From the IMG/VR virus record IMGVR_UViG_3300027736_000034, positions 1 to 64,000 of that record: a stretch of DNA of 64,000 nucleotides. One strand, 5' to 3'. The translations under genes and the position numbers were made by a program. The notes under the pieces were generated by a model, which was not told where the DNA came from, did no database searches, and saw only the letters and a program-made list of their open reading frames with translations. Positions within the stretch are counted from its first letter, which is position 1. The number at the start of each line of letters is the position of its first letter. This document shows, piece by piece, positions 1-64,000 of the stretch. The DNA is from a virus.

Positions 1-2
1 CT

Positions 3-762
3 GGTAATGATGGCGCAACAGGTGCAACCGGTGTTACAGGTAATGATGGTGCAACTGGTGCTACTGGCACAGCAGGTAATGACGGAGCAACTGGAGCAAC
101 TGGCACAGCAGGTAATGACGGAGCAACTGGTGCAACTGGTACAGCAGGCACAAATGGCGCAACTGGTGCTACTGGCACAGCAGGTAATGACGGAGCAACT
201 GGAGCAACTGGTACAGCAGGCACAAATGGCGCAACTGGTGCTACTGGCACAGCAGGTAATGACGGAGCAACTGGAGCAACTGGATTTGATGGTGGCACAG
301 GTGCTACTGGATTTGATGGCGCAACAGGTGCTACAGGTATAACTGGTAATGACGGAGCAACAGGTGCTACAGGTATAACTGGTAATGACGGAGCAACAGG
401 TGCTACAGGTATAACTGGTAATGACGGAGCAACAGGTGCTACTGGCACTGCTGGACTAGACGGTGCAACTGGAGCTACTGGATTAACTGGCAATGATGGC
501 GCAACAGGTGCTACCGGTGTTACAGGTAATGATGGTGCTACAGGTGCTACAGGTGTTACTGGTAATGATGGCGCAACAGGTGCAACCGGTGTTACAGGTA
601 ATGATGGTGCAACTGGTGCTACTGGCACAGCAGGTAATGACGGAGCAACTGGAGCAACTGGCACAGCAGGTAATGACGGAGCAACAGGTGCTACAGGTAT
701 AACTGGTAATGACGGAGCAACTGGTGCAACTGGATATTATGGTGCAACAGGTGCAACAGGAC
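3..762 (+). repeat. Collagen-like (Gly-X-Y)n tandem coding repeat
   Basis: Repeated ggtaatgacggagcaacaggtgctac-type units. Confidence 0.9.
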
Positions 763-3700
763 CAGTAGCAGGTTCTAATACTCAAGTCATATTCAATGAT
801 GCAGGAGCAGCAGGCGCCACTGCTAATCTAACGTTTGACAAAACTACAAACTTATTAACAGTTACTGGTAATTTAGTAGCAGGTAATGCTAATATATCCG
901 GAACTGTAACATTAGGTGCTGGTTCAGGTGGCGATTTAACTGGCGCCAACTTACTTAGTGCTAATTCAATTAATATATCTGCTAACGCTAACTTCTCAGT
1001 TGCTTCAAATGTATCACTAGGTAATATTAGTAATTTGCATATTGACGGTGGTTCACCAAATTATGTATTAACTACTGACGGTAGCGGATCATTATCATGG
1101 AATGCAACAGGTAGTCCATCAAGCATTAGTAATGGTACAAGTAATGTAAACATTGCAACTGCAAATGGTAATGTAACCACAACTGCTAATGGTAATACTA
1201 CATTAACTGTAACTGAAATTGGTGCTAATATAACTGGTTATGCTAACATTACAGGTAATGTGAATGCTGGTAATATTAATGCAGGTAATGCTAATATTAC
1301 AGGTACCGTAACATTGGGCGCAGGGTCAGGTGGCGATTTAACTGGTGCTAATCTAATTAGTTCCAACTCAATAAACATCTCTGCTAATGCTAATTTTTCA
1401 TCTGCTTCTAATGTTACATTGGGTAATGTAAGTAATCTACACATAGCAGGTGGCAGCAGTGGTTATGTATTAAGCACAAATGGTTCTAATACATTAAGTT
1501 GGATATCTCCATCAAGCGGTGCTACAGGTGCTACTGGCATAGGCGCAACAGGTGCAACTGGTACTAGTGGTGTAGACGGAGCAACCGGTGCTACTGGTAC
1601 TAGTGGTGTAGACGGAGCAACCGGTGCTACTGGCATAGGCGCAACCGGTGCTACTGGTCCAGTAGCGGGAAGTAATACACAAGTTATATTCAATGATGCA
1701 GGTGCAGCAGGAGCTACTGCTAATCTAACATTTGATAAAACAACTAATCTATTAAAAGTTACTACAGGTAATGTAGATGCGGCTTATTTTATAGGCAATG
1801 GTTCATTACTAACTGGTATATCCGGTGGCGGTGGCGGCTCAAATATTGCTAACGGTAACAGTAATGTAAACATTGCTACTGCAAACGGTAATATTACCAT
1901 GAGTGCTGTAGGTAATGCAAATGTAGTAGTCGTAACTGGTACAGGTGTTAATATAGCCGGCACATTAGATACTGGCAGTAGTAACATAAACACTACTGGC
2001 AATGTCAGCGGTGCTTATTTTATTGGTAACGGTAGTCAGTTAACTGGCATCGTTGCTGGTGCAGTAGCTGCTGTAGCGAATGGTAATAGTAATGTAAATA
2101 TTCCAGCAGCAAACGGTAATATCACTTTCTCATCAGCCGGTAATGCTAACATAATGGTCATCACTGGCACTGGAGCAAATCTATCTGGTAGTATGACAAT
2201 CGGCGCCGGCACAGGTGGCAATATCACTGGGGCTAATACAGTCAGTGCTAATTACTTAACTGCTGCTAATGCACTAACAGTTACTGGTAATGCTGCTGTA
2301 TCTAATATTACAGTTGGCTTAGGCGCAGGCGGCGCCATCACTGGTGCTAACTCAATTAGTGCTAACTTCTTTGTTGGTAATGGCTCACTATTAAGTGGCG
2401 TAGTTTTGGCAAACGGTAATAGTAATATAAATATACCCACTGTCAACAGTAACATCACAATGAGTGTAACCGGTGTTGCTAACGTAGTAACTATAACTAA
2501 TACTGGTGTAAACGTAACAGGTACTCTGAGTACCGGCACTGCTAATATCACGGCAAACTATTATATTGGTAATGGTGCATTGTTAACTGGTATTGCTGCG
2601 ACAACAACTATAGCAAATGGTAACAGTAACGTAAGTATACCAGTAGCAAACGGAAACGTTTTAATCTCAGCAATAGGTAATGCAAATGTATTGGTAGTAA
2701 CTGGCACTGGTGCAAACATCTTAGGCACAGCAAACATCACCGGTAACTTAGCAGTTACTGGACCTAACGTAACATTTGGTACAGGTTCTGGCGGCAATAT
2801 ATCCGGCGTAAACGTAGTAACAGCAAACACATTTGCTCAAGGTAATAGTAATATCACGGTAGTATCAAATGCTAACGTTAACTTCAGTGTTACTGGTACT
2901 GCTAACGTAGCATCTATCACAGCAGCAGGTATCATAACTACGGCGGCTAATGCAGCAGTTACATCAAATGCGTTTACTGCATCTGGTGTGGCGACAGGTA
3001 ACAGTAACGTAACAACTATTACCGGTAACTTAGGAATACGTTCACTATTTACAACATATACTGAAGGTAACGCAGCCGCATCTGCAACAATTGCCAATGC
3101 TGCAATACACGCATTTGCTGCACCTAACTTAGCAGCAGCGAACTTAACAGTAACATTTACTAATGCTGCAACAATGTATATTGCGGGTGGTCCAGTTGCT
3201 AACACTAACGCAACAATTACTAACTCATATGCATTAATGGTTGGCGGTAATGCTCGTTTCTTTGGTAACGTTATTGGTACATTAGCAAACGGTAATAGTA
3301 ACGTATCTATTGTTAATAACGCAAACATTAATATGTCAGCAGTTGGTGTTGCCAACGTGTTAATAGTAACTGGCACTGGTGTTAACGTAGCAGGTACATT
3401 GAATACTGGTACTGGTAATATTAATGCTGGTAACTTTGTTGGTGTATTAGCAAGTGGTAACAGTAATATTAATATGGTGGCAAACGCCAACGTTGCTATC
3501 GCAGTAACTGGTGCTAACAGATTAGTTGTAACAGCAACCGGTGCAAATATTGCAGGTACTGCTAACATAACAGGTAACTTAGTAGTAGGTAATTTACCAA
3601 TCATGCCAAGTGGTAATAGTAACATAACTATTACTTCTAATGCTAACATTTCTATGTTTACTGCTGGTAATGCAACTGCTCAGTTTGTTGTTACTGCGAC

Positions 3701-4547
3701 TGGTGCCAACATTGCAGGTACTGCAAATATTGTAGGTAACTTATCAGCAGGTAATATACCAATAGTAGCAAGTGGTAATAGTAACATAAATATCGTTTCT
3801 AATGCAAACATCAACTTTGGTGTTACTGGTACTGCCAACGTTGCGTCTATTACAGCAGCGGGTATCATAACTACTGCTGCTAATGCAGCAATCACCTCAA
3901 ACAGTTTCACTGCGTCCGGTGCTGCATCTGGTTTGGTTAACGTAGCCGCAGCATTAGGTAATTTAGGATTTAGGTCGGTTGCCGCAACATATACAGATGC
4001 AGCAGCAACCGGTACAGTGGCCAATGCTGCGGTACATTATCTTGCTATACCAACAGTAACTGGTGGTACTAACGCAAAGACATACACAAATATGGCTACG
4101 TTATATATTGCTGGTCCAGTAACAGCAGGTACCAATGCCACAATAACAAGCAACTACGCAATGTTTGTTGCTACAGGTAACAGTTTCTTTGGTGGTAACG
4201 TTCGTGTAAACAGCGCAGGTGGTTTAGGATATAACAGTACCATTGGTGCTGCTACTCAATTAACTAATCGCAACACCGGTGTTACTGTAAGTAACGTTTC
4301 TGGAGCTATTACATTAGTCAGTGCCACAACTACTGCTAATACATATAACTTGTTTACGGTTACTAATACTACAGTAGCAGCAACTGATGTGATTATATTA
4401 AATCAACGTAGTGGTAGTGCTAATAGTTATATATTAAGTGTAGCAAACGTAGCAGCAGGTGCGTTTAATATTCAGATTTTCAATACAACAGCAGTTGCTG
4501 TTGCTGAATCACCAATCATTAACTTTGTAGTAATTAAGACAGCATAA
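3..4547 (+). CDS. Tail fibre-like protein with collagen-like G-X-Y repeats and Asn/Gly/Ala/Thr-rich repeats (5' partial)
   Basis: Frame of ORF 1035..4547 is open back to the window start ([10 protein letters not shown] repeats); recurrent [10 protein letters not shown] modules. Confidence 0.8.
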
Positions 4548-4559
4548 TAGGATAATAAG

Positions 4560-4877
4560 ATGACAAATACAATTACATGGTCTATAACAAATATGACTTG
4601 TCTACCAGAAGTAGACGGTTATACTGATGTTGTTGTGCAAGTTACTTGGAAATGTATTGGCACAGATGGTACATATACCGCTGAACAATATGATATAAAC
4701 GTTTTTACTTTTAACTCGGCCAACTTTACCCCGTACTCTGAGTTAACACAAGAACAAGTATTGAGTTGGGTATGGACAACCGTAGACAAAACTCAAATTG
4801 AATTAGTAGTTGCTGCACAGTTAAATAATTTAGCCAATCCACCTGTAATAGAATTACCTTTACCCTGGGCCAATTAA
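4560..4877 (+). CDS. Small tail-fibre-associated phage protein
   Basis: 105 aa ORF directly after the fibre gene; ends in LPLPW. Confidence 0.6.
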   Translation: MTNTITWSITNMTCLPEVDGYTDVVVQVTWKCIGTDGTYTAEQYDINVFTFNSANFTPYSELTQEQVLSWVWTTVDKTQIELVVAAQLNNLANPPVIELPLPWAN

Positions 4878-4878
4878 A

Positions 4879-5730
4879 ATGATTTTATCTGGCATGACAC
4901 TTACTACTGGGTTTACTTTAGGGTTATCGGCTACTCCATCAATCGAATATCTATTAGTTGCTGGTGGAGGCGGTGGTGGAAGAGAAACTTATAGCACAGG
5001 GGTTGGGGGTGGCGGCGGCGCCGGTGGCGTATTAACTGCTTCTGGGTTTATTGTTGAATCCGGCACCCCAATCACAGTAACCGTCGGTGCCGGCGGCGCC
5101 GGATATTCTGGCGGCGGTGGCCCAGGGAGCCCCGGAGGAAATTCTGTTTTCTCAACAATAACAACGATTGGAGGCGGCGGCGGAGGTGGAGGAACTAGTT
5201 CTGGTAATGGCGGAAGCGGAGGCTCAGGCGGCGGATCCGGAGGAACAGGTGCCGGGACCGGTACTGCTGGACCACCTAGGCAAGGATATGATGGGGGTGC
5301 CGGCGCAGGTGGCGCAGGCGGCGGCGGTGCCGGGGCAATTGGTAGCAATGGATTTGGCGGCAATGGCGGTGCAGGGGTAGTATCTTCTATCAGTGGAACG
5401 GCTACAACGTATGGCGGAGGTGGCGCCGGCGCTACTTATTCTAATACAGTAGTACCAACGGGCGGCGCCGGCGGCGGCGGAGATGGAGCAATGTATTATA
5501 TAGAACAAGCACCTACTGCAGGAACAAACGGGCTTGGTGGTGGTGGCGGTGGTTCTTCAAACGGCGGTGGAGCAGGTTCTACTCCCAGAGCAGGTGGTTC
5601 TGGTATAGTCATTATTCGTTATGCAGATTCATACGCAGCAGCATCCGCAACTACTGGTAGTCCAACAATTACTGTAACCGGTGGATATAGAATATATACT
5701 TGGACTAGTTCAGGTTCAATAACTTTCTAA
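4879..5730 (+). CDS. Glycine-rich virion protein
   Basis: EYLLVAGGGGGG ... GGSGIVIIRY glycine-rich domain. Confidence 0.75.
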   Translation: MILSGMTLTTGFTLGLSATPSIEYLLVAGGGGGGRETYSTGVGGGGGAGGVLTASGFIVESGTPITVTVGAGGAGYSGGGGPGSPGGNSVFSTITTIGGGGGGGGTSSGNGGSGGSGGGSGGTGAGTGTAGPPRQGYDGGAGAGGAGGGGAGAIGSNGFGGNGGAGVVSSISGTATTYGGGGAGATYSNTVVPTGGAGGGGDGAMYYIEQAPTAGTNGLGGGGGGSSNGGGAGSTPRAGGSGIVIIRYADSYAAASATTGSPTITVTGGYRIYTWTSSGSITF

Positions 5731-5737
5731 TAAAAAC

Positions 5738-6100
5738 ATGAGTCACTACGCAAAAATTGACAAAAACAATAAAGTAGTCAAAATTCTTGTGATAGAACAA
5801 GATGTAATTGATAGTGGCTTATTTGGTGATCCTAAATCTTGGATACAAACAAGTTACAATACTCATGGGGGAGAACATAGTTTAGGTGGAAAACCACTAA
5901 GAAAAAACTATGCAGGACTAAGTTATACTTACGATAAAAAAAGAAAAGCATTCATCCCACCAAAGCCATATGATAGTTGGGTATTAAATGAAGATACTTG
6001 CCAGTGGGAACCGCCCATACCAATGCCAACGAAAAAAGGATCATTCTTTCAATGGAATGAAGATGCTGGCTTCTGGATTGAATCTAGACCCAAAGGATAA
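5738..6100 (+). CDS. Conserved phage protein, paralog of 7682..8056
   Basis: MSHYAKI...QTSYNT...RKNYAG...AFIPPK...W motifs. Confidence 0.7.
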   Translation: MSHYAKIDKNNKVVKILVIEQDVIDSGLFGDPKSWIQTSYNTHGGEHSLGGKPLRKNYAGLSYTYDKKRKAFIPPKPYDSWVLNEDTCQWEPPIPMPTKKGSFFQWNEDAGFWIESRPKG

Positions 6101-6103
6101 GTT

Positions 6104-7630
6104 ATGCCTAGAATTAATATGGATGGGGTAACAATTGACGGTGGTATAGATTTTAATTCAAGTATAGAATTAAACACCGTTGAATATCTTATAGTCGCAG
6201 GTGGAGGCGGAGGTGGGTCACGCTATGGAGGTGGCGGCGGTGCAGGCGGCGTGATACTAAGCAGTTATACATATACTCCCGGAACATTTCTTATCAGTGT
6301 GGGTGCAGGTGGTGCAGGCAATACATCTAAGATAGCATTAGGCGCCGGCGATAACGGGGAGAATTCAGAAATAATAAACCCAGATACATCAACTCTTGGC
6401 TTAGCGTATGGCGGAGGCGGTGGCGCTGGTGGACCGCCCAATGATAACAACGACGGCAATAACGGTGGTTCTGGTGGCGGTGGTATTCCACTTAACTACC
6501 CGGGCACAGGTACAGCTGGTCAAGGTAATGATGGTGGCAATGTATACTCGGGCTATACAATGTTTAGAAGTGCCGGTGGGGGAGGTGCAGGTGCACCCGG
6601 AAGTAGCGATACTTCTACTGGTGGCAGCGCAGGTGGTATAGGTATATCTTCAACTATTGCTGAGGGTGATGTAAAATACTATGGTGGAGGTGGCGGCGGT
6701 GGTGTTCTATTAGGATCAGGTGCAGGCGGCGATGGAGGTGCAGGTGGAACAGGTGGCGGAGGCAAAGGCGCTGGAACTAGCCCCGGACATGATGGTATAG
6801 CAGCCACTGGTGGCGGTGGCGGTGGTGGCGGCGGAACTGCTGGTGTAGATGGTGGTTATAACGGCGGAAGTGGCGTCGTAATTATGAAATATAGCGCATC
6901 TCATAGTGAAGCAATTACTACAGGTAGCCCAACTGTAATTTACAATGGTCTATCTTGGATATACAAATGGACTAGTTCTGGATCAATAACATTCCCTACA
7001 TTACCAACAAGTATTAGTGGATTAGTTGGCTGGTATGATATGAATTCAATATCGCTAGAAGATTCAGAATGGATAGATATCTCATCTAATCACAATGACG
7101 CAACAGTTAGTGGTGTGACCATCTCAGCAGCACCAGCCGGACATGCTTCTACTAATATAACTTCAGCAATAACAGGTACACCAAGCGATACTATATTATG
7201 GCCAGCATCTGTATTGCCAAGCACATATACATTGTTACATGTAACAAGATATGCCGGCGCAGCATCAAATAGAATATATCAAGCATACAATACAAATTGG
7301 TTGTCAGGACATCAAGGTGGTGATTCTGGACAATATTATCATAATGGATGGATGACTGACCATTCAACTGATTATTATGGAAACGATTGGTTTATTACCA
7401 CAGATCAGAATACTACTGTAAGAACAAATGGAATTGTTAGATCAACAACTGGTTCAGGATCACCGTCATACGGACGATTAAGTATCAACAACAATCCTGG
7501 GTTGTTTCCAGAATACAGTAATTTCCAAACAGTAGAATGCATTGTATATAATAGAACATTAACTACACCCGAATGTGAATTAATTGAACAATATTTGTCT
7601 GGAAAGTATGGAATAGTATTGGGAACATGA
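6104..7630 (+). CDS. Glycine-rich protein with C-terminal LamG/lectin-like domain
   Basis: Gly-rich N-part like 4879..5730; C-terminal GLVGWYD...IVYNRTL...IEQYLSGKYG. Confidence 0.7.
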   Translation: MPRINMDGVTIDGGIDFNSSIELNTVEYLIVAGGGGGGSRYGGGGGAGGVILSSYTYTPGTFLISVGAGGAGNTSKIALGAGDNGENSEIINPDTSTLGLAYGGGGGAGGPPNDNNDGNNGGSGGGGIPLNYPGTGTAGQGNDGGNVYSGYTMFRSAGGGGAGAPGSSDTSTGGSAGGIGISSTIAEGDVKYYGGGGGGGVLLGSGAGGDGGAGGTGGGGKGAGTSPGHDGIAATGGGGGGGGGTAGVDGGYNGGSGVVIMKYSASHSEAITTGSPTVIYNGLSWIYKWTSSGSITFPTLPTSISGLVGWYDMNSISLEDSEWIDISSNHNDATVSGVTISAAPAGHASTNITSAITGTPSDTILWPASVLPSTYTLLHVTRYAGAASNRIYQAYNTNWLSGHQGGDSGQYYHNGWMTDHSTDYYGNDWFITTDQNTTVRTNGIVRSTTGSGSPSYGRLSINNNPGLFPEYSNFQTVECIVYNRTLTTPECELIEQYLSGKYGIVLGT

Positions 7631-7681
7631 TTTTAAAATATAAATCATAATTTTTAATAAATACACTAAGAGGAATTTAAT

Positions 7682-8056
7682 ATGAGTCATTTCGCAAAAA
7701 TAGAAAACGGTACAGTAACTCAAGTTATTGTAGTAGAACAGGAAGTACTAGATACAGGATTGTTTGGAGATCCTAGTCTATGGGTACAAACAAGTTATAA
7801 CACCCTAGGTGGTCGCCATGTATTAGGTGGCACACCATTGCGTAAAAATTATGCTGGGGTTGGATATACGTATGATAGTGAGCGTGACGCTTTTATTCCA
7901 CCAAAGATATACAATAGTTGGGAATTAAATGAAGAAACATGTTTGTGGCAAGCACCTACAACAATGCCAGACGACGGTAAAATGTATAGTTGGGATGAAG
8001 CAACATTGTCTTGGATAGAAGTAGAAGTAGTAGAAGATCCTACACCAACAGTCTAA
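7682..8056 (+). CDS. Conserved phage protein, paralog of 5738..6100
   Basis: Same motifs; RBS GAGGA. Confidence 0.7.
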   Translation: MSHFAKIENGTVTQVIVVEQEVLDTGLFGDPSLWVQTSYNTLGGRHVLGGTPLRKNYAGVGYTYDSERDAFIPPKIYNSWELNEETCLWQAPTTMPDDGKMYSWDEATLSWIEVEVVEDPTPTV

Positions 8057-8090
8057 TTTTCTATCATTATCAATAAATGATAAGTAGAGA

Positions 8091-8528
8091 GTGACTAATG
8101 TATTTCAATTAAACTATGAAGCAAGACTTAAGAGTTGGTACGACTTAAGAAAATCCCTAGAAGATAAAGATATTGCTACCAAATGTCTAACAATAGACAA
8201 GTGGTGGCAATTTGCACCTCTACTAAATTACCATCTTCATCCAAATGATATAGATAACTGGCCCGGACCATGGGATTTACTAGTAGAAAATAACTACTGT
8301 CAAATTGCTAGGGGTCTTGGAATGGTCTATACTCTGCGATTAGTGGGCATCAAAGACATTGACTTTTGCCTAGCAATAGACGATAATAGTGAAGAATGTG
8401 CCTTAGTCATGGTCGATAGCGCAAAATATATATGTAATTACTACCCTAATACGGTCATAAGTAATAGTCTAAACGATTTCACAATGGCTAGTCACATAGA
8501 TATGACTAAAATAAATAAAAAAATATAA
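8091..8528 (+). CDS. Hypothetical phage protein
   Basis: 145 aa ORF. Confidence 0.6.
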   Translation: MTNVFQLNYEARLKSWYDLRKSLEDKDIATKCLTIDKWWQFAPLLNYHLHPNDIDNWPGPWDLLVENNYCQIARGLGMVYTLRLVGIKDIDFCLAIDDNSEECALVMVDSAKYICNYYPNTVISNSLNDFTMASHIDMTKINKKI

Positions 8529-8538
8529 TAGGTGTAGA

Positions 8539-10857
8539 ATGATTATAAATGTCTTAAAGCGTAATGGTAAAAAAGAGCCGTTAATGTTGGAGAAGTGGCA
8601 AGCACAAGTAGCAAAAGTATGTAACGGAATAGCAGATGTAAGTCCAAGTATGATTGAGATTAAATCTCAATTACACTTTTATGATGGCATCACTACAAGT
8701 CAAATAGATAGTATAACACTTAGAGCAATCGTTGATTTGATTGATGTAGAAAGCAACAGTGATGTTGGACATACCAACTATCAATATGTAGCTGGTAAGC
8801 AACGCATGAGTATGTTGCGTAAAGATGTATATGGTCAATATGAAGTTCCACATCTCTACGATATTGTTAAAAAGAATGTAGCAACTGGATTATATACAAG
8901 TGAATTACTAGAATGGTATAGTGAAGAAGATTGGAACAAGATGAATGATTTAATAGATCATTCTAAGGACGAGACATATAGTTATGCCGCCATTGAACAA
9001 TTGATTGAAAAGTATCTAGTAAAGAATCGTTCAACAAAAGAAATATATGAAACACCTCAAATTCGTTACATGGTTGCAGCAGCAACAGTTTTTCACAGTG
9101 AAGAACCAAACACCGCAAGACTCAGATACATCAGAGAATACTACAATGCTGCTAGTGATGGTCTTTTCACATTGGCTACCCCTGTGCTGGCTGGCTTGGG
9201 AACTCCAACCAAGCAATTTAGTAGTTGTGTGCTTATTCGTAGTGACGATGATTTGGACAGTATCTTTGCTTCAGGAGAGATGATGGCTAAGTATGCTAGC
9301 AAACGTGCTGGCATTGGACTAGAGATCGGACGTCTACGTCCATTAGGTAGTCCCATTCGCGGTGGAGAAATCATGCATACTGGCATGATACCATTCTTAA
9401 AGAAATGGTTCGGCGACTTGCGTAGTTGTAGTCAGGGTGGTATTCGTAATGCTTCCGCCACTGTCTTTTACCCTATATGGCATCATCAGTTTGATGATCT
9501 AATTGTTCTTAAAAACAATCAAGGCACAGAAGAAACTCGTGTACGTCATATGGATTATGGTGTAGTGCTTAGTGCTTTCTTCTGGCGTAGATTTAAGAAC
9601 AAAGAGAACATAACATTCTTTGATCCTAACGAGGTGCCCGATCTATATGAAGCATTCTATAGCAACACCGAACTATTTGAAGAACTTTATACTAAATACG
9701 AAAAGCGTAAAGATTTACGCAAAAAGACAATGAATGCCGAAGAGGTATTCAAAAGTGGAATACTAAAAGAACGTACAGACACAGGTAGAATCTATCTAGT
9801 ATTCATTGATAATGTAATGAAGCAGGGACCATTTGATCCTGAATATCATACAATTTACCAGAGTAATTTATGCTGTGAAATACTTTTACCAACAAAATCA
9901 TTTAAGAGACTTGACGATAAGGAAGGACGTATCGCACTCTGTACTCTCGGCAGTATCAACTGGGGAGCATTCCGTAATCCCGAAGATATGCGCCGCGCTT
10001 GTCGCATTCTACATAGGAGTCTTAACAATATATTGGATTACCAAGACTTTCTTTCCATCCAGTCTAAACTAAGCAACGATGAGATTCGTCCGCTAGGCAT
10101 TGGTGTCACTAACTTAGCATACTGGCATGCCAAGCGTGGTTTAAAGTACGGGGAGAAAGATTCATTGGCCGAAGTTAAAATCTGGGCAGAACACTTAGCA
10201 TACTATCTAACAGAAGCGTCAGTAGAACTTGCTAAAGAACGTGGCAAGTGTGAAGGTAGCGACAAGACAAGATATGGCCAAGGCGTATTCCCCTGGGAAC
10301 TAAGAGCCAATGGTGTTAATCAATTAACAGACTTTAATCCAGAACTAGACTGGGAAACATTACGTGCTAACATGAAAGAACATGGAGTCCGTAATGCTAC
10401 ACAAATGGCTATTGCTCCTGTAGAATCAAGTAGCGTAGTTATCAACAGCACAAACGGCATTGAGATGCCAATGAGTTTGATTAGTGTTAAAGAATCCAAA
10501 GCAGGAAGTTTCACCCAAGTTGTTCCAGAGTATCATAAACTAAAGAATAAGTATCAATTGATGTGGGAACAAAAAGATTGTGATGGTTACTTAAAAACCG
10601 CTGCGGTACTAGCAGCATACATTGACCAGAGTATCAGCACAAATACATTCTATAATCCTGCACACTATGCTGACCGTAAAGTTCCAACTACATTGATAGC
10701 AAAGAACTTGATGCAGGCACATATGTGGGGCCTAAAAACTTTCTACTATAGTTTAATTAATAAACAAGGTAGTAAAGCAGATGCTGAGATAGCACCAACA
10801 ATGTTAGAGCCAATAAATTTTGATGATGAAGAAGATTGCGAAAGTTGCAAATTATGA
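8539..10857 (+). CDS. nrdA: Ribonucleotide reductase class Ia alpha subunit
   Basis: N-terminal ATP cone (VLKRNG), FSSC, SNLCCEI, GLKTFYY, C-terminal CESC. Confidence 0.97.
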   Translation: MIINVLKRNGKKEPLMLEKWQAQVAKVCNGIADVSPSMIEIKSQLHFYDGITTSQIDSITLRAIVDLIDVESNSDVGHTNYQYVAGKQRMSMLRKDVYGQYEVPHLYDIVKKNVATGLYTSELLEWYSEEDWNKMNDLIDHSKDETYSYAAIEQLIEKYLVKNRSTKEIYETPQIRYMVAAATVFHSEEPNTARLRYIREYYNAASDGLFTLATPVLAGLGTPTKQFSSCVLIRSDDDLDSIFASGEMMAKYASKRAGIGLEIGRLRPLGSPIRGGEIMHTGMIPFLKKWFGDLRSCSQGGIRNASATVFYPIWHHQFDDLIVLKNNQGTEETRVRHMDYGVVLSAFFWRRFKNKENITFFDPNEVPDLYEAFYSNTELFEELYTKYEKRKDLRKKTMNAEEVFKSGILKERTDTGRIYLVFIDNVMKQGPFDPEYHTIYQSNLCCEILLPTKSFKRLDDKEGRIALCTLGSINWGAFRNPEDMRRACRILHRSLNNILDYQDFLSIQSKLSNDEIRPLGIGVTNLAYWHAKRGLKYGEKDSLAEVKIWAEHLAYYLTEASVELAKERGKCEGSDKTRYGQGVFPWELRANGVNQLTDFNPELDWETLRANMKEHGVRNATQMAIAPVESSSVVINSTNGIEMPMSLISVKESKAGSFTQVVPEYHKLKNKYQLMWEQKDCDGYLKTAAVLAAYIDQSISTNTFYNPAHYADRKVPTTLIAKNLMQAHMWGLKTFYYSLINKQGSKADAEIAPTMLEPINFDDEEDCESCKL

Positions 10858-11615
10858 AAATAGGAATTTACGGAGATAGTTTTGGTTATTACCAGCCTGA
10901 GGGAAAACAATACCATTGGTCCGCAATATTAGAAAATAAGTTAAATTGTAATATAGAAAATTATGCTCGGTATGGCACATCTTTGTTTTACTCCTATCAA
11001 GAATTTTTAAAAACTTATACAAAATATGATTTGATAATATTTGCAGTAACGGATCCGTACCGATACACCGACCAGTTAAAACTTTCTATAGATAAAAATA
11101 CAAAAATGAAAGTACGATCTGTTAGTGGGATAGGAGCGATAACAAGTATTTTTAAAAAATATCCAGATAAATTAACTGTAGATGATAAAAAAATATTACG
11201 TAATTTAGAAGGCTGGTTTATTATGTCGGACGATTTATATAATCGTGAAATGTCTGAGTTAATGTTGCAAAAAATAGAATCGCTACATGAAAATATTATA
11301 TTTTATCCATGTTTTGAGAAATCGTTTTCTAAAGCCTGGTTTACCAAACTAAAAATACCAAGTAATCGCACCTTTATGTATTTATGTGAATATCAACTAA
11401 AACTTTTACTAGGCACTAATTATAGTAAAGAAAAAATTGGTGAATGTTTGGGAAATGAAAAATCAATTTTAGCGGGGCATCTTACTAAAGAAATAAATGA
11501 ATATTTAGCTGAAGCAATGCTTAGTAAAATAAACACAGGAATATGGAATTATCCAGATTTATCTAGTTTAACAATAAAAAATGACCTATCATATTATTAC
11601 AATATACAATTATGA
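10854..11615 (+). CDS. SGNH/GDSL-hydrolase-like protein
   Basis: KIGIYGDSF motif and distal GHL; ATG overlaps nrdA stop. Confidence 0.55.
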   Translation: MKIGIYGDSFGYYQPEGKQYHWSAILENKLNCNIENYARYGTSLFYSYQEFLKTYTKYDLIIFAVTDPYRYTDQLKLSIDKNTKMKVRSVSGIGAITSIFKKYPDKLTVDDKKILRNLEGWFIMSDDLYNREMSELMLQKIESLHENIIFYPCFEKSFSKAWFTKLKIPSNRTFMYLCEYQLKLLLGTNYSKEKIGECLGNEKSILAGHLTKEINEYLAEAMLSKINTGIWNYPDLSSLTIKNDLSYYYNIQL

Positions 11616-12715
11616 GCCAAGCACAATATAACTTAAACACCAAAACAGATTACTTAAATCGTAAGATGTTTCTAGACCCTGCAGGTCCGGTAACTATTCA
11701 ACGCTTTGAGGAAGTTAAGTATCCAAAGATTGCTAAGTTTGAAGAAACAGCAAGAGGATTCTTTTGGCAACCAGAAGAAATTAGTTTAACTAAAGATGCT
11801 AATGACTTCAAAGAAGCCAGTGATGCCGTTAAACATATCTTTACTAGCAACTTATTAAGACAAACAGCATTAGATAGTTTACAAGGTCGCGGCCCAAGTC
11901 AAGTATTCACTCCTGTTGTATCATTGCCAGAACTTGAAGCATTGATATATAATTGGACATTCTTTGAAACAAATATACATAGTAAGAGTTATAGTCATAT
12001 TATTCGTAACATCTATAATGTACCAAAAGAAGTATTCAATACTATACATGACACACAAGAAATTATAGATATGGCTAGTAGTGTTGGTAACTACTATGAC
12101 AAACTACACGAATTAAATTGTTTTAAAGAGATTAATCCAAAAACTGTTTCAGAAGAATCTCATGTTAAAGCAATTTGGATGGCATTACATGCCAGTTATG
12201 CACTAGAAGCATTCCGCTTTATGGTATCATTTGCTACATCACTAGCAATGGTTGAGAACAAAATCTTTATTGGCAATGGTAATATTATCAGTTTAATTCT
12301 CCAAGATGAACTTCTACATAAAGGATGGACTGCTTATCTTATTAATCAAGTAATCAAAGATGATAGTCGTTTTGCTGCCATCAAGCAAGAATGCGAAAGT
12401 GAAGTATATCAGTTATATGCTGATGTTATCCGTGAAGAAAAAGCCTGGGCAGATTACTTGTTTAACAAAGGCCCGGTCATTGGGTTGAATGCTAATGTGT
12501 TAAAAGACTTTGTTGATTACACAGCAGTAGGAGCATTGAAAGAGATCGGTATTAAGTATCAGGGCAATAGTCCAAAGAGTACTCCTATACCATGGTTCAA
12601 CAAACATAGCGATACAAGCAAGAAGCAGACAGCACTACAAGAGAATGAATCAACTAATTACGTATTGGGTGTGATGAGTGAACAACTTGATTACGACCAA
12701 CTACCAAGTTTATAA
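11612..12715 (+). CDS. nrdB: Ribonucleotide reductase class Ia beta subunit
   Basis: FFWQPEE, ETNIHSKSY, EAFRFMVSF, QDELLH di-iron motifs. Confidence 0.97.
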   Translation: MSQAQYNLNTKTDYLNRKMFLDPAGPVTIQRFEEVKYPKIAKFEETARGFFWQPEEISLTKDANDFKEASDAVKHIFTSNLLRQTALDSLQGRGPSQVFTPVVSLPELEALIYNWTFFETNIHSKSYSHIIRNIYNVPKEVFNTIHDTQEIIDMASSVGNYYDKLHELNCFKEINPKTVSEESHVKAIWMALHASYALEAFRFMVSFATSLAMVENKIFIGNGNIISLILQDELLHKGWTAYLINQVIKDDSRFAAIKQECESEVYQLYADVIREEKAWADYLFNKGPVIGLNANVLKDFVDYTAVGALKEIGIKYQGNSPKSTPIPWFNKHSDTSKKQTALQENESTNYVLGVMSEQLDYDQLPSL

Positions 12716-12725
12716 AGGAAATAAT

Positions 12726-12956
12726 ATGAAAGCAATAGTATGGAGTAAGTACCACTGCCCTTATTGTGACCAAGCGAAAGCATTGTTAACAAGTAAAGGG
12801 ATACAGTTTGAAGAAAAGAAAATTGGTGATGGTTACACTAAAGAAGAATTATTAGAGGCAGTACCAAATGCCCGTACAGTTCCACAAATCTTCCTAGATG
12901 GAGAACTTGTGGGTGGGTTTAATGAACTCAAACAAAAATTAACAGAAAGTGTCTAA
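12726..12956 (+). CDS. grx: Glutaredoxin
   Basis: CPYC, TVPQIF, VGGF; RBS AAGGA before ATG 12726. Confidence 0.95.
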   Translation: MKAIVWSKYHCPYCDQAKALLTSKGIQFEEKKIGDGYTKEELLEAVPNARTVPQIFLDGELVGGFNELKQKLTESV

Positions 12957-13249
12957 TGGAAACAGGAAAAGTATATACATTTAAGTTGAACAGCGGCGAA
13001 GAAATGATTGCCAAAGTTTTAGAAATAGGTCAGAATAACGTTATTATTACAGAACCAGTGTCAATTGCACCCAGTCAGCAGGGTATGCAGATGATCCCTA
13101 GTATGTTTACCGCAGAACAACGCGGAAATGTAACGCTAAATACTAGTGCGATTGCCTTTTATGCAAATACCGACGATAACATCAAGGATAAATACATAGA
13201 AGCAACAACTGGTATTAAATTGCCAGACAAGAAAATAGTAATGGGATAA
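12956..13249 (+). CDS. Conserved phage protein (Sm-like fold possible)
   Basis: FKLNSGEEMIAK motif. Confidence 0.55.
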   Translation: METGKVYTFKLNSGEEMIAKVLEIGQNNVIITEPVSIAPSQQGMQMIPSMFTAEQRGNVTLNTSAIAFYANTDDNIKDKYIEATTGIKLPDKKIVMG

Positions 13250-13252
13250 TAA

Positions 13253-13534
13253 ATGGCAGCATTGAGTAGGAAGGGTGATGCAAATCAAACTGGCGGGCAA
13301 ATTATACGCGGCGCCAAGTCGGTTATTGCTAATGGAATTGAAGTGGGATTACATGTAAGTGGCATCACCCCTCATGCCCCATGGGGAAAACCTCATCCTC
13401 CGCACGATGCACCAACAACCACTGCTGGAAGTCCATCTGTAATAGCAGAAGGAAGTCCCGTATTACGAGTAGGATCAGGAAACACCTGCGGTCATAGTAT
13501 CGTTCAAGGTAGTCCTAATATAAATTGCCCATGA
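13253..13534 (+). CDS. PAAR-domain tail spike tip protein
   Basis: SRKGD, PH..H, GSPSV, CGH, GSPNI pattern. Confidence 0.85.
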   Translation: MAALSRKGDANQTGGQIIRGAKSVIANGIEVGLHVSGITPHAPWGKPHPPHDAPTTTAGSPSVIAEGSPVLRVGSGNTCGHSIVQGSPNINCP

Positions 13535-14871
13535 GTACAGGAAAACAAACTCCGTTGGGTGTAAATGTAATGAGTGGTTTAATCCAAGGCAAAGGCTTTT
13601 GGGTTAATAAACCCACCTCTTCTTATGCAGGCACTAGTACCAGTTCTACTTCATACACTCCCGGGACGGTAATAACTAATACTTGTTTATATTGGGCTAC
13701 TTATGCAATCAACGCCTCATACGGGGTAGTGGATTCACCTACTTATGCTAATATTACTACAATGGGTAGTAGCACTATACCTGCATTAGGTAATAGTCCT
13801 CCACCAACGTATACTTATACAGGTCTTCCTAGTTGGGCAGGCGCTGGATATACTGGAGCAGTGGCTAGTTGGGGATATGTAAGATTATATCCCTGGCAGG
13901 GATATAATGAATTTAATTACAACAATACATTAGCATTGACTAGCATGTATAATGATTTTTGCGGATCATTTATATCTGCTGGTTCATTTATTGATTTATC
14001 AAATAAATCTATTATGTCTGCACAGAATTCTATAGGGTTCCTTAAAGGCACATATAGTAATATGAATGATTTGGTTACGGCTGATGTGACTAATGTAAGT
14101 TTATCCCCTCAAGTATTTGGAAGAGATTTAATTAATTTGGGTAAAGCATTAGATTTATCTACAATATGGACATTTGGTTATCCTTCTAATTTATTAGTAA
14201 CTCTTAAGAAATATAATGCGATTACTGCATCAGTTTCAGTTGCTTTATTGTCTACTGGATTAACTACAATTGATATAGATAATATTTCAAATAATACAAA
14301 TGTTACTACAGAGCAGCAACAAAAAACATATTCTGCATTTTTAATAATAACCGGTGTTGATTTGGCTGAGATATTAGTATCATTAAATTGTAATACAGCA
14401 GGTCTTGTTACATTAGCAGATTTGCTTGATGTTAGAAAGATGTTTCCTAATAGTTATCTAACATTAACTGTGCCGTTATATAATGCTGTGCCTGGCCCAA
14501 CAAATAGTAAAACATATTATCCTATATTTACTATTAACTCAGTAAGTCCTGGGCTCACTGCCCCTGCTGTAGTAGCACAAGTTGGTACAGTAATACCACC
14601 GGGTGCGCCCCCGGTCGCAGCACCAGTAGCAGCACCAGTAGCAGCACCAGTAGCAGCACCAGTAGCAGCACCAGTAGCAGCACCAAATTATACTGACAGA
14701 GAATCTTGGAATCAGCATGATGTTGCGGCTCTTGCACAGGGATTGTGGCAAAGCACACCTGCTATACCAGTCGGACGAGGAGTCGGACGACTAGAAGGTG
14801 GCGGAAGTTCTGTGGGAGCCGCTTACCCCACGCCGCCCCAACCGCCGGTCACTAGAACGTTTAGGGGATAA
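13531..14871 (+). CDS. Putative structural protein (N-terminal part of a possibly split gene)
   Basis: ~446 aa ORF after PAAR, contains AAPV repeat. Confidence 0.55.
   Translation: MSTGKQTPLGVNVMSGLIQGKGFWVNKPTSSYAGTSTSSTSYTPGTVITNTCLYWATYAINASYGVVDSPTYANITTMGSSTIPALGNSPPPTYTYTGLPSWAGAGYTGAVASWGYVRLYPWQGYNEFNYNNTLALTSMYNDFCGSFISAGSFIDLSNKSIMSAQNSIGFLKGTYSNMNDLVTADVTNVSLSPQVFGRDLINLGKALDLSTIWTFGYPSNLLVTLKKYNAITASVSVALLSTGLTTIDIDNISNNTNVTTEQQQKTYSAFLIITGVDLAEILVSLNCNTAGLVTLADLLDVRKMFPNSYLTLTVPLYNAVPGPTNSKTYYPIFTINSVSPGLTAPAVVAQVGTVIPPGAPPVAAPVAAPVAAPVAAPVAAPVAAPNYTDRESWNQHDVAALAQGLWQSTPAIPVGRGVGRLEGGGSSVGAAYPTPPQPPVTRTFRG
14617..14685 (+). repeat. 12-bp tandem repeat GCAGCACCAGTA (~5.75 copies) encoding AAPV
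   Basis: Directly visible. Confidence 0.95.
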
Positions 14872-14874
14872 TAT

Positions 14875-17037
14875 ATGGTACAGATGTATAGAGATTTTCT
14901 TAATCTTAGAGCGGAAATTGAAGGTGGTGGTATTGTGAATGGGATGACCTACGCCGTGGATAATGGTGGGGGTACAGATAATATTCCTAATATAATTCCG
15001 CCGGCAATGGCAGCGTCGGTACAAGTAGAAGCAATTGCAGCAGCAACAATAGAATCAAATTTAAATGACCAAGGAGTAATAAATTCTACTATAACACTTT
15101 CAGCATCGCTACTTCCCACAGTACAACCTGAGGATATTGCGGCGGTAGCAGTAACAACATCTAGTACCATACAAGTTAATCTACAGATAATGCCAGAAGG
15201 GTTTGGATCATATCTTGACGGTATATTACCCAAAGATTTAGCAACCGCCGCCGGTGCATTTTCTGCAACAATGCAACAAATAAAAAATATACGAAATATT
15301 CCAATTGAGAAATTTGCACAAGTAGCAGCTACACTAGAAACTATTAGAGGATTAAACTTAGTTAACGGAACTGATGTTCCAACGGACACCTCTGAGGCAG
15401 AGGCTGCGCTTGCTTTAATGGCCTTAGGAAGTGGATCATATGGGACATATACATTTTCTGATTTCTTTGGGTGTATGTCCGGTCTACCTTATCCCTGGGT
15501 ACAAATACAACCGGCTATTAAAGCATTACAATCAAATACATTAAGTACTATCTATCAAAATCTTTATTTAGCGGTAACGTGGAAACAAGCAACCTTAACT
15601 GTTGTCCCAAGTTATTCTACTACAGCCGTCGATGATGGGCTTGGCAACTATACTTATTATTATAAAATAACAGCTATCACCGGTATATCATCGTTTGATA
15701 GAGGCGGTGGTTATGGAAGGGGAGGAGCAGCAGCACCAACTGGAACATTTACTGATGGGTCTGGAGCAACTATAACAACTACAATAGATACCAATTCAGC
15801 TAATGTTACATCTACTTATGGTAAAGTACTTACTGCATTACTAAACTCAACCGGAACTAATGTCTATAATGGCACTGGTACTTCGCCCACACCCCCCGCC
15901 GGCCCCGCAACATTAACTGTAACTATTCAGGAACCACCTACCACATACGGAGGATCAGGTTGGCCAGCTATGAATACCGCCGTGCAACATTATATTGACG
16001 CTGCTAATGCAGAGATTGCAATAATTCGTTCAACACATCCCGGTCAATCATTAGAATTAAATGATATGTGGGATAATTTAGGGACACAATTGAATATTGA
16101 ACAAAGGACTAGAAATACAGGATTATCATTAATACCAAACCCAAGAACAGATTCTCTATTCCCATATCCAATAATGGTATATAGTTTTACTGATTTGGTT
16201 CCTGCGTATTCCAAACTGACAGAACCAAATATGGCTGCACAAACATTAGAAGCTATATCAGATTTAGATAAAAATGCAGGTCAGAGTATAGTTGCAATGA
16301 TGCGAGCAGAAAGAAATAAAGCAAGATTGTTAGAAGCCGGTATATCAACTGATGACGTTATAGATGATGTTTTATCTATAGCAGAACAAATAGAATTAAT
16401 ATCTAATGGTACAGTAGCAAATTCAGCACCTGCATTCCCGTTCAATACTGAGCCTGCAGGTTACTTTGATCCAGCTACTACAAATTTCTTAGTGACTACA
16501 GCTCCAGTTCAAACTAGCCCCAATCAAGCAATTAATCCTAATAATCCAGCAAATCCGTTTAATACAACTGACCCCACTAATCCAATTACCAACCCATCAC
16601 AAAATACTATTGAAGTACAACCTAGTATTTTAGGAGCCCCTGCCTCATCAGTTGCAGCAGTATTGGGTATAGGTACACCGGACGGATTGCCTGTACCTAG
16701 TCCCGATATTGGCATAGGCACTGCCGGCATAAGTCAAGTTACTATGCCCGCTGGAACAGTTCCATCTACTGCGTCTGGTGCCATTGCTCCTAATACAGCC
16801 GGTGGCGTTGCTAGTGGCGGAGGTTTCTTTAACGGTCCGGGAGCCGGCGGGGGCTTAGGTGCACAAGGCGGCGGACCAATTGTTCCGGGCAGTTTAGCTG
16901 GATCGCCGTATACTAAATTAATCCCACCATCACTTAACCCGATATATACTTCTGGGGTGCTATTACCCGCATCACTACCAGTGCAAGCAGCAATCGAACA
17001 AGTTATACTTTGTAACTGCGATTGCTGGATAGAATAA
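14875..17037 (+). CDS. Putative structural protein
   Basis: 720 aa ORF in the same frame as the upstream ORF; ends CNCDCW. Confidence 0.55.
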   Translation: MVQMYRDFLNLRAEIEGGGIVNGMTYAVDNGGGTDNIPNIIPPAMAASVQVEAIAAATIESNLNDQGVINSTITLSASLLPTVQPEDIAAVAVTTSSTIQVNLQIMPEGFGSYLDGILPKDLATAAGAFSATMQQIKNIRNIPIEKFAQVAATLETIRGLNLVNGTDVPTDTSEAEAALALMALGSGSYGTYTFSDFFGCMSGLPYPWVQIQPAIKALQSNTLSTIYQNLYLAVTWKQATLTVVPSYSTTAVDDGLGNYTYYYKITAITGISSFDRGGGYGRGGAAAPTGTFTDGSGATITTTIDTNSANVTSTYGKVLTALLNSTGTNVYNGTGTSPTPPAGPATLTVTIQEPPTTYGGSGWPAMNTAVQHYIDAANAEIAIIRSTHPGQSLELNDMWDNLGTQLNIEQRTRNTGLSLIPNPRTDSLFPYPIMVYSFTDLVPAYSKLTEPNMAAQTLEAISDLDKNAGQSIVAMMRAERNKARLLEAGISTDDVIDDVLSIAEQIELISNGTVANSAPAFPFNTEPAGYFDPATTNFLVTTAPVQTSPNQAINPNNPANPFNTTDPTNPITNPSQNTIEVQPSILGAPASSVAAVLGIGTPDGLPVPSPDIGIGTAGISQVTMPAGTVPSTASGAIAPNTAGGVASGGGFFNGPGAGGGLGAQGGGPIVPGSLAGSPYTKLIPPSLNPIYTSGVLLPASLPVQAAIEQVILCNCDCWIE

Positions 17038-17091
17038 CCAAATGATTTGGTTATTCAACAAAACTGTAGTATACTACAGTGAAAGGAAATT

Positions 17092-17634
17092 ATGTTATTA
17101 TCATTAAAAAATAAGTTAATAATAATGACCATGATGTTTTTAACAATCATGGCTATTCCTTCGCCAACTCAAATTGCTATTGATTTACCTATTCTAAAGA
17201 AAATTGATATGAAGCAAATAGCATGTATGGCAAGAAATATTTATTATGAAGCAGGGGCAGAAGCGATGCCCGGACAAGCCGCAGTTGCAAGAGTAGTGTT
17301 GAATCGTGTTAATCATGGGTTTGCTGAAACACCTTGCAAAGTTATCTACCAAAAAACATTAATTAACGAAAATGTAGTATGTCAGTTTAGTTGGGTTTGT
17401 GAAGATAAAAGCGATCCAAACAAATCAAACCCAAAATACAAACGAGCATTACAAGTTGCATATGATGTAATGGTTTTCGATATGTATAAGAATGTTGTTC
17501 CCAAGTCAGCACTATTCTTTCATTCAATACATATTGATCCATTGTGGCCTTATAAACAAGTAGCAATAATTGGTAATCACATTTTCTATAGCAAGCATAA
17601 GGTGAGTAATGAACAGAAGTCCGACAAGAAATGA
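17092..17634 (+). CDS. SleB-like cell wall hydrolase (Hydrolase_2)
   Basis: CMARNIYYEA, AVARVVLNR, CQFSW, IGNHIFY; hydrophobic N-terminus. Confidence 0.9.
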   Translation: MLLSLKNKLIIMTMMFLTIMAIPSPTQIAIDLPILKKIDMKQIACMARNIYYEAGAEAMPGQAAVARVVLNRVNHGFAETPCKVIYQKTLINENVVCQFSWVCEDKSDPNKSNPKYKRALQVAYDVMVFDMYKNVVPKSALFFHSIHIDPLWPYKQVAIIGNHIFYSKHKVSNEQKSDKK

Positions 17635-18169
17635 GTTTCGTACTAAAATGTATAGAGAAAAATTAGCAGAAGATCCATTGAATGAAGATGCTATTAGTAG
17701 CATACAGCATTATGAGGATTATGACCTGCAGGATAAATTAAGGTCACAAGACCCAGAGTGGCGTAAAGATAACTTAGAGTATGACTTGCGTTCCACTCAG
17801 TGGATCATAGAAAAAACTAAAAGTGATAATGTATATGCTCAACACCTATACGCAGCAATTTGTAATAATGAGTTTCAAAGAAATGATGTATGGCCTATAC
17901 TAACTGGTAAAAAATGGGGTGCTAGTTGGAGACATGCTGGGGCAATAGTTGCTGATATGCGTGAACAAGGCGACTACATGGATTGGTACTGTACTGGTAT
18001 ACAGAGTGATGAACCAATTGATGAAGTATTTCAGAATATGGATGATCATCAAAGACGAGAGTTTTTTGAAGCTAAAGCATATGTTGGTGAAAGTGTAGTT
18101 ACTGATGAGATACGTGAAGATTTATTCAAATTAGGCTGGAACGTCTTAGAAGATAATTCAACTGACTAA
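17609..18169 (+). CDS. Hypothetical phage protein
   Basis: 186 aa ORF. Confidence 0.6.
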   Translation: MNRSPTRNEFRTKMYREKLAEDPLNEDAISSIQHYEDYDLQDKLRSQDPEWRKDNLEYDLRSTQWIIEKTKSDNVYAQHLYAAICNNEFQRNDVWPILTGKKWGASWRHAGAIVADMREQGDYMDWYCTGIQSDEPIDEVFQNMDDHQRREFFEAKAYVGESVVTDEIREDLFKLGWNVLEDNSTD

Positions 18170-18190
18170 ATACTGTAAAGGAGACATATT

Positions 18191-18313
18191 ATGTTAGAAA
18201 CTTTGTTATATTTATTTTTAGGTGCATTCGTCGGATGGAACTTCCCTCAACCACAATTTGCTAAAAACATACAAGCAAAAGTTTTAGCAATGCTTAGTAA
18301 AGAGGCTAAATAA
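18191..18313 (+). CDS. Small membrane protein (40 aa, not in ORF track)
   Basis: RBS AAGGAG; MLETLLYLFLGAFVGWNFPQP... Confidence 0.65.
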   Translation: MLETLLYLFLGAFVGWNFPQPQFAKNIQAKVLAMLSKEAK

Positions 18314-18693
18314 TGTCATATTCACAGCAAGTGATAGACCACTATGAGAACCCACGTAATGTAGGTAGTTTTGATAAAGAAGATGAAGATGTGGGTACGG
18401 GAATGGTCGGTGCCCCAGCATGCGGTGACGTAATGAAACTGCAAATCAAAGTAGACCCAATAACAGGAATAATATCAGATGCCAAATTTAAGACATACGG
18501 GTGTGGGTCGGCAATTGCTTCTTCAAGTCTTGTCACAGAGTGGGTCAAGGGTAAGACATTGGATGAAGCTGCAACCCTCAAAAACTCTACCATCGCCGAA
18601 CACCTCTCCCTCCCCCCAGTTAAAATCCACTGCTCCATACTCGCCGAAGACGCCATCAAAGCCGCAGTAGAAGATTACAGAAAGAAGCACTAA
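18313..18693 (+). CDS. iscU: Fe-S cluster scaffold IscU
   Basis: DHYENPRNVG, GAPACGD, GCGSAIAS, LPPVKIHC. Confidence 0.97.
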   Translation: MSYSQQVIDHYENPRNVGSFDKEDEDVGTGMVGAPACGDVMKLQIKVDPITGIISDAKFKTYGCGSAIASSSLVTEWVKGKTLDEAATLKNSTIAEHLSLPPVKIHCSILAEDAIKAAVEDYRKKH

Positions 18694-18694
18694 A

Positions 18695-18991
18695 ATGAGT
18701 ACCGAAGCTGATAAACTTAAGCATAGTAGACGTTTGCTTAAGGATGATAATGCCATCAATAAACAATTAAAAATTGTTAAAGAAATGGGGCATATGGGCC
18801 ATACAAAATTCATTAAAGAACCACATAGACTAGCAAAGCATCATGCATTAGATTGTGGTAATCCAAAATGTTTGTTATGTCATGGTGAAAAAGTGTTTGG
18901 GGAAAAAACACTTAAAGAACGAAAGTTTGACCAAGATATAGATCATCCTAGAGATAAACGTAGTAACGGGTTATATATAAAAGAAGATTGA
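18695..18991 (+). CDS. Hypothetical protein with CxxxxCxxC motif
   Basis: 98 aa ORF. Confidence 0.6.
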   Translation: MSTEADKLKHSRRLLKDDNAINKQLKIVKEMGHMGHTKFIKEPHRLAKHHALDCGNPKCLLCHGEKVFGEKTLKERKFDQDIDHPRDKRSNGLYIKED

Positions 18992-19035
18992 CCCTTGACA
19001 CAAGATAAATAATTTCAGACACACTAGGAGGAATT

Positions 19036-19485
19036 ATGTCACAAACAATGGAAAACTTAGCTGACGCTTTTGCTGGAGAGTCACAAGCACATACCAAATA
19101 TCGTTACTTTGCTAAAATTGCCCGAGAAGAAGGTCATGAAGAAATAGCAAAACATTTTGAACACACCGCAGACCAAGAGATTCTACATGCATGGGGTCAC
19201 TTAGAGTTAATGATTAAGAAGCCTACAACTAAAGAATGTTTAGAAATGGCAATCAAAGGGGAAACATATGAATTTGAAATTATGTACCCAGACTTTAAAG
19301 AAACTGCTGAATTTGAAGGTGATTTAGTTTTTGCTAACGAAGCAAATATGCAAATACAAGAATCAAAAGAACATGCGGAACAATTCAAAGAATTATTGAA
19401 TAAAGCTGGGAAACGATTTGCTGCCTTAGCTAAAGTAGAAAAACGTCACGCCGCAGCGTATCAACAAAAATTGGAGGAACTATAA
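19036..19485 (+). CDS. rbr: Rubrerythrin (ferritin-like domain)
   Basis: AFAGESQA, EILHA, GETYE..MYP, EKRH. Confidence 0.92.
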   Translation: MSQTMENLADAFAGESQAHTKYRYFAKIAREEGHEEIAKHFEHTADQEILHAWGHLELMIKKPTTKECLEMAIKGETYEFEIMYPDFKETAEFEGDLVFANEANMQIQESKEHAEQFKELLNKAGKRFAALAKVEKRHAAAYQQKLEEL

Positions 19486-19619
19486 TGGAACACGTTTGTG
19501 TAATATGTGGCCATGTCCACGATGAAATAACTGAAGGTAAATGGGAACAACTTCCTGAGGACCATGTATGCCCTGAGTGCGGATGTGGTAAGGAAGATTA
19601 TGAGGAAATGGCCCTCTAA
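19485..19619 (+). CDS. rub: Rubredoxin (44 aa, not in ORF track)
   Basis: MEHVCVICGHVHDE...LPEDHVCPECG; RBS GGAGG. Confidence 0.9.
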   Translation: MEHVCVICGHVHDEITEGKWEQLPEDHVCPECGCGKEDYEEMAL

Positions 19620-19630
19620 TCTATTAGACA

Positions 19631-20197
19631 ATGCTAATAAACAAAGATTCGTTCACTCACGGTCAGATTACTAGTAAAATTTGGCTATGTGAAGAATTAG
19701 AGAATTTACAGTGGTCTAGTGATACTACTCACATTTATGGAGGGTGGTACGCTATGACCGCTTTTTTATTATTCAGTCGCGGAAAATTCAAAGTTAATTA
19801 TATTGAAAGTTTTGATATTGATCCAGAATGCGAATCAGTTGCAAGAATGATTAACGACAACTGGGTAATACAACGTAAATTCAACGCACATACTAGAGAT
19901 TGCAGTAACATAGTTGAAGGCAATTGTGATTTGGTTATTAACACTTCTACTGAACATTTTCCGTCTACGGATTGGTTTAATAATATTCCTGCAGGAACTA
20001 GAATAATACTTCAGGGTAACAATATGTTACATGATGATCATTTTGTGCATAGTGAATCATTGTCTAGTTTTATAAAGACTTACCCGTTATCTAAGATTGA
20101 TTATTTAGGCTCTAAAAAATTTGATTATGCTGTGCCAGAAAATGATGATTATGTTGATTGGGCTTTTACAAGATACATGATTATAGGTACCAAATGA
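19631..20197 (+). CDS. Class I SAM-dependent methyltransferase-like protein
   Basis: IYGGWY, SFDID, INTSTEH motifs. Confidence 0.6.
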   Translation: MLINKDSFTHGQITSKIWLCEELENLQWSSDTTHIYGGWYAMTAFLLFSRGKFKVNYIESFDIDPECESVARMINDNWVIQRKFNAHTRDCSNIVEGNCDLVINTSTEHFPSTDWFNNIPAGTRIILQGNNMLHDDHFVHSESLSSFIKTYPLSKIDYLGSKKFDYAVPENDDYVDWAFTRYMIIGTK

Positions 20198-20829
20198 GTT
20201 TAATTAAAACTAGATTGATAGTAGATTGCGGCCCGGATAGTGATAGAAGAACACTAAACATTTGGCTACATCCGTTACGGAAAAGAGTTGGAGTTCTTGT
20301 CAGTGGAGGGATGGATAGTGCTTTGCTTTATTATTTGCTAGTAAAGTTAAATGCTGAAGCAGGATTCACACATAAAATTACTCCCTACACTATTCTTAGA
20401 AAAGATGGATCTCCCCAATACGCCCCTGACATAATAAATTATGTACATGATTTATTTAATTTACCTTTGACAACGACTGAAATAGTAGGTGACCCTACGC
20501 TGTCTGAAAATATGCAAGTAGAAACAGGTGCTACGGATGCTTTGAAAAAGTCAAATATATTATACATGGGACTGATTGAAGAATTGGCTGCATTCACTAT
20601 AGGATGGAGAGATCCTATTAAATGGAACAACTCTGATTCTCGGTTATACCCACTTAAAGATTTAAACAAAAGTCATATTGTAGATTTAATTGTTCAGTTT
20701 AAACAAGAAAAATTATTTGAATTAACACATAGTTGTAACATGCCTGGAAAATGTTATAATTGTAACGGCTGCAATGAACGTAGTTGGGGGTTTGAACAAA
20801 TGGGCTACGCAGACCCCGGTATATTTTAA
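20194..20829 (+). CDS. QueC-like PP-loop ATPase
   Basis: SGGMDS PP-loop and THSC...CxxCxxCxER. Confidence 0.7.
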   Translation: MSLIKTRLIVDCGPDSDRRTLNIWLHPLRKRVGVLVSGGMDSALLYYLLVKLNAEAGFTHKITPYTILRKDGSPQYAPDIINYVHDLFNLPLTTTEIVGDPTLSENMQVETGATDALKKSNILYMGLIEELAAFTIGWRDPIKWNNSDSRLYPLKDLNKSHIVDLIVQFKQEKLFELTHSCNMPGKCYNCNGCNERSWGFEQMGYADPGIF

Positions 20830-20846
20830 TTTGGGTAAACTGACTG

Positions 20847-20875
20847 TTGACTTTAATAGGACGATGCTATACAAT
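20847..20875 (+). promoter_or_regulatory. sigma70-type promoter
   Basis: TTGACT-17-TACAAT. Confidence 0.6.
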
Positions 20876-20943
20876 ACATGCATAAACAGTAAAAAACACT
20901 ATGTTATTTGCTGTTATTTTTAACCAGGACTAAATAGAATACA

Positions 20944-21078
20944 ATGATGAATAAAACTTGTTACATGCCGAAACATACGGGACTATGGTCTATAGAGACC
21001 TTAGCGGCCGTTGCGGTATCATATCCTACAAGTATTCGCGGCAATGATAACCAAAGAGGTGCCCGGGGAACGGAATAA
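20944..21078 (+). CDS. Putative 44-aa leader peptide
   Basis: MMNKTCYMPKHTGLWSIETLAAVAVSYPTSIRGNDNQRGARGTE, followed by a terminator. Confidence 0.5.
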   Translation: MMNKTCYMPKHTGLWSIETLAAVAVSYPTSIRGNDNQRGARGTE

Positions 21079-21104
21079 CTAGTTACATCATAACAAATTT
21101 ATTC

Positions 21105-21145
21105 AACCCCTGGGATACGAAAGTACTCAGGGGTTTTTGTTTTTG
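21105..21145 (+). terminator. Rho-independent terminator (possible attenuator)
   Basis: AACCCCTGGG...GAAA...CTCAGGGGTT followed by a U-rich tract. Confidence 0.85.
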
Positions 21146-21172
21146 TGTTGTATAAAAACAACATAACAGAGT

Positions 21173-21201
21173 TTGACAGTAAATGGATACTCTGTTATAC
21201 T
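21173..21201 (+). promoter_or_regulatory. sigma70-type promoter of tRNA array
   Basis: TTGACA-17-TATACT. Confidence 0.75.
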
Positions 21202-21451
21202 AAGGGTTAATTAAGAAGCAGCTATAAAGTTGCGTAGTGGAGAGATAGTGTGTATAGGAAACGAGATCCTAGCCTGCACTTTAAACATGGGCGAATGGGC
21301 GGCCTACGGGATGGAGTTTCTATTGTGAGACAAAAAATCGTAGCGTATTAAAGCATTCTCTACCTGTGAGGATTCTTGCAGGGACAAGTGGGTACGTACC
21401 CATGTAGAGTGCTTTAATACACATATTAGAAATAGTGTGTTACAAATTTAT

Positions 21452-21525
21452 TGGGGCATTGTGTAATGGTAGCACAACAGACTTTGAATCTGTGAGCCTA
21501 GGTTCGATCCCTAGTGCCCCTGCCA
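21452..21525 (+). tRNA. trnQ: tRNA-Gln(TTG)
   Basis: Cloverleaf, loop CT-TTG-AA, encoded CCA. Confidence 0.93.
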
Positions 21526-21654
21526 AAATCAAGTGGAAAGCAAGAGCCACAAAGTAAACGCTAGTCATCTTGGCTCCTCGGTGACTCATGCAGTGATACA
21601 CAGCTATGCAAAAGCGGGGTAAGAGTCCCCACGTAGAGGATGCCAGTAATTTAT

Positions 21655-21733
21655 TCCGTAGAATCCGAGCATGGTGCACGGACTTGACTGTTAATCAATG
21701 ACTAGCTGGGATCGTTACCCAGATACGGAGCCA
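21655..21733 (+). tRNA. trnN: tRNA-Asn(GTT), atypical T-loop
   Basis: Loop CT-GTT-AA; T-loop ATCGTTA; CCA. Confidence 0.75.
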
Positions 21734-21856
21734 AATTTCTCGTCAGTCTGAGGGGCTAAACCGCCTCAGTTGCATAAGCAAGGTACATGGATGTTTGTAC
21801 ATATTACAGGTGAAAGTCCTGTCGGGAGAAGATATATGCCATGAGGCACCAGTTTT

Positions 21857-21915
21857 AGGATAGCAACAGCAAATCAAAAAAACTTTCAACGTTTATGAAA
21901 AAAAATGCTATCCTG
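21857..21915 (+). ncRNA. CAGCAA-stem small RNA copy 1 (putative Y-like RNA)
   Basis: AGGATAGCA-ACAGCAA...TGCTATCCT-G closing stem; internal hairpin TTTCA/TGAAA. Confidence 0.65.
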
Positions 21916-21924
21916 TTTTATTAT

Positions 21925-21999
21925 GTCGCATTAGACTTCTGGTGAGGTCATCACCCTTTCAAGGTGACTAGACGGGATCGAAACCCGTATGCGACTCCA
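21925..21999 (+). tRNA. trnE: tRNA-Glu(TTC)
   Basis: Loop CT-TTC-AA; T-loop ATCGAAA; CCA. Confidence 0.88.
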
Positions 22000-22005
22000 A
22001 TTAAT

Positions 22006-22082
22006 GCGACCGTAACTCAGTTGGATAGAGTACTAGGCTACGAACTTAGGAGTCGGGAGTTCGAATCTCTCCGGTCGCACCA
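22006..22082 (+). tRNA. trnR: tRNA-Arg(ACG)
   Basis: Canonical cloverleaf, CT-ACG-AA. Confidence 0.95.
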
Positions 22083-22086
22083 ATTT

Positions 22087-22160
22087 GCTCTTTTAGTATA
22101 AAGGTATTATAATACATTGGTAATGTATAGACACTGGATCGTTACCAGTAGGGAGCACCA
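22087..22160 (+). tRNA. trnT: tRNA-Thr(GGT)
   Basis: TT-GGT-AA; T-loop ATCGTTA; CCA. Confidence 0.85.
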
Positions 22161-22260
22161 TATATAAACATATTATGACGAAGTTAGGCAGCGTGGTCTA
22201 GAACACAAAGCTGATGCGTCTTAACAAGAATCAGACTCTTGGTAGTGTGTTTCTATATGG
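22158..22260 (+). ncRNA. Long-stem RNA cassette A
   Basis: CCATATA-T-AAACATATTAT pairs with GTAGTGTGTTT-C-TATATGG. Confidence 0.5.
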
Positions 22261-22334
22261 TAATATAGCATAGTGGCTAATGCAGTTGCTTCATACGCAA
22301 CCTATCGTTGGTTCGAGTCCAACTATTACCACCA
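22259..22334 (+). tRNA. trnM: tRNA with CAT anticodon (elongator Met or Ile2)
   Basis: TT-CAT-AC loop; G1-C72; CCA. Confidence 0.85.
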
Positions 22335-22335
22335 A

Positions 22336-22497
22336 TCAAAGATTATTGATAAAGCGTAATGCTTTGTTGATATTAGTAAAATATTGTATTTGATACTCAC
22401 AAAAGTATCTGTCATACACAATCATACAACAAACACCATCAATCAATGATAGGTGAAAGTTTAAACCTCCTGGAGTAATATTCTTGTAGGTTTTCAT
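22336..22497 (-). CDS. Small hypothetical protein (53 aa) on the opposite strand within the tRNA array
   Basis: MKTYKNITPGGLNFHL...; fills the gap between tRNAs; TAAATA just upstream. Confidence 0.55.
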   Translation of the reverse strand: MKTYKNITPGGLNFHLSLIDGVCCMIVYDRYFCEYQIQYFTNINKALRFINNL

Positions 22498-22510
22498 AAT
22501 AGTATTTATT

Positions 22511-22585
22511 GCCCAGTAGACCGAATGGTGAGGTACCGTCTTGATAAGGCGGTTGTAGTTGGATCGTAACCAACACTGGGTACCA
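22511..22585 (+). tRNA. trnI: tRNA-Ile(GAT)
   Basis: TT-GAT-AA; T-loop ATCGTAA; CCA. Confidence 0.85.
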
Positions 22586-22593
22586 GTATTTAT

Positions 22594-22670
22594 GGGCCAT
22601 TAGTTCAGTTGGAAGAACGCCTGCCTTGCAAGTAGGATGTCGTGGGTTCGAATCCCACATGTGTCCACCA
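22594..22670 (+). tRNA. trnA: tRNA-Ala(TGC)
   Basis: CT-TGC-AA; 1-nt bulge in acceptor stem. Confidence 0.88.
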
Positions 22671-22677
22671 ATTTTAT

Positions 22678-22756
22678 CTGTGTGTGAGAAAGTCTGGTTT
22701 AATCTACTCGCCTTGGAAGTGAGAAATCGCAGGTTCAAATCCTGCCACACAGACCA
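22678..22756 (+). tRNA. trnP: tRNA-Pro(TGG)
   Basis: CT-TGG-AA; C1-G72; CCA. Confidence 0.9.
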
Positions 22757-22792
22757 ATTATTTAATTGTTTTATTTTGTATATAAATACCGT

Positions 22793-23323
22793 ATGACATA
22801 TACTGATACTTTTCAAATTCCTTACTTTATTGTTCCGTTGACAGAACACAGGGAGATTAAAGAAACTTTGTTAAAAATAATTAATGAAGATGAAATACAG
22901 GGGAAAATTGATACGGGCCAAAATATTTACAAAACAGATTATTTTGCACAAGAAAAAACCAGATTGTATTATAAAATAATAATGCCATTGATAGATAAAT
23001 CTCTAAGAAAATTTTCTGATATAATTGAATATGACAAACTAGACTCTAATCCTTCAGTTATCTGGTATCAACAATATAATAAATTGCATTATCATAGTTG
23101 GCACCATCATGGAAATTCTAGGTGGTCTATAGTGTATTATGTAGAACTTGCCGATGATTCTCCGGGAACACAATTTAAAGATTGTATTACATCAAAATAT
23201 ATCTCCCCAAATGTCAAAGAAGGTGATTTATTAATATTTCCTAGTTGGATGTTACATCGTTCTCCGCCGAATCTTTCTCAAAAAAGAAAAACAATAATTT
23301 CTTGTAATTTTTCTATAAAGTAA
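22793..23323 (+). CDS. Putative 2OG-Fe(II) oxygenase
   Basis: WHHH, IFPSWMLH, RKTIISCNF. Confidence 0.75.
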   Translation: MTYTDTFQIPYFIVPLTEHREIKETLLKIINEDEIQGKIDTGQNIYKTDYFAQEKTRLYYKIIMPLIDKSLRKFSDIIEYDKLDSNPSVIWYQQYNKLHYHSWHHHGNSRWSIVYYVELADDSPGTQFKDCITSKYISPNVKEGDLLIFPSWMLHRSPPNLSQKRKTIISCNFSIK

Positions 23324-23326
23324 TAT

Positions 23327-23403
23327 GGTAACCATAGTGTAAAGGTTTAGCACCTCACTCTGTGAAAGTGATAGAATGGGATCGTTCCCCATTGGTTACC
23401 CCA
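23327..23403 (+). tRNA. trnH: tRNA-His(GTG)
   Basis: G-1:C73; CT-GTG-AA; T-loop ATCGTTC. Confidence 0.88.
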
Positions 23404-23407
23404 AAAT

Positions 23408-23636
23408 TTCAACATCCGACCTAACGCTGGCAACAGAGGAAGTTCGGGACTTGTGGCAAGTGCGAGTAGGAGAAATTTACTTTGGTATTATGTAAAAATT
23501 TACTTTGGTATTTCGTTAAACTACCTAGATATAACAAGCAACACAAACAGAGTCAGGCAACACTTGCGCTATTGATTCGGGTTGTGGCAAAGATTAATGT
23601 TAGGATAAAACAAAATCCCGGCTATGGGATGTTGAA
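23408..23636 (+). ncRNA. rnpB: Minimal RNase P RNA
   Basis: P1 [21 protein letters not shown]2 CCTAACG/TGTTAGG, P3 CTG-GCAA-CAG, CR-I GAGGAAGTTCGGGAC, CR-V AACAAAATCCCGGCTAT forming P4 with bulged U. Confidence 0.85.
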
Positions 23637-23645
23637 TACATATAT

Positions 23646-23722
23646 GCCCTGGTAGCGCAATTGGTAGAGGCAATGGTCTAAGAAGCCATCAAGTGCGAGT
23701 TCGAATCTCGCCTAGGGCACCA
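23646..23722 (+). tRNA. trnL: tRNA-Leu(AAG), short variable region
   Basis: ATGGT-CT-AAG-AA-GCCAT; Leu-type D arm; A73. Confidence 0.85.
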
Positions 23723-23791
23723 AACTAGGATAGTGTGAAAGAAAACTATCGACAGCCCGTCTAGGGCCAATTGGGTGAAAAGCCCATTCCT

Positions 23792-23870
23792 GCCCCGCTG
23801 GACAAATCTGGCAAAGTCGCTTCTCTCAAAAGGAAGAGTGTTCTCGGTTCGACTCCGAGGCGGGGTACCA
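23792..23870 (+). tRNA. trnL: tRNA-Leu(CAA), short variable region
   Basis: CT-CAA-AA; CCA. Confidence 0.85.
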
Positions 23871-24072
23871 AGTTACGGTTGGCATTGTAGAGCCTTGCTC
23901 TATGGGTTGACCACCAAATTTCAAGCTAGACGGTAAGATTGAGTCCCAAATAATCTAACACAGTTTTGGTTGGCTGTGTGACACCGCACACGATTATAAG
24001 GTAGTATAAACTCTCTTACACGAGACAACCCAATGAGTCTGAAAGGATAGTTGGTTGCTTGAAAACCTATTT

Positions 24073-24148
24073 GCAACTTTAGCTGATGTGGTCATAGCGG
24101 CGGTCTGAAGAACCGTTGAAAGAGGTTCGATTCCTCTAGGTTGCACCA
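24073..24148 (+). tRNA. trnF: tRNA-Phe(GAA)
   Basis: CT-GAA-GA; CCA. Confidence 0.9.
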
Positions 24149-24256
24149 AATATACATACTTACTACACAATAAGTGTAGATTTACTGAGCAATAAGACAA
24201 CGGTCTTATGCCTTCCTAAACAGGCTAAATATTAGTTTGTGAAAGGAACAAAAAAT

Positions 24257-24496
24257 ATGGAAGCAATGAACAAAGGATTCGCTGTCGCAGGCGGTTTTCT
24301 AAGTAGCGTTTTAGACTTAGGTGTAAAACTTTTAGCGGTGGGCGTAATCCTACAAATCATCTTCGGAGCAGCAGTACCATTCATCGGATTGGATATTCTT
24401 GCTAATGTAATCAAATTCATTACAGCACTTGGTAGCCAAGGCTTAGTTGGATTGGTTGCAATTGGAGTTTTAGCCTGGGCATTTGACAGGAAGTAA
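24257..24496 (+). CDS. Small membrane protein
   Basis: Hydrophobic 79 aa ORF, RBS AAGGA. Confidence 0.7.
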   Translation: MEAMNKGFAVAGGFLSSVLDLGVKLLAVGVILQIIFGAAVPFIGLDILANVIKFITALGSQGLVGLVAIGVLAWAFDRK

Positions 24497-24521
24497 AACT
24501 TTACCAAATACACACTCTCAC

Positions 24522-24548
24522 AAAAACCCGCTAGTCGGGTTTTGTTTT
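24522..24548 (+). terminator. Rho-independent terminator
   Basis: AAAAACCCG-CTAGT-CGGGTTTT-GTTTT. Confidence 0.75.
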
Positions 24549-24586
24549 GGTTGACAATAATTCAATAGTGTGTTATAGTTACACAT

Positions 24587-24661
24587 GAGCCTTTAGTGCA
24601 ATGGATAGCATACAAGTTTCCGATACTTGAGATGCAAGTTCGATTCTTGCAGGGCTCGCCA
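24587..24661 (+). tRNA. trnR: tRNA-Arg(CCG)
   Basis: TT-CCG-AT; promoter TTGACA-17-TATAGT at 24551. Confidence 0.88.
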
Positions 24662-24708
24662 AGCAAAGAGTAAATAGTTATAGTGACAATAGCAGAAAAG
24701 GAGACAAC

Positions 24709-25269
24709 ATGGCTGTTCTAGCACTAGATATTTCAGGAGTTCCAAGACAATGGATCTCGCACGATGACGCAATTACATACCACGCTAAAGATGCGGTAGC
24801 ATGGAGCATGGGTGAAATTGTAGCAAAGTATCGTGGGGGTATGCAAAACTCCGGCGATCAAAGTTATATTGAAACTTCTAGTATTATCGCTGTGAAAGGT
24901 CACGGATTCAACCCTTACAAACATGCTAATGTAGCATTGACTAACAGAACATTGTTTGGTCGGGACCGGCAAGTGTGTGCGTATTGTGGTAAACACCACG
25001 CTAACTACCATCACTTAAGCAGGGACCATATTGTCCCTAAATTTTTAGGTGGACAAAACACTTGGATGAACGTTGTTACTGCATGTAAAGATTGTAATAG
25101 TAAGAAGGGTCATAAGACATTGAAAGAAGCCCGCATGGAACTTCTGTACACACCTTATGTCCCAAACCATTACGAAAATATGATTTTACAACATCGTAAC
25201 ATTCTTGCTGACCAAATGGATTACTTGTTAGCAGGTGTTCCAAAGCACAGTAGAATTCTACTAAACTAG
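24709..25269 (+). CDS. HNH endonuclease
   Basis: CAYCG, DHIVP...GG...W.NVVTAC..CN..K. Confidence 0.9.
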   Translation: MAVLALDISGVPRQWISHDDAITYHAKDAVAWSMGEIVAKYRGGMQNSGDQSYIETSSIIAVKGHGFNPYKHANVALTNRTLFGRDRQVCAYCGKHHANYHHLSRDHIVPKFLGGQNTWMNVVTACKDCNSKKGHKTLKEARMELLYTPYVPNHYENMILQHRNILADQMDYLLAGVPKHSRILLN

Positions 25270-25347
25270 GTTGACAACAAATTCAACCTAGTGTATAATT
25301 CATATTAAATAAAGATAGTAGTGAGTAACATCACTACTATTGAAATT

Positions 25348-25421
25348 GCCCTTGTAGTATATTGGTATTACAATTGCCTTGTAAGCATTAGAAGAAGGTT
25401 CGATTCCTTACTGGGGCACCA
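25348..25421 (+). tRNA. trnT: tRNA-Thr(TGT)
   Basis: CT-TGT-AA; CCA. Confidence 0.85.
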
Positions 25422-25440
25422 GTTTTATTTTAGTTTTTAT

Positions 25441-25516
25441 TCCCCAGTAGCACAGCGGTAGTTGCAGTTGACTGTTAATCAACGTGTCGGAAGTTCGATC
25501 CTTTCCTGGGGAGCCA
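25441..25516 (+). tRNA. trnN: tRNA-Asn(GTT)
   Basis: Canonical, CT-GTT-AA. Confidence 0.93.
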
Positions 25517-25534
25517 ATTTTTAAGTGTTAATAT

Positions 25535-26158
25535 ATGGTTAATTTAATTGAGAATAACATAGAAATGAATTATAGAATATATAATTCAGAATTCATTGCT
25601 AAAAATATTAATATGATTAGGTATGAAGGTAATCTACATCATGCTAATTATAGAGAATTGTTTAAAGACAGCAAAAAAGGATCCACGTGGGATTATGGCA
25701 TGTATAATATTTTTTCTTTAGCTAGTGGTAGTGGTAGTGTTTTATTTTATCAAATTTATAAAGAGTTATTATTTGTAATTAAAGATTATTTAAAAGATCA
25801 ACACTCATCCGAAGATGATTATTCTTCTAATCTTTGGTTTCAATCCTGGTTAAATTATCATAAGCAAAATGAAGTACTAGATTGGCATGATCATAAGTTT
25901 CCCTTTCATGGATACATTAGTATAGACCCAAAAGACTCTACAACTGAATTTAAAAATTATTCTATTAAAAATAAAATAGGAAATATATATATCGGCCAAG
26001 GACATAGACAACATCGTGTCGTAGTTGATACTCCATACAACGGAACTCGCATAACATTGGGTTATGATATTGCAACTGTAAAAGCAATAGAAATGAGTAA
26101 AACATTCGATGTAAATAAGTTTAATTTGGGGTTTATTCCAATAATAATTGAAAGGTAA
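25535..26158 (+). CDS. Putative 2OG-Fe(II) oxygenase
   Basis: WHDH...HRV...RITLGYD. Confidence 0.65.
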   Translation: MVNLIENNIEMNYRIYNSEFIAKNINMIRYEGNLHHANYRELFKDSKKGSTWDYGMYNIFSLASGSGSVLFYQIYKELLFVIKDYLKDQHSSEDDYSSNLWFQSWLNYHKQNEVLDWHDHKFPFHGYISIDPKDSTTEFKNYSIKNKIGNIYIGQGHRQHRVVVDTPYNGTRITLGYDIATVKAIEMSKTFDVNKFNLGFIPIIIER

Positions 26159-26160
26159 AT

Positions 26161-26355
26161 ATGTTAATTAATGATACTAGTGGATATAAATTGTATTGTG
26201 AAACTCGCAAATTAGATATACCTACGGGACATTATCATGTTCGTGTGTACACTACCTACGACTGGGCCAAAGATCCTGCGGCCGAACAGAACAAAATGGA
26301 ATTGATTCTATCCCAAGCTGAATTAGAAAAATTCAGACAATCCCTAATCGCCTAA
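26161..26355 (+). CDS. Hypothetical protein
   Basis: 64 aa ORF with RBS AGGT. Confidence 0.6.
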   Translation: MLINDTSGYKLYCETRKLDIPTGHYHVRVYTTYDWAKDPAAEQNKMELILSQAELEKFRQSLIA

Positions 26356-26406
26356 ACTTGACAATAAATCACTAGTGTGATATACTGTCGGCAAGTTAAG
26401 AATTAT

Positions 26407-26481
26407 CTGTCGTTCGTATAATGGATAATACAGGGGATTTCTACTCCCTAAATAGCAGTTCGATTCTGTTACGACGGACCA
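26407..26481 (+). tRNA. trnR: tRNA-Arg(TCT)
   Basis: GGGGA-TT-TCT-AC-TCCCT; A20 in D loop. Confidence 0.88.
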
Positions 26482-26519
26482 AATACCAAAGTTGTTGTAA
26501 AAAATACAACAAAAATAGT

Positions 26520-26768
26520 TTGACATTAAATGGTCTTGGTGCTATAATCATAGCATGAGTTGAGAAAAGTGATCGTACTACTCAACTAGGTTCTTTAAAA
26601 AAATATTGTCAGATTGTTTAAAAATAGTTTGACAATAAATGGATGTTGTGTTATACTACATTCATTAGTTAAGAGGTTGTTTCAAAAAGCGAGACACGCT
26701 AGCAATAGCAAAAAGTCAAGCAGGAAACATTAAATGAGCAGGTCTCAGCCAAATGTTCTTTAAAATTT
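26520..26768 (+). promoter_or_regulatory. Tandem sigma70 promoters, each followed by a boxA-like element
   Basis: TTGACA-17-TATAAT (26520), TTGACA-17-TATACT (26629); GTTCTTTAAAA at 26590 and 26755. Confidence 0.65.
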
Positions 26769-26802
26769 AAGAATCATATATCCCTGTTTAAGTTACAGGG
26801 CT

Positions 26803-27063
26803 CTATATGTAAATGTATTAACAGGGTTACCCACTCCGTTAGGCTGAACGTGATTGTCTTTGGATTAATTTTCGGGTCACTAGTAGGCATGAAGCAGGGA
26901 TCTAGAGGATAGGTTGAGGCGACACCAAAGCCAACAGTACTGAAGGGATAGGCATCTCCCGGTTAGCGACGGATTAAACAGTGGGCTGTAATAAGAGTAA
27001 GTCAATTGTAAGCAAGTGGTGTTGCTAATTGCGTTTCTCCCCAGTTAATATATTTTCATATAG
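26803..27063 (+). ncRNA. Unassigned ~260-nt structured RNA enclosed by a long stem (cassette B)
   Basis: CTATATG-T-AAATGTATTAAC pairs with GTTAATATATTT-T-CATATAG; GC-richer non-coding interior. Confidence 0.55.
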
Positions 27064-27162
27064 TGAATTTGTGCAGGTTGGACAATCTTCCGGAGATTGT
27101 TATTTGGGTCTGTAGATAGAAATTTCGATAACTATCGTGACTAAGATACGCACAATTTTTAT

Positions 27163-27238
27163 GCTCGGTTCGTCTAGGGGCCTAGGACACCGCCCTTTCA
27201 CGGCGGGTACACGAGTTCGAATCTCGTACCGAGTACCA
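27163..27238 (+). tRNA. trnE: tRNA-Glu(TTC)
   Basis: Canonical, CT-TTC-AC. Confidence 0.95.
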
Positions 27239-27390
27239 AGTTTTTGTAGTCAGGTGAGAAGCGTGGGCAACTGTCGGAGATCAACTGACAGCTACATTTT
27301 TAATTTCGCATAGTTTAATACTAGAACAAAACGACACTGAGGTACCTTAGTGTAGATATCGGAGTACTGTTCCGATTGCGTCAAGAGTTT

Positions 27391-27474
27391 GGAGACATGG
27401 CAGAGTGGTCGATTGCGAAAGACTGTAAATCTTTTCTTAACAGCGCGGTGGTTCGAATCCATCTGTCTCCACCA
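27391..27474 (+). tRNA. trnY: tRNA-Tyr(GTA)
   Basis: CT-GTA-AA; long variable arm. Confidence 0.93.
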
Positions 27475-27481
27475 TATAATT

Positions 27482-27559
27482 GCTTCGTTAGCATAGCTGG
27501 CCTAATGCGCTACCCTGTCACGGTAGAGATCAGGGGTTCAAATCCCCTACGAGGCGCCA
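27482..27559 (+). tRNA. trnD: tRNA-Asp(GTC)
   Basis: CT-GTC-AC; G73. Confidence 0.95.
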
Positions 27560-27563
27560 AGTT

Positions 27564-27740
27564 TTGTAAGTGTAGATGTAGCGAAAGTAAGGCGTCGAAA
27601 ACCTTATGAGGCAACGGTTCGAGTCCGGCAACATGGCAACTGCTAAGTAACTACTAGTACTACGTACCTCTATCCTGTCCGCGGCTTAGAAGAAAATACA
27701 GGTAGAATGGTAGCAATGAGTGAGGTGCTACTACTTACAA
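27564..27740 (+). ncRNA. Unassigned structured RNA with a T-arm-like hairpin
   Basis: TTGTAAGT/ACTTACAA closing stem; CGG-TTCGAGT-CCG. Confidence 0.45.
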
Positions 27741-27775
27741 ATTTAATAAACCCTACTCACTAGAGTAAATAAAGT

Positions 27776-28405
27776 ATGTTGCATAATATTTTTGGTCATG
27801 AAGTCTATATCAAAGAATTTGATAATTTGAATAAATTTGAACCTTATAAAAAACTTTTTACTAGGCAATTAATTAATTTAGGGCATGTGTATGTAGATGA
27901 TTCCACACATCACCCGGATATTCAGAAAAAGGGAAATTCGGTAAGTTCAGTAGCCAATGTTACAGATTTTCAAGGTCTTGTTGGATATTCCTTATTGAAA
28001 AAGGTACTTGAACCTGCAATTATAGAAGCTAGGTCATCCATGTTTAAAAACATAGAAATAAAAAAAATTAGTTTAACCAGGACCTGGCATAATATTAATT
28101 ATAAAAATTCTTATGTAGTATCACATTCACATATTAGACCATCTGATCAGGTAGCAAACCCTAATAGAAGGATGCAAGTTTGTATATTGTATCTTGAAGC
28201 ACCTGAGGGTTCAGGGAAACTTGCTATTATTGATGATGATCGTGAAAATTTACGTTGTACTGATTTTGATCAAGACAAAGTACATTATATAACAGTTAAA
28301 CCTAACATGTTAATTTGCCATGGTAGTGATGTAAATCATGCAGTTTCGGAACATCTTTCTGATGAAAGAAGAATATGTGTTATATTTGAATATATAATAG
28401 AATAA
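27776..28405 (+). CDS. Putative 2OG-Fe(II) oxygenase
   Basis: SHSH...HAVSEH...RRICVIF. Confidence 0.7.
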   Translation: MLHNIFGHEVYIKEFDNLNKFEPYKKLFTRQLINLGHVYVDDSTHHPDIQKKGNSVSSVANVTDFQGLVGYSLLKKVLEPAIIEARSSMFKNIEIKKISLTRTWHNINYKNSYVVSHSHIRPSDQVANPNRRMQVCILYLEAPEGSGKLAIIDDDRENLRCTDFDQDKVHYITVKPNMLICHGSDVNHAVSEHLSDERRICVIFEYIIE

Positions 28406-28409
28406 ATTT

Positions 28410-28483
28410 GCGGGGTTCGTATAGTGGTAATACCTTAGCCTTCCAAGCTAAAGCTGACAGTTCGATTCTGTTACCCCGCTCCA
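28410..28483 (+). tRNA. trnG: tRNA-Gly(TCC)
   Basis: CT-TCC-AA; U73. Confidence 0.93.
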
Positions 28484-28749
28484 AGTTTGTTTAAAATGTT
28501 CATTGCTCGGGTTCTTAATCTGTTCATAAATTCAGATTCAGTTAACACCCCTTTAGCAAGATTACATTTTCTACAAGTCACTTGCAGGTTATCGTATGAT
28601 GTAGGTCCACCCTTTGATTCAGGTATAACATGATCCATGTGTATCTCAGCATCACGCAGGTCCTCGTCACAATACACGCAATAATAGCCATCACGTTCTA
28701 TTATTCTACGGCGTAGATTTAATGGAATACGGGCCTTGTTTTGTAACAT
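28471..28749 (-). CDS. HNH endonuclease
   Basis: CVYC, DHVIP.SKGG...NLQVTC..CN..K. Confidence 0.9.
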   Translation of the reverse strand: MLQNKARIPLNLRRRIIERDGYYCVYCDEDLRDAEIHMDHVIPESKGGPTSYDNLQVTCRKCNLAKGVLTESEFMNRLRTRAMNILNKLGAG

Positions 28750-28804
28750 ATTATTATTTAGCCTCAGGTTACCAAATATAGAAGTTTTTATTTAAGGTGC
28801 TGAT

Positions 28805-29296
28805 ATGTATGAATTTTTAAATGATAGTATTTTTTTAGAAAATAGAAAAAATAAAAAACATCATTTTTTTAAAAATGTTAATTTATGTCCGCCCACGTGG
28901 GATGATATAATAAAAGAACTAAACAACAGTGTTGTAGAGAAACGACACGTAAAGATATTATCTAATTCAGGATTTGTTTTCCACCAAGGAAAAAATGTTC
29001 CCGGGATTTCTGAATTATGTGAGAAAATATCGTGCTTAGATAAATCAGTATCCTGCACTGCACATTGTTATATTTCTTTCTTAGAAACAGCAGGCACGTT
29101 TGGTACACATAAAGATACAGCCGATGTTTTATTCTGGCAAATGATTGGAAAAACAAAATGGATCATTAATGATAATGTTACTGTAACGTATGAATTAGAA
29201 CCAAATGATTTTATATATGTACCAAGAAAAATGTATCATACAGTAATACCGCTAACACCTAGGGCAGGAATGTCATTTGGGTTAGATTATAACTGA
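28805..29296 (+). CDS. JmjC/cupin-type oxygenase
   Basis: HKD...WQMIGKTKW...YVPRKMYH. Confidence 0.75.
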   Translation: MYEFLNDSIFLENRKNKKHHFFKNVNLCPPTWDDIIKELNNSVVEKRHVKILSNSGFVFHQGKNVPGISELCEKISCLDKSVSCTAHCYISFLETAGTFGTHKDTADVLFWQMIGKTKWIINDNVTVTYELEPNDFIYVPRKMYHTVIPLTPRAGMSFGLDYN

Positions 29297-29353
29297 TTAT
29301 AGCCTAAATAATTGACATATATCTATCTATGATATATAATAGTGAAATGAAAT

Positions 29354-29441
29354 GCGACTGTGGCGGAATTAGGTAGACGCCTCAGACTTAAAATCTGATG
29401 TCCGTAAGGGCGTACCGGTTCGATCCCGGTCAGTCGTACCA
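29354..29441 (+). tRNA. trnL: tRNA-Leu(TAA)
   Basis: CT-TAA-AA; long variable arm. Confidence 0.95.
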
Positions 29442-29463
29442 AATAATAAAAATAAAACATTAA

Positions 29464-30084
29464 ATGTCAGATTTTGTAGTAGTTGATAATTTTTTTCATA
29501 AGTTTGAAGTCCATGGACTGAGTAAACTTATATTTAACAACGGAGAAATAAATTGGAAATACGGCTATAAAACCACATATAATAGCGACACTAATGCATC
29601 CTTAAAGGAAATAGAAAGACTATTTATAAAAAATGATAGTAATATAAATGTAGAAAATGACAGAATGCTTACTCACCCGTTAATACTACACAACACTGTA
29701 GTTAGTGATATGTATAATAAATTTGCTAATATTAAGCCACTCATTGAGAGTAAATTTGAAGTGAATATAAAATACATTCAAGAAATGAAAATAAATTTTT
29801 CATTGCCCGGAGAAATAAAGCCTGATCAATATTTAATGCCTCATTATGATAATCATAAATTGGGTTCAAAAACTATGATTTTATATATGAATGATTGTGA
29901 AGGAGATACTATTTTGTTTAATGAGTATTATGAAGGTTATCATAATACAGATAAAAAAACAATCTATAAAAGATACTCTCCAAAAATAAATAAAGCAATT
30001 ATGTTTGATGCTAGAAGGTATCATTCTAATTCATTTTCTACTAAAAATATTAGAGCAGTAATTGTTGCTAATATTATAATATAG
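29464..30084 (+). CDS. Putative 2OG-Fe(II) oxygenase
   Basis: PHYD, LYMND..GDT, FD...YH, R.VI. Confidence 0.75.
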   Translation: MSDFVVVDNFFHKFEVHGLSKLIFNNGEINWKYGYKTTYNSDTNASLKEIERLFIKNDSNINVENDRMLTHPLILHNTVVSDMYNKFANIKPLIESKFEVNIKYIQEMKINFSLPGEIKPDQYLMPHYDNHKLGSKTMILYMNDCEGDTILFNEYYEGYHNTDKKTIYKRYSPKINKAIMFDARRYHSNSFSTKNIRAVIVANIII

Positions 30085-30251
30085 TGTATTCTTGTCTATA
30101 TGTGGGGATATAGCCTACCCTGATATGATTATATAGATTATGAAGTGCTACATTGGTACTATCTTATCTGAAAAGATAGTACGAACGAAGGTGTACCACA
30201 TGGTTACGGTGCCTTAGACAAGCACCGGGAGTATACTATATTATGGTAAAT

Positions 30252-30328
30252 GCCTTCATAGCACAATTGGTTAGTGCAAACGACTCATAATCGTTAGGTT
30301 ACTGGTTCGAGTCCAGTTGAAGGCACCA
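30252..30328 (+). tRNA. trnI: tRNA-Ile2(CAT) (lysidine type likely)
   Basis: Anticodon arm CGACTCATAATCG as in bacterial Ile2 tRNAs. Confidence 0.8.
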
Positions 30329-30336
30329 AGTATTTC

Positions 30337-30423
30337 GGAGAGTGGGCTGGATGGTAAGGCATCGGATTGCTAATCCGACGCTCAGAAATGGGCGAGTGGG
30401 TTCGACTCCCACACTCTCCGCCA
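30337..30423 (+). tRNA. trnS: tRNA-Ser(GCT)
   Basis: TT-GCT-AA; long arm; G73. Confidence 0.93.
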
Positions 30424-30453
30424 AGAGTATGTAATTTTTAATAAGGAAATAAA

Positions 30454-30618
30454 ATGAAACCAGGTAAAACTTTTAAACTATCTAAACGTAACAAGACAAT
30501 GACAGCATTGTTTAGTTTTGTTGATAAGGATCAACGTAGTGCATTTAAGAATATGATGATCCAAGCACAACTTGCAGGTGAAGTTAAGGTAGTTAGAGAC
30601 AAATCTGATCGTAAGTAA
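30454..30618 (+). CDS. Small basic protein (54 aa, not in ORF track)
   Basis: RBS TAAGGA; MKPGKTFKLSKRNK... Confidence 0.65.
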   Translation: MKPGKTFKLSKRNKTMTALFSFVDKDQRSAFKNMMIQAQLAGEVKVVRDKSDRK

Positions 30619-30622
30619 TAGT

Positions 30623-30700
30623 GTGGGGATGGCAGAGCGGCCCAATGCAACAGTCTGCAAAACTGTAAATCCGCGAGTTCAAATCTCGCTCCCCACTCCA
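30623..30700 (+). tRNA. trnC: tRNA-Cys(GCA)
   Basis: CT-GCA-AA; U73. Confidence 0.93.
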
Positions 30701-30708
30701 AATAAAGG

Positions 30709-30826
30709 TTGACAACAAACCTAAAATGTTGTATAATAGATTTTTTAAACGAAAGAGGTAATGACATGAAACGTGCTAAACGATAGTGTCATTCTTAAAC
30801 CCCATGTATTGGTTTAGGGATGGCAC
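30709..30826 (+). promoter_or_regulatory. Promoter, MKRAKR minigene and 16-bp hairpin
   Basis: TTGACA-17-TATAAT; GAGGT RBS; ATG 30766..TAG 30786; hairpin 30786..30826. Confidence 0.55.
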
Positions 30827-30852
30827 ATTAAAGAAAATTTAATACTGCTTAT

Positions 30853-30926
30853 CCCTCATAAACATTAAGGTGATGTAACCGGCTCTTAACCGGTAAAACA
30901 CGGATCGTTACCGTGATGTGGGACCA
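30853..30926 (+). tRNA. trnK: tRNA-Lys(CTT), atypical
   Basis: CT-CTT-AA; T-loop ATCGTTA. Confidence 0.8.
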
Positions 30927-30932
30927 ATATAT

Positions 30933-31006
30933 GGGGCTATAATTCAAAGGTAGAATAGTCGGCTTTTAACCGATCTATCCGAGTTCGAATCTCGGTGGCC
31001 CTACCA
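30933..31006 (+). tRNA. trnK: tRNA-Lys(TTT)
   Basis: CT-TTT-AA; CCA. Confidence 0.93.
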
Positions 31007-31067
31007 TATAAAAACATATTGTCTGCGTAAACCGTGGATCCGTAGTAGATAGTGTGTTTCTATATGG
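31004..31067 (+). ncRNA. Long-stem RNA cassette C
   Basis: Same arms as 22158..22260; 23 bp identical at the 3' arm. Confidence 0.5.
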
Positions 31068-31083
31068 TAATAAATAAAGAATA

Positions 31084-31428
31084 ATGGAAGAAATGTATAT
31101 GATTGAAAATAGACGAGGACGGCTAAGATACTATCTTAGAGATGCTAAACTAAGGGCTAAGAAAAAATCATTACCCTTTGACTTAGATTTAAATTTTTTA
31201 GATTCTATCGCCACTGACAAATGCCCAATTTTTGGGACGCCATTTATTTTTGGAGAAGCAAATAAGTTGTCGCCTACTTCTCCGTCTTTAGATAGAATTA
31301 TTCCATCTAAGGGTTATGTTAAGGACAATGTTGTTTTTATTAGTCATAGGGCAAATACAATAAAGCATAATGTAGTTGGGCCGGATGACTTATATAAAGT
31401 AGCCGATTGGTTACGTAGTAAAATATAG
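31084..31428 (+). CDS. Putative His-Me finger endonuclease-like protein
   Basis: CPIFG...PSLDRI.P.KGY...NV..IS..AN..K. Confidence 0.65.
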   Translation: MEEMYMIENRRGRLRYYLRDAKLRAKKKSLPFDLDLNFLDSIATDKCPIFGTPFIFGEANKLSPTSPSLDRIIPSKGYVKDNVVFISHRANTIKHNVVGPDDLYKVADWLRSKI

Positions 31429-31434
31429 AATAAT

Positions 31435-31521
31435 GGAAGATAGGCTGCATGGCGCGGACACGGTCTTGAAAACCGTCCCACTGTTTACACGGTGACAGTT
31501 CGATTCTGTTATCTTCCTCCA
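31435..31521 (+). tRNA. trnS: tRNA-Ser(TGA)
   Basis: CT-TGA-AA; long arm. Confidence 0.9.
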
Positions 31522-31526
31522 AGTTA

Positions 31527-31587
31527 AGGATCGGTTCAGCAAATAAATACATTCAACTTTTAATTGAAACCGTAAAAAACGATCCTG
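31527..31587 (+). ncRNA. CAGCAA-stem small RNA copy 2 carrying a Lys(UUU) anticodon stem-loop
   Basis: AGGATCGGTT-CAGCAA...AACGATCCT-G; TTCAA-CTTTTAA-TTGAA. Confidence 0.7.
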
Positions 31588-31609
31588 TTATATCTAGTGT
31601 AAATAGACA

Positions 31610-32221
31610 ATGAATCATATTGACAAATTAAAAAGTAAACTTGACTCTGTTAAAACAACAGAAAGAATTTTACCCACCCATGAAATAGAACAAAAATATA
31701 TAGATAAAATATATGAATTGGATTTATCTTCTGAAATAGATTCAGATACAATTGTAAATTTAATTTATAAGTTCAAAGAACAATATCCAATATCAAATAC
31801 ATCAAATCTTTTTTCTTGGCATAGTAATTATGATACTCATAGAAAAACATCAGATTTTAACACATTGATAAATGTAATAGAGAATAAATTAAAGTTAATT
31901 GAGACTAATGATAGAGATGGAGCTGTAAATAAAGTTTTAGATAGTTGGGTGGCAATATATAATAAAACAGAATATGCACAATGGCATAGCCATTCAGATA
32001 ATAGTGGTAGTAGATGGTCAGTGGTTTATTATGCAAAAGCAGAAGAAAATTGTGCTCCTATAGTTTTTAAAGATTTAGAAATAGTGCCTAAAACAAATAT
32101 GTTATTAGTATTTCCTTCCCGAGCCTATCATATGGTAAGAAAATCACAATCTGATATAGAAAGAATAATCTTTGCAGCAAACCTAGATATAGTTTATATA
32201 AAAAATAAAATATCTCCCTAA
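31610..32221 (+). CDS. Putative 2OG-Fe(II) oxygenase
   Basis: WHSH, SVVYY, FPS...H.V, RII...N; stop overlaps tRNA-Trp 5' end. Confidence 0.75.
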   Translation: MNHIDKLKSKLDSVKTTERILPTHEIEQKYIDKIYELDLSSEIDSDTIVNLIYKFKEQYPISNTSNLFSWHSNYDTHRKTSDFNTLINVIENKLKLIETNDRDGAVNKVLDSWVAIYNKTEYAQWHSHSDNSGSRWSVVYYAKAEENCAPIVFKDLEIVPKTNMLLVFPSRAYHMVRKSQSDIERIIFAANLDIVYIKNKISP

Positions 32222-32285
32222 TGTAATGGCAGCATACCGGTCTCCAAAACCGTTAGTCAAGGTTCGAGTCCTTGGGGGGATGCCA
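32212..32285 (+). tRNA. trnW: tRNA-Trp(CCA)
   Basis: CT-CCA-AA; G73. Confidence 0.9.
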
Positions 32286-32299
32286 ACTAAATAGAATGT

Positions 32300-32920
32300 A
32301 TGTTCTACTATCAAACCAATTTTGATTTTTCACTTGCTTCTAAACAATATATAAAAAATATATATAAGCATAAGTTTAATCAAAATTACTATCATGACCT
32401 TGAATCAGAAAAACTGATATCACCTATCAGCCCGCCGGGTAGAGAAATAGTTAAGTTTCTATCAAAATATAATCTTAATATTATCTATCAAGGGATAATA
32501 GCATTCACTAGTAATAGTGATACTTGGTTTGAAGGTAATCCGCATGTTGATATAATGCGAATTAATAATGAACAAGTTCCAATAAGAACAAGATTCAATG
32601 TAATGATCGAGGGTAATATTGATGATACTATGTATTGGTGGAAAGATATTAGTTGGGGAAGCGAGCAATTAGTACAAAATAAATTTACACTTAAATCAGG
32701 TAGTACTTATGATTCATATAGTATCCCTGGTAATAGTACAAAAGAAAGATGGGATTATATGGGTGAGCCATCTGATAAAAAAGAAAGACTATTAAGCCCA
32801 AGTGCATTTGTAAGAACAGATTGCACACATACAGTAAATGTTTCCTCTGGTCCAAGACTAATAATCTCTGTAGCTTTTGCTGAAACATTTGATGATATAG
32901 TTAGTAGATTAAATAATTAA
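32300..32920 (+). CDS. Putative 2OG-Fe(II) oxygenase-like protein
   Basis: PHVD...HTV...PRLIISV. Confidence 0.6.
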   Translation: MFYYQTNFDFSLASKQYIKNIYKHKFNQNYYHDLESEKLISPISPPGREIVKFLSKYNLNIIYQGIIAFTSNSDTWFEGNPHVDIMRINNEQVPIRTRFNVMIEGNIDDTMYWWKDISWGSEQLVQNKFTLKSGSTYDSYSIPGNSTKERWDYMGEPSDKKERLLSPSAFVRTDCTHTVNVSSGPRLIISVAFAETFDDIVSRLNN

Positions 32921-32922
32921 CT

Positions 32923-33007
32923 GCCCTGGTGGCGAAATTGGTAGACGCACCAGATTTAGGTTCTGGCGCCGAAAGGCGTGTCGGTTCGAGTCCGACCTAG
33001 GGCACCA
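32923..33007 (+). tRNA. trnL: tRNA-Leu(TAG)
   Basis: TT-TAG-GT; long arm. Confidence 0.95.
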
Positions 33008-33065
33008 CAAAAACTCGCCTTGACTGATGGCGTATAATGAGATAAGTAATCAGTCAATAAATTTC

Positions 33066-33139
33066 GGGGGATTGATGTAATGGTAGCCTGGGACCTTTGC
33101 AAGGTTTTCGCAACAGTTCGATTCTGTTATCCTCCACCA
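33066..33139 (+). tRNA. trnA: tRNA-Ala(TGC)
   Basis: G3:U70; TT-TGC-AA. Confidence 0.85.
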
Positions 33140-33144
33140 ACTTT

Positions 33145-33257
33145 AGGATACTAACAGCAACATTTAACATTCCAAACTTTGGGTTGTGGGTTCAAGTCCC
33201 ATCAGTAGCAATACTGTAGATCAATGGTAGATCAAAAGTCGTTAAAAATGTATCCTG
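33145..33257 (+). ncRNA. CAGCAA-stem RNA copy 3 with circularly permuted tRNA-like domain (YrlA-type Y RNA)
   Basis: T arm GTGGG-TTCAAGT-CCCAT, closed acceptor CAGTA-GCAA-TACTG, then D arm GATC-AATGGTA-GATC, within AGGATAC/GTATCCT. Confidence 0.8.
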
Positions 33258-33265
33258 TTAAATAT

Positions 33266-33342
33266 GCGTGATTAGTTCAGCATGGAAGAACGCTACCCCG
33301 ACACGGTAGAGGTCAAAAGTTCAAATCTTTTATCACGCACCA
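33266..33342 (+). tRNA. trnV: tRNA-Val(GAC)
   Basis: CC-GAC-AC loop (C33). Confidence 0.85.
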
Positions 33343-33361
33343 TGAATACGATAAATAATTA

Positions 33362-33437
33362 CGCGGGAAGGGCCCGGTCACCGGCGAGGTCTCATAAGCC
33401 TTTGCAATCCTTGGTTCAAATCCAAGTCCCGCATCCA
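33362..33437 (+). tRNA. trnfM: Initiator-type tRNA-Met(CAT), atypical D arm
   Basis: CGCGGG start, C1:A72 mismatch, CT-CAT-AA. Confidence 0.75.
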
Positions 33438-33452
33438 ATAACTAGTGTAAAT

Positions 33453-33689
33453 ATGAATCCATTAGATTTTAAAACCCAGCAAGTAGCAAACTCTATATTA
33501 GATTTATTGGAGTTAGCCTACACGCAAGATAAAAAAATCACATGGAGAACAATATTTACATTTTTACAATATCCTCCCGAATCATGGGAAGATGATGAAG
33601 ATATTGATGATGTAATTGAAATTAAATCAGAAAGTGATTTAGTTTTATTAAAAGCAATGGTTAGCAGTAAATTTGCAACCAAACATTAA
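33453..33689 (+). CDS. Hypothetical protein
   Basis: Start moved past the tRNAs; 78 aa. Confidence 0.55.
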   Translation: MNPLDFKTQQVANSILDLLELAYTQDKKITWRTIFTFLQYPPESWEDDEDIDDVIEIKSESDLVLLKAMVSSKFATKH

Positions 33690-33926
33690 ATGATTGAATA
33701 CATAACTACATTTCTTGCCCTGTTCTTTACTGATGTGTTTTACACATATTATCTAAGAGCAATTCAAAATGATGAGGCATTAAAATCAAGTGTATGGGCA
33801 GTGGTAGTTTTTTTCATTGCAAGTATTGCAGTAATTAACTATACTAGTGATCATATGTTATTGATTCCAGCATGTCTTGGCGCTTTCTGCGGCACGTTTG
33901 TTGGAATGAAAATTAGAAAGAAATAA
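33690..33926 (+). CDS. Small membrane protein
   Basis: Three hydrophobic segments. Confidence 0.7.
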   Translation: MIEYITTFLALFFTDVFYTYYLRAIQNDEALKSSVWAVVVFFIASIAVINYTSDHMLLIPACLGAFCGTFVGMKIRKK

Positions 33927-33928
33927 TT

Positions 33929-34002
33929 CTCGGTATGGTGAAATGGTATCACTCTGCGTTTGGGACGCAGGAGCGGAAGTTCGATTCTTCCTACCGAGAC
34001 CA
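33929..34002 (+). tRNA. trnP: tRNA-Pro(TGG)
   Basis: TT-TGG-GA; CCA. Confidence 0.92.
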
Positions 34003-34018
34003 TTGAAAGGAAATTGTT

Positions 34019-34204
34019 ATGAGTAAAGGTAGTAGCCCAAGACCGTATAGTGTAAGTCAAAATGAATTTGGATCTAACTTTGATAAGATATTTCGTAAGC
34101 CCTCAAGAAAAGATATTGAGGATGCCCAAAATGAGCAAGAAGCATTTGACTATATAGTGAGAACATTGTATAATACTGAAGAAGGAGATAAACAATGCAA
34201 GTAA
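34019..34204 (+). CDS. Conserved small phage protein
   Basis: MSKGSSPRP...NFDKIF; RBS AAGGA. Confidence 0.7.
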   Translation: MSKGSSPRPYSVSQNEFGSNFDKIFRKPSRKDIEDAQNEQEAFDYIVRTLYNTEEGDKQCK

Positions 34205-34464
34205 GAGCAAAACATATTTTAGTTCAATCATTGAACGAAGCGGTTACATTAAAAGAAAAGATTTCAATGGGTGAGGATTTTTCAGCCTTAGCAAAGATTC
34301 ACAGCAAGTGTCCTAGTGGACAGAATGGTGGAGATTTAGGAAGTTTTCAGCGTGGACAAATGGTAAAGCCTTTTGAAGATGTTGCGTTTGGTATTGATGT
34401 TGGTCAAATTAGTGGCCCGGTACAAACACAATTCGGCTATCATTTGATTCAACGTACTGCTTAA
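34195..34464 (+). CDS. ppiC: Parvulin-type peptidyl-prolyl isomerase
   Basis: AKHILV, HSKCPSG..GGDLG, MVKPFE, TQFGYHLI. Confidence 0.95.
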   Translation: MQVRAKHILVQSLNEAVTLKEKISMGEDFSALAKIHSKCPSGQNGGDLGSFQRGQMVKPFEDVAFGIDVGQISGPVQTQFGYHLIQRTA

Positions 34465-34988
34465 TGAATACGGTTATACCAATTGTTTCAGCAGAAAGAA
34501 ATTGTGATGGATGCACAGTTTGTTGTGACGGTTGGTTAGCAGGCAAAGCAAACGAACATTATTTTTATCCTGGACAAAAATGTCACTATGTTAGTGATAA
34601 AGGTTGTACTATCTATGAAAATAGACCGGAAATACCTTGCAAGACATTTAGTTGTGGTTGGCTATTAGATAAGGAAATTCCTGAATGGATGAAACCTTCT
34701 AGTATACAAGCAGTTATAATCTCAGCGAAAGATGGTTCGTTTAAAATCCAACATGAAACAGTATCCTTAAAGGTATTTTCTTGGCTCAAACGATTATATC
34801 GACAAGGGAAAATTAAAACGACCCAATCAGAAGAAGAATTTTTATTAGAAATAAATCAAGCTATTATTAAATACGGGAAATATTTAATGTTGCTAGATAT
34901 AGAAGAATTAAACAATGAGACTCCGAAAAATTTTGAAATAATGATTGATTCATTGCACAGATTAAGTATGAAAGATAAGCCTCGTTAA
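34464..34988 (+). CDS. Cys-cluster (YkgJ-like) protein
   Basis: CDGCTVCC...GCTIYENRP..PC..FSC. Confidence 0.65.
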   Translation: MNTVIPIVSAERNCDGCTVCCDGWLAGKANEHYFYPGQKCHYVSDKGCTIYENRPEIPCKTFSCGWLLDKEIPEWMKPSSIQAVIISAKDGSFKIQHETVSLKVFSWLKRLYRQGKIKTTQSEEEFLLEINQAIIKYGKYLMLLDIEELNNETPKNFEIMIDSLHRLSMKDKPR

Positions 34989-35005
34989 CTCAGTGGTAGA
35001 GTGTC
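34979..35005 (+). pseudogene. Orphan 5' fragment of tRNA-Val (acceptor 5' strand and D arm)
   Basis: GCCTCGT-TA-ACTC-AGTGGTA-GAGT-G; complementary to ACGAGGT at 35634..35640. Confidence 0.7.
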
Positions 35006-35048
35006 TTTTTTGTTCAACTATGATAAATACTTGAGCAAGGAGATAATT

Positions 35049-35585
35049 ATGTACAACTGTAGTCAATGTGATAAAGAGTTTAGTAACCATAGAGCATTAA
35101 ATGCACACCAAATAGCGCATAAAGATAGAGCAAGTAGATATTCAATTGATAGAAAACAACCGGACTCTAAGTATAATACAATATTTAAATGTTTATGCTG
35201 TGAGAAAGAAATGAGATACAATCACGGAACAACAAATAAATTTTGTTCCATAGCATGTAATTCTAAATATCAATGGGAAAAGATATCAATTCCTAAAATT
35301 GAAAGCGGACAAGGTGGAAATTTAAAAAGGTATTTAAAAGAATTATTTGGGGATAAATGTTCTGAATGTGGACAAGAAGGTAATTGGAATAACAAGCCAC
35401 TTGTGTTACAATTAGATCATATAGACGGTGATAGTGATAATAACTACCCAAATAATGTAAGATTACTTTGTCCTAACTGCCACACTCAAACAGAGAATTT
35501 TGGTAGTAAAGGAAAAGGTAGTAGGTATAAGAAGGTAACTAAAAGAAATAGTTATTTAAGAGAATATAAGGCCTCGGTAGTTTAA
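35049..35585 (+). CDS. C2H2 zinc finger plus HNH endonuclease (putative homing endonuclease)
   Basis: CSQC...H...H; CSECG, LQLDHIDG...N..LLCPNCH; RBS AAGGAG. Confidence 0.9.
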   Translation: MYNCSQCDKEFSNHRALNAHQIAHKDRASRYSIDRKQPDSKYNTIFKCLCCEKEMRYNHGTTNKFCSIACNSKYQWEKISIPKIESGQGGNLKRYLKELFGDKCSECGQEGNWNNKPLVLQLDHIDGDSDNNYPNNVRLLCPNCHTQTENFGSKGKGSRYKKVTKRNSYLREYKASVV

Positions 35586-35644
35586 TGGTAGAACGCCATC
35601 CTTACACGGTGGATACGGGAGTTCAATTCTCCAACGAGGTACCA
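35571..35644 (+). tRNA. trnV: tRNA-Val(TAC)
   Basis: CT-TAC-AC; 5' end overlaps the HNH stop. Confidence 0.85.
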
Positions 35645-35793
35645 AGAGACAGCGGATAAGTTACATTATCCAGTATGAGTCGCTAAGGTAGCTAGCTAAT
35701 CCTTAGGGCAGGTAATAGTACACGATTGTGATGTAACAGGTGAGTAGTGATCTACTTCACAGGGGATACCTCAAGAATGGCCTCCACCAATAA

Positions 35794-35867
35794 GCGGGAT
35801 TAGTTAAATGGTAGAACGGGACCTTGCCAAGGTTCGGACAGGAGTTCGATTCTCCTATCCCGCTCCA
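35794..35867 (+). tRNA. trnG: tRNA-Gly(GCC)
   Basis: TT-GCC-AA; U73. Confidence 0.93.
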
Positions 35868-35883
35868 AAGATAAAGTAAAAAT

Positions 35884-36420
35884 ATGGCCCATCAACAACA
35901 ATTCAACTATATACAAAAATTGAAATTAAAATACCCAACTCAATTCTTTAATAAAAAAGTATTAGAAGTTGGAAGTCTTAATATCAATGGATCAATAAGA
36001 ATGTTCTTTACTGAATGTGATTATTTGGGCATTGATGTTGGGCCCGGTAAAGATGTTGATTTAGTCTGTGAAGGTCAAAATTTAGATCATCCAAACGAAA
36101 CATACGATACTGTAGGTAGTTGTGAATGTTTTGAACATAATCCTCATTGGGTAGAGACATTTAATAATATGCATAGAATGACTAAGCCCAAAGGTTTAAT
36201 TTTTATGACTTGTGCCACTACAGGTAGACCAGAACATGGCACCACTCGTACTAGTCCACAAGATAGTCCATTGACCACAGGCATAGGATGGGAATATTAC
36301 AAAAACTTAACAGTAGAAGATTTTGTACAGAACATGGACCTTGACAACATGTTTTTAGCATATGAATTTGAAATAGGCGCCCCACATCAGGATTTGTACT
36401 TCTACGGCATCAAACGATAA
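35884..36420 (+). CDS. Class I SAM-dependent methyltransferase
   Basis: VLEVGS, GIDV..G..VD, ECFEH. Confidence 0.85.
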   Translation: MAHQQQFNYIQKLKLKYPTQFFNKKVLEVGSLNINGSIRMFFTECDYLGIDVGPGKDVDLVCEGQNLDHPNETYDTVGSCECFEHNPHWVETFNNMHRMTKPKGLIFMTCATTGRPEHGTTRTSPQDSPLTTGIGWEYYKNLTVEDFVQNMDLDNMFLAYEFEIGAPHQDLYFYGIKR

Positions 36421-36850
36421 GTTTGCAATAGGCATTAACATCTAATTCACTAGTTTCCCACAATGAGGCAAGACTAAATCCTGCACTTTCATACGTGGGC
36501 CAACTAGACCTTTTGGGGTAACTCCAAATATAGTTAGCACCCTCATTTATTCCTTTATCAATAGTAGCAACTAATAGTATTTTTCCTATGCCTTGTTTTC
36601 TATATTCCGGAAATACAAACAATCCCCTAGATCGATAAGAATTGTCGTGGCACAAGTGACCACTATTGACACCTACTATTTTGTTATCTAATTTGTAACC
36701 AAAAAAGGTAGGAGTAGATATCATATTTTGCATATCATATCCCCCTAAAAAATTCATAGCACTATGAGTTTCTATGGTACTTTCTCTAGTGGGCCAAAGA
36801 TGAATATTCCAAATTTGGTAAATTTCTCCAAAGGTGATGTTAAGTATCAT
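36410..36850 (-). CDS. GNAT-family acetyltransferase
   Basis: RGLFVFPEYRKQGIGK acetyl-CoA motif; start reassigned to ATG 36850. Confidence 0.85.
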   Translation of the reverse strand: MILNITFGEIYQIWNIHLWPTRESTIETHSAMNFLGGYDMQNMISTPTFFGYKLDNKIVGVNSGHLCHDNSYRSRGLFVFPEYRKQGIGKILLVATIDKGINEGANYIWSYPKRSSWPTYESAGFSLASLWETSELDVNAYCKLIV

Positions 36851-36905
36851 TGATGTATTTAATATAGCTAAATATAAATGACATAAATATATAAGAGGTA
36901 ATATT

Positions 36906-37142
36906 ATGCAGTTTTTAGACAAAATTAAACAACGAATGAAATTATTAGTTGATAAATCAATCGCAAGTGAAGAAATACAAAAACAACGAATAGAGATGTG
37001 TAATTCATGCGAACACCTGTTACATTTTACTAGACAATGTAAGAAATGTGGATGTGCAGTGGATGCCAAAACAAAATTATCAAGCAGCAGCTGTCCAGTA
37101 AACAAATGGCAGGTAGTTATATTCCCTAGTAGGATTGAGTAA
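36906..37142 (+). CDS. Small Cys-rich metal-binding protein
   Basis: CNSC..QCKKCGC...SCP..KW. Confidence 0.7.
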   Translation: MQFLDKIKQRMKLLVDKSIASEEIQKQRIEMCNSCEHLLHFTRQCKKCGCAVDAKTKLSSSSCPVNKWQVVIFPSRIE

Positions 37143-37146
37143 TTAT

Positions 37147-38100
37147 ATGTGGCAGCTTGGTGAAAATGATTGGATAAAATATGGTTGGGGGAAAAACTTA
37201 TCTTCAACTTGGTCACCGGGTGAATATTTGTATATAGATTTGAGTAATCACTCAGTCAGTGATTTGCCGGTAGCAGAATGTGCAAAAATAGCAGTAGAAA
37301 ATATTGAAAAAACTTATCCCGGGCCATATACATTGATGTGTAGTGGCGGACAAGATAGTCAGGCAATGATTTCATGCTGGCTACAAGCAAATGTTCCATT
37401 TAACATTGTTTCTATTCGTTATATATCAGAAGGTATATTTTTTAATGAACATGATTTAAAAACTTTGGAAACTTTTGCAAAAAATCAAAATCTAACAGTT
37501 GAATATAAAGACTTTGATGTAATCAATTTTTTGGAAAATGAGTTAGATTTTTACGCAAATGAATATGATTGCTCTAGTCCGCAAATTTGTACCCATATGA
37601 AAATGTCAGAATTAATAGAATCTGGTACAGTGTTATTCAGCGGAAATTATATATCAAAACCAGAAATTAATAATGGTAATATTTATGGAAAAGGTTGGGC
37701 TGTAAATTATACATTGTTTGGGATGCATAGATACTCATTAAAAATTTCAACCAAAAATAAGACAATTATTCCTTTTTTTCTAGCGCATAATTCAAATTTA
37801 GCCTTTTCTTTTCCTGCACCAGACAATACTACACCCGCTATATCCGTGACGGTTACTAATATAATAAACAAATATCATAGAAGTGACTTTCCAATAATAT
37901 TACCCCCTCTTAAATACACCGGATTTGAGGAATTAAAAAATTATTATGATAAATACTATAGTAGAATAAATACAATTACAAGATTGACATTTGCTCATAA
38001 ACCTAGCAAAAGAATTTTTGATTTGTTGTTTAGGTACCCGTACGAAAAAGCAGGTAAATGGTGCAAAACACATTTACATTTACAAAAATTTATATTTTAA
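37147..38100 (+). CDS. PP-loop (adenine nucleotide alpha-hydrolase-like) protein
   Basis: SGGQDS motif. Confidence 0.6.
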   Translation: MWQLGENDWIKYGWGKNLSSTWSPGEYLYIDLSNHSVSDLPVAECAKIAVENIEKTYPGPYTLMCSGGQDSQAMISCWLQANVPFNIVSIRYISEGIFFNEHDLKTLETFAKNQNLTVEYKDFDVINFLENELDFYANEYDCSSPQICTHMKMSELIESGTVLFSGNYISKPEINNGNIYGKGWAVNYTLFGMHRYSLKISTKNKTIIPFFLAHNSNLAFSFPAPDNTTPAISVTVTNIINKYHRSDFPIILPPLKYTGFEELKNYYDKYYSRINTITRLTFAHKPSKRIFDLLFRYPYEKAGKWCKTHLHLQKFIF

Positions 38101-38111
38101 AGAGATAAAAC

Positions 38112-39803
38112 ATGACACATTATTTGATAGATTTTAAAGACGATGCTTCAGATGAAGATATTCAGGAGTATTTAATCTCCTACCATTGCACGGTACTAGG
38201 GAAATTTGATAACCTTAATAAGGTGTATCATGTAGAAGCCAGTACGGAACCCCCTTCGTTTGAATCTATAGTTGAATTGGTACAAAATGATGATGAAACG
38301 GCAATTAACTTATTAGAAATTAAACCATTGTATAATTTTATGACTTCAACTGAATCAACTACAACAGTACATTCGGATGAAAAAAATTGGTGGAAAGTGT
38401 ATTCTATTGAAAACATAGATTTGTCAACAGATTCGTCAACTGTCCCTGTTTTTGGGGAAAGCATTGATGTTTATGTTGTTGATTCCGGCATAGATATTTC
38501 ACATGAAGAATTTGTCGGCAAAGATATAACGTTGTTGCATTCAATAATTCCAAATGATTTTAATGATTATACTGGACACGGTACTGCTCTTTCAAGTGTG
38601 ATATTAGGAAATACATGCGGAATTACAGATTGTAGTATTAAAGTTGTAAAAGTACTTAATGATGAGGGTACACCTACTAAACATAGTGATTTGCTATATG
38701 CGTTTGATGCAATAATAAATTCTATAGGTGAATCAGGGGCAAATCTTTCGGTTATCAATATAAGTTGGGCTATTCCTAAAAACACATATGTTGAAAATAA
38801 AATAAAACATTTATTAACTGCCGGTGCTGCTGTAGTAGTCGCAGCAGGTAACTCCGGTGTTCCCATAGAAAATGTAACACCTGCTTCAATGCCAAACGTG
38901 ATTACCGTTGGTGCATATCAAGAAGATTTTATGCCTTGTGATTTTTCTGATTATACTGATCCCGGTATCACAAGTCTAACATCAAATGTAGTTAATAGTG
39001 GGGCGTTAGATATTTGGGCACCAGGAAATAAAATTTATGCTGCCAAAGCAGGTGGAGGATATGGATTTGTAAGTGGTACTAGTATAGCAGCAGCAATACA
39101 GTCCGCATCAATTGCGTACTATGTCGGCCAACTACAACAGCAACATGCTAATATGTTAGATATTTATTCTAATCCGGATAATGGAATGTTTATTCCAGCC
39201 ATGGTAAATTTTGGTAGAGCAGGATTACTTGATTTGTCTGATTCTAAATATAGTAGTTCAGTTAATGCAATCACTACTTTTAGAAATTGGGAAAATTACA
39301 ATAAATCTATGACTAGTTATATTAATGGAAATTTTGATCAACTACAAAAACCTCAGAGTTTTGTACAAGTTACCAATCAACCTGAGGCTTTCTATTTTGC
39401 AAAACCTTTAGCCAGAGCATACGAATTGAAATCTCCTTTACCCGAAGGAGTATCTATAAATGGACATTTAATTCATATGAATATGAAAACTGAACCAGCA
39501 TCAGATCACGATACATATGAAATACCAGTTACCTTTTATCCTGCAGATGAATCACTATCCCCAATAGAAACAACTTTTACAATTGTACATTTACCGTCAA
39601 CTTTTGACGCTACGCTGCTAACAGCAGATGATCCAATATTAAAATTGATGTCATTCACAACCTGCTATCAACAACTAGTTCGTGAATGTGTTACAAGTTG
39701 TGGAAAATATAGGCTTCCCTGTGACACAGCCGCAGGCAGCAAATCCTGCTGGTGTCCGCCGATTCCGCCCCAATACTTTACTTATTTTTTCAATACTTTT
39801 TAG
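38112..39803 (+). CDS. Subtilisin-like S8 peptidase with Cys-rich C-terminus
   Basis: VDSG, GHGT, AAGN, SGTS catalytic motifs. Confidence 0.9.
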   Translation: MTHYLIDFKDDASDEDIQEYLISYHCTVLGKFDNLNKVYHVEASTEPPSFESIVELVQNDDETAINLLEIKPLYNFMTSTESTTTVHSDEKNWWKVYSIENIDLSTDSSTVPVFGESIDVYVVDSGIDISHEEFVGKDITLLHSIIPNDFNDYTGHGTALSSVILGNTCGITDCSIKVVKVLNDEGTPTKHSDLLYAFDAIINSIGESGANLSVINISWAIPKNTYVENKIKHLLTAGAAVVVAAGNSGVPIENVTPASMPNVITVGAYQEDFMPCDFSDYTDPGITSLTSNVVNSGALDIWAPGNKIYAAKAGGGYGFVSGTSIAAAIQSASIAYYVGQLQQQHANMLDIYSNPDNGMFIPAMVNFGRAGLLDLSDSKYSSSVNAITTFRNWENYNKSMTSYINGNFDQLQKPQSFVQVTNQPEAFYFAKPLARAYELKSPLPEGVSINGHLIHMNMKTEPASDHDTYEIPVTFYPADESLSPIETTFTIVHLPSTFDATLLTADDPILKLMSFTTCYQQLVRECVTSCGKYRLPCDTAAGSKSCWCPPIPPQYFTYFFNTF

Positions 39804-39807
39804 TAAA

Positions 39808-40668
39808 ATGATAGAAATAAAAAATAACAAGCATCTTTGTATAATTTTTCAACCAAGATCAGGATCACATGTATTACGTTATTACTTGAGCAATATATTA
39901 AATCGACATAATTTAACCGAGTGGTTCAATCCCGGGATAATTCCCCCGGATGTAATAGTTGATATTGAACATGCAATAGTACATAAAAATGGAACTCCGG
40001 CTATAGCTTCCGAATTAATTTATAAAAAGGATAACCTTGAGGAACAAAAATCTATATTTTTAAGTCGTATAGATACCTTAAATAATCTCTCTAAAATCAA
40101 TCAATATTCGGTAATGTCTATGTATACAGAACCATATGTAGTATTGGATAAAACTTGGTTGAAAATAGCAGCCGAACAAGAAAACATACAATTTATTTCT
40201 TTAGAAAGAGCCGACGTGCTATATTCTATGATTTCGTTAATAGTTGCTGTGCGTAGTAAAGTTTGGCATAACCATGAAACTGTTTTATTTAGTAGAAATT
40301 TGAATAAATTTAATATTGATATTAATAAAATGAAACACGCCTTGGATATGTATATCAAAAAAACAGATATACAGAATGAATATTTTGGTGATTTGAAAAC
40401 AATATATTATGAACAATTTCAATATAAAATTACTAATATTTCCAAACTATTCAACGTACCAAACAAGATAATATCTATTCCGTATAGCAAATTTCAAGGT
40501 AATCATAAAAATTTGATATCTAATATAGATGAAATAGAAGATTATTATGAAGAATTTGTTAACAAACATCCAGATTACTTCCCGCAATATTTTGATAAAC
40601 TTACTCACATAAACATACCCGCCAATCAAGGTAGGCAACCAGAAATACTGTTACCCGAATACAGTTGA
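39808..40668 (+). CDS. Sulfotransferase-like (Stf0-type) protein
   Basis: QPRSGS 5'-PSB loop, L.R...S, IYYE. Confidence 0.65.
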   Translation: MIEIKNNKHLCIIFQPRSGSHVLRYYLSNILNRHNLTEWFNPGIIPPDVIVDIEHAIVHKNGTPAIASELIYKKDNLEEQKSIFLSRIDTLNNLSKINQYSVMSMYTEPYVVLDKTWLKIAAEQENIQFISLERADVLYSMISLIVAVRSKVWHNHETVLFSRNLNKFNIDINKMKHALDMYIKKTDIQNEYFGDLKTIYYEQFQYKITNISKLFNVPNKIISIPYSKFQGNHKNLISNIDEIEDYYEEFVNKHPDYFPQYFDKLTHINIPANQGRQPEILLPEYS

Positions 40669-40716
40669 CTTATAACCAATTCTGCTGTATAATAACATCT
40701 TTAACTAGGAGATATT

Positions 40717-40935
40717 ATGTCTGAAAGCAGAGCAAGATACACTAGCCAAGAGGCTGTAGAGATGATTGGTAATCGTTTTGAAATGGTTCTAATCGCTTGT
40801 GCTAGGGTTAGGGAACTCAAGCGCGGACACAAGTCTAAACTAGATAAACCTACTAGTGCAGGACCATCAGTAGTTGCATTAATGGAAATTGAAAAGGGCC
40901 TAGTCGGCCGTGAATATCTTAAACAATTAAGATAA
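40717..40935 (+). CDS. rpoZ: RNA polymerase omega subunit homolog
   Basis: [15 protein letters not shown]...VVALMEI; promoter TTGACT-17-TATAAT at 40665. Confidence 0.88.
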
Positions 40936-40998
40936 TTTACCCAAAATACATATACAACAACTGGATGTTGTTGTATAATACACGTATTGAAAGATTAA

Positions 40999-41109
40999 AG
41001 GATCGGTTCAGCAATTTAACCATTACTGGATGATGGGCAAAGATAACTTCAAGCCTATCAAGGTGAGTTTGGATTTCTCACTTGAATAAAAAAGTACAAA
41101 ACGATCCTG
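40999..41109 (+). ncRNA. CAGCAA-stem small RNA copy 4
   Basis: AGGATCGGTTCAGCAA...AACGATCCTG, identical ends to copy 2. Confidence 0.7.
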
Positions 41110-41120
41110 TTTTTTATATT

Positions 41121-41177
41121 AGGGTGCTTCCAGCAAATTTAAAAACTTTACTTGAAATCAAGCAAAACAGCACCCTG
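41121..41177 (+). ncRNA. CAGCAA-stem small RNA copy 5
   Basis: AGGGTGCT-TCCAGCAA...AGCACCCT-G. Confidence 0.7.
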
Positions 41178-41209
41178 TTGCAAACAATACTCACAGAAAG
41201 GAGAAAACT

Positions 41210-42625
41210 ATGCAATTCGCAAACGCAATACTAAACCAAGAGGCTCGTACCACTAATGGTATGAAGGCTCGTGAATCAACCGCTAACGCATGTGTTGATT
41301 TGTTCTATAACATCGGTGCAAGCCGTGGTAAGAACATCATCCCGCAATTCACAGCGGCTTATGTAGAAAATGCAGACCTAGCATTACGTATCGTCCAATG
41401 GGCACGTGATGTTCGTGGTGGTGCGGGTGAACGTGAATTGTTCCGTCAAGTCATGTTGCACTTGGAAAAGACTAACCCAGCTGATGCTGCTCGTCTTATG
41501 TCTAAGGTACCAGAACTTGGTCGTTTTGACGATTTGCTAGTTTTTCAAACTAAGGATATGAAGGCTAAGGCTTACACATTGCTTGGTGACTACTTGCGTC
41601 AAAATAACGGACTCGCTGCTAAGTGGACTCCGCGTAAGGGCAAGATCGCGGCTGAAATTCGTGACTTCTACGGTATGACTCCAAAGCAATATCGTAAGAC
41701 TCTTGTTGGTATGACTACTGTTGTTGAAACACAAATGTGTTCTAATGACTGGGATAACATCAACTACAGTCACGTTCCATCTGTAGCGCATAGTCGTTAC
41801 AAGAAGGCTTTCGGTCGTCATGGTACAACTTATGCTGAGTACATCACTAAGTTGGTTAAGGGTGAAGCAGGTGTGAAGATCAATGCTAACGCAATCTTCC
41901 CGCACGATGTGTTGAAGGGTCGTATCAGTGGATACGGTGCTACAACTTGGTCTAAGACTGAGTTGGATGCTATTGAAGCACAATGGAATGCATTGCCTAA
42001 CTACGTTGGTGACTCAAGCGTGTTGCCTCTAGTTGACGTTAGTGGCTCTATGACCTGCATTGCAGGGAAGAAGGGTTCTACTACTTGCCTAGAAATCGCA
42101 GTTAGCTTGGGATTGTATTTTGCTGATAAGAACAAGGGTAAGTTCAAGGACTGCTTCTTGACTTTCAGCGACAAGCCAAAGTTGTTGAACCTTAAGGGTT
42201 CAATCAACCAAAAGATTGACCAAATGGTCAGTTCTGATTGGGGTATGAGTACAAACCTACATGGTGCGTTCAATCAAATCCTTGACACTGCTGTTAAGAA
42301 CAAGGTATCACAAGCAGAAATGCCTGAAACTTTGATGATTTTCAGCGACATGCAATTTAACGCCTGCGTTAAGTATGATGACAGTGCAATGGAAATGATC
42401 GCACGTAAGTACGCCGAAGCAGGTTACGATTTGCCTAAGGTAGTTTTCTGGAACTTGAATGCTAGCGGAAACGCTCCAGTTGAGTTTGACAAGGGTGGTA
42501 CCGCTCTTGTGTCAGGATTCAGCCCAGCAATCGCTGCTAGCGTATTGGGTGCAGACCCAGATGCATTCTCGCCTGAAGCAATTATGCTTAAGGCCGTGAT
42601 GAATAGTCGCTACGATTTGGCGTAA
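41210..42625 (+). CDS. Ro60/TROVE-like helical domain plus vWA protein (DUF2828-type)
   Basis: RDVRGGAGERELF, GRFDDL, AAKWTPR; MIDAS DVSGSM, ST, FSDMQF; VFWNL, LVSGFSP. Confidence 0.8.
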   Translation: MQFANAILNQEARTTNGMKARESTANACVDLFYNIGASRGKNIIPQFTAAYVENADLALRIVQWARDVRGGAGERELFRQVMLHLEKTNPADAARLMSKVPELGRFDDLLVFQTKDMKAKAYTLLGDYLRQNNGLAAKWTPRKGKIAAEIRDFYGMTPKQYRKTLVGMTTVVETQMCSNDWDNINYSHVPSVAHSRYKKAFGRHGTTYAEYITKLVKGEAGVKINANAIFPHDVLKGRISGYGATTWSKTELDAIEAQWNALPNYVGDSSVLPLVDVSGSMTCIAGKKGSTTCLEIAVSLGLYFADKNKGKFKDCFLTFSDKPKLLNLKGSINQKIDQMVSSDWGMSTNLHGAFNQILDTAVKNKVSQAEMPETLMIFSDMQFNACVKYDDSAMEMIARKYAEAGYDLPKVVFWNLNASGNAPVEFDKGGTALVSGFSPAIAASVLGADPDAFSPEAIMLKAVMNSRYDLA

Positions 42626-42745
42626 GCTAAATAGAGTAACACGGCAGGTGCCTCTGCGAAAGTACGCACTTGTTCTCTAAATGCCCGGTTCATCCGGGCA
42701 TTGCCATAACTTGACAAATAATGGTGAAGGTGATATACTATGACT

Positions 42746-43054
42746 ATGCGTAAATTAATTAAAAACGGAAAAGTAGCGGTACTATACAGCCCTGACTTTG
42801 GTGCTGGATGGTACACATGGAATCAAGACCATCCAGAGATATTATTTGACCCTGCAATGGTAAAACTTGTAGAGAAGGGACAGTATGATGAATTGGCTAC
42901 TTATGTAGAATTGAAGTATCCAGGCATATATACACTTGGATTGATTAGTTTACAGGTAGAATGGATAGAAGAAGGTAAAAAATTTCGTGTAGTAGAATAC
43001 GACGGTGATGAAAGTATACAAGTAGAAGATGACATGGATTGGATGATAGCATAG
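42746..43054 (+). CDS. Conserved phage protein
   Basis: VAVLYSPDFGAGW...EYDGDE. Confidence 0.7.
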   Translation: MRKLIKNGKVAVLYSPDFGAGWYTWNQDHPEILFDPAMVKLVEKGQYDELATYVELKYPGIYTLGLISLQVEWIEEGKKFRVVEYDGDESIQVEDDMDWMIA

Positions 43055-43287
43055 TGTATAAAGTAATAACAAAAGAAGGGTTTCCCCTTGCTAGTTGTTT
43101 GTCGTTGAATAGTGCAATGGACACAGCAAAGGCGTACGGGCAGTTTGTAACTATTCGTGGCCCAGACGGAATGGAATTTGTAGGACGATTCGGTGTTGAT
43201 AGTGTAGTTGATGGAAAGACTCCTGATGGAGTAGCATACACTTGGAACAAGGCAAGTAGAATCGGCCGAGTAAAGAAGGAGAAATAA
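43039..43287 (+). CDS. Hypothetical protein (start uncertain)
   Basis: 82 aa ORF. Confidence 0.55.
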   Translation: MDDSIVYKVITKEGFPLASCLSLNSAMDTAKAYGQFVTIRGPDGMEFVGRFGVDSVVDGKTPDGVAYTWNKASRIGRVKKEK

Positions 43288-43288
43288 T

Positions 43289-43891
43289 ATGCCAGCAGTA
43301 TTTTTAGTATCGGACACACACTTTGGGCATGCCGGAGTATGTAGATTTACAGAGAGTGACGGAGTAACAAAGATTCGCCCATGGACTGATCCACATGAAA
43401 TGGATGAGGAAATGATTAAACGTTGGAACGATACAGTTCGTCCAAACGACAAAGTATATCACTTGGGTGATGTGGTTATCAATCGCAAAGCATTACCAAC
43501 GATGGCTCGCTTAAACGGTGATAAAGTTTTAATTCGTGGCAATCACGATATCTTCCCTGATGTGGAATATAGTAGGTACTTCCGTGAATTAAGAGCATAT
43601 CATGTTATGAACGGAATGATTTTAAGTCATATTCCGTTGCATAGTGATAGCTTGGGTAGATTTGGTACCAACATTCACGGACATTTACATTCTAATCGTG
43701 TAAAGAAAGCACGTGGGGTTGATGCTAGAACCGGAGAAGTTCTGTATAGTGATGAACCAGACGTTCGCTATCATTGTGTTTGTGTTGAGCAAACTGACTT
43801 TACTCCTATCTTATTCGAAGATGTTATTAAACGGATCGAGGCAGAAGGTGGGTCAGTTGGCTTCAAAAACGGCAATGGCCCAACTATGTGA
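43289..43891 (+). CDS. Calcineurin-like metallophosphoesterase
   Basis: SDTHFGH, LGD, GNHD, SH.P, HGHLH. Confidence 0.92.
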   Translation: MPAVFLVSDTHFGHAGVCRFTESDGVTKIRPWTDPHEMDEEMIKRWNDTVRPNDKVYHLGDVVINRKALPTMARLNGDKVLIRGNHDIFPDVEYSRYFRELRAYHVMNGMILSHIPLHSDSLGRFGTNIHGHLHSNRVKKARGVDARTGEVLYSDEPDVRYHCVCVEQTDFTPILFEDVIKRIEAEGGSVGFKNGNGPTM

Positions 43892-43913
43892 TAAATAAAA
43901 GAAAAGGCAACCT

Positions 43914-44111
43914 ATGACATTCAATAAAGTAACATTAGCAGCATCAGCAATTCAGCAACATACTGCATTGGTTCGTAATGAAGAACGTCATAGGGAAATG
44001 ATTGTTAATGACCGTCATATTAAAGAACGCCTTATTGATAATGAAATACATAGAATAGAGGCAAACCGCAGAATGATGCGGGCAGGACAAAATATAGATA
44101 AGTTAGCATAG
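43914..44111 (+). CDS. Hypothetical protein
   Basis: 65 aa ORF. Confidence 0.55.
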   Translation: MTFNKVTLAASAIQQHTALVRNEERHREMIVNDRHIKERLIDNEIHRIEANRRMMRAGQNIDKLA

Positions 44112-44137
44112 TGGGGTCTTAGGGCCCTACTTTTTTG
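44112..44137 (+). terminator. Rho-independent terminator
   Basis: GTGGGGTC-TTAG-GGCCCTAC-TTTTTT. Confidence 0.75.
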
Positions 44138-44180
44138 GATTTAATTTAATAATTATAATATACGTATAAATAAGAATATC

Positions 44181-44651
44181 ATGTTTCAATTCATCACAGA
44201 CCTTTCACACACATTATTAAGTTTTATAAAAGACGATCCTGTACGCCCTGAAATCTCTAAAGATTTTAGAGTTAGCGATGGTAGGGTTGTAGCAGCATTA
44301 ACTGATGAAGAACAAAATCCAGAAGCAATGGTTTGTGTTAGCTTCCATGATTTTGTTCCTGAAGATGTTGAAGGGTTAAGTAAAACCTCAAGTGTTCCTA
44401 CTACCGCCATATTTTATACCATATGGAGTTACAAAAGTGGCAAAGGTAGAGATTTGCTTTATCAAGCGGTAAAAGGAATTCAAGCACAATATCCTAGTGT
44501 TACAAGATTTGTGACACTAAGCCCTAAGACAAACGTGGCCCGTAGATTTCATCTAAAGAACGGGGCTATTGTTTTGCGTGAGAACATAGATACTACCAAT
44601 TATGAGTATCTGACAGAAATCCCTAAAGAATCCCCCGAAAATAACGGTTGA
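44181..44651 (+). CDS. GNAT-like phage protein
   Basis: AIFYTIWSY..G.G, FVTLSP, FHLKNGA. Confidence 0.55.
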   Translation: MFQFITDLSHTLLSFIKDDPVRPEISKDFRVSDGRVVAALTDEEQNPEAMVCVSFHDFVPEDVEGLSKTSSVPTTAIFYTIWSYKSGKGRDLLYQAVKGIQAQYPSVTRFVTLSPKTNVARRFHLKNGAIVLRENIDTTNYEYLTEIPKESPENNG

Positions 44652-44682
44652 CAATAAATGGTTTTGGGTGTATACTGTGAGT

Positions 44683-45198
44683 ATGCTGAGAGAACACCTA
44701 AAATCTCGTCACTTAGACTTAGAACTTCACAGGCCCGTGCTTGATGAAGTTGAAGGTGTTGCTACATTCTATTTGTGGAATCTAAGCGGCCAATTAATCG
44801 GATATCAGCAATATCGCCCCTTGGGCGAGAAAAAACCACAGAATAATCCCAAACAGGGCAAGTATTTCACATACCGAAATCAGCCCACCCAGACAGTCTG
44901 GGGCGTAGAAAGTCTACATTTAAGCCCCGGAGTCGTGTTTGTGTGTGAGGGGGTGTTTGATGCGGCCAGGTTGACTGAGCGTGGATTTAGTGCGTTGGCC
45001 GTGCTATCTAACAACCCCAATCAAGACTTGGGAAACTGGTTAACCTGTCTTAACCGCAAAGTTATCACAGTTTGCGACAATGACGATGCAGGCCGCAAGT
45101 TGGCCAAGTTTGGAAACTGTTGCGTTTTTACAACAGATAAGGACCTAGGGGATAGCGACACGGAATTCGTCTCGGCCTTACTAGAAACCCACGGTTGA
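44683..45198 (+). CDS. TOPRIM-domain (primase-like) protein
   Basis: CEGVFDA, CDNDDAG, KDLGD. Confidence 0.8.
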   Translation: MLREHLKSRHLDLELHRPVLDEVEGVATFYLWNLSGQLIGYQQYRPLGEKKPQNNPKQGKYFTYRNQPTQTVWGVESLHLSPGVVFVCEGVFDAARLTERGFSALAVLSNNPNQDLGNWLTCLNRKVITVCDNDDAGRKLAKFGNCCVFTTDKDLGDSDTEFVSALLETHG

Positions 45199-45229
45199 CA
45201 TTAAATGGTTTTGGGTATATAATACACTT

Positions 45230-45568
45230 ATGAACTCGAAAATCGCCCGTAAGCGTAGAACAGACCGTAATCAAGTGATATACTACATACAAGATGTAGT
45301 TACACAAGAATATTATATTGGTCTTACTGCGTTGTCATTCAAGGGTAATGTGTTTCGCACACTACGCCGTCGTATGCAAAAGCATATGCAACGGGCCTTG
45401 ACTGAGCGTAAGAATTGGGGTCTGTCTTGTGCATTGCGTGAACGTGGTGCCGAGCGTTTTATATTCGGTGTTATTGAAGTTGTTCGTGGCAAGCGTCCTG
45501 CTCATGCCCGTGAAACAGAATTGATTAACACATTGCGTCCCGAATTGAACACATTCGGGATTAAGTAA
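45230..45568 (+). CDS. GIY-YIG-like nuclease domain protein
   Basis: VIYYI...YYIGLT...R...H...E...I..L.P.LN. Confidence 0.7.
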   Translation: MNSKIARKRRTDRNQVIYYIQDVVTQEYYIGLTALSFKGNVFRTLRRRMQKHMQRALTERKNWGLSCALRERGAERFIFGVIEVVRGKRPAHARETELINTLRPELNTFGIK

Positions 45569-45578
45569 GGAGAACATT

Positions 45579-45785
45579 ATGAAATACTTTTGGGATAAAG
45601 CAAAAGGTCTCAATGCTGACATTGAGCGTCACCGCGCCAAGGAAAAGGAATTAGAATCTAAGATTGCTGAACTTGAAGGTAAAGAAGATCCAATGAGTAT
45701 TGCCGCATTGCGAGTGTATCGTAGGTTTCTTTATCAATTACAAGTAAGCAAGGTAGAAGTTGTTTCTAAGATTGGAAAAAAGTAA
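45579..45785 (+). CDS. Hypothetical protein
   Basis: RBS AAGGAG, 68 aa. Confidence 0.65.
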   Translation: MKYFWDKAKGLNADIERHRAKEKELESKIAELEGKEDPMSIAALRVYRRFLYQLQVSKVEVVSKIGKK

Positions 45786-45967
45786 TGAACGAACGAATTG
45801 ATAAACTGCTGGTTAAGGCTGGAGCATACTTTGGTGGCGAAGGTGTTGTTTATGATGCCTTTGATCCTGAAAAGTTCGCCGAGTTGATTGTGCAGGAATG
45901 TGCTGAGATTTGTTTGGAAGCAAATAACCATAAAAATATCTTACGATATTTCGGAGTTGAAGAATGA
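45785..45967 (+). CDS. EKFAELI-family small protein 1
   Basis: MNERI...EKFAELIVQEC...FGVEE. Confidence 0.7.
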   Translation: MNERIDKLLVKAGAYFGGEGVVYDAFDPEKFAELIVQECAEICLEANNHKNILRYFGVEE

Positions 45968-46182
45968 ACACACCAATCGTACCTGATAATGTAATCAAGA
46001 TGTGGGCGGATCCTCGCTTTCAAATTCTAGCAGAAGTTGATAAATTATTGACAGGTAGCAAGACATGGGCGGGTATGGAATACACCTATCATCCTATACA
46101 TCCTGACAAGTATAAACCAGTTGCAGTAAAGGTACGTAAAGCATTGTATGACCTTCAAGCAGAATATGGAGTTTTAGAATGA
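45964..46182 (+). CDS. Hypothetical protein
   Basis: ATGA-coupled 72 aa ORF. Confidence 0.6.
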   Translation: MNTPIVPDNVIKMWADPRFQILAEVDKLLTGSKTWAGMEYTYHPIHPDKYKPVAVKVRKALYDLQAEYGVLE

Positions 46183-46442
46183 ACGAACAAATTGAAAAAC
46201 TTGCTGAACAGTGCCGAATTGAAACTTACGGGGTAAATGGTGAGTTACTAGAGTTTGGGTTTGACCAAGAAAAGTTCGCCGAGTTGATTATAGAGGAGTG
46301 TGCTAGGGAGGTTGAAGAATTTGCACGAAAGTGGTGGTCTATTCATTGTCATAGCAACAAACACGCAGAGACAACCCGTAAAGCACATGACGATTTTTGT
46401 TCGTTGCAAGCAGCAATCAGAAGAAGAGGAAAAACGGAATGA
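46179..46442 (+). CDS. EKFAELI-family small protein 2
   Basis: MNEQI...EKFAELIIEEC. Confidence 0.7.
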   Translation: MNEQIEKLAEQCRIETYGVNGELLEFGFDQEKFAELIIEECAREVEEFARKWWSIHCHSNKHAETTRKAHDDFCSLQAAIRRRGKTE

Positions 46443-46663
46443 ACAAACGAATTAAAGAACTTGAACCCCAATGTTGGGAACACAATGAATTTGGTCTTAA
46501 TTTCAATTACGAAAAGTTCGCCGAGTTGATTGTGCGGGAATGTGCTTTAGTTGCTAAAACTCTACCGCATACCCCAGAAAGACATTGGGTTCAAGATTCA
46601 GTAACGTACATACCTGTTCATTGTGAGCAGAATATACTAAAACATTTCGGAGTTAAAGAATGA
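46439..46663 (+). CDS. EKFAELI-family small protein 3
   Basis: MNKRI...EKFAELIVREC...FGVKE. Confidence 0.7.
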   Translation: MNKRIKELEPQCWEHNEFGLNFNYEKFAELIVRECALVAKTLPHTPERHWVQDSVTYIPVHCEQNILKHFGVKE

Positions 46664-47028
46664 GCAACGAAATCACTATTGAAATGCTTGACCGAAAGAT
46701 TGCATGGTGTGAGCAAAATATATTTTGGGGTAAAGGTTCCAACATACATCGTATGCAAGATTTCTATTATGAAAAGACTAGGTCTAGTGTAAAAGAAGAT
46801 TGGCCTGAAAGTTTTACATTTCAGGAACTTGCTAAGATCCTGAATGAGGAACAAGTTAGGTATAGAGTTTACTATAGCAAAGATAACCTTACTTTGCGAC
46901 TGTTTATATACCGTCCTCGCTGTACTCATGCTGAAGAAAAAAAGATGTTAGATTTGGGATTTGTTTTTGCTAGTGAAGGTGATACAGAAAACATCCCTGA
47001 TCAACCGATAGAGGAAGTTGAACAATGA
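46660..47028 (+). CDS. Hypothetical protein
   Basis: 122 aa, ATGA-coupled. Confidence 0.6.
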   Translation: MSNEITIEMLDRKIAWCEQNIFWGKGSNIHRMQDFYYEKTRSSVKEDWPESFTFQELAKILNEEQVRYRVYYSKDNLTLRLFIYRPRCTHAEEKKMLDLGFVFASEGDTENIPDQPIEEVEQ

Positions 47029-47321
47029 TTGACTACAAATTCATTGGCTGGAACAATAAAGATGGTGCAGACAAAGTTTGGGGTGCTATCTATATAGAAG
47101 ATAGAACAAACAGTCGGCCTAAAGTATTAATCTTCTGGGGACGCCGTGGCCATAAACTTCAAACCAAAATGGATCGTGAAGGATGGGACCTAGATAAATT
47201 GGTTAGGTCAAAAATAGAAAAAGGTTATAAAACAATCTATGATTATCAACTGGACAATGTTTATCCAGAATTTCTAAGTGATTTAGAAAAAACTACAATG
47301 TGGGCATTGCTTAAACTATGA
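47025..47321 (+). CDS. WGR-like domain protein
   Basis: DKVW...FWGRRG...KIEKGY. Confidence 0.6.
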   Translation: MIDYKFIGWNNKDGADKVWGAIYIEDRTNSRPKVLIFWGRRGHKLQTKMDREGWDLDKLVRSKIEKGYKTIYDYQLDNVYPEFLSDLEKTTMWALLKL

Positions 47322-47391
47322 ATGATACCCAATTCAATTGACTATATACCAAACTTAGTGTACAATAACATATCTTAACTGGAGCTATAAC

Positions 47392-47913
47392 ATGAATCTT
47401 GAACAAGTAAACAATATCTTTCAACATAAAATCACCGACGGTGGTGATTATCTTTGGGATTGCTATGGATCTAATACCCGTAGTATTGACTACACTAGCG
47501 AATATGCGTGTGGATATGTAGTATTTGATACTGACACACAAACAGTATATGAGGTGAGTGTTAGCCCAGTGGTTGGTTCTTGGAATGTTGAACCAAAGCC
47601 CTATCGTTACATTAATCCAGAACATCAGGAAGCATACAAACAAGAAGCAACCAATCGTGGCATTGATCCTAATGAAGCATGGGATGATATCAAGTGGGTT
47701 GATTTGGAAACAGAAGAAGATTTCATTGAAAAGGCAACAGCTATGTTTAATGGTGAAAAGTTTGATACTCGCATTCAAGTGCCAATTGATTTAGACAATG
47801 ATACTATGCTAAAATTAGCAATGGAAGCACATAAGCGTGATATCACATTGAACAAAATGGTTGAGGAAGTATTGCGTAATGTAATTGCTGAACATGAACT
47901 TAATATTGCTTAA
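47392..47913 (+). CDS. Hypothetical protein (possible C-terminal ribbon-helix-helix)
   Basis: 173 aa; AHKRDITLN. Confidence 0.6.
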   Translation: MNLEQVNNIFQHKITDGGDYLWDCYGSNTRSIDYTSEYACGYVVFDTDTQTVYEVSVSPVVGSWNVEPKPYRYINPEHQEAYKQEATNRGIDPNEAWDDIKWVDLETEEDFIEKATAMFNGEKFDTRIQVPIDLDNDTMLKLAMEAHKRDITLNKMVEEVLRNVIAEHELNIA

Positions 47914-48184
47914 CATTTACAATTACATCAAAGATGACTATTCAACAAACCCTCTTCGTTTTGTCGTTGAAGTTATGGCTTGGATTATTAGTGTCGGGTG
48001 TTCGGTCACAATGGCGCTCACGGTACCACAACCACCCCTTCTCATTCTTTATCCTATATGGATCACTGGTTGCGCTATGTATGCTTGGGCTAGTTATACT
48101 CGCAAGTCGTTTGGTATGATTGCCAATTATATGTTGTTAGTGACTATTGATAGTGTTGGTCTTGTTCGTATGTTAATTAATTAA
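47885..48184 (+). CDS. Membrane protein
   Basis: Three hydrophobic segments; start probably 47894. Confidence 0.6.
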   Translation: MLNMNLILLNIYNYIKDDYSTNPLRFVVEVMAWIISVGCSVTMALTVPQPPLLILYPIWITGCAMYAWASYTRKSFGMIANYMLLVTIDSVGLVRMLIN

Positions 48185-48193
48185 GGAAATATC

Positions 48194-48736
48194 ATGGGTA
48201 AAAAGAAAATTGAATCTAAAATTGAACCAAGTAAACTTGATCCTGGATGGGTTAAGACAGGTGATAACTCTTGGGTAGCAACATTACAGGAAGATCCAGA
48301 GACAGGTGATTTGATTCTTCCACTTCCGGATGACCTGATGAAATCTCAAGGATTTGAAATTGGTGATATCCTTAAATGGAAAGATAATAAAGACGGGTCA
48401 TTTAGTCTTAGAAAGAAAGCATCCGAGGAGAAACAATGGGTGTTAGTTGAAGCGGTAAGCACATTTCGTACCCGTTACATGGTTGAAGTTCCAGTTGGTA
48501 TTGATGACTATGGTAATGATAAGGTTAAATGGGCGTTGGATACTGTAACGATGGGTGAAGCAAAAGAGTTTAGTCAGGAACATCTTGGGGAACAAATTGT
48601 TAGCCATCGTGTAGTGACTAGGAAGGAAGCATTTGCCTTGTGTGATGTAGATAATGATTACGCCGATGAGTGGGAAAAAGAACTAAAAATGAAAAACTTT
48701 TTTACTACATGGGAAGAACAAAATGGAAACGATTGA
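48194..48736 (+). CDS. Hypothetical protein (N-terminal AbrB-like segment)
   Basis: GDLILPLPDD...G..IGD.L.W. Confidence 0.6.
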   Translation: MGKKKIESKIEPSKLDPGWVKTGDNSWVATLQEDPETGDLILPLPDDLMKSQGFEIGDILKWKDNKDGSFSLRKKASEEKQWVLVEAVSTFRTRYMVEVPVGIDDYGNDKVKWALDTVTMGEAKEFSQEHLGEQIVSHRVVTRKEAFALCDVDNDYADEWEKELKMKNFFTTWEEQNGND

Positions 48737-49046
48737 TGTACTAGAGAAACCTTATCACCCAACAAAAGATTGGTCTGAAAAAGAATGGGATAAGTTTAGT
48801 AACTGGTTAACTGGAATGCTTAAAATTAATGAAAGTGTTACAGTTACTTTTACTAAACAGGATGGTACTGAGCGTGTAATGAATTGTACATTGAAACCAG
48901 AATTATTACCCGAAGCAAAACCATTACAAGAAGGTAAAACACCTCGTAAAGAATCAACAACTAGTATTCGGGTGTACGATTTAGAGAAACAAGAATGGCG
49001 CAGTTTCACTACAAAAAACGTCACTAGAGTGGAATTTAGTATTTGA
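48723..49046 (+). CDS. SH3/Sm-like beta-barrel (WYL_2-like) protein
   Basis: VTFTKQDGTERVMNCTL...YDLEKQEWRSF. Confidence 0.75.
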   Translation: METIDVLEKPYHPTKDWSEKEWDKFSNWLTGMLKINESVTVTFTKQDGTERVMNCTLKPELLPEAKPLQEGKTPRKESTTSIRVYDLEKQEWRSFTTKNVTRVEFSI

Positions 49047-49078
49047 CAATAAATGGAGTATCTGCTATACTATGGGTT

Positions 49079-49231
49079 ATGAAAAAGCAAATACTCTCAT
49101 TCAAAATTGAACAGCCCAAACATCGGGCTCACCATGTGTTGTTTCAAAACAACACTCCGTTCAAGCCAAAATCCGTACAATCCAAAGTATTGTACAAACG
49201 CAAACCTAAGCATTCCAAACAGGAGTTTTGA
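49079..49231 (+). CDS. Small basic protein, ArfA-like C-terminal motif
   Basis: PFKPKSV...YKRKPKH. Confidence 0.5.
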   Translation: MKKQILSFKIEQPKHRAHHVLFQNNTPFKPKSVQSKVLYKRKPKHSKQEF

Positions 49232-49232
49232 T

Positions 49233-49436
49233 ATGAACGAATCTCTCGCCATCTTGGAAAAACTATTAAAGTCCCATGATTGGTATTTTGACTATAGTGA
49301 TGACCACTCTGTTTGGAAGAAGGGCATGACTGAACGGTCTGCTATCAATCAGGAACAGAAAAGATTGATTGATTTGGGGCTAGCCACAGTAGAAGAAGTC
49401 CAAGAATTGACACAAAAATACGCCCCCAAAACTTGA
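49233..49436 (+). CDS. Hypothetical protein
   Basis: HDWYFDYSDD; RBS AGGAG. Confidence 0.65.
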   Translation: MNESLAILEKLLKSHDWYFDYSDDHSVWKKGMTERSAINQEQKRLIDLGLATVEEVQELTQKYAPKT

Positions 49437-49491
49437 CATTAAATGGTCTTGGGTGTATACTACATATATTAACTTAAAAAGGAAAACAAAA

Positions 49492-49722
49492 ATGTCTCTT
49501 AAACTTAAAGCACTATTACAGTTGGTTGGTCTTGTAGCGTTTGCAGCAGGAGTCTCGTTGTCCATTGATTGGATCTTTGCTCATGTTCCGCGTGAAACAA
49601 TCGGCACCGCAATTGGTCTCGGGGCTATTGGTTTTATATTTTATTTGGGTTACAGTCTTTTGCTAACCCGTCTGGAATCTTTGGAAACTCTCAATAAAAT
49701 TGAGCAAGACCTGAAAAAATAA
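49492..49722 (+). CDS. Membrane protein
   Basis: Two hydrophobic segments; RBS AAGGA. Confidence 0.65.
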   Translation: MSLKLKALLQLVGLVAFAAGVSLSIDWIFAHVPRETIGTAIGLGAIGFIFYLGYSLLLTRLESLETLNKIEQDLKK

Positions 49723-49784
49723 TTTGACATTAAATGGATTTGGATATATAATAGAGTCTTAATCAGTTAACTAAAGGAGTTTTT

Positions 49785-50063
49785 ATGACTGACATTTCTG
49801 AAATCAACCGTGCTATTCTAGCAGGTAACTTTACCAATGACCAACTGACTAGCATCAGTGATGCAATTCGTTTTGCTCGTGCCCAAATCGCACAGAAAAA
49901 CAAGTACACCCTGACTGTCGGTACCAAAGTGAAATTCACTAACAGCCGCAGTGGTCAGGTAATCACAGGTGATGTACAAAAAATCAATCGCAAATTTGTT
50001 ATTGTTAAGACTGGTCCATTGAATACATGGCGTGTCCCGGCTAACATGTTGTCTGCCGCTTAA
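49785..50063 (+). CDS. Hypothetical protein
   Basis: RBS AAGGAG; 92 aa. Confidence 0.7.
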   Translation: MTDISEINRAILAGNFTNDQLTSISDAIRFARAQIAQKNKYTLTVGTKVKFTNSRSGQVITGDVQKINRKFVIVKTGPLNTWRVPANMLSAA

Positions 50064-50073
50064 GGAGTAAATC

Positions 50074-50289
50074 ATGGATAACGTTTTTGTTGTTATTGGT
50101 GCCGCAATCGCAGGTATTGCTGGTATTGTATTTCTTAGTTTTCTATTAAGTTGGCCCGTGATGTGGCTCTGGAATAACGCACTAGTTGGAGCCGTTGTCG
50201 GTGTCAACGAAGTGTCTTGGGTTCAGGCTTGGGGTATTTCTACATTGTCTGGAATCTTGTTTAAAACTAGTGTGAGTAATTCAAAATGA
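50074..50289 (+). CDS. Membrane protein
   Basis: Hydrophobic, MWLWN...ISW-type motif. Confidence 0.7.
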   Translation: MDNVFVVIGAAIAGIAGIVFLSFLLSWPVMWLWNNALVGAVVGVNEVSWVQAWGISTLSGILFKTSVSNSK

Positions 50290-50456
50290 GCAAAATGGCT
50301 GACTTGGATCTAAGTATCCGTGATATGTTGGAAGAGGGCTATAGCCCGGTCACAGTATCTGTACGATTGGGCATCCCACTGCACTTTGTGTATGACATTC
50401 TGGAAGATGACCAATATGGGGAAGATTTGAGTCCCTATAGTACAGTTAATTCATAG
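50286..50456 (+). CDS. Small hypothetical protein (56 aa, not in ORF track)
   Basis: MSKMADLDLSIRDMLEEG...; ATGA-coupled. Confidence 0.6.
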   Translation: MSKMADLDLSIRDMLEEGYSPVTVSVRLGIPLHFVYDILEDDQYGEDLSPYSTVNS

Positions 50457-50479
50457 TCAGATTATTAATGGGGTTTTAG

Positions 50480-51286
50480 ATGAGTGCAATGCCTCTTGAT
50501 TTCATAGTGTTTAAATCTTTTTGTGATAAGCACGGATATGAAGCAGTAGACCAGCGTTTGGATAAAATCCCATCTAATATCTACGCTATGCGTACCCGCA
50601 ACAAAGTAAAAGTAGAAATTAAAAAATCAAAGTCTATCACTAGTTATGTTGCTGGACAAGGTCTCAATTCTGAAAAACTTGAATTGCTTAAAACAGAATT
50701 AGAGTCGTGTGGAATGCTTATTATTAAAGCAAATGCCAAACACCTCTTGATTGAATTGCAAGATAATATACTTCAAGGATTTTTGACACTTGTAAAATAT
50801 ATTGAAGATATTGATGGAATTGTACAACGCCAAGCATACGCTAGATTGGGTGTTCAATTTAAGCCCAATGAAACTTATATTTTTATTGCTGAGACATTAC
50901 AAAATGCAATCACAAGGGGTCAGCCATGGGCTATATCACGCGGGTATGGCGGGTTCGATGCATTGGATAATGAGGTTACTATCGGATATAGTATTAAGGG
51001 ACGGCAGCAAGAATTAAATGGTAAAAATGCTTACCGTGAACATATGGTGCCGTGTGATTTGATGATGCGTGAGGCTATTAAAATGTTTAACGCAGGTTCT
51101 ACAGTAACGGAAGTGGCACTGCTTTTTCAAACTAATAATAAAATTCTCAAAATAAGTGATGATGAAGCTAATACTTTAGATAATATTTTAAGATTGCGAA
51201 CTACTATGCCGCCCGGATGGGAATTTGGAAATGATGTGTACGCTAGGATACACCATGCAGGAATTTTATTAGAAAATAACGGTTGA
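50480..51286 (+). CDS. Hypothetical protein (possible nuclease, REHMVP motif)
   Basis: 268 aa ORF. Confidence 0.55.
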   Translation: MSAMPLDFIVFKSFCDKHGYEAVDQRLDKIPSNIYAMRTRNKVKVEIKKSKSITSYVAGQGLNSEKLELLKTELESCGMLIIKANAKHLLIELQDNILQGFLTLVKYIEDIDGIVQRQAYARLGVQFKPNETYIFIAETLQNAITRGQPWAISRGYGGFDALDNEVTIGYSIKGRQQELNGKNAYREHMVPCDLMMREAIKMFNAGSTVTEVALLFQTNNKILKISDDEANTLDNILRLRTTMPPGWEFGNDVYARIHHAGILLENNG

Positions 51287-51345
51287 CAATAAATGGTTTT
51301 GGCTATATAATAGAGTCTTATTCAGTTAGTTAAAGGATTTTTAAA

Positions 51346-51630
51346 ATGTTCGCATCTACAATAGAAGCCCGTAAATTGTTGAAACTTGCTTTCAAAGCAT
51401 CCGGTGCTAATCTACCAGGAAATACTTACACCGATAAGACCACTGAGAATGACCCAACTCGCCGCACAGTTGTGTTTCCGGTTCACCCGGATCATGCTGA
51501 TGAAGTGATTCATCAAGCCCGTGATTTCTTCCAAGAAGCAGGTTTCACCAAGTCTGTTCCCAAACTTTATACTACTTTTTCTCTCTATACACACCAAACT
51601 TATGTCCGTGTCATCGCCTACAAAGGTTGA
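51346..51630 (+). CDS. Hypothetical early protein
   Basis: Own promoter and RBS. Confidence 0.65.
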   Translation: MFASTIEARKLLKLAFKASGANLPGNTYTDKTTENDPTRRTVVFPVHPDHADEVIHQARDFFQEAGFTKSVPKLYTTFSLYTHQTYVRVIAYKG

Positions 51631-51686
51631 CATTAAATGGTTTTGGGTATATAATACACTTATCAACTCGCAAAACGGAGCAAAAA

Positions 51687-51971
51687 ATGAGCAAATTTGA
51701 CACACTCGCAGCTAAGATTAAAGCAACCAGTGTTAAGCTGGAGTCTTTGAAGGCAGAATATGCGGAAGCACGGTTGGATGCATTACGGAAAGTTGAAATG
51801 ACCAAAGTGGGTGAAACGATTACATTGACTTTCAAGGGCCGTGTGTTGAAAACTACGAAGAACAAGCGTTATGGTCGCTATCGGGTTAAGGAAGGCAAGA
51901 CTACGCTGATTGACGAATACATGTTTGGTATACATGACCTGCGTTTTTTGGTCGCAACCGGCGGCATTTAA
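51687..51971 (+). CDS. Hypothetical early protein
   Basis: Own promoter, RBS GGAG. Confidence 0.65.
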   Translation: MSKFDTLAAKIKATSVKLESLKAEYAEARLDALRKVEMTKVGETITLTFKGRVLKTTKNKRYGRYRVKEGKTTLIDEYMFGIHDLRFLVATGGI

Positions 51972-52036
51972 CGGTTGACATTAAATGGTTTTGGGTATAT
52001 AATAGAGTCTTAGACAGTCAACAAACGGACTATATT

Positions 52037-52264
52037 ATGAAAGCAAAAATCCTGATTACTTCCATTGAGAACATGAGATTGTTTCAGGGTAAGTTTCCAA
52101 CAAAGCGTTGGGGCTTTTGCGAGATCGTCCGCAATGTCACTATTGAGTCCTGCCCGTTTGGCATCTATCAAGATGGCAATTATGGCTACATCAAGATCGA
52201 CGGCAAAAAAGTCCGTGTGATCAACGGTAATGGTGGTGAAACATTGTTTGAAATCAACCGTTAA
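52037..52264 (+). CDS. Hypothetical early protein
   Basis: Own promoter. Confidence 0.65.
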   Translation: MKAKILITSIENMRLFQGKFPTKRWGFCEIVRNVTIESCPFGIYQDGNYGYIKIDGKKVRVINGNGGETLFEINR

Positions 52265-52331
52265 ACGGTTGACATTAAATGGTTTTGGGTATATAATAGA
52301 GTCTTAATCAGTTAATTACAGGAGTTTACAA

Positions 52332-52745
52332 ATGGCTTATATGTCTCAGGAAAAGAAAGCAAAAATCGCCCCTAAAATCAAGGCTGTTCTCGCTAAGTAC
52401 AAGGTCAAAGGTTCGCTTGCTGTACGCAATCATAGCACCCTGGTATTGAATCTCAAGTCGGGCGCTATTGACTTTATCGCAAATTCTAATACAGTTTGTG
52501 GTAATGACTACTATCAAGCGGCTCGCGGTTTTACTCCTAATACTCGCGGCTATGATGATGTTAACCCCTATCATTTCCAAAATCATTATGACGGTGTAGC
52601 ACTGAAATTTATGAAAGAAATTTTTGTTGCAATGAACGATGGCAACTGGGACAAAAGTGACATTCAATCCGACTACTTTAACGTAGGATGGTATGTTGAT
52701 GTTAACGTAGGCAAGTGGGACAAACATTACGTGGTTGAGGCTTAA
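52332..52745 (+). CDS. Conserved early phage protein
   Basis: MAYMSQE...DKSDIQSDYFNVGWY. Confidence 0.75.
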   Translation: MAYMSQEKKAKIAPKIKAVLAKYKVKGSLAVRNHSTLVLNLKSGAIDFIANSNTVCGNDYYQAARGFTPNTRGYDDVNPYHFQNHYDGVALKFMKEIFVAMNDGNWDKSDIQSDYFNVGWYVDVNVGKWDKHYVVEA

Positions 52746-52746
52746 T

Positions 52747-52926
52747 ATGGACATCACAATGAAAGTTATCCCCAGCGTAGGAGAGGCTGGTCTTGATACA
52801 GAGGCTTCTCCGGGCAATGGTCAATACTATATCCGCCTCTATGATGGATCTGTTGATGAGTGTGGTTATGATACTATTGAAGATGCAATTTCAGAATTGG
52901 AATATATTGCAGGAGTAGAAGCATGA
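52747..52926 (+). CDS. Hypothetical protein
   Basis: RBS GAGG. Confidence 0.55.
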   Translation: MDITMKVIPSVGEAGLDTEASPGNGQYYIRLYDGSVDECGYDTIEDAISELEYIAGVEA

Positions 52927-53162
52927 ATATTGATAATGAACAACTATTGTTTTTTGATTTCTTGTCATCATTATCCGAGGACCAATTGAAAAAGTATTTT
53001 GCTATGCTTGGACCTGAAGAATCGGAATATGTTCGCCGTGTCGTGCGGAATGTTGGAACGCAATTGAATTTGGCTATTGCCGAATTACATGATGAGGTTG
53101 AGGACCTTGCTGAAGCAGGAAGTGTCCTTGATGGTTTTACTCTTTCGGGTAAAACAAAATGA
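52923..53162 (+). CDS. Hypothetical protein
   Basis: 79 aa. Confidence 0.6.
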   Translation: MNIDNEQLLFFDFLSSLSEDQLKKYFAMLGPEESEYVRRVVRNVGTQLNLAIAELHDEVEDLAEAGSVLDGFTLSGKTK

Positions 53163-53273
53163 TTTTGGTAACAATAATGGTTGACAATAATGCCAATCTG
53201 TGTTATCATTATAACAGTGCTGAGTGATATCAGTACATTTTTAAAAACTTAGCTTTATCTTAAAGGAAACAAA

Positions 53274-53663
53274 ATGGCTAAACAAACTTTCAAAGTCGCT
53301 GGTATGACTACTAACAATGGTAATACTAAGGTTCGTTTTACTGATGATATGGTTCGCCGTATCAAGCAATTCACTAAAGGCGGACACACCCGTGTTGACT
53401 TTGTTGACTTGCCCAGTGAGATGACAAAAATTGAGGCTCTCAACTATTTGGCTACACATGCCAACTTTCAATCACCCGCTGATCAGGCAACTATCGCAGA
53501 TACTCTTGCTGACAAAATGAAGGAAGCAAACAAGGGTACAGTAAAGGTTAAGGTCTCAAAGACTAAGCCTAGCATTGATGCTATCAAGTCTCGTGCTAAG
53601 AAGGCTACTAAAGAAGTTTCGGTAGAACAAGTTCTTGCCGAAGCTGGTGTAGCTGCTAAATAA
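53274..53663 (+). CDS. Conserved phage protein with basic C-terminus
   Basis: FKVAG...KVRF.DD...LPSEMTK.EA. Confidence 0.7.
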   Translation: MAKQTFKVAGMTTNNGNTKVRFTDDMVRRIKQFTKGGHTRVDFVDLPSEMTKIEALNYLATHANFQSPADQATIADTLADKMKEANKGTVKVKVSKTKPSIDAIKSRAKKATKEVSVEQVLAEAGVAAK

Positions 53664-53704
53664 AAAGAGGGGCTATATGCCCCTACTCTCAACAAAGGAA
53701 TAAT

Positions 53705-53893
53705 ATGAAACTCGCCGATAAACTTGCAAAATGTAGTGATAGCCTAACCGTCAATATGTATGACAATGGTTATATGGTTGAAGTGTCCGGAAATGATTCA
53801 GACAACGATTGGAAAACTGCAAAGATTATGTGCCAAACATTGGATCAAGTCTATGCTGTAATCGCTGAAGCCGCTGCAATGGAACGTAATTAA
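53705..53893 (+). CDS. Hypothetical protein
   Basis: YDNGYMVEVSG. Confidence 0.65.
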   Translation: MKLADKLAKCSDSLTVNMYDNGYMVEVSGNDSDNDWKTAKIMCQTLDQVYAVIAEAAAMERN

Positions 53894-53903
53894 GGATTAA
53901 TAT

Positions 53904-54137
53904 ATGTCAGTATTACACACATTCGCTCGTAAATTCAATCCTCGCAGAAACTTTGATCCATCTAAGATTGAGGACTTACGTGAATTGAAATATTTCAAAG
54001 AAAACTTGACATGGAAATCAGGTTGTCCTTTCTATCTAGAGGATCCGTTCTTGGAGATTCCTGCAATGTGTATGTCAAAGTATACTGATTATATGCTTAT
54101 GAATTTAAGTAGCCTGTCTTACGAAATTGTAGAGTAA
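53904..54137 (+). CDS. Hypothetical protein
   Basis: 77 aa. Confidence 0.6.
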   Translation: MSVLHTFARKFNPRRNFDPSKIEDLRELKYFKENLTWKSGCPFYLEDPFLEIPAMCMSKYTDYMLMNLSSLSYEIVE

Positions 54138-54153
54138 GACATTAAACACAAAG

Positions 54154-54176
54154 AAGCCCCGAAAGGGGCTTTTTTT
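54154..54176. terminator. Terminator at the convergence of + and - transcription
   Basis: AAGCCCC-GAAA-GGGGCTT-TTTTT. Confidence 0.85.
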
Positions 54177-55071
54177 AACTTAAAATTTCAACCCACTTAT
54201 CAATCACAAATTTCCAATCATAGGATTGTGCATGATCTTGTATCTCTAAACATCTTTGACGATATTTTTCAGGGTTGTCTTTGTAGTAACTTAATATCTC
54301 TACAGTCTTTTCTATAAATTCAGCATCTGGTATTGGTACCGCATGTCCGCCACTTTCCCCTACCCTGTTCCAGTGCCCAACTGGAGTACTGATAACTAAC
54401 TTACCAGCAGCACCGGCTTCTAGTACAGGTAGTCCTGCACCTTCTTGTGTACTAGCAACTAACATAGCATCTACTGATTTATAAAATCCAGGCATGGTAA
54501 TAAAAGAATTATGATATGATGCAGCCGCTTTAAGTGTCAAGCCCGCTTGCTCAACTGCAGGACCTAATAACCATGGGCGTTTTATATTTTGATGAACGCC
54601 ATAATTATTCAAACTTGTGCATCCAACTACTCTTAATGAGTCACTCGGTTTACTATTAAAACTATCAGTGTTAATTCCCAATGGTGTTACAAACGCCGGT
54701 CTAGTAATTCCTAGCTGTAAACTAACATCACTTAACCAATCACTTATAGCACCATACTTGTAAAACTTATCAAAATCATCACGACCATGATGTTCTATTA
54801 ATTCATCCATGTCTAATTGTGCATGGCTGATAATTACACATTGTCTAGGATCAAATATCTTATAATCATATCCTAACAATCTCCAACCATGCGGAGTGGT
54901 AACAATTAAATCTGTAGTATCAATTAACTCTTGCATCTCCGGCAAGGTGTAACTTTGATTCCAGGGTAGCAATTGACAGTTGAATCCATATCCCCAAAGA
55001 TACTTACATAATTCATAATGTATGGCACCAAATGCCCATTTGGGTTCTATGTAGAATACAACTTTTTTCAT
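54175..55071 (-). CDS. GT-B (family 4-like) glycosyltransferase
   Basis: [22 protein letters not shown]. Confidence 0.85.
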
Positions 55072-57365
55072 TTTTTCAATAAACCAACTATGTCATCACC
55101 TATGCGTCTAACATCATACTCGGACAATGTATTAGTTAATTCATCTATTTCTTCTGTAGAAATATTTACTACTTCAATCTTTACGATTGTGGGTCTGAAT
55201 CCCTCACTCCATACTTGTTTGAATATATCATAATCATATCCTTCACAATCTATTTGTAGTAAGTCTATTTTGTTGATACTGTATTTGTCTTTTAAATCTT
55301 TAAACGTTATACAGTTTACTGGTTCTTTGACCATAAAGTTTTGATATTGATCAATGAGTAATCCATCTTTCAATGTACTGATACCATCTGCCCAATCAGG
55401 AACTTCTTTGCCAATGTATTGTAGTGGGATTCTTTTTATCTCCATTGTTCCGGCTTCATTAGTGATTGCTGAATTTTCAAATTGTAGATTAGTATACCCT
55501 GCAAAGTTTTCTTTTAATCGTTCAAACTGATCACTAACTGGTTCTACTAATAGACCACTCCATTCTTTATGTTCTCTTACATAAGGGGTTGTGCCATCAT
55601 GTTTAACACCGTCCATTGCACCAATGATTAAAAAGTTTGTATCACTGGGTAGTTTGCTTATAGCATGTGATAAGAAGAATTTATCAGATGGGCTGTAATT
55701 CTTTTCAAAATACAATAAATTGTTTGTGAACCAGCCCATATGACTACCTTTTTTCATATCGGCTATTAGTTGTTGTTCTTTTTCTATGTTTCTTATTAAA
55801 CCTGCACTAGTAATCTTTTTAGCCCAATCGCTTTTGTTTTTGCAATTGATGTGACCAATGCCACCTTGACCGATTGCTGCTGCTGTCCATATCAATGTAT
55901 TACCAACTGTTGATACTACTTTGGCAACTACTTCATCTTCCAATGCTTGTTCAATGTGTTCTGCTACTTCCATGCATACAACTACATCGGCGTTTTCATT
56001 TGTGATATCAAATAGACTTTGATAAGTTAAATGTTCTTTTCCGTTAACTCTATCATCTACATCTATGCCTTTAGCATCAATTCCCTGATCTCTAAAGCTA
56101 TCTACAAAGTGTCCAGGTCCGCATCCTATGTCTAATAATGTTGACGGATTTAATTCTTGTTTAACCCATGCTGCTAATCTATTAGCAAACGGCTTTTCTT
56201 CTGCTTGCATATGATTATAGTTTAATCGTTCAGGATGTTTAGGGTATTCTTTTTTCAACCAATCAAGTTCTGCACGATTATGTTTGCGTTCATACCAGCC
56301 TTTACCTGTATGTACATTTAATACCATTTGAAAGTATTCTTCATACATAAGTGCTACTTTATCTAACGTAAAGTTTTCAGCATATGCTCTGCAATTTTTA
56401 GGATCAATTCTATCTATGTTCTGTGCTGCCCAAACAAAATGATCAAATGTTCTACAACGATATCCAGTGACACCATGAATGTTATTCTCTGTAAAACTAC
56501 CCCAATCAGTTGTGATAGTAGGAGTACCGCTGAATAGTAATTCCATTTGTACACCACCAAACGGTTCTACATACATAGAAGCAACAAATGCACCTTTAGC
56601 GTTACTCATTAACTCTTTGCGTTTTGCTACATCAGCATAACCAACAAACTCTACATGAGGTGGGAATTTTAAGTTGTCTGGGTTTTGTCCTGCAATGACT
56701 AGTTTAGCACCAATCGCTTCTGTTGCTTGTATTGCTACTTGAATACCTTTACCATCATATACTCTTCCCAAGAACAAGAAATAATCTTGTTTCTTTTCTT
56801 TGAATTCAAAATCATCTGGATCAAAGTAGTTTGGAATTACAACATCATACCAATCTTGTTTACATGTACCAACAGCAGTAAGGCCATAGTAAGCATGATA
56901 GATAGCGTAAGATTCAAATATCTTCCAACGTGCCCAATGTCCACCTGCATAGCCTATGCCTGGTTCTACTACAATCATATCTGGGTGAGCATCACATATT
57001 GGTCGTACACCTGACCCCCAAAAGGGTAATATGAAGTCATTCTTTTGTTTACGTTTACCAACTTCTCTTATAGCATTCTTGTAAAATGTTTGATAAGCAT
57101 GGTCATCTGTGCTGAATTTGAAAAAGTTTTTACGCCAATCATAATCGCCGTAAGCTATTTTCCAATCTTCATTTGTGATTACTGTAACATGTTCATCGCA
57201 AACTAAATCGCTATCTTCATGTCCATAATGAATGATTGTATGCCCACGGGCTTTCATCATTTTACCAAATTTTACAACTTTTTGTGTGTAAGCACACGCA
57301 TTGTAGGTCTTACTGGATACCGTATGCGGTAAACCTAGTATATGGAATCTAAATTTGTTATTCAT
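55068..57365 (-). CDS. Glycosyltransferase / class I methyltransferase / FkbM-type methyltransferase fusion
   Basis: EPFGGV..E...GTP.IT; [13 protein letters not shown]; [18 protein letters not shown]. Confidence 0.85.
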
Positions 57366-57425
57366 TTAGATATTTAATCTAGGCCTTCTGTTGCCGAAAA
57401 ATAATTATTATTTAATTAATCTCAA

Positions 57426-58073
57426 TTATTGCCAAGCCCCGCCGGCAACTCTATACCACATCTTGTAGTTCACGGTATCTACTGCCACATCAATAATTTG
57501 ACCGTTGGTTTGAAATACCGCATATCCAGAATCTATTTCGGCGCTGTTGGTCCAGACACTGCCATCATCGTATATGCTAACGGCCTGATTGTCAACTCCT
57601 AAATATTTTCCAGAGCCTGTATAGTCAGTGGTGCTACTGCCTACACCAACTCCGTCATCGACTGCTAGGCCCGACCATGCGGTGTGAGTCACGCTGAACA
57701 TACGTTTGGTACCAGGTGCAATTGCATATGAGCCCAAGACAGCATTGTTGGCGTTAGTGAGAGCAATGGCAGTATCATTTGTATTGGTTGTGGTAGTCAC
57801 ACTGACATAAGTTGGATCAAACCCTGTCCAGTCCCAGTTGTTTAAAAAAGTAAATCCTGCAGGTGTACCATAGGTACTGGCTGGGTTGATTATAAACTCG
57901 GCATTATAAGTTCCATCGAATAAGCTAACAGCAGGATATAGATTTTGTGGCAACCCAGCAATTACTGCTAGACTGATACCACCTGTGTTTGTGGCCGGAT
58001 CAGGAGGTCCGCCGCCGGCGCCAAATACTATCCCGCCACCTATATCTATTCCTGGTCCTATTTCCATTGTCAT
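57426..58073 (-). CDS. Putative virion protein (SPRY-like)
   Basis: GQIIDVAVD...KMWYR. Confidence 0.5.
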   Translation of the reverse strand: MTMEIGPGIDIGGGIVFGAGGGPPDPATNTGGISLAVIAGLPQNLYPAVSLFDGTYNAEFIINPASTYGTPAGFTFLNNWDWTGFDPTYVSVTTTTNTNDTAIALTNANNAVLGSYAIAPGTKRMFSVTHTAWSGLAVDDGVGVGSSTTDYTGSGKYLGVDNQAVSIYDDGSVWTNSAEIDSGYAVFQTNGQIIDVAVDTVNYKMWYRVAGGAWQ

Positions 58074-58105
58074 GATTTTTCCTTTATATCTATATATTTA
58101 TCTTA

Positions 58106-58951
58106 TTAAGGATTACTGATTGATTTTATAACCCAGAAATCACCACTCATTGTGTTGTTTTTTATTACTTGAAAGGGCATGTAGAAATAACCGTTGTCAC
58201 CCCAATCTGTTCCCCAACTGTTTCTAGCTATGAATGTATTGTCATTTTTATTATAACCAACTAATAATACAGCATGTCCGCCTAGTAATCTTTCTTTTTT
58301 AGTATCAGGATATGGCATAATACCTGTTTTTGCTACTGTTTTCGTATCAAAACTTGAATACACACTAAATCCAATTGTCACTGGATATCCACTAGTGATA
58401 GCATCTATTACTTGGTTAAAGTCTGCTGCACGTTGATATGATGTAACTTTTCTTTTTGCTGCATCAGTCAATGCTGTTTTTGATGGGGCAGTTCTAAACT
58501 TACTGATATTATATGGCCATAAGTTTTCCGTTGGGGCACCATATGTATAACATGCTTTGATACCATCACGTATATATGCACCACTATCATAATTCACTTT
58601 ACCAATGAACAATCTTTCATAGTAATAGATGAACAAGCGGCTTATATCAAGTGTCCTATTTTGTCTTTTGTGTAGTAACTCTATTGCACCTGCTATTGCG
58701 TTACCCGTACAACTGCCTAGATTACCTTGATTCTCAATTGTTGAACAGTATTGTCTTAAGTCTACAATGTTAGATTGTGTTGTGTTAGTTAATTGATACG
58801 GATGATCTCTACTATCTATTTTATCTCTGACCCAATGATATTTAGGGATACTAAATGATGGTATAACCTTAGTTACTTTCTGAACTATAAGTCTACGATG
58901 TAGTCCTGAATCCTGTTCAATATCAATTATTGTACTTGGGTCTTGTTTCAT
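58106..58951 (-). CDS. Papain-family (C1) cysteine peptidase
   Basis: QGNLGSCT, GGHAV, RNSWG..WGD.GY. Confidence 0.92.
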   Translation of the reverse strand: MKQDPSTIIDIEQDSGLHRRLIVQKVTKVIPSFSIPKYHWVRDKIDSRDHPYQLTNTTQSNIVDLRQYCSTIENQGNLGSCTGNAIAGAIELLHKRQNRTLDISRLFIYYYERLFIGKVNYDSGAYIRDGIKACYTYGAPTENLWPYNISKFRTAPSKTALTDAAKRKVTSYQRAADFNQVIDAITSGYPVTIGFSVYSSFDTKTVAKTGIMPYPDTKKERLLGGHAVLLVGYNKNDNTFIARNSWGTDWGDNGYFYMPFQVIKNNTMSGDFWVIKSISNP

Positions 58952-58952
58952 A

Positions 58953-61900
58953 TTATGCTATCTTAATTCCAAATACTGCCCAGTTGTAACCATCACTCCA
59001 CACATCCCAATATTGTGTAGTAGCCTGTGCTAGAACTACTGTGCTTGTGGTACTACCACTTGGGCCATAGAAAGCGCCAGCCGGAGTGCTTAGAGTAATA
59101 TTATCTGTGGTGTTCTGCCAGAATCTATAACCAATACCTGAATTAGCAGCTAATGTAGGATCAGGTAATGTAATTGTGTATGGGCCAGTTCCCGGCGAAA
59201 ACTCAATAAAGCCACTAGCATCTGCTACTGTCAATGTAGTGGTTGTAGTAAGCACTCTAGCACTCTTGCGAATACCACCAGTTGCCGTCAAGTTGCCACC
59301 AACAGTAACATTACCAGACATATTTAATCCAACGCCTGCAATATTGCCACTAGCACTAATATTATTACCTGCAATATTACCACTACTTGGTTCAACAGTA
59401 GCATAGTTTACATATTTTAGATTACCATCATATGTCATTATACTCATAGCACCGTTAGAGGTGATATCTTGTGCTACAGTCGGAGCCGGTAAACTAGTTA
59501 ACCCACTACCGTTACCTAAAATATATGCTCCAGTAATATTACCAGCAACACTTAATGTATTGCCATATGTAACTTCTTTGCTAGTGGCATTATAGAACAT
59601 AACTTCAGCAATATTTGAAGTATCATTACGAACTGGTGATACTGTGAATGTATTTGCTGTAGTTTGATTTAAGTTTGCGCCAGTTGCATTCAATATGATT
59701 GAGTTGTTACCTTGTGAAGTGCGACCAGCATACTCACCAATGGCCACAGCATTGACACCTTGATCAGTTTGACCAGCATACTCACCAATGGCCACAGCCG
59801 AGTTGCCTTGTGAGGTTTCGCCAGCACCGGCGCCAATGGCCACTGCGAAGTTGCCTTGAGTATTGCCACCAGCATAGTTACCAACGGCCACTGCACCACT
59901 ACCTTGAGTGGTTAGACCAGCACTTTCACCAACAGCCACTGCGTCGCCTCCTTGGTCTGTAGCACCAGCATCGGTGCCAATGGCTGTGGCGTCGATACCT
60001 TGACCTGTTGCTCCAGCACCTTTGCCAACGGCCACTCCCCCGTAGCCTTGATTATTTGAGCCAGCATCGGCTCCAACGGCCACAGAATATGCACCTTGTG
60101 AGGTCAGTCCAGCATTGGCGCCAATGGCTATTTCTGTTGGGCCATTAACATTGTTGATATTACCAATGTTGGCCCAGTCAGTGTTACCACCACCACCATA
60201 TGGACTACCGTTAGCATAGTTAATACTTGAGTAATTATTTGGTAATGTTATGTTACCGTCAACGCCGAATGTCCAATCAGTCGGAGCAGTATTATTATTA
60301 CCGGCATTGGCAGCAGTATTATATTTGGTTATTACAAATGTTGCCCCACCATTACCAGCAGTCATAGTCAATACATCACCTTCGGAATAACCTGTGCCCG
60401 GATCAGTTACACCAACGTTAACAACCTGACCACTTAAACCATAACCGTAACCTACTATCATACCTGTACCTGTGCCTCCGGAAATAGCAGAAGAACTTCC
60501 GCCACCACCGTAACCACTGCCACCAGTTAGTAATGTACAGATATTATATTGACCTGTTACTCGTAGTGTCAAGTCGTTTACATTCGGTGCAATGATAGTA
60601 GCACTGTTAGGTAGTGTTAAGTTACCATTTACACCAAAGGCCCATGTATTAGCATTGGCTGTGATATTAACACTAGTATTACTAGTTTCACTTATTTGAC
60701 TACCTTGAGGCAATGTCAATGCACCACTAGCATTAAAATCCCATAGACTAGGACCACTGTTACCACCATTTTGTCCTACTGCTATTCTAACAATACCTGA
60801 CCCTGGAGTAGGATTAGCATATACTGCCGCTATATTACTAGTGCCTATATTGCCTATATCTTCTACCCAAAGACTTGATGCACCACCGTTATTACCACTT
60901 GATATTGATAGTAATGGTAAATCAGGATTTGATTCTAATAATGCAACATTTGATCCAAACACATTTGTAAGACCATTGATTACTAGATTACCCGGCAATG
61001 TTAGATTACCATCTATGCCAAATTTCCACTCATTATCGGTTGATGTGCTGGCATTCTCATGCTGTACCGTAAATCCGGCGTTGCCGACATATGCCCAAGT
61101 ATAATAATCACCACCAGTGTCGGGATTACCATTTCCTATGTTGCCATTCCAATATAATTGTGCATATTTGCCGCTTCCATCAACATTCAAACTTGCGGTG
61201 TCACCAAAGTCTGAAATAGTGGCATCATTTGGTAATGTTAAGTTACCATCAGTACTGAATTTCCATTGTGCTGTATTACCAGCATCGTCATTGCTATTGA
61301 TAACAATATTACCTGTGTTTGCTAACTTAACATATAAGTTATCGCTACCCAAGAACAACTCTGTTTCATACAAGTTGCCACTAGTCATATGAATGTGGTC
61401 ACCGTCACCCGCTGTAGGATAAACTAACAACTTCTGATTAGTAGTAATTCCTGAACCGGCTGGTTGAAGAGTAATAGTATTACCCGGTGCACCACTTGGT
61501 GTAGAACCTACACTGTAGATAGAACCACCTGATGGTAATGATAAGTTACCAGTTGTATCAAATGTCCATGTTGGAGTAGTATTGCCACTGTCAGTTATTA
61601 TAGTCACATTGCCATGTGCAAATAAATTTGCAATAGAATCACCATTAATACTTAATCCTGTGATATTTCCAGTCGAGTTTGCTACAAGATTTATTTCTGC
61701 ATTAGCAGTAATAGTAGTAGTATCAGGTAATGTTAGATTACCGGTTGTATCAAATTGCCAATCATAAGTAGTACCATCAGCACTTATTGATTCCAATACA
61801 ATACCACCACCTATGCCACCTATCAATCCTGGGCCACTAGTAGTAAATGTTGAACCAACATTAGTAATTGTTGTGTTGTATGAACTACTATCATTAAATG

Positions 61901-63185
61901 CTGTGCCACTACTTAACATACCCATTAGTAATACTACACTTGCAGTAGTTGGGATAGCAGCAATATTAGTACCAGCCGGTTGTGTAACTGTTAATACACT
62001 AGTAGGAACTGTAAAGTTGCCGGTGTATACTGCTATACCACTAGTGATTCTTATATCAGATAACTTGCCAGGGAAATATTGAAAATCACTACCCGGGAAT
62101 CTACCTATAGTAATAGCATTGCTACTTCCATAATTAGCGGGTCCACCGTAGCCACTATCACGAGTTTGTCTTACCCCGTTGTAATATACATATAAATATG
62201 TATCAGCGGAATTGTTATTGACAATCGCTACATGAGTCCATACACCTGGTGTAGGCTCTGTATAAAATACTGCATTATTTTGAGTACATAAAATACCAAG
62301 TAATCCATCAGATACATTTATATCTATATAAGAAAGTACTCCTGTGTCTTGCTCTTGTGTTATTATTCGTTGAAGAAATCCTGTAGAAGGTGCATCAGCA
62401 TTAATCCAAAATTCTATAGTCCATGTTGTACCTAAAATCCATTGGCTGCTTGATGGTAATGTTAGATAATTACTACTACCATTTAATGATAACGCACCTG
62501 AAGTTGTAGTAGATTCAGATACTGCTACTTTAGCATTGTATGGTAATGTTAGATTACCATCACTGCCAAAGTTCCATGTATTGGTATTGACACCAATTTG
62601 TAGATTGCTATTTGCTGAAGCAATATTAGCATAGCTTGTGCCGTTGTAAATCTTGTTAGCAGTACCTGTGCCTGAACCAGTTGCTCCAGTATTACCAGTT
62701 GGACCCGTTGCTCCAGTAGCGCCATCTGCTCCGTTAGCACCACTTGCACCTGTAGCGCCATCTGCTCCGTTAGCACCACTTGCACCTGTAGCGCCATCTG
62801 CTCCGTTAGCACCACTTGCACCTGTAGCGCCATCTGCTCCGTTAGCACCACTTGCACCTGTTGCTCCGTCTGCGCCATTGGCACCACTTGCACCTGTTGC
62901 ACCATCTGCTCCGTTAGCACCACTTGCACCTGTAGCGCCATCTGCTCCATTAGCACCACTTGCACCTGTTGCGCCATCTGCTCCATTAGCACCACTTGCA
63001 CCTGTTGCGCCATCTGCTCCATTAGCACCACTTGCACCTGTTGCGCCATCTGCTCCGTTGGCACCACTTGCACCGGTTGCGCCATCTGCACCTGATGCAC
63101 CTTGTGCCCCAGTTGCACCCTCTGCGCCAACAATAGCAACTTGCCATGATGATGTTCCTGTGTCCCAATATTTTAATACTGACAT
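58953..63185 (-). CDS. Tail fibre: collagen repeats, LamG domain, YadA-head-like repeats
   Basis: ([12 protein letters not shown])n; WTIEFW..WTHVA..LSDIRI; AVAIG..AG..QG repeats. Confidence 0.85.
62715..63120 (-). repeat. 36-bp tandem coding repeat ([12 protein letters not shown])
   Basis: Directly visible, ~10-11 units. Confidence 0.9.
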
Positions 63186-63209
63186 TCTATAATCCTATCT
63201 ATTTAACTG

Positions 63210-64000
63210 TTAAAGAGTAATGTAACCCCAATTTACTACTTGTGATGTTCCGCTATTGTTAGTAATGCCAAATGTAAACACATTAGCAGTTGTAGTACTA
63301 ACCACAGCATTACTAATATTGTTCACAGTTCCAACAATCTGCGTGGGTATCGCTGTAAGTACTAATGCATTACCTGCTGCATAATACCAACCATAACTAC
63401 TACCTACTACCGGAACATTGGTATTTGTAACAACCACTGTAGCAGTATATGTAACAATACCATTTGGTATATTTCCTCTAACCCATAATGAGTAAGTACC
63501 GTTTATAGGAACTGTAAGATTTACTGTGTTAGTACCTGCTGATAATGTCCAACTACCAGTTGTTGACCCTGCACCTACACCAGTAGCACCGGTGATGCCT
63601 GTAGCGCCAGTTGCACCTAGCCCAGTCGCACCTGTTGATCCATTGTATCCAGTCGCACCCGTTGATCCATCATATCCAGTCGCACCTGTTGCACCAGTAC
63701 TTCCTATTGCACCTGTTGTACCGGTCGCTCCAGTGGCACCTGTGCTACCTATACCTTGTATTCCGGGTATACTAGTATCAAGCCACAATATGTTAGTGTC
63801 AACCGGTGCAGTAGATTGAGCAACTATACCTTGATCACCGGTAGCACCTGATGCTCCATTAGCACCACTTGCGCCAGTTGCTCCGTCTGCTCCATTAGCA
63901 CCACTTGCGCCAGTTGCGCCGGCGCCAGTGGCACCTGTATCACCAGTAGCACCTATATCGCCGGTGGCACCTGTTAGTCCAGTCGCACCATCTGTACCGG
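63210..64000 (-). CDS. Collagen-repeat tail fibre-like protein (5' partial)
   Basis: Frame of ORF 63210..63788 stays open through G-X-Y repeats toward the window end. Confidence 0.75.

What the first reader, a model, noticed from the sequence alone, without database searches (positions are those of the whole stretch)
31527..31587. Isolated tRNA-Lys(UUU) anticodon stem-loop displayed on the CAGCAA handle: candidate anticodon-nuclease decoy
Seen: the cargo is a perfect 5-bp stem TTCAA/TTGAA with 7-nt loop CTTTTAA, identical to the anticodon loop of tRNA-Lys(TTT) at 30933. Known: tRNA-Lys(UUU) is the target of the anti-phage anticodon nuclease PrrC, and other defence nucleases also cut tRNA-Lys. 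Inference: a decoy or bait RNA that titrates or recruits such nucleases or repair enzymes.
Basis: partly seen in the sequence, partly recalled or inferred. Interest (0 to 1): 0.72.

Follow-up and report, generated by a model that had tools for sequence, protein, structure and literature searches.

The report
Anticodon-arm mimic on phage Y-like RNA
A roughly 60-base phage RNA gene sitting in a tRNA operon displays a copy of a tRNA anticodon arm on a conserved stem that probably binds the phage's Ro60-like protein, which makes it a testable candidate bait for enzymes that read or cut tRNA anticodon loops.

Summary
Window 31527-31589 (+) reads: 7-bp terminal stem, unpaired CAGCAA, 3-bp helix, 5-bp/7-nt hairpin TTCAA-CTTTTAA-TTGAA, A-run, closing strand, GTT. 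The loop equals the anticodon loop of the window's tRNA-Lys(UUU).

It is not a chance hairpin. A covariance model found 41 distinct relatives in viral contigs, on 11 different handle stems. The hairpin stem covaries. 40 of 41 carry CTT-N-TAA, with N = T, C or G. These equal the commonest Lys(UUU), Arg(UCU) and Thr(UGU) anticodon loops of the same phages' tRNAs. Sister elements on the same handle carry whole tRNA-like bodies.

The handle goes with a Ro60-fold protein (DUF2828/DUF7788, window 41210-42625). 70 of 75 protein-anchored loci have a handle RNA just upstream.

So the element is a Y-RNA-like RNA with an anticodon-arm cargo. The Lys/PrrC-specific reading is not supported. A decoy function is possible but untested.

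Weak points: the hairpin is thermodynamically marginal, and there is no direct expression evidence for this phage.

The scan noted the same kind of element before on other DNA (e1-5635555, e1-6009335).

The parts
31435..31521 (+). tRNA-Ser(tga). Its CCA end lies 5 nt (AGTTA) before the element, so the element is part of a tRNA operon transcript.
   Evidence: ARAGORN; sequence. 127 of 291 handle elements in related loci start within 12 nt of a same-strand tRNA 3' end.
31527..31533 (+). 5' strand of the terminal 'handle' stem (AGGATCG); pairs with 31580-31586.
   Evidence: 100% paired in 29 sequences, with compensatory changes at 3 of 7 pairs. In 111 distinct model-aligned sequences, 6 of 7 pairs show compensatory changes (that alignment is fitted to the model).
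31537..31542 (+). Invariant unpaired CAGCAA motif of the handle; candidate contact site for the Ro60-like protein.
   Evidence: Invariant in 29 of 29 sequences. Shared by all five copies in the genome and by elements upstream of DUF2828 genes in 70 of 75 loci. Protein binding is inferred, not shown.
31548..31574 (+). Cargo: 3-bp helix TAC/GTA (31548-31550 with 31572-31574) enclosing the anticodon-arm mimic.
   Evidence: The A-U to G-C double change at the middle pair occurs in 3 of 29 sequences. The helix is part of the single-sequence MFE.
31552..31568 (+). Anticodon-arm mimic: stem TTCAA (31552-31556) / TTGAA (31564-31568), loop CTTTTAA (31557-31563) = C32 U33 U34 U35 U36 A37 A38 of tRNA-Lys(UUU).
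   Evidence: The loop equals the tRNA-Lys(ttt) loop in 32 of 32 such tRNAs of the related loci.
31575..31589 (+). A-run, 3' strand of the handle stem (CGATCCT, 31580-31586) and conserved GTT tail.
30933..31006 (+). The phage's own tRNA-Lys(ttt), with the same 7-nt anticodon loop.
21857..21917 (+). Family copy E0. Same handle (AGGATAGC...GCTATCCT-GTT); the cargo hairpin has loop ACGTTTA, which is not anticodon-like.
   Evidence: 37.6 bits.
33145..33259 (+). Family copy E4. Handle plus a permuted tRNA-like cargo (T arm, D arm).
   Evidence: Rfam YrlA 43.7 bits, below the gathering score of 69.
40999..41111 (+). Family copy E2. Handle stem identical to E1, with a long cargo; follows a sigma70-like promoter.
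41121..41179 (+). Family copy E3. Ends about 30 nt before the Ro60-like gene.
   Evidence: The same arrangement is seen in 53 of 75 protein-anchored loci, where the element ends 18-38 nt before the start codon.
41210..42625 (+). Ro60-like protein gene (471 aa; Pfam DUF2828 + DUF7788; TROVE-like helical ring plus a vWA domain with a conserved D-x-S-x-S); the presumed partner of the handle.
   Evidence: Pfam. AlphaFold2 pLDDT 91.9. The top 12 listed Foldseek hits are all Ro60/Rsr/TROVE, E 1.8e-8 to 6.5e-6. Invariant D276, S278, S280.

Best explanation
Window 31527-31589 is the gene of a roughly 60-nt stable non-coding RNA. It belongs to a large phage family of Y-RNA-like RNAs.

The RNA is transcribed as part of a tRNA operon. 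It starts 5 nt after the CCA of tRNA-Ser, and is presumably cut out by the tRNA-processing machinery (inferred).

Its two ends form a 7-bp stem that covaries. Next to the stem lie an invariant unpaired CAGCAA, an A-run and a UGUU tail. This 'handle' is most likely the binding site of the phage's Ro60-fold protein (DUF2828/DUF7788, window 41210-42625). That is inferred from near-obligate gene adjacency, by analogy with Ro60/Rsr and Y RNAs.

The interior is an anticodon-arm mimic: a 5-bp stem and a 7-nt loop C-U-U-N-U-A-A. N is the only variable loop letter, and it sets a Lys(UUU), Arg(UCU) or Thr(UGU) 'identity'. In this window it is Lys.

The particle would therefore present a free anticodon arm without the rest of the tRNA. 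Like the effector-tethering module of known Y RNAs, the arm would bring a factor that recognises anticodon loops to the Ro-like protein. That factor could be a host anticodon nuclease, in which case the RNA is a decoy or sponge; I put this at about 0.25. Or it could be a tRNA repair or modification enzyme, which I put at about 0.2. The partner is not identified.

Shown: the structure, its conservation, the identity of the loop with real anticodon loops, and the genomic link of the handle to the Ro-like gene. Inferred: RNA processing, protein binding and the biological role.
For: (1) Structure and selection. The hairpin and handle covary: 98.1% of cells are paired against at most 43.1% when slid, 0 of 500 shuffles reach the observed values, and 3 of 5 hairpin pairs are compensatory.

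(2) Loop. Of 41 distinct covariance-model hits at 53.8 bits or more, from 53 hits in about 1.48 Mb, 40 contain CTT[T/C/G]TAA. They sit on 11 different handle stems.

(3) The three loop variants are letter for letter the commonest anticodon loops of the same phages' tRNAs: Lys(ttt) 32 of 32, Arg(tct) 39 of 52, Thr(tgt) 31 of 58.

(4) Sister elements on the identical handle carry tRNA-like bodies. L009 hits Rfam tRNA at 53.9 bits. L003 scores 26 bits, and its anticodon arm UUUGA-CUUAUAA-UCAAA nearly equals the hairpin of the arm-only element L001:212.

(5) Handle and Ro-like gene. In loci found through the protein alone, 70 of 75 have a handle RNA within 400 nt upstream, and 53 of these end 18-38 nt before the start codon. 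In 4 of the 75 (L136, L168, L190, L193) that RNA is the anticodon-arm type. 5 of 5 large related records encode the protein.

(6) The protein has the Ro60 fold.

(7) Position. The element starts 5 nt after a tRNA CCA here, and 127 of 291 family elements lie within 12 nt of a tRNA end.

(8) Cultured phages. An arm-type element (TTCAA-CTTTTAC-TTGAA) lies upstream of the homolog in Synechococcus phage BUCT-ZZ01. CAGCAA handle RNAs lie beside the homolog in E. coli phage SUSP2 and Listeria phage LMTA-57.

(9) Literature, from passages read. A Ro60-like protein of coliphage Bas63 counters the Ppl defence system (10.1101/2024.10.10.617714). The most highly transcribed regions of Listeria phage CKA15 lie within 2 kb upstream of its Rsr-like gene (PMC12282133). 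Isolated anticodon stem-loops are cut by an activated Cas13b (PMC13692257).
Against: The hairpin is thermodynamically marginal. Its mean energy is -0.7 kcal/mol, and it appears in the single-sequence MFE in 16 of 29 sequences. RNAalifold predicts only the handle stem. Folding of this copy alone is not better than shuffles.

There is no direct evidence of transcription, processing or protein binding for this phage. One contig of an RNA-library run covers 31517-31593, but DNA carry-over cannot be excluded.

E1 lies 9.6 kb from the Ro-like gene.

AU-rich loops are favoured by the AT-rich composition.

The homolog sample is biased. The first 117 loci were fetched through the exact 16-mer of this handle.

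One complete relative (G001) shows no arm-type hit (that tool's first-look filter is rough).

RNA-repair ligases are mostly absent from five large relatives: Rnl2 0 of 5, RtcB 0 of 5, Rnl1 1 of 5. This weakens the repair-recruitment branch.

The phage's own tRNA-Lys has the same loop, so the mimic does not distinguish host from phage tRNA.
Confidence: 0.6

Rival explanations
1. One reading: a decoy for a tRNA-Lys(UUU)-specific anticodon nuclease such as PrrC or PARIS AriB. The RNA would be cut, or would bind the nuclease, in place of tRNA-Lys.
For: The loop is identical to the tRNA-Lys(UUU) anticodon loop. UUU is the commonest variant, in 18 of 41. tRNA-Lys is a known target of PrrC and AriB (passages in PMC11455837 and PMC13692257).
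Against: 23 of 41 relatives do not have the Lys loop: UCU 9, UGU about 10 plus variants. Some phages carry two elements with different middle letters. The counter-measures described in the passages I read are nuclease-insensitive replacement tRNAs, not decoys. No nuclease assay is possible with these tools.
Confidence: 0.08
2. The hairpin is a structural or recognition module unrelated to tRNA mimicry. It could be a protein-binding loop, or a kissing loop that pairs with a complementary RNA loop, for example the anticodon loops GAA, GGA or GCA. The resemblance to anticodon loops would then be convergent, or a by-product of AT-richness.
For: The stem is all A-U/G-C-poor and weak. Six of the seven loop letters are invariant, as expected of a sequence-specific binding site. 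CT-NNN-AA is simply the commonest loop frame, in 834 of 1579 tRNAs.
Against: Sister cargos on the same handle are full tRNA-like bodies with D, anticodon and T arms, and with nearly the same arm sequence. The only variable loop letter is the middle 'anticodon' position, and all three variants match real tRNA loops of the same phages.
Confidence: 0.15
3. A relic or a cis element. Either a decayed remnant of a tRNA-like Y RNA with no function of its own, or a processing or spacer signal of the tRNA operon, or a leader of the downstream 2OG-oxygenase gene.
For: It sits between a tRNA and an ORF. It is weakly folding. It is absent from one complete relative.
Against: The loop is invariant, and compensatory stem changes are seen across 41 distinct sequences on 11 handle stems. 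The neighbours differ between relatives: after tRNA-Ser, Ile, Arg, Trp, Asp and others, and followed by a tRNA instead of the ORF. In 4 of 75 loci it is the RNA directly upstream of the Ro-like gene.
Confidence: 0.07
4. A minimal 'armless' tRNA that still decodes. The 7-bp terminal stem would be the acceptor stem, with replacement loops for the D and T arms.
For: The stem is 7 bp like an acceptor stem, and the anticodon arm has canonical geometry.
Against: There is no CCA, and GTT follows the stem. The same handle carries cargos with no tRNA features at all (E2, E3). A canonical tRNA with the same anticodon is present in the same partial locus in 25 of 51 cases, including this window. Neither ARAGORN nor Rfam calls it a tRNA.
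Confidence: 0.03

Closest known systems
Bacterial and phage Y RNAs of the YrlA type with Ro60/Rsr (Chen et al. 2014, PMC4201824; Rfam RF02553)
   Same: A small RNA encoded next to a Ro60-fold protein gene. A terminal stem formed by the 5' and 3' ends, with a conserved purine-rich motif on the 5' side. A second module that mimics tRNA. Occurrence in phages. One copy in this window (E4) hits the YrlA model at 43.7 bits.
   Different: The protein is the DUF2828/DUF7788 branch. It has no Pfam TROVE hit and is Ro60-like by fold only. The conserved motif is CAGCAA, not GNCGAAN0-1G (passage read). E1 has no T or D arm and instead carries an anticodon arm, the very part that YrlA lacks. E1 gives no YrlA hit. 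The family is multi-copy, with interchangeable cargos.
D. radiodurans Yrn1 Y RNA
   Same: It is described as having a possible 'anticodon arm' with a 5-bp stem (passage in PMC4201824), and it tethers Rsr to an effector (PNPase).
   Different: Its loop has 6 nt rather than 7, and no anticodon-loop identity is reported. E1's loop is a letter-perfect 7-nt anticodon loop that is conserved across relatives.
Phage replacement tRNAs that resist anticodon nucleases (T5 tRNA-Lys against PARIS; van den Berg et al. 2023)
   Same: They are phage-encoded, lie in tRNA arrays, and concern the same anticodon loops targeted by defence nucleases (passages).
   Different: Those are complete, chargeable tRNAs with altered anticodon stem-loops, and they replace the cut host tRNA. 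E1 is not a tRNA, and it keeps the canonical loop.
Ro60-like gp130 of coliphage Bas63 (PhageMaP preprint 10.1101/2024.10.10.617714)
   Same: A phage Ro60-fold protein encoded next to a tRNA array. The authors guess that some 'tRNA genes' are Y RNAs. It is experimentally a counter to a defence system, Ppl (passage). Felix O1-like coliphages carry homologs of the window's protein at about 39% identity, with CAGCAA RNAs beside them.
   Different: No RNA partner was identified there. That gp130 is the DUF2828 homolog rests on my recollection that Bas63 is a Felixounavirus, not on a call. No anticodon-arm cargo was seen in the one coliphage locus I read (SUSP2).
Dictyostelium Class I RNAs (Rfam RF01414; Kjellin et al. 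2021, PMC7919456)
   Same: About 60 nt. A short covarying stem joining the 5' and 3' ends, with a conserved 5' G. An unpaired conserved motif directly after the 5' strand that contains CAGCAA in the Rfam consensus. A variable interior. A 3' CUGU tail whose C pairs with the 5' G.
   Different: They are eukaryotic, with a Pol-type promoter element (DUSE), and the known binder is an RRM protein. The Rfam scores of E1 (18.9) and E3 (24.8) are below the gathering score of 41.5. Homology is not shown.

Membership tests
Y RNA, YrlA type (Rfam RF02553) | Reaches the curated Rfam gathering score (69 bits). | tested here: not met
   E1 gives no YrlA match even at E up to 10 in a 98-nt search. The sister copy E4 scores 43.7 bits.
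Y RNA, YrlA type (Rfam RF02553) | tRNA-like domain with T arm and D arm. | tested here: not met
   The E1 cargo is only a 3-bp helix plus one 5-bp/7-nt hairpin. T and D arms are present in E4 and in relatives.
Y RNA, YrlA type (Rfam RF02553) | 5' motif GNCGAAN0-1G, proposed as the Rsr contact site (PMC4201824, passage read). | tested here: not met
   The invariant motif here is CAGCAA, in the same position relative to the terminal stem.
Y RNA in the broad sense (an RNA partner of a Ro60-fold protein) | Encoded beside a Ro60 ortholog gene. | tested here: met
   Family level: 70 of 75 protein-anchored loci have a handle RNA within 400 nt upstream. In this window E2 and E3 abut the gene, and E1 lies 9.6 kb upstream.
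Y RNA in the broad sense (an RNA partner of a Ro60-fold protein) | Physically bound by the Ro60-like protein. | not testable with these tools
   Needs RIP/CLIP or a gel-shift assay.
tRNA (Rfam RF00005 / ARAGORN) | Cloverleaf with acceptor stem, D, anticodon and T arms, and a CCA or discriminator context. | tested here: not met
   Not called by ARAGORN or by Rfam. Only the anticodon arm is present.
tRNA anticodon arm (as a mimic) | 5-bp stem and 7-nt loop with pyrimidine-32, U33, purine-37, conserved in relatives. | tested here: met
   37 of 41 distinct relatives have the 5-bp (or 4 of 5) / 7-nt geometry with C-U-U-N-U-A-A. The loops equal real tRNA loops of the same phages.
Dictyostelium Class I RNA (Rfam RF01414) | Reaches the gathering score (41.5 bits). 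| tested here: not met
   E1 scores 18.9 bits (E 0.14 in 98 nt) and E3 scores 24.8 bits.
Ro60 / TROVE protein (for the presumed partner, 41210-42625) | Pfam TROVE domain by sequence. | tested here: not met
   There is no PF05731 match in the 87.1-kb record. Pfam instead gives DUF2828 plus DUF7788.
Ro60 / TROVE protein (for the presumed partner, 41210-42625) | Ro60 fold: a helical-repeat ring plus a vWA domain with a MIDAS motif. | tested here: met
   AlphaFold2 pLDDT 91.9. The 12 best listed Foldseek PDB hits are all Ro60/Rsr/TROVE over about 500-550 columns, TM 0.44-0.64. Invariant D276-x-S278-x-S280.
Anticodon-nuclease decoy (a functional class; no curated family) | Is bound or cut by an anticodon nuclease and protects tRNA or the phage. 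| not testable with these tools
   Needs cleavage, competition and infection assays.

The most novel reading that the evidence does not exclude
The phage Ro60-like protein, together with its CAGCAA-handle RNAs, is a modular decoy platform. Each RNA displays a different piece of tRNA: anticodon arms of Lys, Arg or Thr identity, T/D elbows, or whole tRNA-like bodies. The set would intercept anticodon nucleases and other tRNA-targeting defences.

The same handle architecture is seen in Dictyostelium Class I RNAs: a stem starting with a 5' G, an unpaired CAGCAA, and a 3' CUGU. This would make these an ancient, cross-domain family of Ro-like RNPs, and would point to the long-sought partner and function of the Class I RNAs.
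Probability: 0.12. Interest if true: 0.92.

Novelty: new variant of a known kind. Interest (0 to 1): 0.7.

Why it matters
Phage Ro60-like proteins are widespread. Homologs of this one occur in 701 cultured phage records, and more than 561 viral contig loci encode a relative. One such protein has been shown to counter a defence system. Their RNA partners have only been guessed at.

This element gives a concrete RNA family, defined by sequence and structure, with a simple handle and interchangeable cargos. It also includes a subtype whose cargo is a bare anticodon arm with a selectable 'anticodon'.

That makes two open questions directly testable. What do phage Ro-like RNPs bind? And do phages answer tRNA-cutting defences with baits as well as with replacement tRNAs?

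Cultured systems exist for these tests: Synechococcus phage BUCT-ZZ01, Felix O1-like coliphages, and P100-like Listeria phages.

Tried and rejected
Nearby protein as anchor. The search for related loci with the downstream 2OG-oxygenase ORF (31610-32221) found no relative in viral contigs: 8 pattern matches, none confirmed.

Close cultured relatives. A megablast of 30800-33400 against cultured phages found only tRNA-Leu matches, in 28 records. A blastn of the 63-nt element found nothing.

Rfam. There is no family at gathering score for E1. The weak hits to Dictyostelium snoRNA DdR5, a CRISPR repeat and STnc540 were judged chance.

PDB by sequence for the 471-aa protein. Only a chance capsid hit, E 0.3.

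Replacement-tRNA idea. The arm would stand in for a missing tRNA. I rejected this as a general rule: a same-anticodon tRNA is present in 25 of 51 locus/anticodon cases.

RNA-repair context. Rnl2 was found in 0 of 5 large relatives, RtcB in 0 of 5, and Rnl1 in 1 of 5. An annotated RNA ligase lies near the homolog in Serratia phage BF, and a tRNA-splicing ligase lies near it in Listeria phage LMTA-57. The link is therefore occasional, not constant.

Expression. 12 runs held small shares of the stretch (at most 0.13 of the sampled words). I laid four RNA-library runs, X5, X8, X9 and X10, all kept as contigs. The ORF bins 31081-31354 and 31629-31902 had no cover in X5 and X9, while the tRNA bins and the E1 bin had cover. 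This cannot be read as expression, because relatives may lack the ORFs and DNA may be present in the libraries.

Eukaryotic homologs. A search for longer homologs found 23 proteins at E up to 1e-5; the named ones are fungal DUF2828 proteins. It could not tell whether Dictyostelium has one. The ESM Atlas gave only viral DUF2828 clusters.

Papers. Searches for 'DUF2828', anticodon nuclease + decoy, anticodon stem-loop + mimic and Ro-like + Y RNA + phage found no description of the CAGCAA handle or of an anticodon-arm Y RNA. Supplements were closed. The supplementary tables of Chen et al. 2014, which list the phage YrlA RNAs, may bear on overlap with this family.
Full report
WHAT IS THERE

The window is part of an 87.1-kb IMG/VR virus record that CheckV estimates at 24% complete. 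It carries 34 tRNA genes on the + strand between 21452 and 35867. The genes are driven by sigma70-like promoters, some of which show up as repeats.

The finding lies 5 nt after the CCA end of tRNA-Ser(tga), which occupies 31435-31521. It reads AGGATCG-GTT-CAGCAA-ATAAA-TAC-A-TTCAA-CTTTTAA-TTGAA-ACC-GTA-AAAAA-CGATCCT-GTT, at 31527-31589.

The outer seven bases pair with 31580-31586. Inside them lie a 3-bp helix and a perfect 5-bp stem with a 7-nt loop. The loop CTTTTAA is the same seven letters as the anticodon loop of the window's tRNA-Lys(ttt) at 30933-31006.

IS IT MORE THAN CHANCE?

Taken alone the sequence is unimpressive. The 81-nt stretch folds no better than shuffles (z -0.37). The hairpin is worth only about -0.7 kcal/mol.

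The loop identity is unlikely, though. Of 100,000 shuffles of the 37-nt cargo, 5,959 gave any 5-bp/7-nt hairpin. Only 220 gave a YU-NNN-RA loop, and only 31 gave a loop equal to one of the window's 34 anticodon loops.

The decisive evidence is comparative. Of its 131 matches, 117 have the closing strand within 260 nt.

I aligned 29 distinct elements with the same cargo type. I chose them by their 3' flank and length, then by eye, which is a possible bias. In this alignment 98.1% of cells are paired, against at most 43.1% when partners are slid. 7 of 15 pairs changed on both sides, and 0 of 500 shuffles reached the observed values. 3 of the 5 hairpin pairs are compensatory, with four pair types at the middle pair.

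A covariance model built from this alignment was run over the window and 197 viral-contig loci, about 1.48 Mb in all. It gave 53 hits at 53.8 bits or more, which are 41 distinct sequences on 11 different handle stems. There is a clear score gap down to other cargo classes, which score about 25-51 bits.

The script found the loop in a 5-bp (or 4 of 5) / 7-nt hairpin as CTTTTAA in 18, CTTCTAA in 9 and CTTGTAA in 9. One more (L042) reads CTTGA-CTTGTAA-TCAAA by eye. Three carry the same heptamer inside an 8- or 9-nt loop. One has CTTGAAA.

So six of the seven loop letters are fixed, and only the middle 'anticodon' letter varies.

Against this, RNAalifold predicts only the handle stem on the same alignment. 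The hairpin appears in the single-sequence minimum-energy fold of 16 of 29 sequences.

IS IT AN ANTICODON ARM?

Three things say yes.

First, the three loop variants are letter for letter the commonest anticodon loops of the real tRNAs in the same loci. These are tRNA-Lys(ttt) CTTTTAA in 32 of 32, tRNA-Arg(tct) CTTCTAA in 39 of 52, and tRNA-Thr(tgt) CTTGTAA in 31 of 58.

Second, the same handle carries whole tRNA-like bodies in other elements. L009 hits the Rfam tRNA model at 53.9 bits with a broken acceptor stem. L003 scores 26 bits, and the model's anticodon arm aligns to UUUGA-CUUAUAA-UCAAA. That is nearly the hairpin of the arm-only element L001:212, TTTGA-CTTCTAA-TCAAA.

Reading the list by eye, I counted eleven such standard-order tRNA-like cargos. 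Their loops read UCU (4), UGU, UAU, CAU, CUU, GCA, UCA and UCC. Other cargos have the permuted T-arm/D-arm order of YrlA, as does copy E4 in this window.

Third, some phages carry two arm-only elements with different middle letters: UCU and UGU in L004, L031, L099 and L105. This looks like diversification of identity.

The arm is not a stand-in for a missing tRNA. A canonical tRNA with the same anticodon is present in the same partial locus in 25 of 51 cases, including this window.

THE HANDLE AND ITS LIKELY PARTNER

The genome has five handle elements, all on the + strand: 21857, 31527, 33145, 40999 and 41121. The last two lie in tandem directly before ORF 41210-42625.

That ORF is 471 aa and matches Pfam DUF2828 plus DUF7788. 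It has no Pfam TROVE match. An AlphaFold2 model built on 65 sequences has pLDDT 91.9. All 12 listed Foldseek PDB hits at E up to 6.5e-6 are Ro60, Rsr or TROVE structures aligned over the whole length, including the Ro60 of Thermus phage phiLo. A D-x-S-x-S motif is invariant.

I then fetched 80 viral loci through the protein alone. 75 of them have at least 150 nt of upstream DNA. 70 of those 75 have a strict handle element within 400 nt upstream, and in 53 it ends 18-38 nt before the start codon. Three of the five misses (L138, L142, L191) are near-variants by eye.

In this genome the same strict scan gave three likely false hits in 174 kb of both strands. In 4 of the 75 loci (L136, L168, L190, L193) the RNA directly upstream is the anticodon-arm type.

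5 of 5 large related records, two of them 97% or more complete and about 340-355 kb long, encode the protein.

This is the gene arrangement that defines Ro60/Rsr and Y RNAs. Chen et al. 2014 place the proposed Rsr contact, GNCGAAN0-1G, at the same place relative to the terminal stem (passage read). Here the motif is CAGCAA.

Binding of the handle by the protein is therefore a strong inference, but it is not shown.

PROCESSING AND EXPRESSION

127 of 291 family elements start within 12 nt of a same-strand tRNA 3' end, typically after a 5-nt RTTTW spacer. Many are followed by the next tRNA after a few bases. They would therefore be released from tRNA operon transcripts. The enzymes that would do this are not known.

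For this phage the only expression hint is weak. A 391-nt contig in an RNA-library run (X5) covers 31517-31593 in a relative that lacks the downstream ORF.

In cultured phages the picture is better, though indirect. The family's handle RNAs stand beside the homolog in four cases I read:

- Synechococcus phage BUCT-ZZ01 has three in tandem, one with the arm TTCAA-CTTTTAC-TTGAA.
- Escherichia phage SUSP2 has AGACC...CAGCAA...GGTCTGG elements in its tRNA array.
- Listeria phage LMTA-57 has three in tandem, 80-340 nt upstream of the gene.
- For the related Listeria phage CKA15, a multi-omics paper reports that the three most highly transcribed regions of the genome lie within 2 kb upstream of its Rsr-like gene, and that the protein is found in virions. 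The authors suggest Y RNAs (PMC12282133, passages read). I could not map their coordinates onto the handle RNAs.

HOW IT MOST LIKELY WORKS

Known Y RNAs bind Ro60 through the terminal stem and use their other module to tether an effector.

By the same logic, E1 would load the phage Ro-like protein with a free anticodon arm of Lys identity. The arm would recruit or occupy a factor that reads anticodon loops. Two branches are open.

(a) Decoy or sponge for host anticodon nucleases. Several defence systems cut tRNA anticodon loops. At least one nuclease, an activated Cas13b, cuts isolated anticodon stem-loops (PMC13692257, passage). A Ro60-like protein of coliphage Bas63 is an experimentally shown counter to a defence system, Ppl (preprint passage).

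(b) Recruitment of a tRNA repair or modification enzyme. An RNA ligase or RtcB gene lies near the homolog in Serratia phage BF and Listeria phage LMTA-57. But ligases are mostly absent from five large relatives.

One further pattern: the fixed letters U36-A37-A38 with a free middle letter fit the anticodon loops of tRNAs that read ANN codons. I note this from general knowledge, not from a test.

I put the Y-like RNA with anticodon-arm mimicry at about 0.6. Within it, I put a decoy role at about 0.25, and a strictly Lys/PrrC-specific decoy at under 0.1.

COMPARISON WITH WHAT IS KNOWN, AND NOVELTY

Three things are in print. Phage Ro-like proteins have been described. tRNA-mimicking Y RNAs next to TROVE genes in 22 phages are reported in PMC4201824. 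The guess that phage 'tRNA genes' or abundant transcripts near Ro-like genes are Y RNAs appears in passages I read.

My searches and Rfam 15 did not find any of the following:

- the CAGCAA handle;
- its pairing with the DUF2828 branch;
- its modular cargos;
- an arm-only cargo with a conserved, identity-bearing 7-nt anticodon loop.

E1 fails the tested membership criteria for YrlA, tRNA and the Dictyostelium Class I family. I rate it a new variant of a known kind. Supplements were closed, so overlap with the phage RNAs listed in Chen et al.'s supplementary tables cannot be excluded.

SIDE OBSERVATION

Rfam's Dictyostelium Class I RNA model weakly matches E3 (24.8 bits) and E1 (18.9 bits), against a gathering score of 41.5. 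The published description matches the handle feature for feature. The shared features are: about 60 nt; a covarying terminal stem with an invariant 5' G; an unpaired conserved motif right after it that contains CAGCAA in the Rfam consensus; a variable interior; and a 3' CUGU whose C pairs with the 5' G (PMC7919456, passages). This is a lead, not a result.

EARLIER NOTES OF THIS SCAN

Notes on other genomes describe the same handle with a Thr-type arm (e1-5635555) and arrays upstream of a DUF2828 gene (e1-6009335). I tested these claims myself, as described above.

Noticed in passing
window 33145-33259: Family copy E4 carries a permuted tRNA-like cargo (T arm, hairpin, D arm). It hits Rfam YrlA at 43.7 bits, below the gathering score of 69. 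It lies between tRNA-Ala and tRNA-Val.
   Followed up: partly
window 40999-41111; also L001:2038, L008, L057 and others: Copy E2 has a cargo of about 90 nt with a strongly conserved inner hairpin GTGAGTTTGGATTTCTCAC. It recurs in many relatives on several handles. No family was assigned.
   Followed up: no
window about 21660-21852: Upstream of copy E0 there are T-arm-like and ...GGCACCA-ending stretches that ARAGORN does not call as tRNAs (repeat D14 at 21709-21734). They may be further unconventional tRNA-like RNAs.
   Followed up: no
window 22766-23323, 27776-28405, 28805-29296, 29464-30084, 31610-32221: Five ORFs scattered among the tRNA genes match Pfam oxygenase families. Four match 2OG-Fe(II) oxygenase families, two of those below Pfam's cut-off, and one matches JmjC. 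They may be RNA or tRNA-modifying hydroxylases.
   Followed up: no
window 24709-25269 and 35001-35585: HNH endonuclease ORFs lie inside the tRNA array (Pfam HNH_5 / HNH). The ORF at 31084-31428, next to the element, has no Pfam hit.
   Followed up: no
window 31527-31589 and 41121-41179, compared with Rfam RF01414: The handle (a stem starting with a 5' G, unpaired CAGCAA, 3' CUGU, about 60 nt) resembles Dictyostelium Class I RNAs, which are reported as unique to dictyostelids. Whether dictyostelids have a DUF2828 protein could not be checked.
   Followed up: partly
L020:about 6800-6900 (the element starting AGGAAGC): A tRNA-like cargo on a handle has the loop CTTCAAC, that is, a UCA (opal-reading) 'anticodon'. 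Others read GCA, UCC, CUU and CAU.
   Followed up: no
L198 (Serratia phage BF) and L201 (Listeria phage LMTA-57): An annotated RNA ligase lies two genes upstream of the Ro-like gene in phage BF. A tRNA-splicing ligase (RtcB-type by annotation) lies about 1.3 kb downstream in LMTA-57. In Listeria phage CKA15 the Ro-like protein was detected in purified virions (PMC12282133).
   Followed up: partly
window 20158-20829: An ORF with a C-terminal match to QueC (queuosine/archaeosine pathway) lies just before the tRNA array.
   Followed up: no
window 26407-26481: The phage's own tRNA-Arg(tct) has the unusual anticodon loop TTTCTAC (U32, C38). The arm-only mimics of Arg type in relatives keep the canonical CTTCTAA.
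   Followed up: no

What the first reader, a model, noticed from the sequence alone, without database searches (positions are those of the whole stretch)
33145..33257. Circularly permuted tRNA mimic (YrlA-type architecture) on a non-canonical handle
Seen, in order: ACTTT (33176-80), variable GGGTT, T arm GTGGG-TTCAAGT-CCCAT, acceptor closed by a GNRA loop CAGTA-GCAA-TACTG, TA, D arm GATC-AATGGTA-GATC, A, AAAGT (pairs with ACTTT), then TTAAC/GTTAA and the CAGCAA closing stem. There is no anticodon loop and no CCA. Known: this T-acceptor-D permutation, with the anticodon stem continuing into the Ro-binding stem, is the hallmark of bacterial and phage YrlA Y RNAs. It independently supports the Y RNA identity of the whole CAGCAA family.
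Basis: partly seen in the sequence, partly recalled or inferred. Interest (0 to 1): 0.85.

Follow-up and report, generated by a model that had tools for sequence, protein, structure and literature searches.

The report
Phage tRNA-mimic RNA for Ro60-like protein
A large freshwater phage carries, between two tRNA genes, a small RNA gene shaped like a tRNA with a sealed acceptor end and no anticodon loop, mounted on a conserved "handle" that travels with a Ro60-like ring protein, so it is most likely a new kind of Y RNA.

Summary
The T-arm / closed hairpin / D-arm order occurs once in the window and 0 times in 100 shuffles.

Rfam's YrlA model aligns end to end at 43.7 bits, E 6.6e-10 for the record, but below its gathering score of 69. 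The element fails two defining YrlA features. It has ACAGCAA where YrlA has GNCGAAN0-1G, and the 87-kb record holds no TROVE gene.

Instead it belongs to a large family sharing a terminal stem plus unpaired ACAGCAA. I found 86 distinct tRNA-like members in viral contigs. The stems covary.

Of 46 viral records with such an RNA, 41 encode a DUF2828/DUF7788 protein and 1 a TROVE protein. Of 17 control records with other handles, 0 encode DUF2828 and 8 encode TROVE.

The window's own DUF2828 protein (41210-42625) folds as Ro60. Four more handle RNAs lie in the window.

Verdict: a YrlA-type tRNA mimic on a different handle, and a probable Y RNA of a Ro60 paralogue. Binding is inferred, not shown. 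This scan has noted the same system on other DNA many times. My searches found no paper or Rfam family describing it.

The parts
33144..33259 (+). Element B: the whole handle RNA with a tRNA-like cargo, about 116 nt. It lies between tRNA-Ala (33066-33139) and tRNA-Val (33266-33342).
33144..33151 (+). P1 5' strand, TAGGATAC. It pairs with 33250-33257.
   Evidence: In the family, 83 of 86 members have at least 6 contiguous Watson-Crick pairs here, against 15% in the cross-pairing null. 7 of 7 pairs show changes on both sides.
33154..33160 (+). Unpaired ACAGCAA motif. It takes the place of YrlA's GNCGAA motif and is the candidate protein contact.
   Evidence: It is invariant in alignment A2, but the pattern search required it.
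33163..33168 (+). P2 5' strand TTTAAC, facing GTTAAA at 33241-33246. Specific to this copy and unverified.
   Evidence: No comparative support.
33176..33180 (+). Anticodon-stem 3' strand ACTTT (tRNA positions 39-43). It pairs in trans with 33235-33239.
   Evidence: The outer three pairs are paired in 74-99% of 77 sequences, with covariation.
33181..33185 (+). Variable loop GGGTT. Its last T is position 48, which can pair with A15.
   Evidence: Levitt pair covariation: 55 of 77 compatible, against a maximum of 43 in 10,000 shuffles.
33186..33202 (+). T arm: GTGGG TTCAAGT CCCAT.
33203..33216 (+). Acceptor-like stem closed by a GNRA tetraloop: CAGTA GCAA TACTG.
   Evidence: All 5 pairs covary, but a hairpin was required by my filter.
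33219..33233 (+). D arm GATC AATGGTA GATC, with G18 G19. Its second pair is A-T where 73 of 80 relatives have C-G.
33235..33239 (+). Anticodon-stem 5' strand AAAGT (tRNA positions 27-31).
33250..33257 (+). P1 3' strand GTATCCTG, followed by TT.
21856..21917 (+). Handle RNA E, with a short hairpin cargo.
   Evidence: RF01414 scores 21.6 bits.
31527..31589 (+). Handle RNA A. Its cargo is a 5-bp stem with the 7-nt loop CTTTTAA.
   Evidence: RF01414 scores 18.9 bits.
40999..41111 (+). Handle RNA C, with a roughly 90-nt cargo of unknown fold.
41120..41179 (+). Handle RNA D. It ends 31 nt upstream of the Ro-like gene.
   Evidence: RF01414 scores 24.8 bits.
41210..42625 (+). Gene for a 471-aa Ro60-like protein with domains DUF2828 and DUF7788/vWA (MIDAS D276, S278, S280). 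It is the presumed protein partner.

Best explanation
Element B is a small non-coding RNA of the Y-RNA kind.

Making the RNA (inferred). It is co-transcribed with the phage's tRNA array and set free by the enzymes that trim the neighbouring tRNA-Ala and tRNA-Val.

Fold. It has two modules:
- A handle: a 7-8 bp terminal stem closing the 5' and 3' ends, with an unpaired ACAGCAA just inside the 5' strand and a GUU tail.
- A tRNA-shaped body: T arm, D arm, variable loop, a 5-bp acceptor-like stem sealed by a GCAA loop, and an anticodon stem made in trans that runs on towards the handle. This body cannot be charged and cannot decode.

Partner (inferred). The handle is bound by the phage's own ring-shaped Ro60-like protein (DUF2828/DUF7788, 41210-42625), much as Ro60 binds the GGUCCGA or GNCGAA strand of Y RNAs.

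Role (inferred by analogy only). The tRNA-like body is the adaptor end. It either brings tRNA-recognising enzymes or exonucleases to the ring, or presents a tRNA look-alike as bait. This would work alongside the four sister RNAs, which carry other cargoes on the same handle.

Shown here: the sequence anatomy, stem covariation across the family, the genomic linkage to the protein gene, and the protein's predicted Ro60 fold. Not shown: expression as a discrete RNA, binding, and function.
For: (1) YrlA model. It aligns full length at 43.7 bits, E 6.6e-10 per record.

(2) Family size. 99 passed the hairpin filter, giving 86 distinct sequences with ACAGCAA + T arm + closed hairpin + D arm.

(3) Covariation in 77 sequences. 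93.3% of cells are paired, against 64.1% when shuffled and 34-47% when slid. The covariation score is 0.763 against 0.193. P1 has 7 of 7 pairs with two-sided changes. P1 has at least 6 Watson-Crick pairs in 83 of 86, against 15% in the cross-pairing null. The trans anticodon stem has at least 3 pairs in 45 of 80, against 16% in the null. The tertiary 15:48 pair covaries: G:C 29, A:U 26.

(4) Partner gene.
- DUF2828 in 36 of 46 records, DUF7788 in 39 of 46, either one in 41 of 46, TROVE in 1 of 46.
- In the control set without ACAGCAA: DUF2828 in 0 of 17, TROVE in 8 of 17, with TROVE beside a classic-handle YrlA.
- In 73 relatives' loci, 69 have a closed CAGCAA handle within 300 nt upstream of the gene. 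Scrambled motifs give 0-3 of 73.
- In GTDB contigs, 53 of 68 loci with such an RNA hold the gene within the 8 kb fetched.

(5) Protein fold. AF2 pLDDT 94.2, pTM 0.93. The 12 best Foldseek PDB entries listed (E 2.2e-7 to 3.0e-5) are all Ro60/TROVE, aligned over 507-546 columns.

(6) Cultured phages.
- Mycobacterium phage Nicholas has three handle RNAs directly after its 'Ro-like RNA binding protein' gene.
- E. coli phages SUSP1 and Bas63 each have four in the tRNA array after the gene.

(7) Close strain. RNA-library contigs of a close relative (2 runs of 1 study) span tRNA-Ala, B and tRNA-Val. One search's shown rows, which omit 31 differences, list none inside 33143-33262.
Against: - There is no binding or expression experiment. 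The RNA-library contigs may be DNA carry-over and show no RNA ends.
- B lies 7.95 kb from the protein gene, outside the 4-kb rule used for YrlA.
- Two close relatives, L229 and L231 (99% and 97% protein identity), lack B entirely. Seven others have a 56-nt handle RNA in the same slot. B is therefore dispensable.
- The YrlA score is below Rfam's gathering score, and the GNCGAA motif is absent.
- Nearest-neighbour energy prefers another fold: -27.5 against -21.3 kcal/mol.
- The homologue sets were collected with patterns that fix ACAGCAA, the T loop and the D motif, and with hairpin and P1 filters. Pairing percentages in the acceptor-like stem and P1 are therefore partly built in.
- The shuffles do not control for relatedness, and many contigs are relatives of each other.
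- 5 of 46 records lack the protein. Three are fragments (11-17% complete), one is a complete 59-kb genome, and one has TROVE instead.
- In a preprint, Bas63 gp130 alone, moved into T7 or expressed from a plasmid, restored plaquing on a Ppl host (PMC11482910). At least one activity of the protein therefore needs no phage handle RNA.
Confidence: 0.7

Rival explanations
1. A free-standing tRNA decoy. The RNA works on its own, for example by soaking up a host tRNA-targeting nuclease or a tRNA-modifying enzyme. The handle only protects its ends, and the Ro-like protein is irrelevant to it.
For: The tRNA-like body is intact in its tertiary-pair positions. Sister RNAs and many family members display anticodon-arm-like hairpins with 7-nt loops. 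gp130 acts without phage RNAs in T7.
Against: This does not explain why the same handle sits within 300 nt of the Ro-like gene in 69 of 73 loci. It also does not explain why handle type tracks protein type: ACAGCAA with DUF2828, other handles with TROVE.
Confidence: 0.12
2. The handle is a processing or maturation signal for RNAs cut out of tRNA arrays, recognised by an RNase rather than the Ro-like protein. Its co-occurrence with DUF2828 arises only because both are common in tRNA-rich phages.
For: Handle RNAs sit a few nucleotides from tRNA genes. The stem base (AGR...YCU G) is sequence-conserved.
Against: In the control set, the four records whose match was a tRNA pair (L027, L052, L067, L109) hold no DUF2828. 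In Nicholas the three handle RNAs follow the Ro-like gene, and the only annotated tRNA in the 6.4 kb fetched lies about 2.7 kb upstream of them. A 7-10 bp stem is short for RNase III (my own knowledge).
Confidence: 0.1
3. A decayed or rearranged tRNA gene: a relic of recombination in a fluid tRNA array, with no function.
For: B is present or absent among near-identical relatives. Rfam YrlA also gives weak hits on tandem tRNAs (and the controls).
Against: The acceptor is closed by a GNRA loop and the order is permuted. A junction of two tRNAs would not give this. 86 distinct relatives keep the same design with compensatory changes. One search's shown rows, which omit 31 differences, list none inside B in a relative strain, while five are listed in tRNA-Val.
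Confidence: 0.04
4. A permuted tRNA gene whose transcript is circularised and re-cut to give a working tRNA, as in some algae.
For: The 3' half comes before the 5' half in the gene order.
Against: There is no anticodon loop. The acceptor stem is 5 bp with a tetraloop, with no discriminator or CCA site and no bulge-helix-bulge. ARAGORN finds nothing.
Confidence: 0.01

Closest known systems
YrlA Y RNAs of bacteria and mycobacteriophages, bound by Rsr/Ro60 (Rfam RF02553; Chen et al. 2014, PMC4201824; abstract and passages read)
   Same: Both have a tRNA-like module in the order T arm, closed acceptor-like stem-loop, D arm. The anticodon-side strands lead into a 5'/3' terminal stem that carries a short conserved motif in its 5' strand. 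The Levitt 15:48 pair covaries. Both are encoded with a Ro60-fold protein and often near tRNA genes.
   Different: The motif is ACAGCAA, not GNCGAAN0-1G. The partner gene is DUF2828/DUF7788, not Pfam TROVE. The score is 43.7 bits against a gathering score of 69. B is 7.95 kb from the gene. Many family members, though not B, also keep a local anticodon-arm hairpin.
Thermus phage phiLo phiRo60 with Yrl1/Yrl2 (NAR 2025, PMC12135203; abstract and passages read; PDB 9KOP, 9L5Y)
   Same: A phage-encoded Ro60-fold protein with Y-like RNA genes just upstream. The RNAs have a 5'-3' stem flanking a bulge that carries the motif. These two structures are among the best Foldseek matches to the window protein.
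   Different: phiLo's RNAs carry a CGAA motif and its protein is named a TROVE domain protein. Binding and a PNPase complex were shown there; nothing is shown here.
Class I RNAs of dictyostelid amoebae (Rfam RF01414; Kjellin et al. 2021, PMC7919456; passages read)
   Same: A short covarying stem joins the ends. An unpaired 11-nt motif next to the 5' strand has T3, C6, C9, A10 and A11 conserved; B reads ACTAACAGCAA. The conserved start is AAG and the end is CUGU, against AGG...CCUGUU here. In the 87-kb record, RF01414's three best hits are exactly the short handle RNAs D, E and A.
   Different: All hits are below the gathering score (18.9-24.8 bits against 41.5). Class I RNAs are about 60 nt, eukaryotic, have a DUSE promoter and were reported as unique to Dictyostelia. 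B has a 90-nt tRNA-like cargo. Whether amoebae have the DUF2828 partner was not tested here.
Bas63 gp130 (PhageMaP preprint, PMC11482910; passages read)
   Same: gp130 is 38% identical to the window protein over 456 residues. The preprint calls it Ro60-like and guesses that some 'tRNA genes' downstream are Y RNAs.
   Different: The preprint names no RNA. I find four unannotated CAGCAA-handle RNAs between Bas63's tRNA genes. Its only phenotype, countering Ppl, needs the protein alone.

Membership tests
YrlA (Rfam RF02553; Chen et al. 2014) | T-arm-like and D-arm-like stem-loops with tRNA consensus nucleotides | tested here: met
   GTGGG-TTCAAGT-CCCAT and GATC-AATGGTA-GATC; aligned to the model's T and D helices.
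YrlA (Rfam RF02553; Chen et al. 2014) | [quoted passage not shown] | tested here: met
   CAGTA-GCAA-TACTG, 33203-33216.
YrlA (Rfam RF02553; Chen et al. 2014) | GNCGAAN0-1G motif near the 5' end | tested here: not met
   The 5' side reads TAACAGCAACA. The motif definition comes from PMC4201824.
YrlA (Rfam RF02553; Chen et al. 2014) | Encoded within 4 kb of a TROVE-domain Ro60 gene, on the same strand | tested here: not met
   No PF05731 match in the 87-kb record, which is only 24% complete. The nearest Ro-fold gene is DUF2828-type, on the same strand, 7.95 kb away.
YrlA (Rfam RF02553; Chen et al. 2014) | Score at or above Rfam's gathering threshold | tested here: not met
   43.7 bits against 69.
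YrlA (Rfam RF02553; Chen et al. 2014) | Bound by Rsr; carries tRNA modifications (pseudouridine 55, dihydrouridine) | not testable with these tools
   Needs an experiment.
CAGCAA-handle RNAs linked to DUF2828/DUF7788 proteins (no published name found; noted repeatedly by this scan) | A terminal stem of 6-10 bp joining the two ends, with sequence that covaries | tested here: met
   TAGGATAC/GTATCCTG; family statistics.
CAGCAA-handle RNAs linked to DUF2828/DUF7788 proteins (no published name found; noted repeatedly by this scan) | (A)CAGCAA 0-3 nt after the 5' strand of that stem, and a G(T)T tail after the 3' strand | tested here: met
   33154-33160 and 33257-33259.
CAGCAA-handle RNAs linked to DUF2828/DUF7788 proteins (no published name found; noted repeatedly by this scan) | A DUF2828/DUF7788 gene in the same genome | tested here: met
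   41210-42625: PF11443 at 6.3e-29 and PF25043 at 7.6e-46.
CAGCAA-handle RNAs linked to DUF2828/DUF7788 proteins (no published name found; noted repeatedly by this scan) | Physical binding of the handle by the protein | not testable with these tools
   Inferred from co-occurrence only.
Dictyostelid Class I RNA (RF01414) | About 60 nt, a 6-bp terminal stem, an 11-nt motif, and a score above the gathering threshold | tested here: not met
   B is 116 nt and is not hit. The stem and the motif positions T3, C6, C9, A10 and A11 are met by direct reading. The sister RNAs D, E and A score 24.8, 21.6 and 18.9 bits against 41.5.
Permuted tRNA gene | Both halves give a complete tRNA, with an anticodon loop, a 7-bp acceptor and a CCA site | tested here: not met
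   ARAGORN finds nothing at this position.

The most novel reading that the evidence does not exclude
The CAGCAA-handle RNAs and DUF2828/DUF7788 proteins form a second, ancient Ro/Y-type particle, parallel to Ro60 with its Y RNAs. It would be shared by phages of many hosts, by bacteria and by eukaryotes, with the unexplained Class I RNAs of social amoebae as its eukaryotic members.

On this reading the exchangeable cargo (a whole tRNA body as in B, or bare anticodon-arm mimics as in the sister RNAs) programmes the ring for tRNA surveillance or for defeating host defences. B would be the bridging form that ties this lineage to YrlA.
Probability: 0.35. Interest if true: 0.9.

Novelty: new variant of a known kind. 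Interest (0 to 1): 0.7.

Why it matters
DUF2828/DUF7788 is a very large family with no established function. It has 6040 representatives of 50%-identity clusters at E <= 0.001 and occurs in 702 deposited phage genomes. Those include KVP40, Felix O1-like coliphages, Listeria, Staphylococcus and Campylobacter phages, and 95 mycobacteriophages.

If the handle RNAs are its partners, four things follow:
- The family gains an RNA ligand and a testable mechanism.
- Y RNAs extend beyond TROVE proteins.
- Unannotated RNA genes are revealed inside the tRNA arrays of model phages. Bas63 has four.
- The one phenotype known for such a protein, countering the Ppl defence, can be re-examined with its RNAs.

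B matters specifically because it joins a recognised YrlA-type tRNA mimic to this other handle.

Tried and rejected
- RNA repair and Ro genes in the own record. TROVE, RtcB, T4 Rnl1 and Rnl2-type ligase gave no match. The record is 24% complete, and the Rnl1 control rang nowhere, so nothing follows from this.
- Other Rfam families. At E <= 10 on 33000-33400, only tRNA, YrlA and a chance-level mascRNA hit appeared.
- Single-sequence folding. The MFE uses a local hairpin UCCAA-ACU-UUGGG and a UAAC/GUUA extension instead of the trans anticodon stem. I do not take either fold as settled for the inner part.
- P2 (TTTAAC/GTTAAA). It is paired in only 6-33 of 14-61 comparable cells, so there is no support.
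- Anticodon-arm mimics. 38 of 86 family members have at least 4 of 5 stem pairs around a 7-nt loop. B does not, so this is not a feature of B.
- Unbiased class count. Of 187 distinct closed handles found without any tRNA motif in relatives' loci, 11 of 100 long ones have a T arm followed by a D arm. Long spans include chance closures, so this is weak.
- My guess that the ~200-aa ORFs between tRNAs were homing endonucleases was wrong for most. Four are 2OG-Fe(II) oxygenase paralogues and two are HNH.
- Read laying used contigs only. It gives no starts, ends, strand or level. Bins without cover in the RNA runs are not evidence.
- Literature. 'DUF2828' gave 5 papers, none on phage or RNA. 'YrlA'+'phage' gave 6. 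'Ro60'+'Y RNA'+'bacteriophage' gave 16. 'Ro-like RNA binding protein' gave 6 genome notes. None describes an ACAGCAA handle.
They could include a phage of this kind.
- PMC10870794 is not held.

Full report
**Setting.** The window is the first 64 kb of an 87.1-kb IMG/VR virus record that CheckV rates 24% complete, so it is a fragment of a very large phage. DNA runs labelled freshwater hold it. It carries 34 tRNA genes between 21.4 and 35.9 kb, all on the + strand. The finding lies between tRNA-Ala (33066-33139) and tRNA-Val (33266-33342).

**Observation.**
- The terminal stem is (T)AGGATAC/GTATCCT(G). CAGCAA is not part of a stem; it sits unpaired next to it.
- A pattern for the T-loop / short spacer / D-arm order matches once in the window and never in 100 shuffles.
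- ARAGORN and the Rfam tRNA model do not call it.
- Rfam YrlA (RF02553) aligns over all 114 model positions at 43.7 bits, E 6.6e-10 for the record. This is under the curated 69 bits.
- A tandem-tRNA false positive of the same model scores 24.7 bits.
- Single-sequence folding gives a z-score of only -2.1 and prefers a different inner fold. The case therefore rests on comparison, not on energy.

**Relatives.**
- A general scan of IMG/VR for T arm / spacer / D arm, filtered for a closed hairpin, gave 24 loci.
- Reading their flanks showed two handle types: a GGCGAAG/GGTGTAG-like type and an ACAGCAA type.
- Of the 21 records held, 8 have a TROVE gene, in most cases within about 1 kb of the RNA. 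None of those 8 has ACAGCAA. 4 have DUF2828, and these are exactly the 4 with ACAGCAA.
99 passed the hairpin filter, giving 86 distinct sequences.
- I searched the first 50 of my 80 pattern-derived loci, which is 46 records. DUF2828 is in 36, DUF7788 in 39, either one in 41, and TROVE in 1.
- The five records without the protein are three fragments, one complete 59-kb genome, and one complete genome that has TROVE.
- The same pattern in one genome per prokaryote species gave 113 loci. 68 of them pass the hairpin and stem filters, and 53 of those 68 hold the protein gene within the 8 kb fetched.

**Structure support.**
The covariation score is 0.763 against 0.193.
- P1 has two-sided changes at 7 of 7 pairs.
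- The T stem has two-sided changes at its 3 variable pairs.
- The acceptor-like stem has them at 5 of 5 pairs.
- The D stem is nearly invariant. B carries a double change there (A-T for C-G).
- The trans anticodon stem is supported for its outer three pairs only.
- Null models that pair one sequence's 5' side with another's 3' side give 15% against 97% for P1, and 16% against 56% for at least 3 trans pairs.
- The tertiary Levitt pair covaries: G15:C48 in 29 sequences and A15:U48 in 26, with no G15:U48. The total of 55 of 77 compares with a maximum of 43 in 10,000 shuffles. B has A15:U48.
- Caveats: the collecting patterns fixed the motifs, my filters demanded a hairpin and P1, and the shuffles ignore relatedness.

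**The protein.**
- ORF 41210-42625 is DUF2828 + DUF7788, PHROG 850 'RNA-binding protein'. It has an invariant MIDAS DxSxS motif.
- With 118 homologues aligned, AF2 gives pLDDT 94.2 and pTM 0.93.
- The 12 best Foldseek PDB entries listed are all Ro60/TROVE structures: frog, human, Deinococcus and Thermus phage phiLo. E-values run from 2.2e-7 to 3.0e-5, TM 0.36-0.62, over 507-546 columns at 11-16% identity.
- A sequence profile reaches these structures only weakly, at E 0.008 over the vWA part.
- The family is annotated 'Ro-like RNA binding protein' in mycobacteriophages. Pfam calls these proteins DUF2828/DUF7788, not TROVE.

**Local genetics.**
- The window has five handle RNAs, all on the + strand: E, A, B, C and D. 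C and D lie directly upstream of the protein gene.
- In 73 loci of relatives (72-99% protein identity), 69 have a closed CAGCAA handle ending within 300 nt upstream of the gene. Five scrambled motifs give 0-3.
- Nicholas has three handle RNAs in tandem just after its gene, and the middle one is tRNA-like.
- SUSP1 and Bas63 each have four between their tRNA genes, and the last one is tRNA-like.
- The slot holding B is variable. Seven relatives have a 56-nt handle RNA with a hairpin cargo there. Two close relatives (99% and 97% protein identity) have nothing. So the handle is the constant unit and the cargo is exchangeable and dispensable.

**Expression.** Contigs from two RNA-library runs of one study span tRNA-Ala, B and tRNA-Val of a close strain. 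One search's shown rows, which omit 31 differences, list none inside B. This shows presence in RNA libraries, not transcription.

**Literature.**
- Chen et al. 2014 defined YrlA by the GNCGAAN0-1G motif, the T/AS/D modules and closeness to TROVE genes, and searched only TROVE-annotated genomes.
- phiLo phiRo60 binds two upstream Y-like RNAs with a CGAA motif.
- A preprint calls Bas63 gp130 Ro60-like, shows it counters Ppl even when moved alone into T7, and guesses that some downstream tRNA genes are Y RNAs.
- My four searches found no paper describing the ACAGCAA handle.
- Following a lead from earlier notes of this scan, I found that Rfam's Dictyostelium Class I RNA model ranks the three short handle RNAs as its top three hits in the record, all below threshold.
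- The published Class I features match the handle: a terminal covarying stem, an unpaired 11-nt motif with T3, C6, C9, A10 and A11, start AAG and end CUGU.

**Verdict.** B is a real, conserved, structured RNA gene. It works like a YrlA: a tRNA mimic on a protein-binding handle. It is not a member of YrlA as defined, because it has the wrong motif, the wrong partner family and a score below threshold. It is best filed as a tRNA-bodied member of the CAGCAA-handle family that accompanies DUF2828-type Ro60 paralogues. Binding, processing and function are inferred.

Noticed in passing
window 33364-33437 (+): A tRNA-like gene with acceptor GCGGGA/TCCCGC, a normal T arm and a 7-nt loop CTCATAA (CAT anticodon), but an odd D region. 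ARAGORN and Rfam tRNA do not call it. It is conserved, with changes, in relatives.
   Followed up: partly
window 22766-23323, 27776-28405, 29464-30084, 31610-32221 (+): Four paralogous 2OG-Fe(II) oxygenase genes are scattered between the tRNA genes. Only 24709-25269 and 35001-35585 are HNH. A relative's RNA-library contig joins 31593 to 32228 and 32286 to 32922, so it lacks ORFs 31610-32221 and 32300-32920.
   Followed up: partly
window 21856-21917 (+): A fifth CAGCAA-handle RNA, TAGGATAGCA ...
   Followed up: yes
window 31527-31589 (+): Handle RNA A carries only a 5-bp stem with the loop CTTTTAA, the shape of a Lys(UUU) anticodon arm. Many family members carry similar 7-nt loops with T at loop position 2 and a purine at position 6.
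   Followed up: partly
L425 (Escherichia phage JohannRWettstein/Bas63, MZ501086), record 82072-82906: Four unannotated CAGCAA-handle RNAs lie in the tRNA array after g130, and the last is tRNA-like. The two annotated minus-strand ORFs bas63_0137 and bas63_0138 overlap two of them and may be spurious.
   Followed up: partly
L309 (Vibrio phage KVP40) 2457-2496: An ACAGCAA with a 6-bp closure overlaps the start codon of KVP40's own DUF2828-type gene. It may be chance or a self-regulating site.
   Followed up: no
L308 (Mycobacterium phage Nicholas) 3935-4192: Three handle RNAs in tandem lie in the unannotated 380-nt gap after the 'Ro-like RNA binding protein' gene.
   Followed up: partly
window 23408-23636 and 26803-27063: Earlier notes of this scan propose a very small RNase P RNA and a 260-nt multibranch RNA here. 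Rfam gave no match at either place at E <= 5. I did not examine them further.
   Followed up: no
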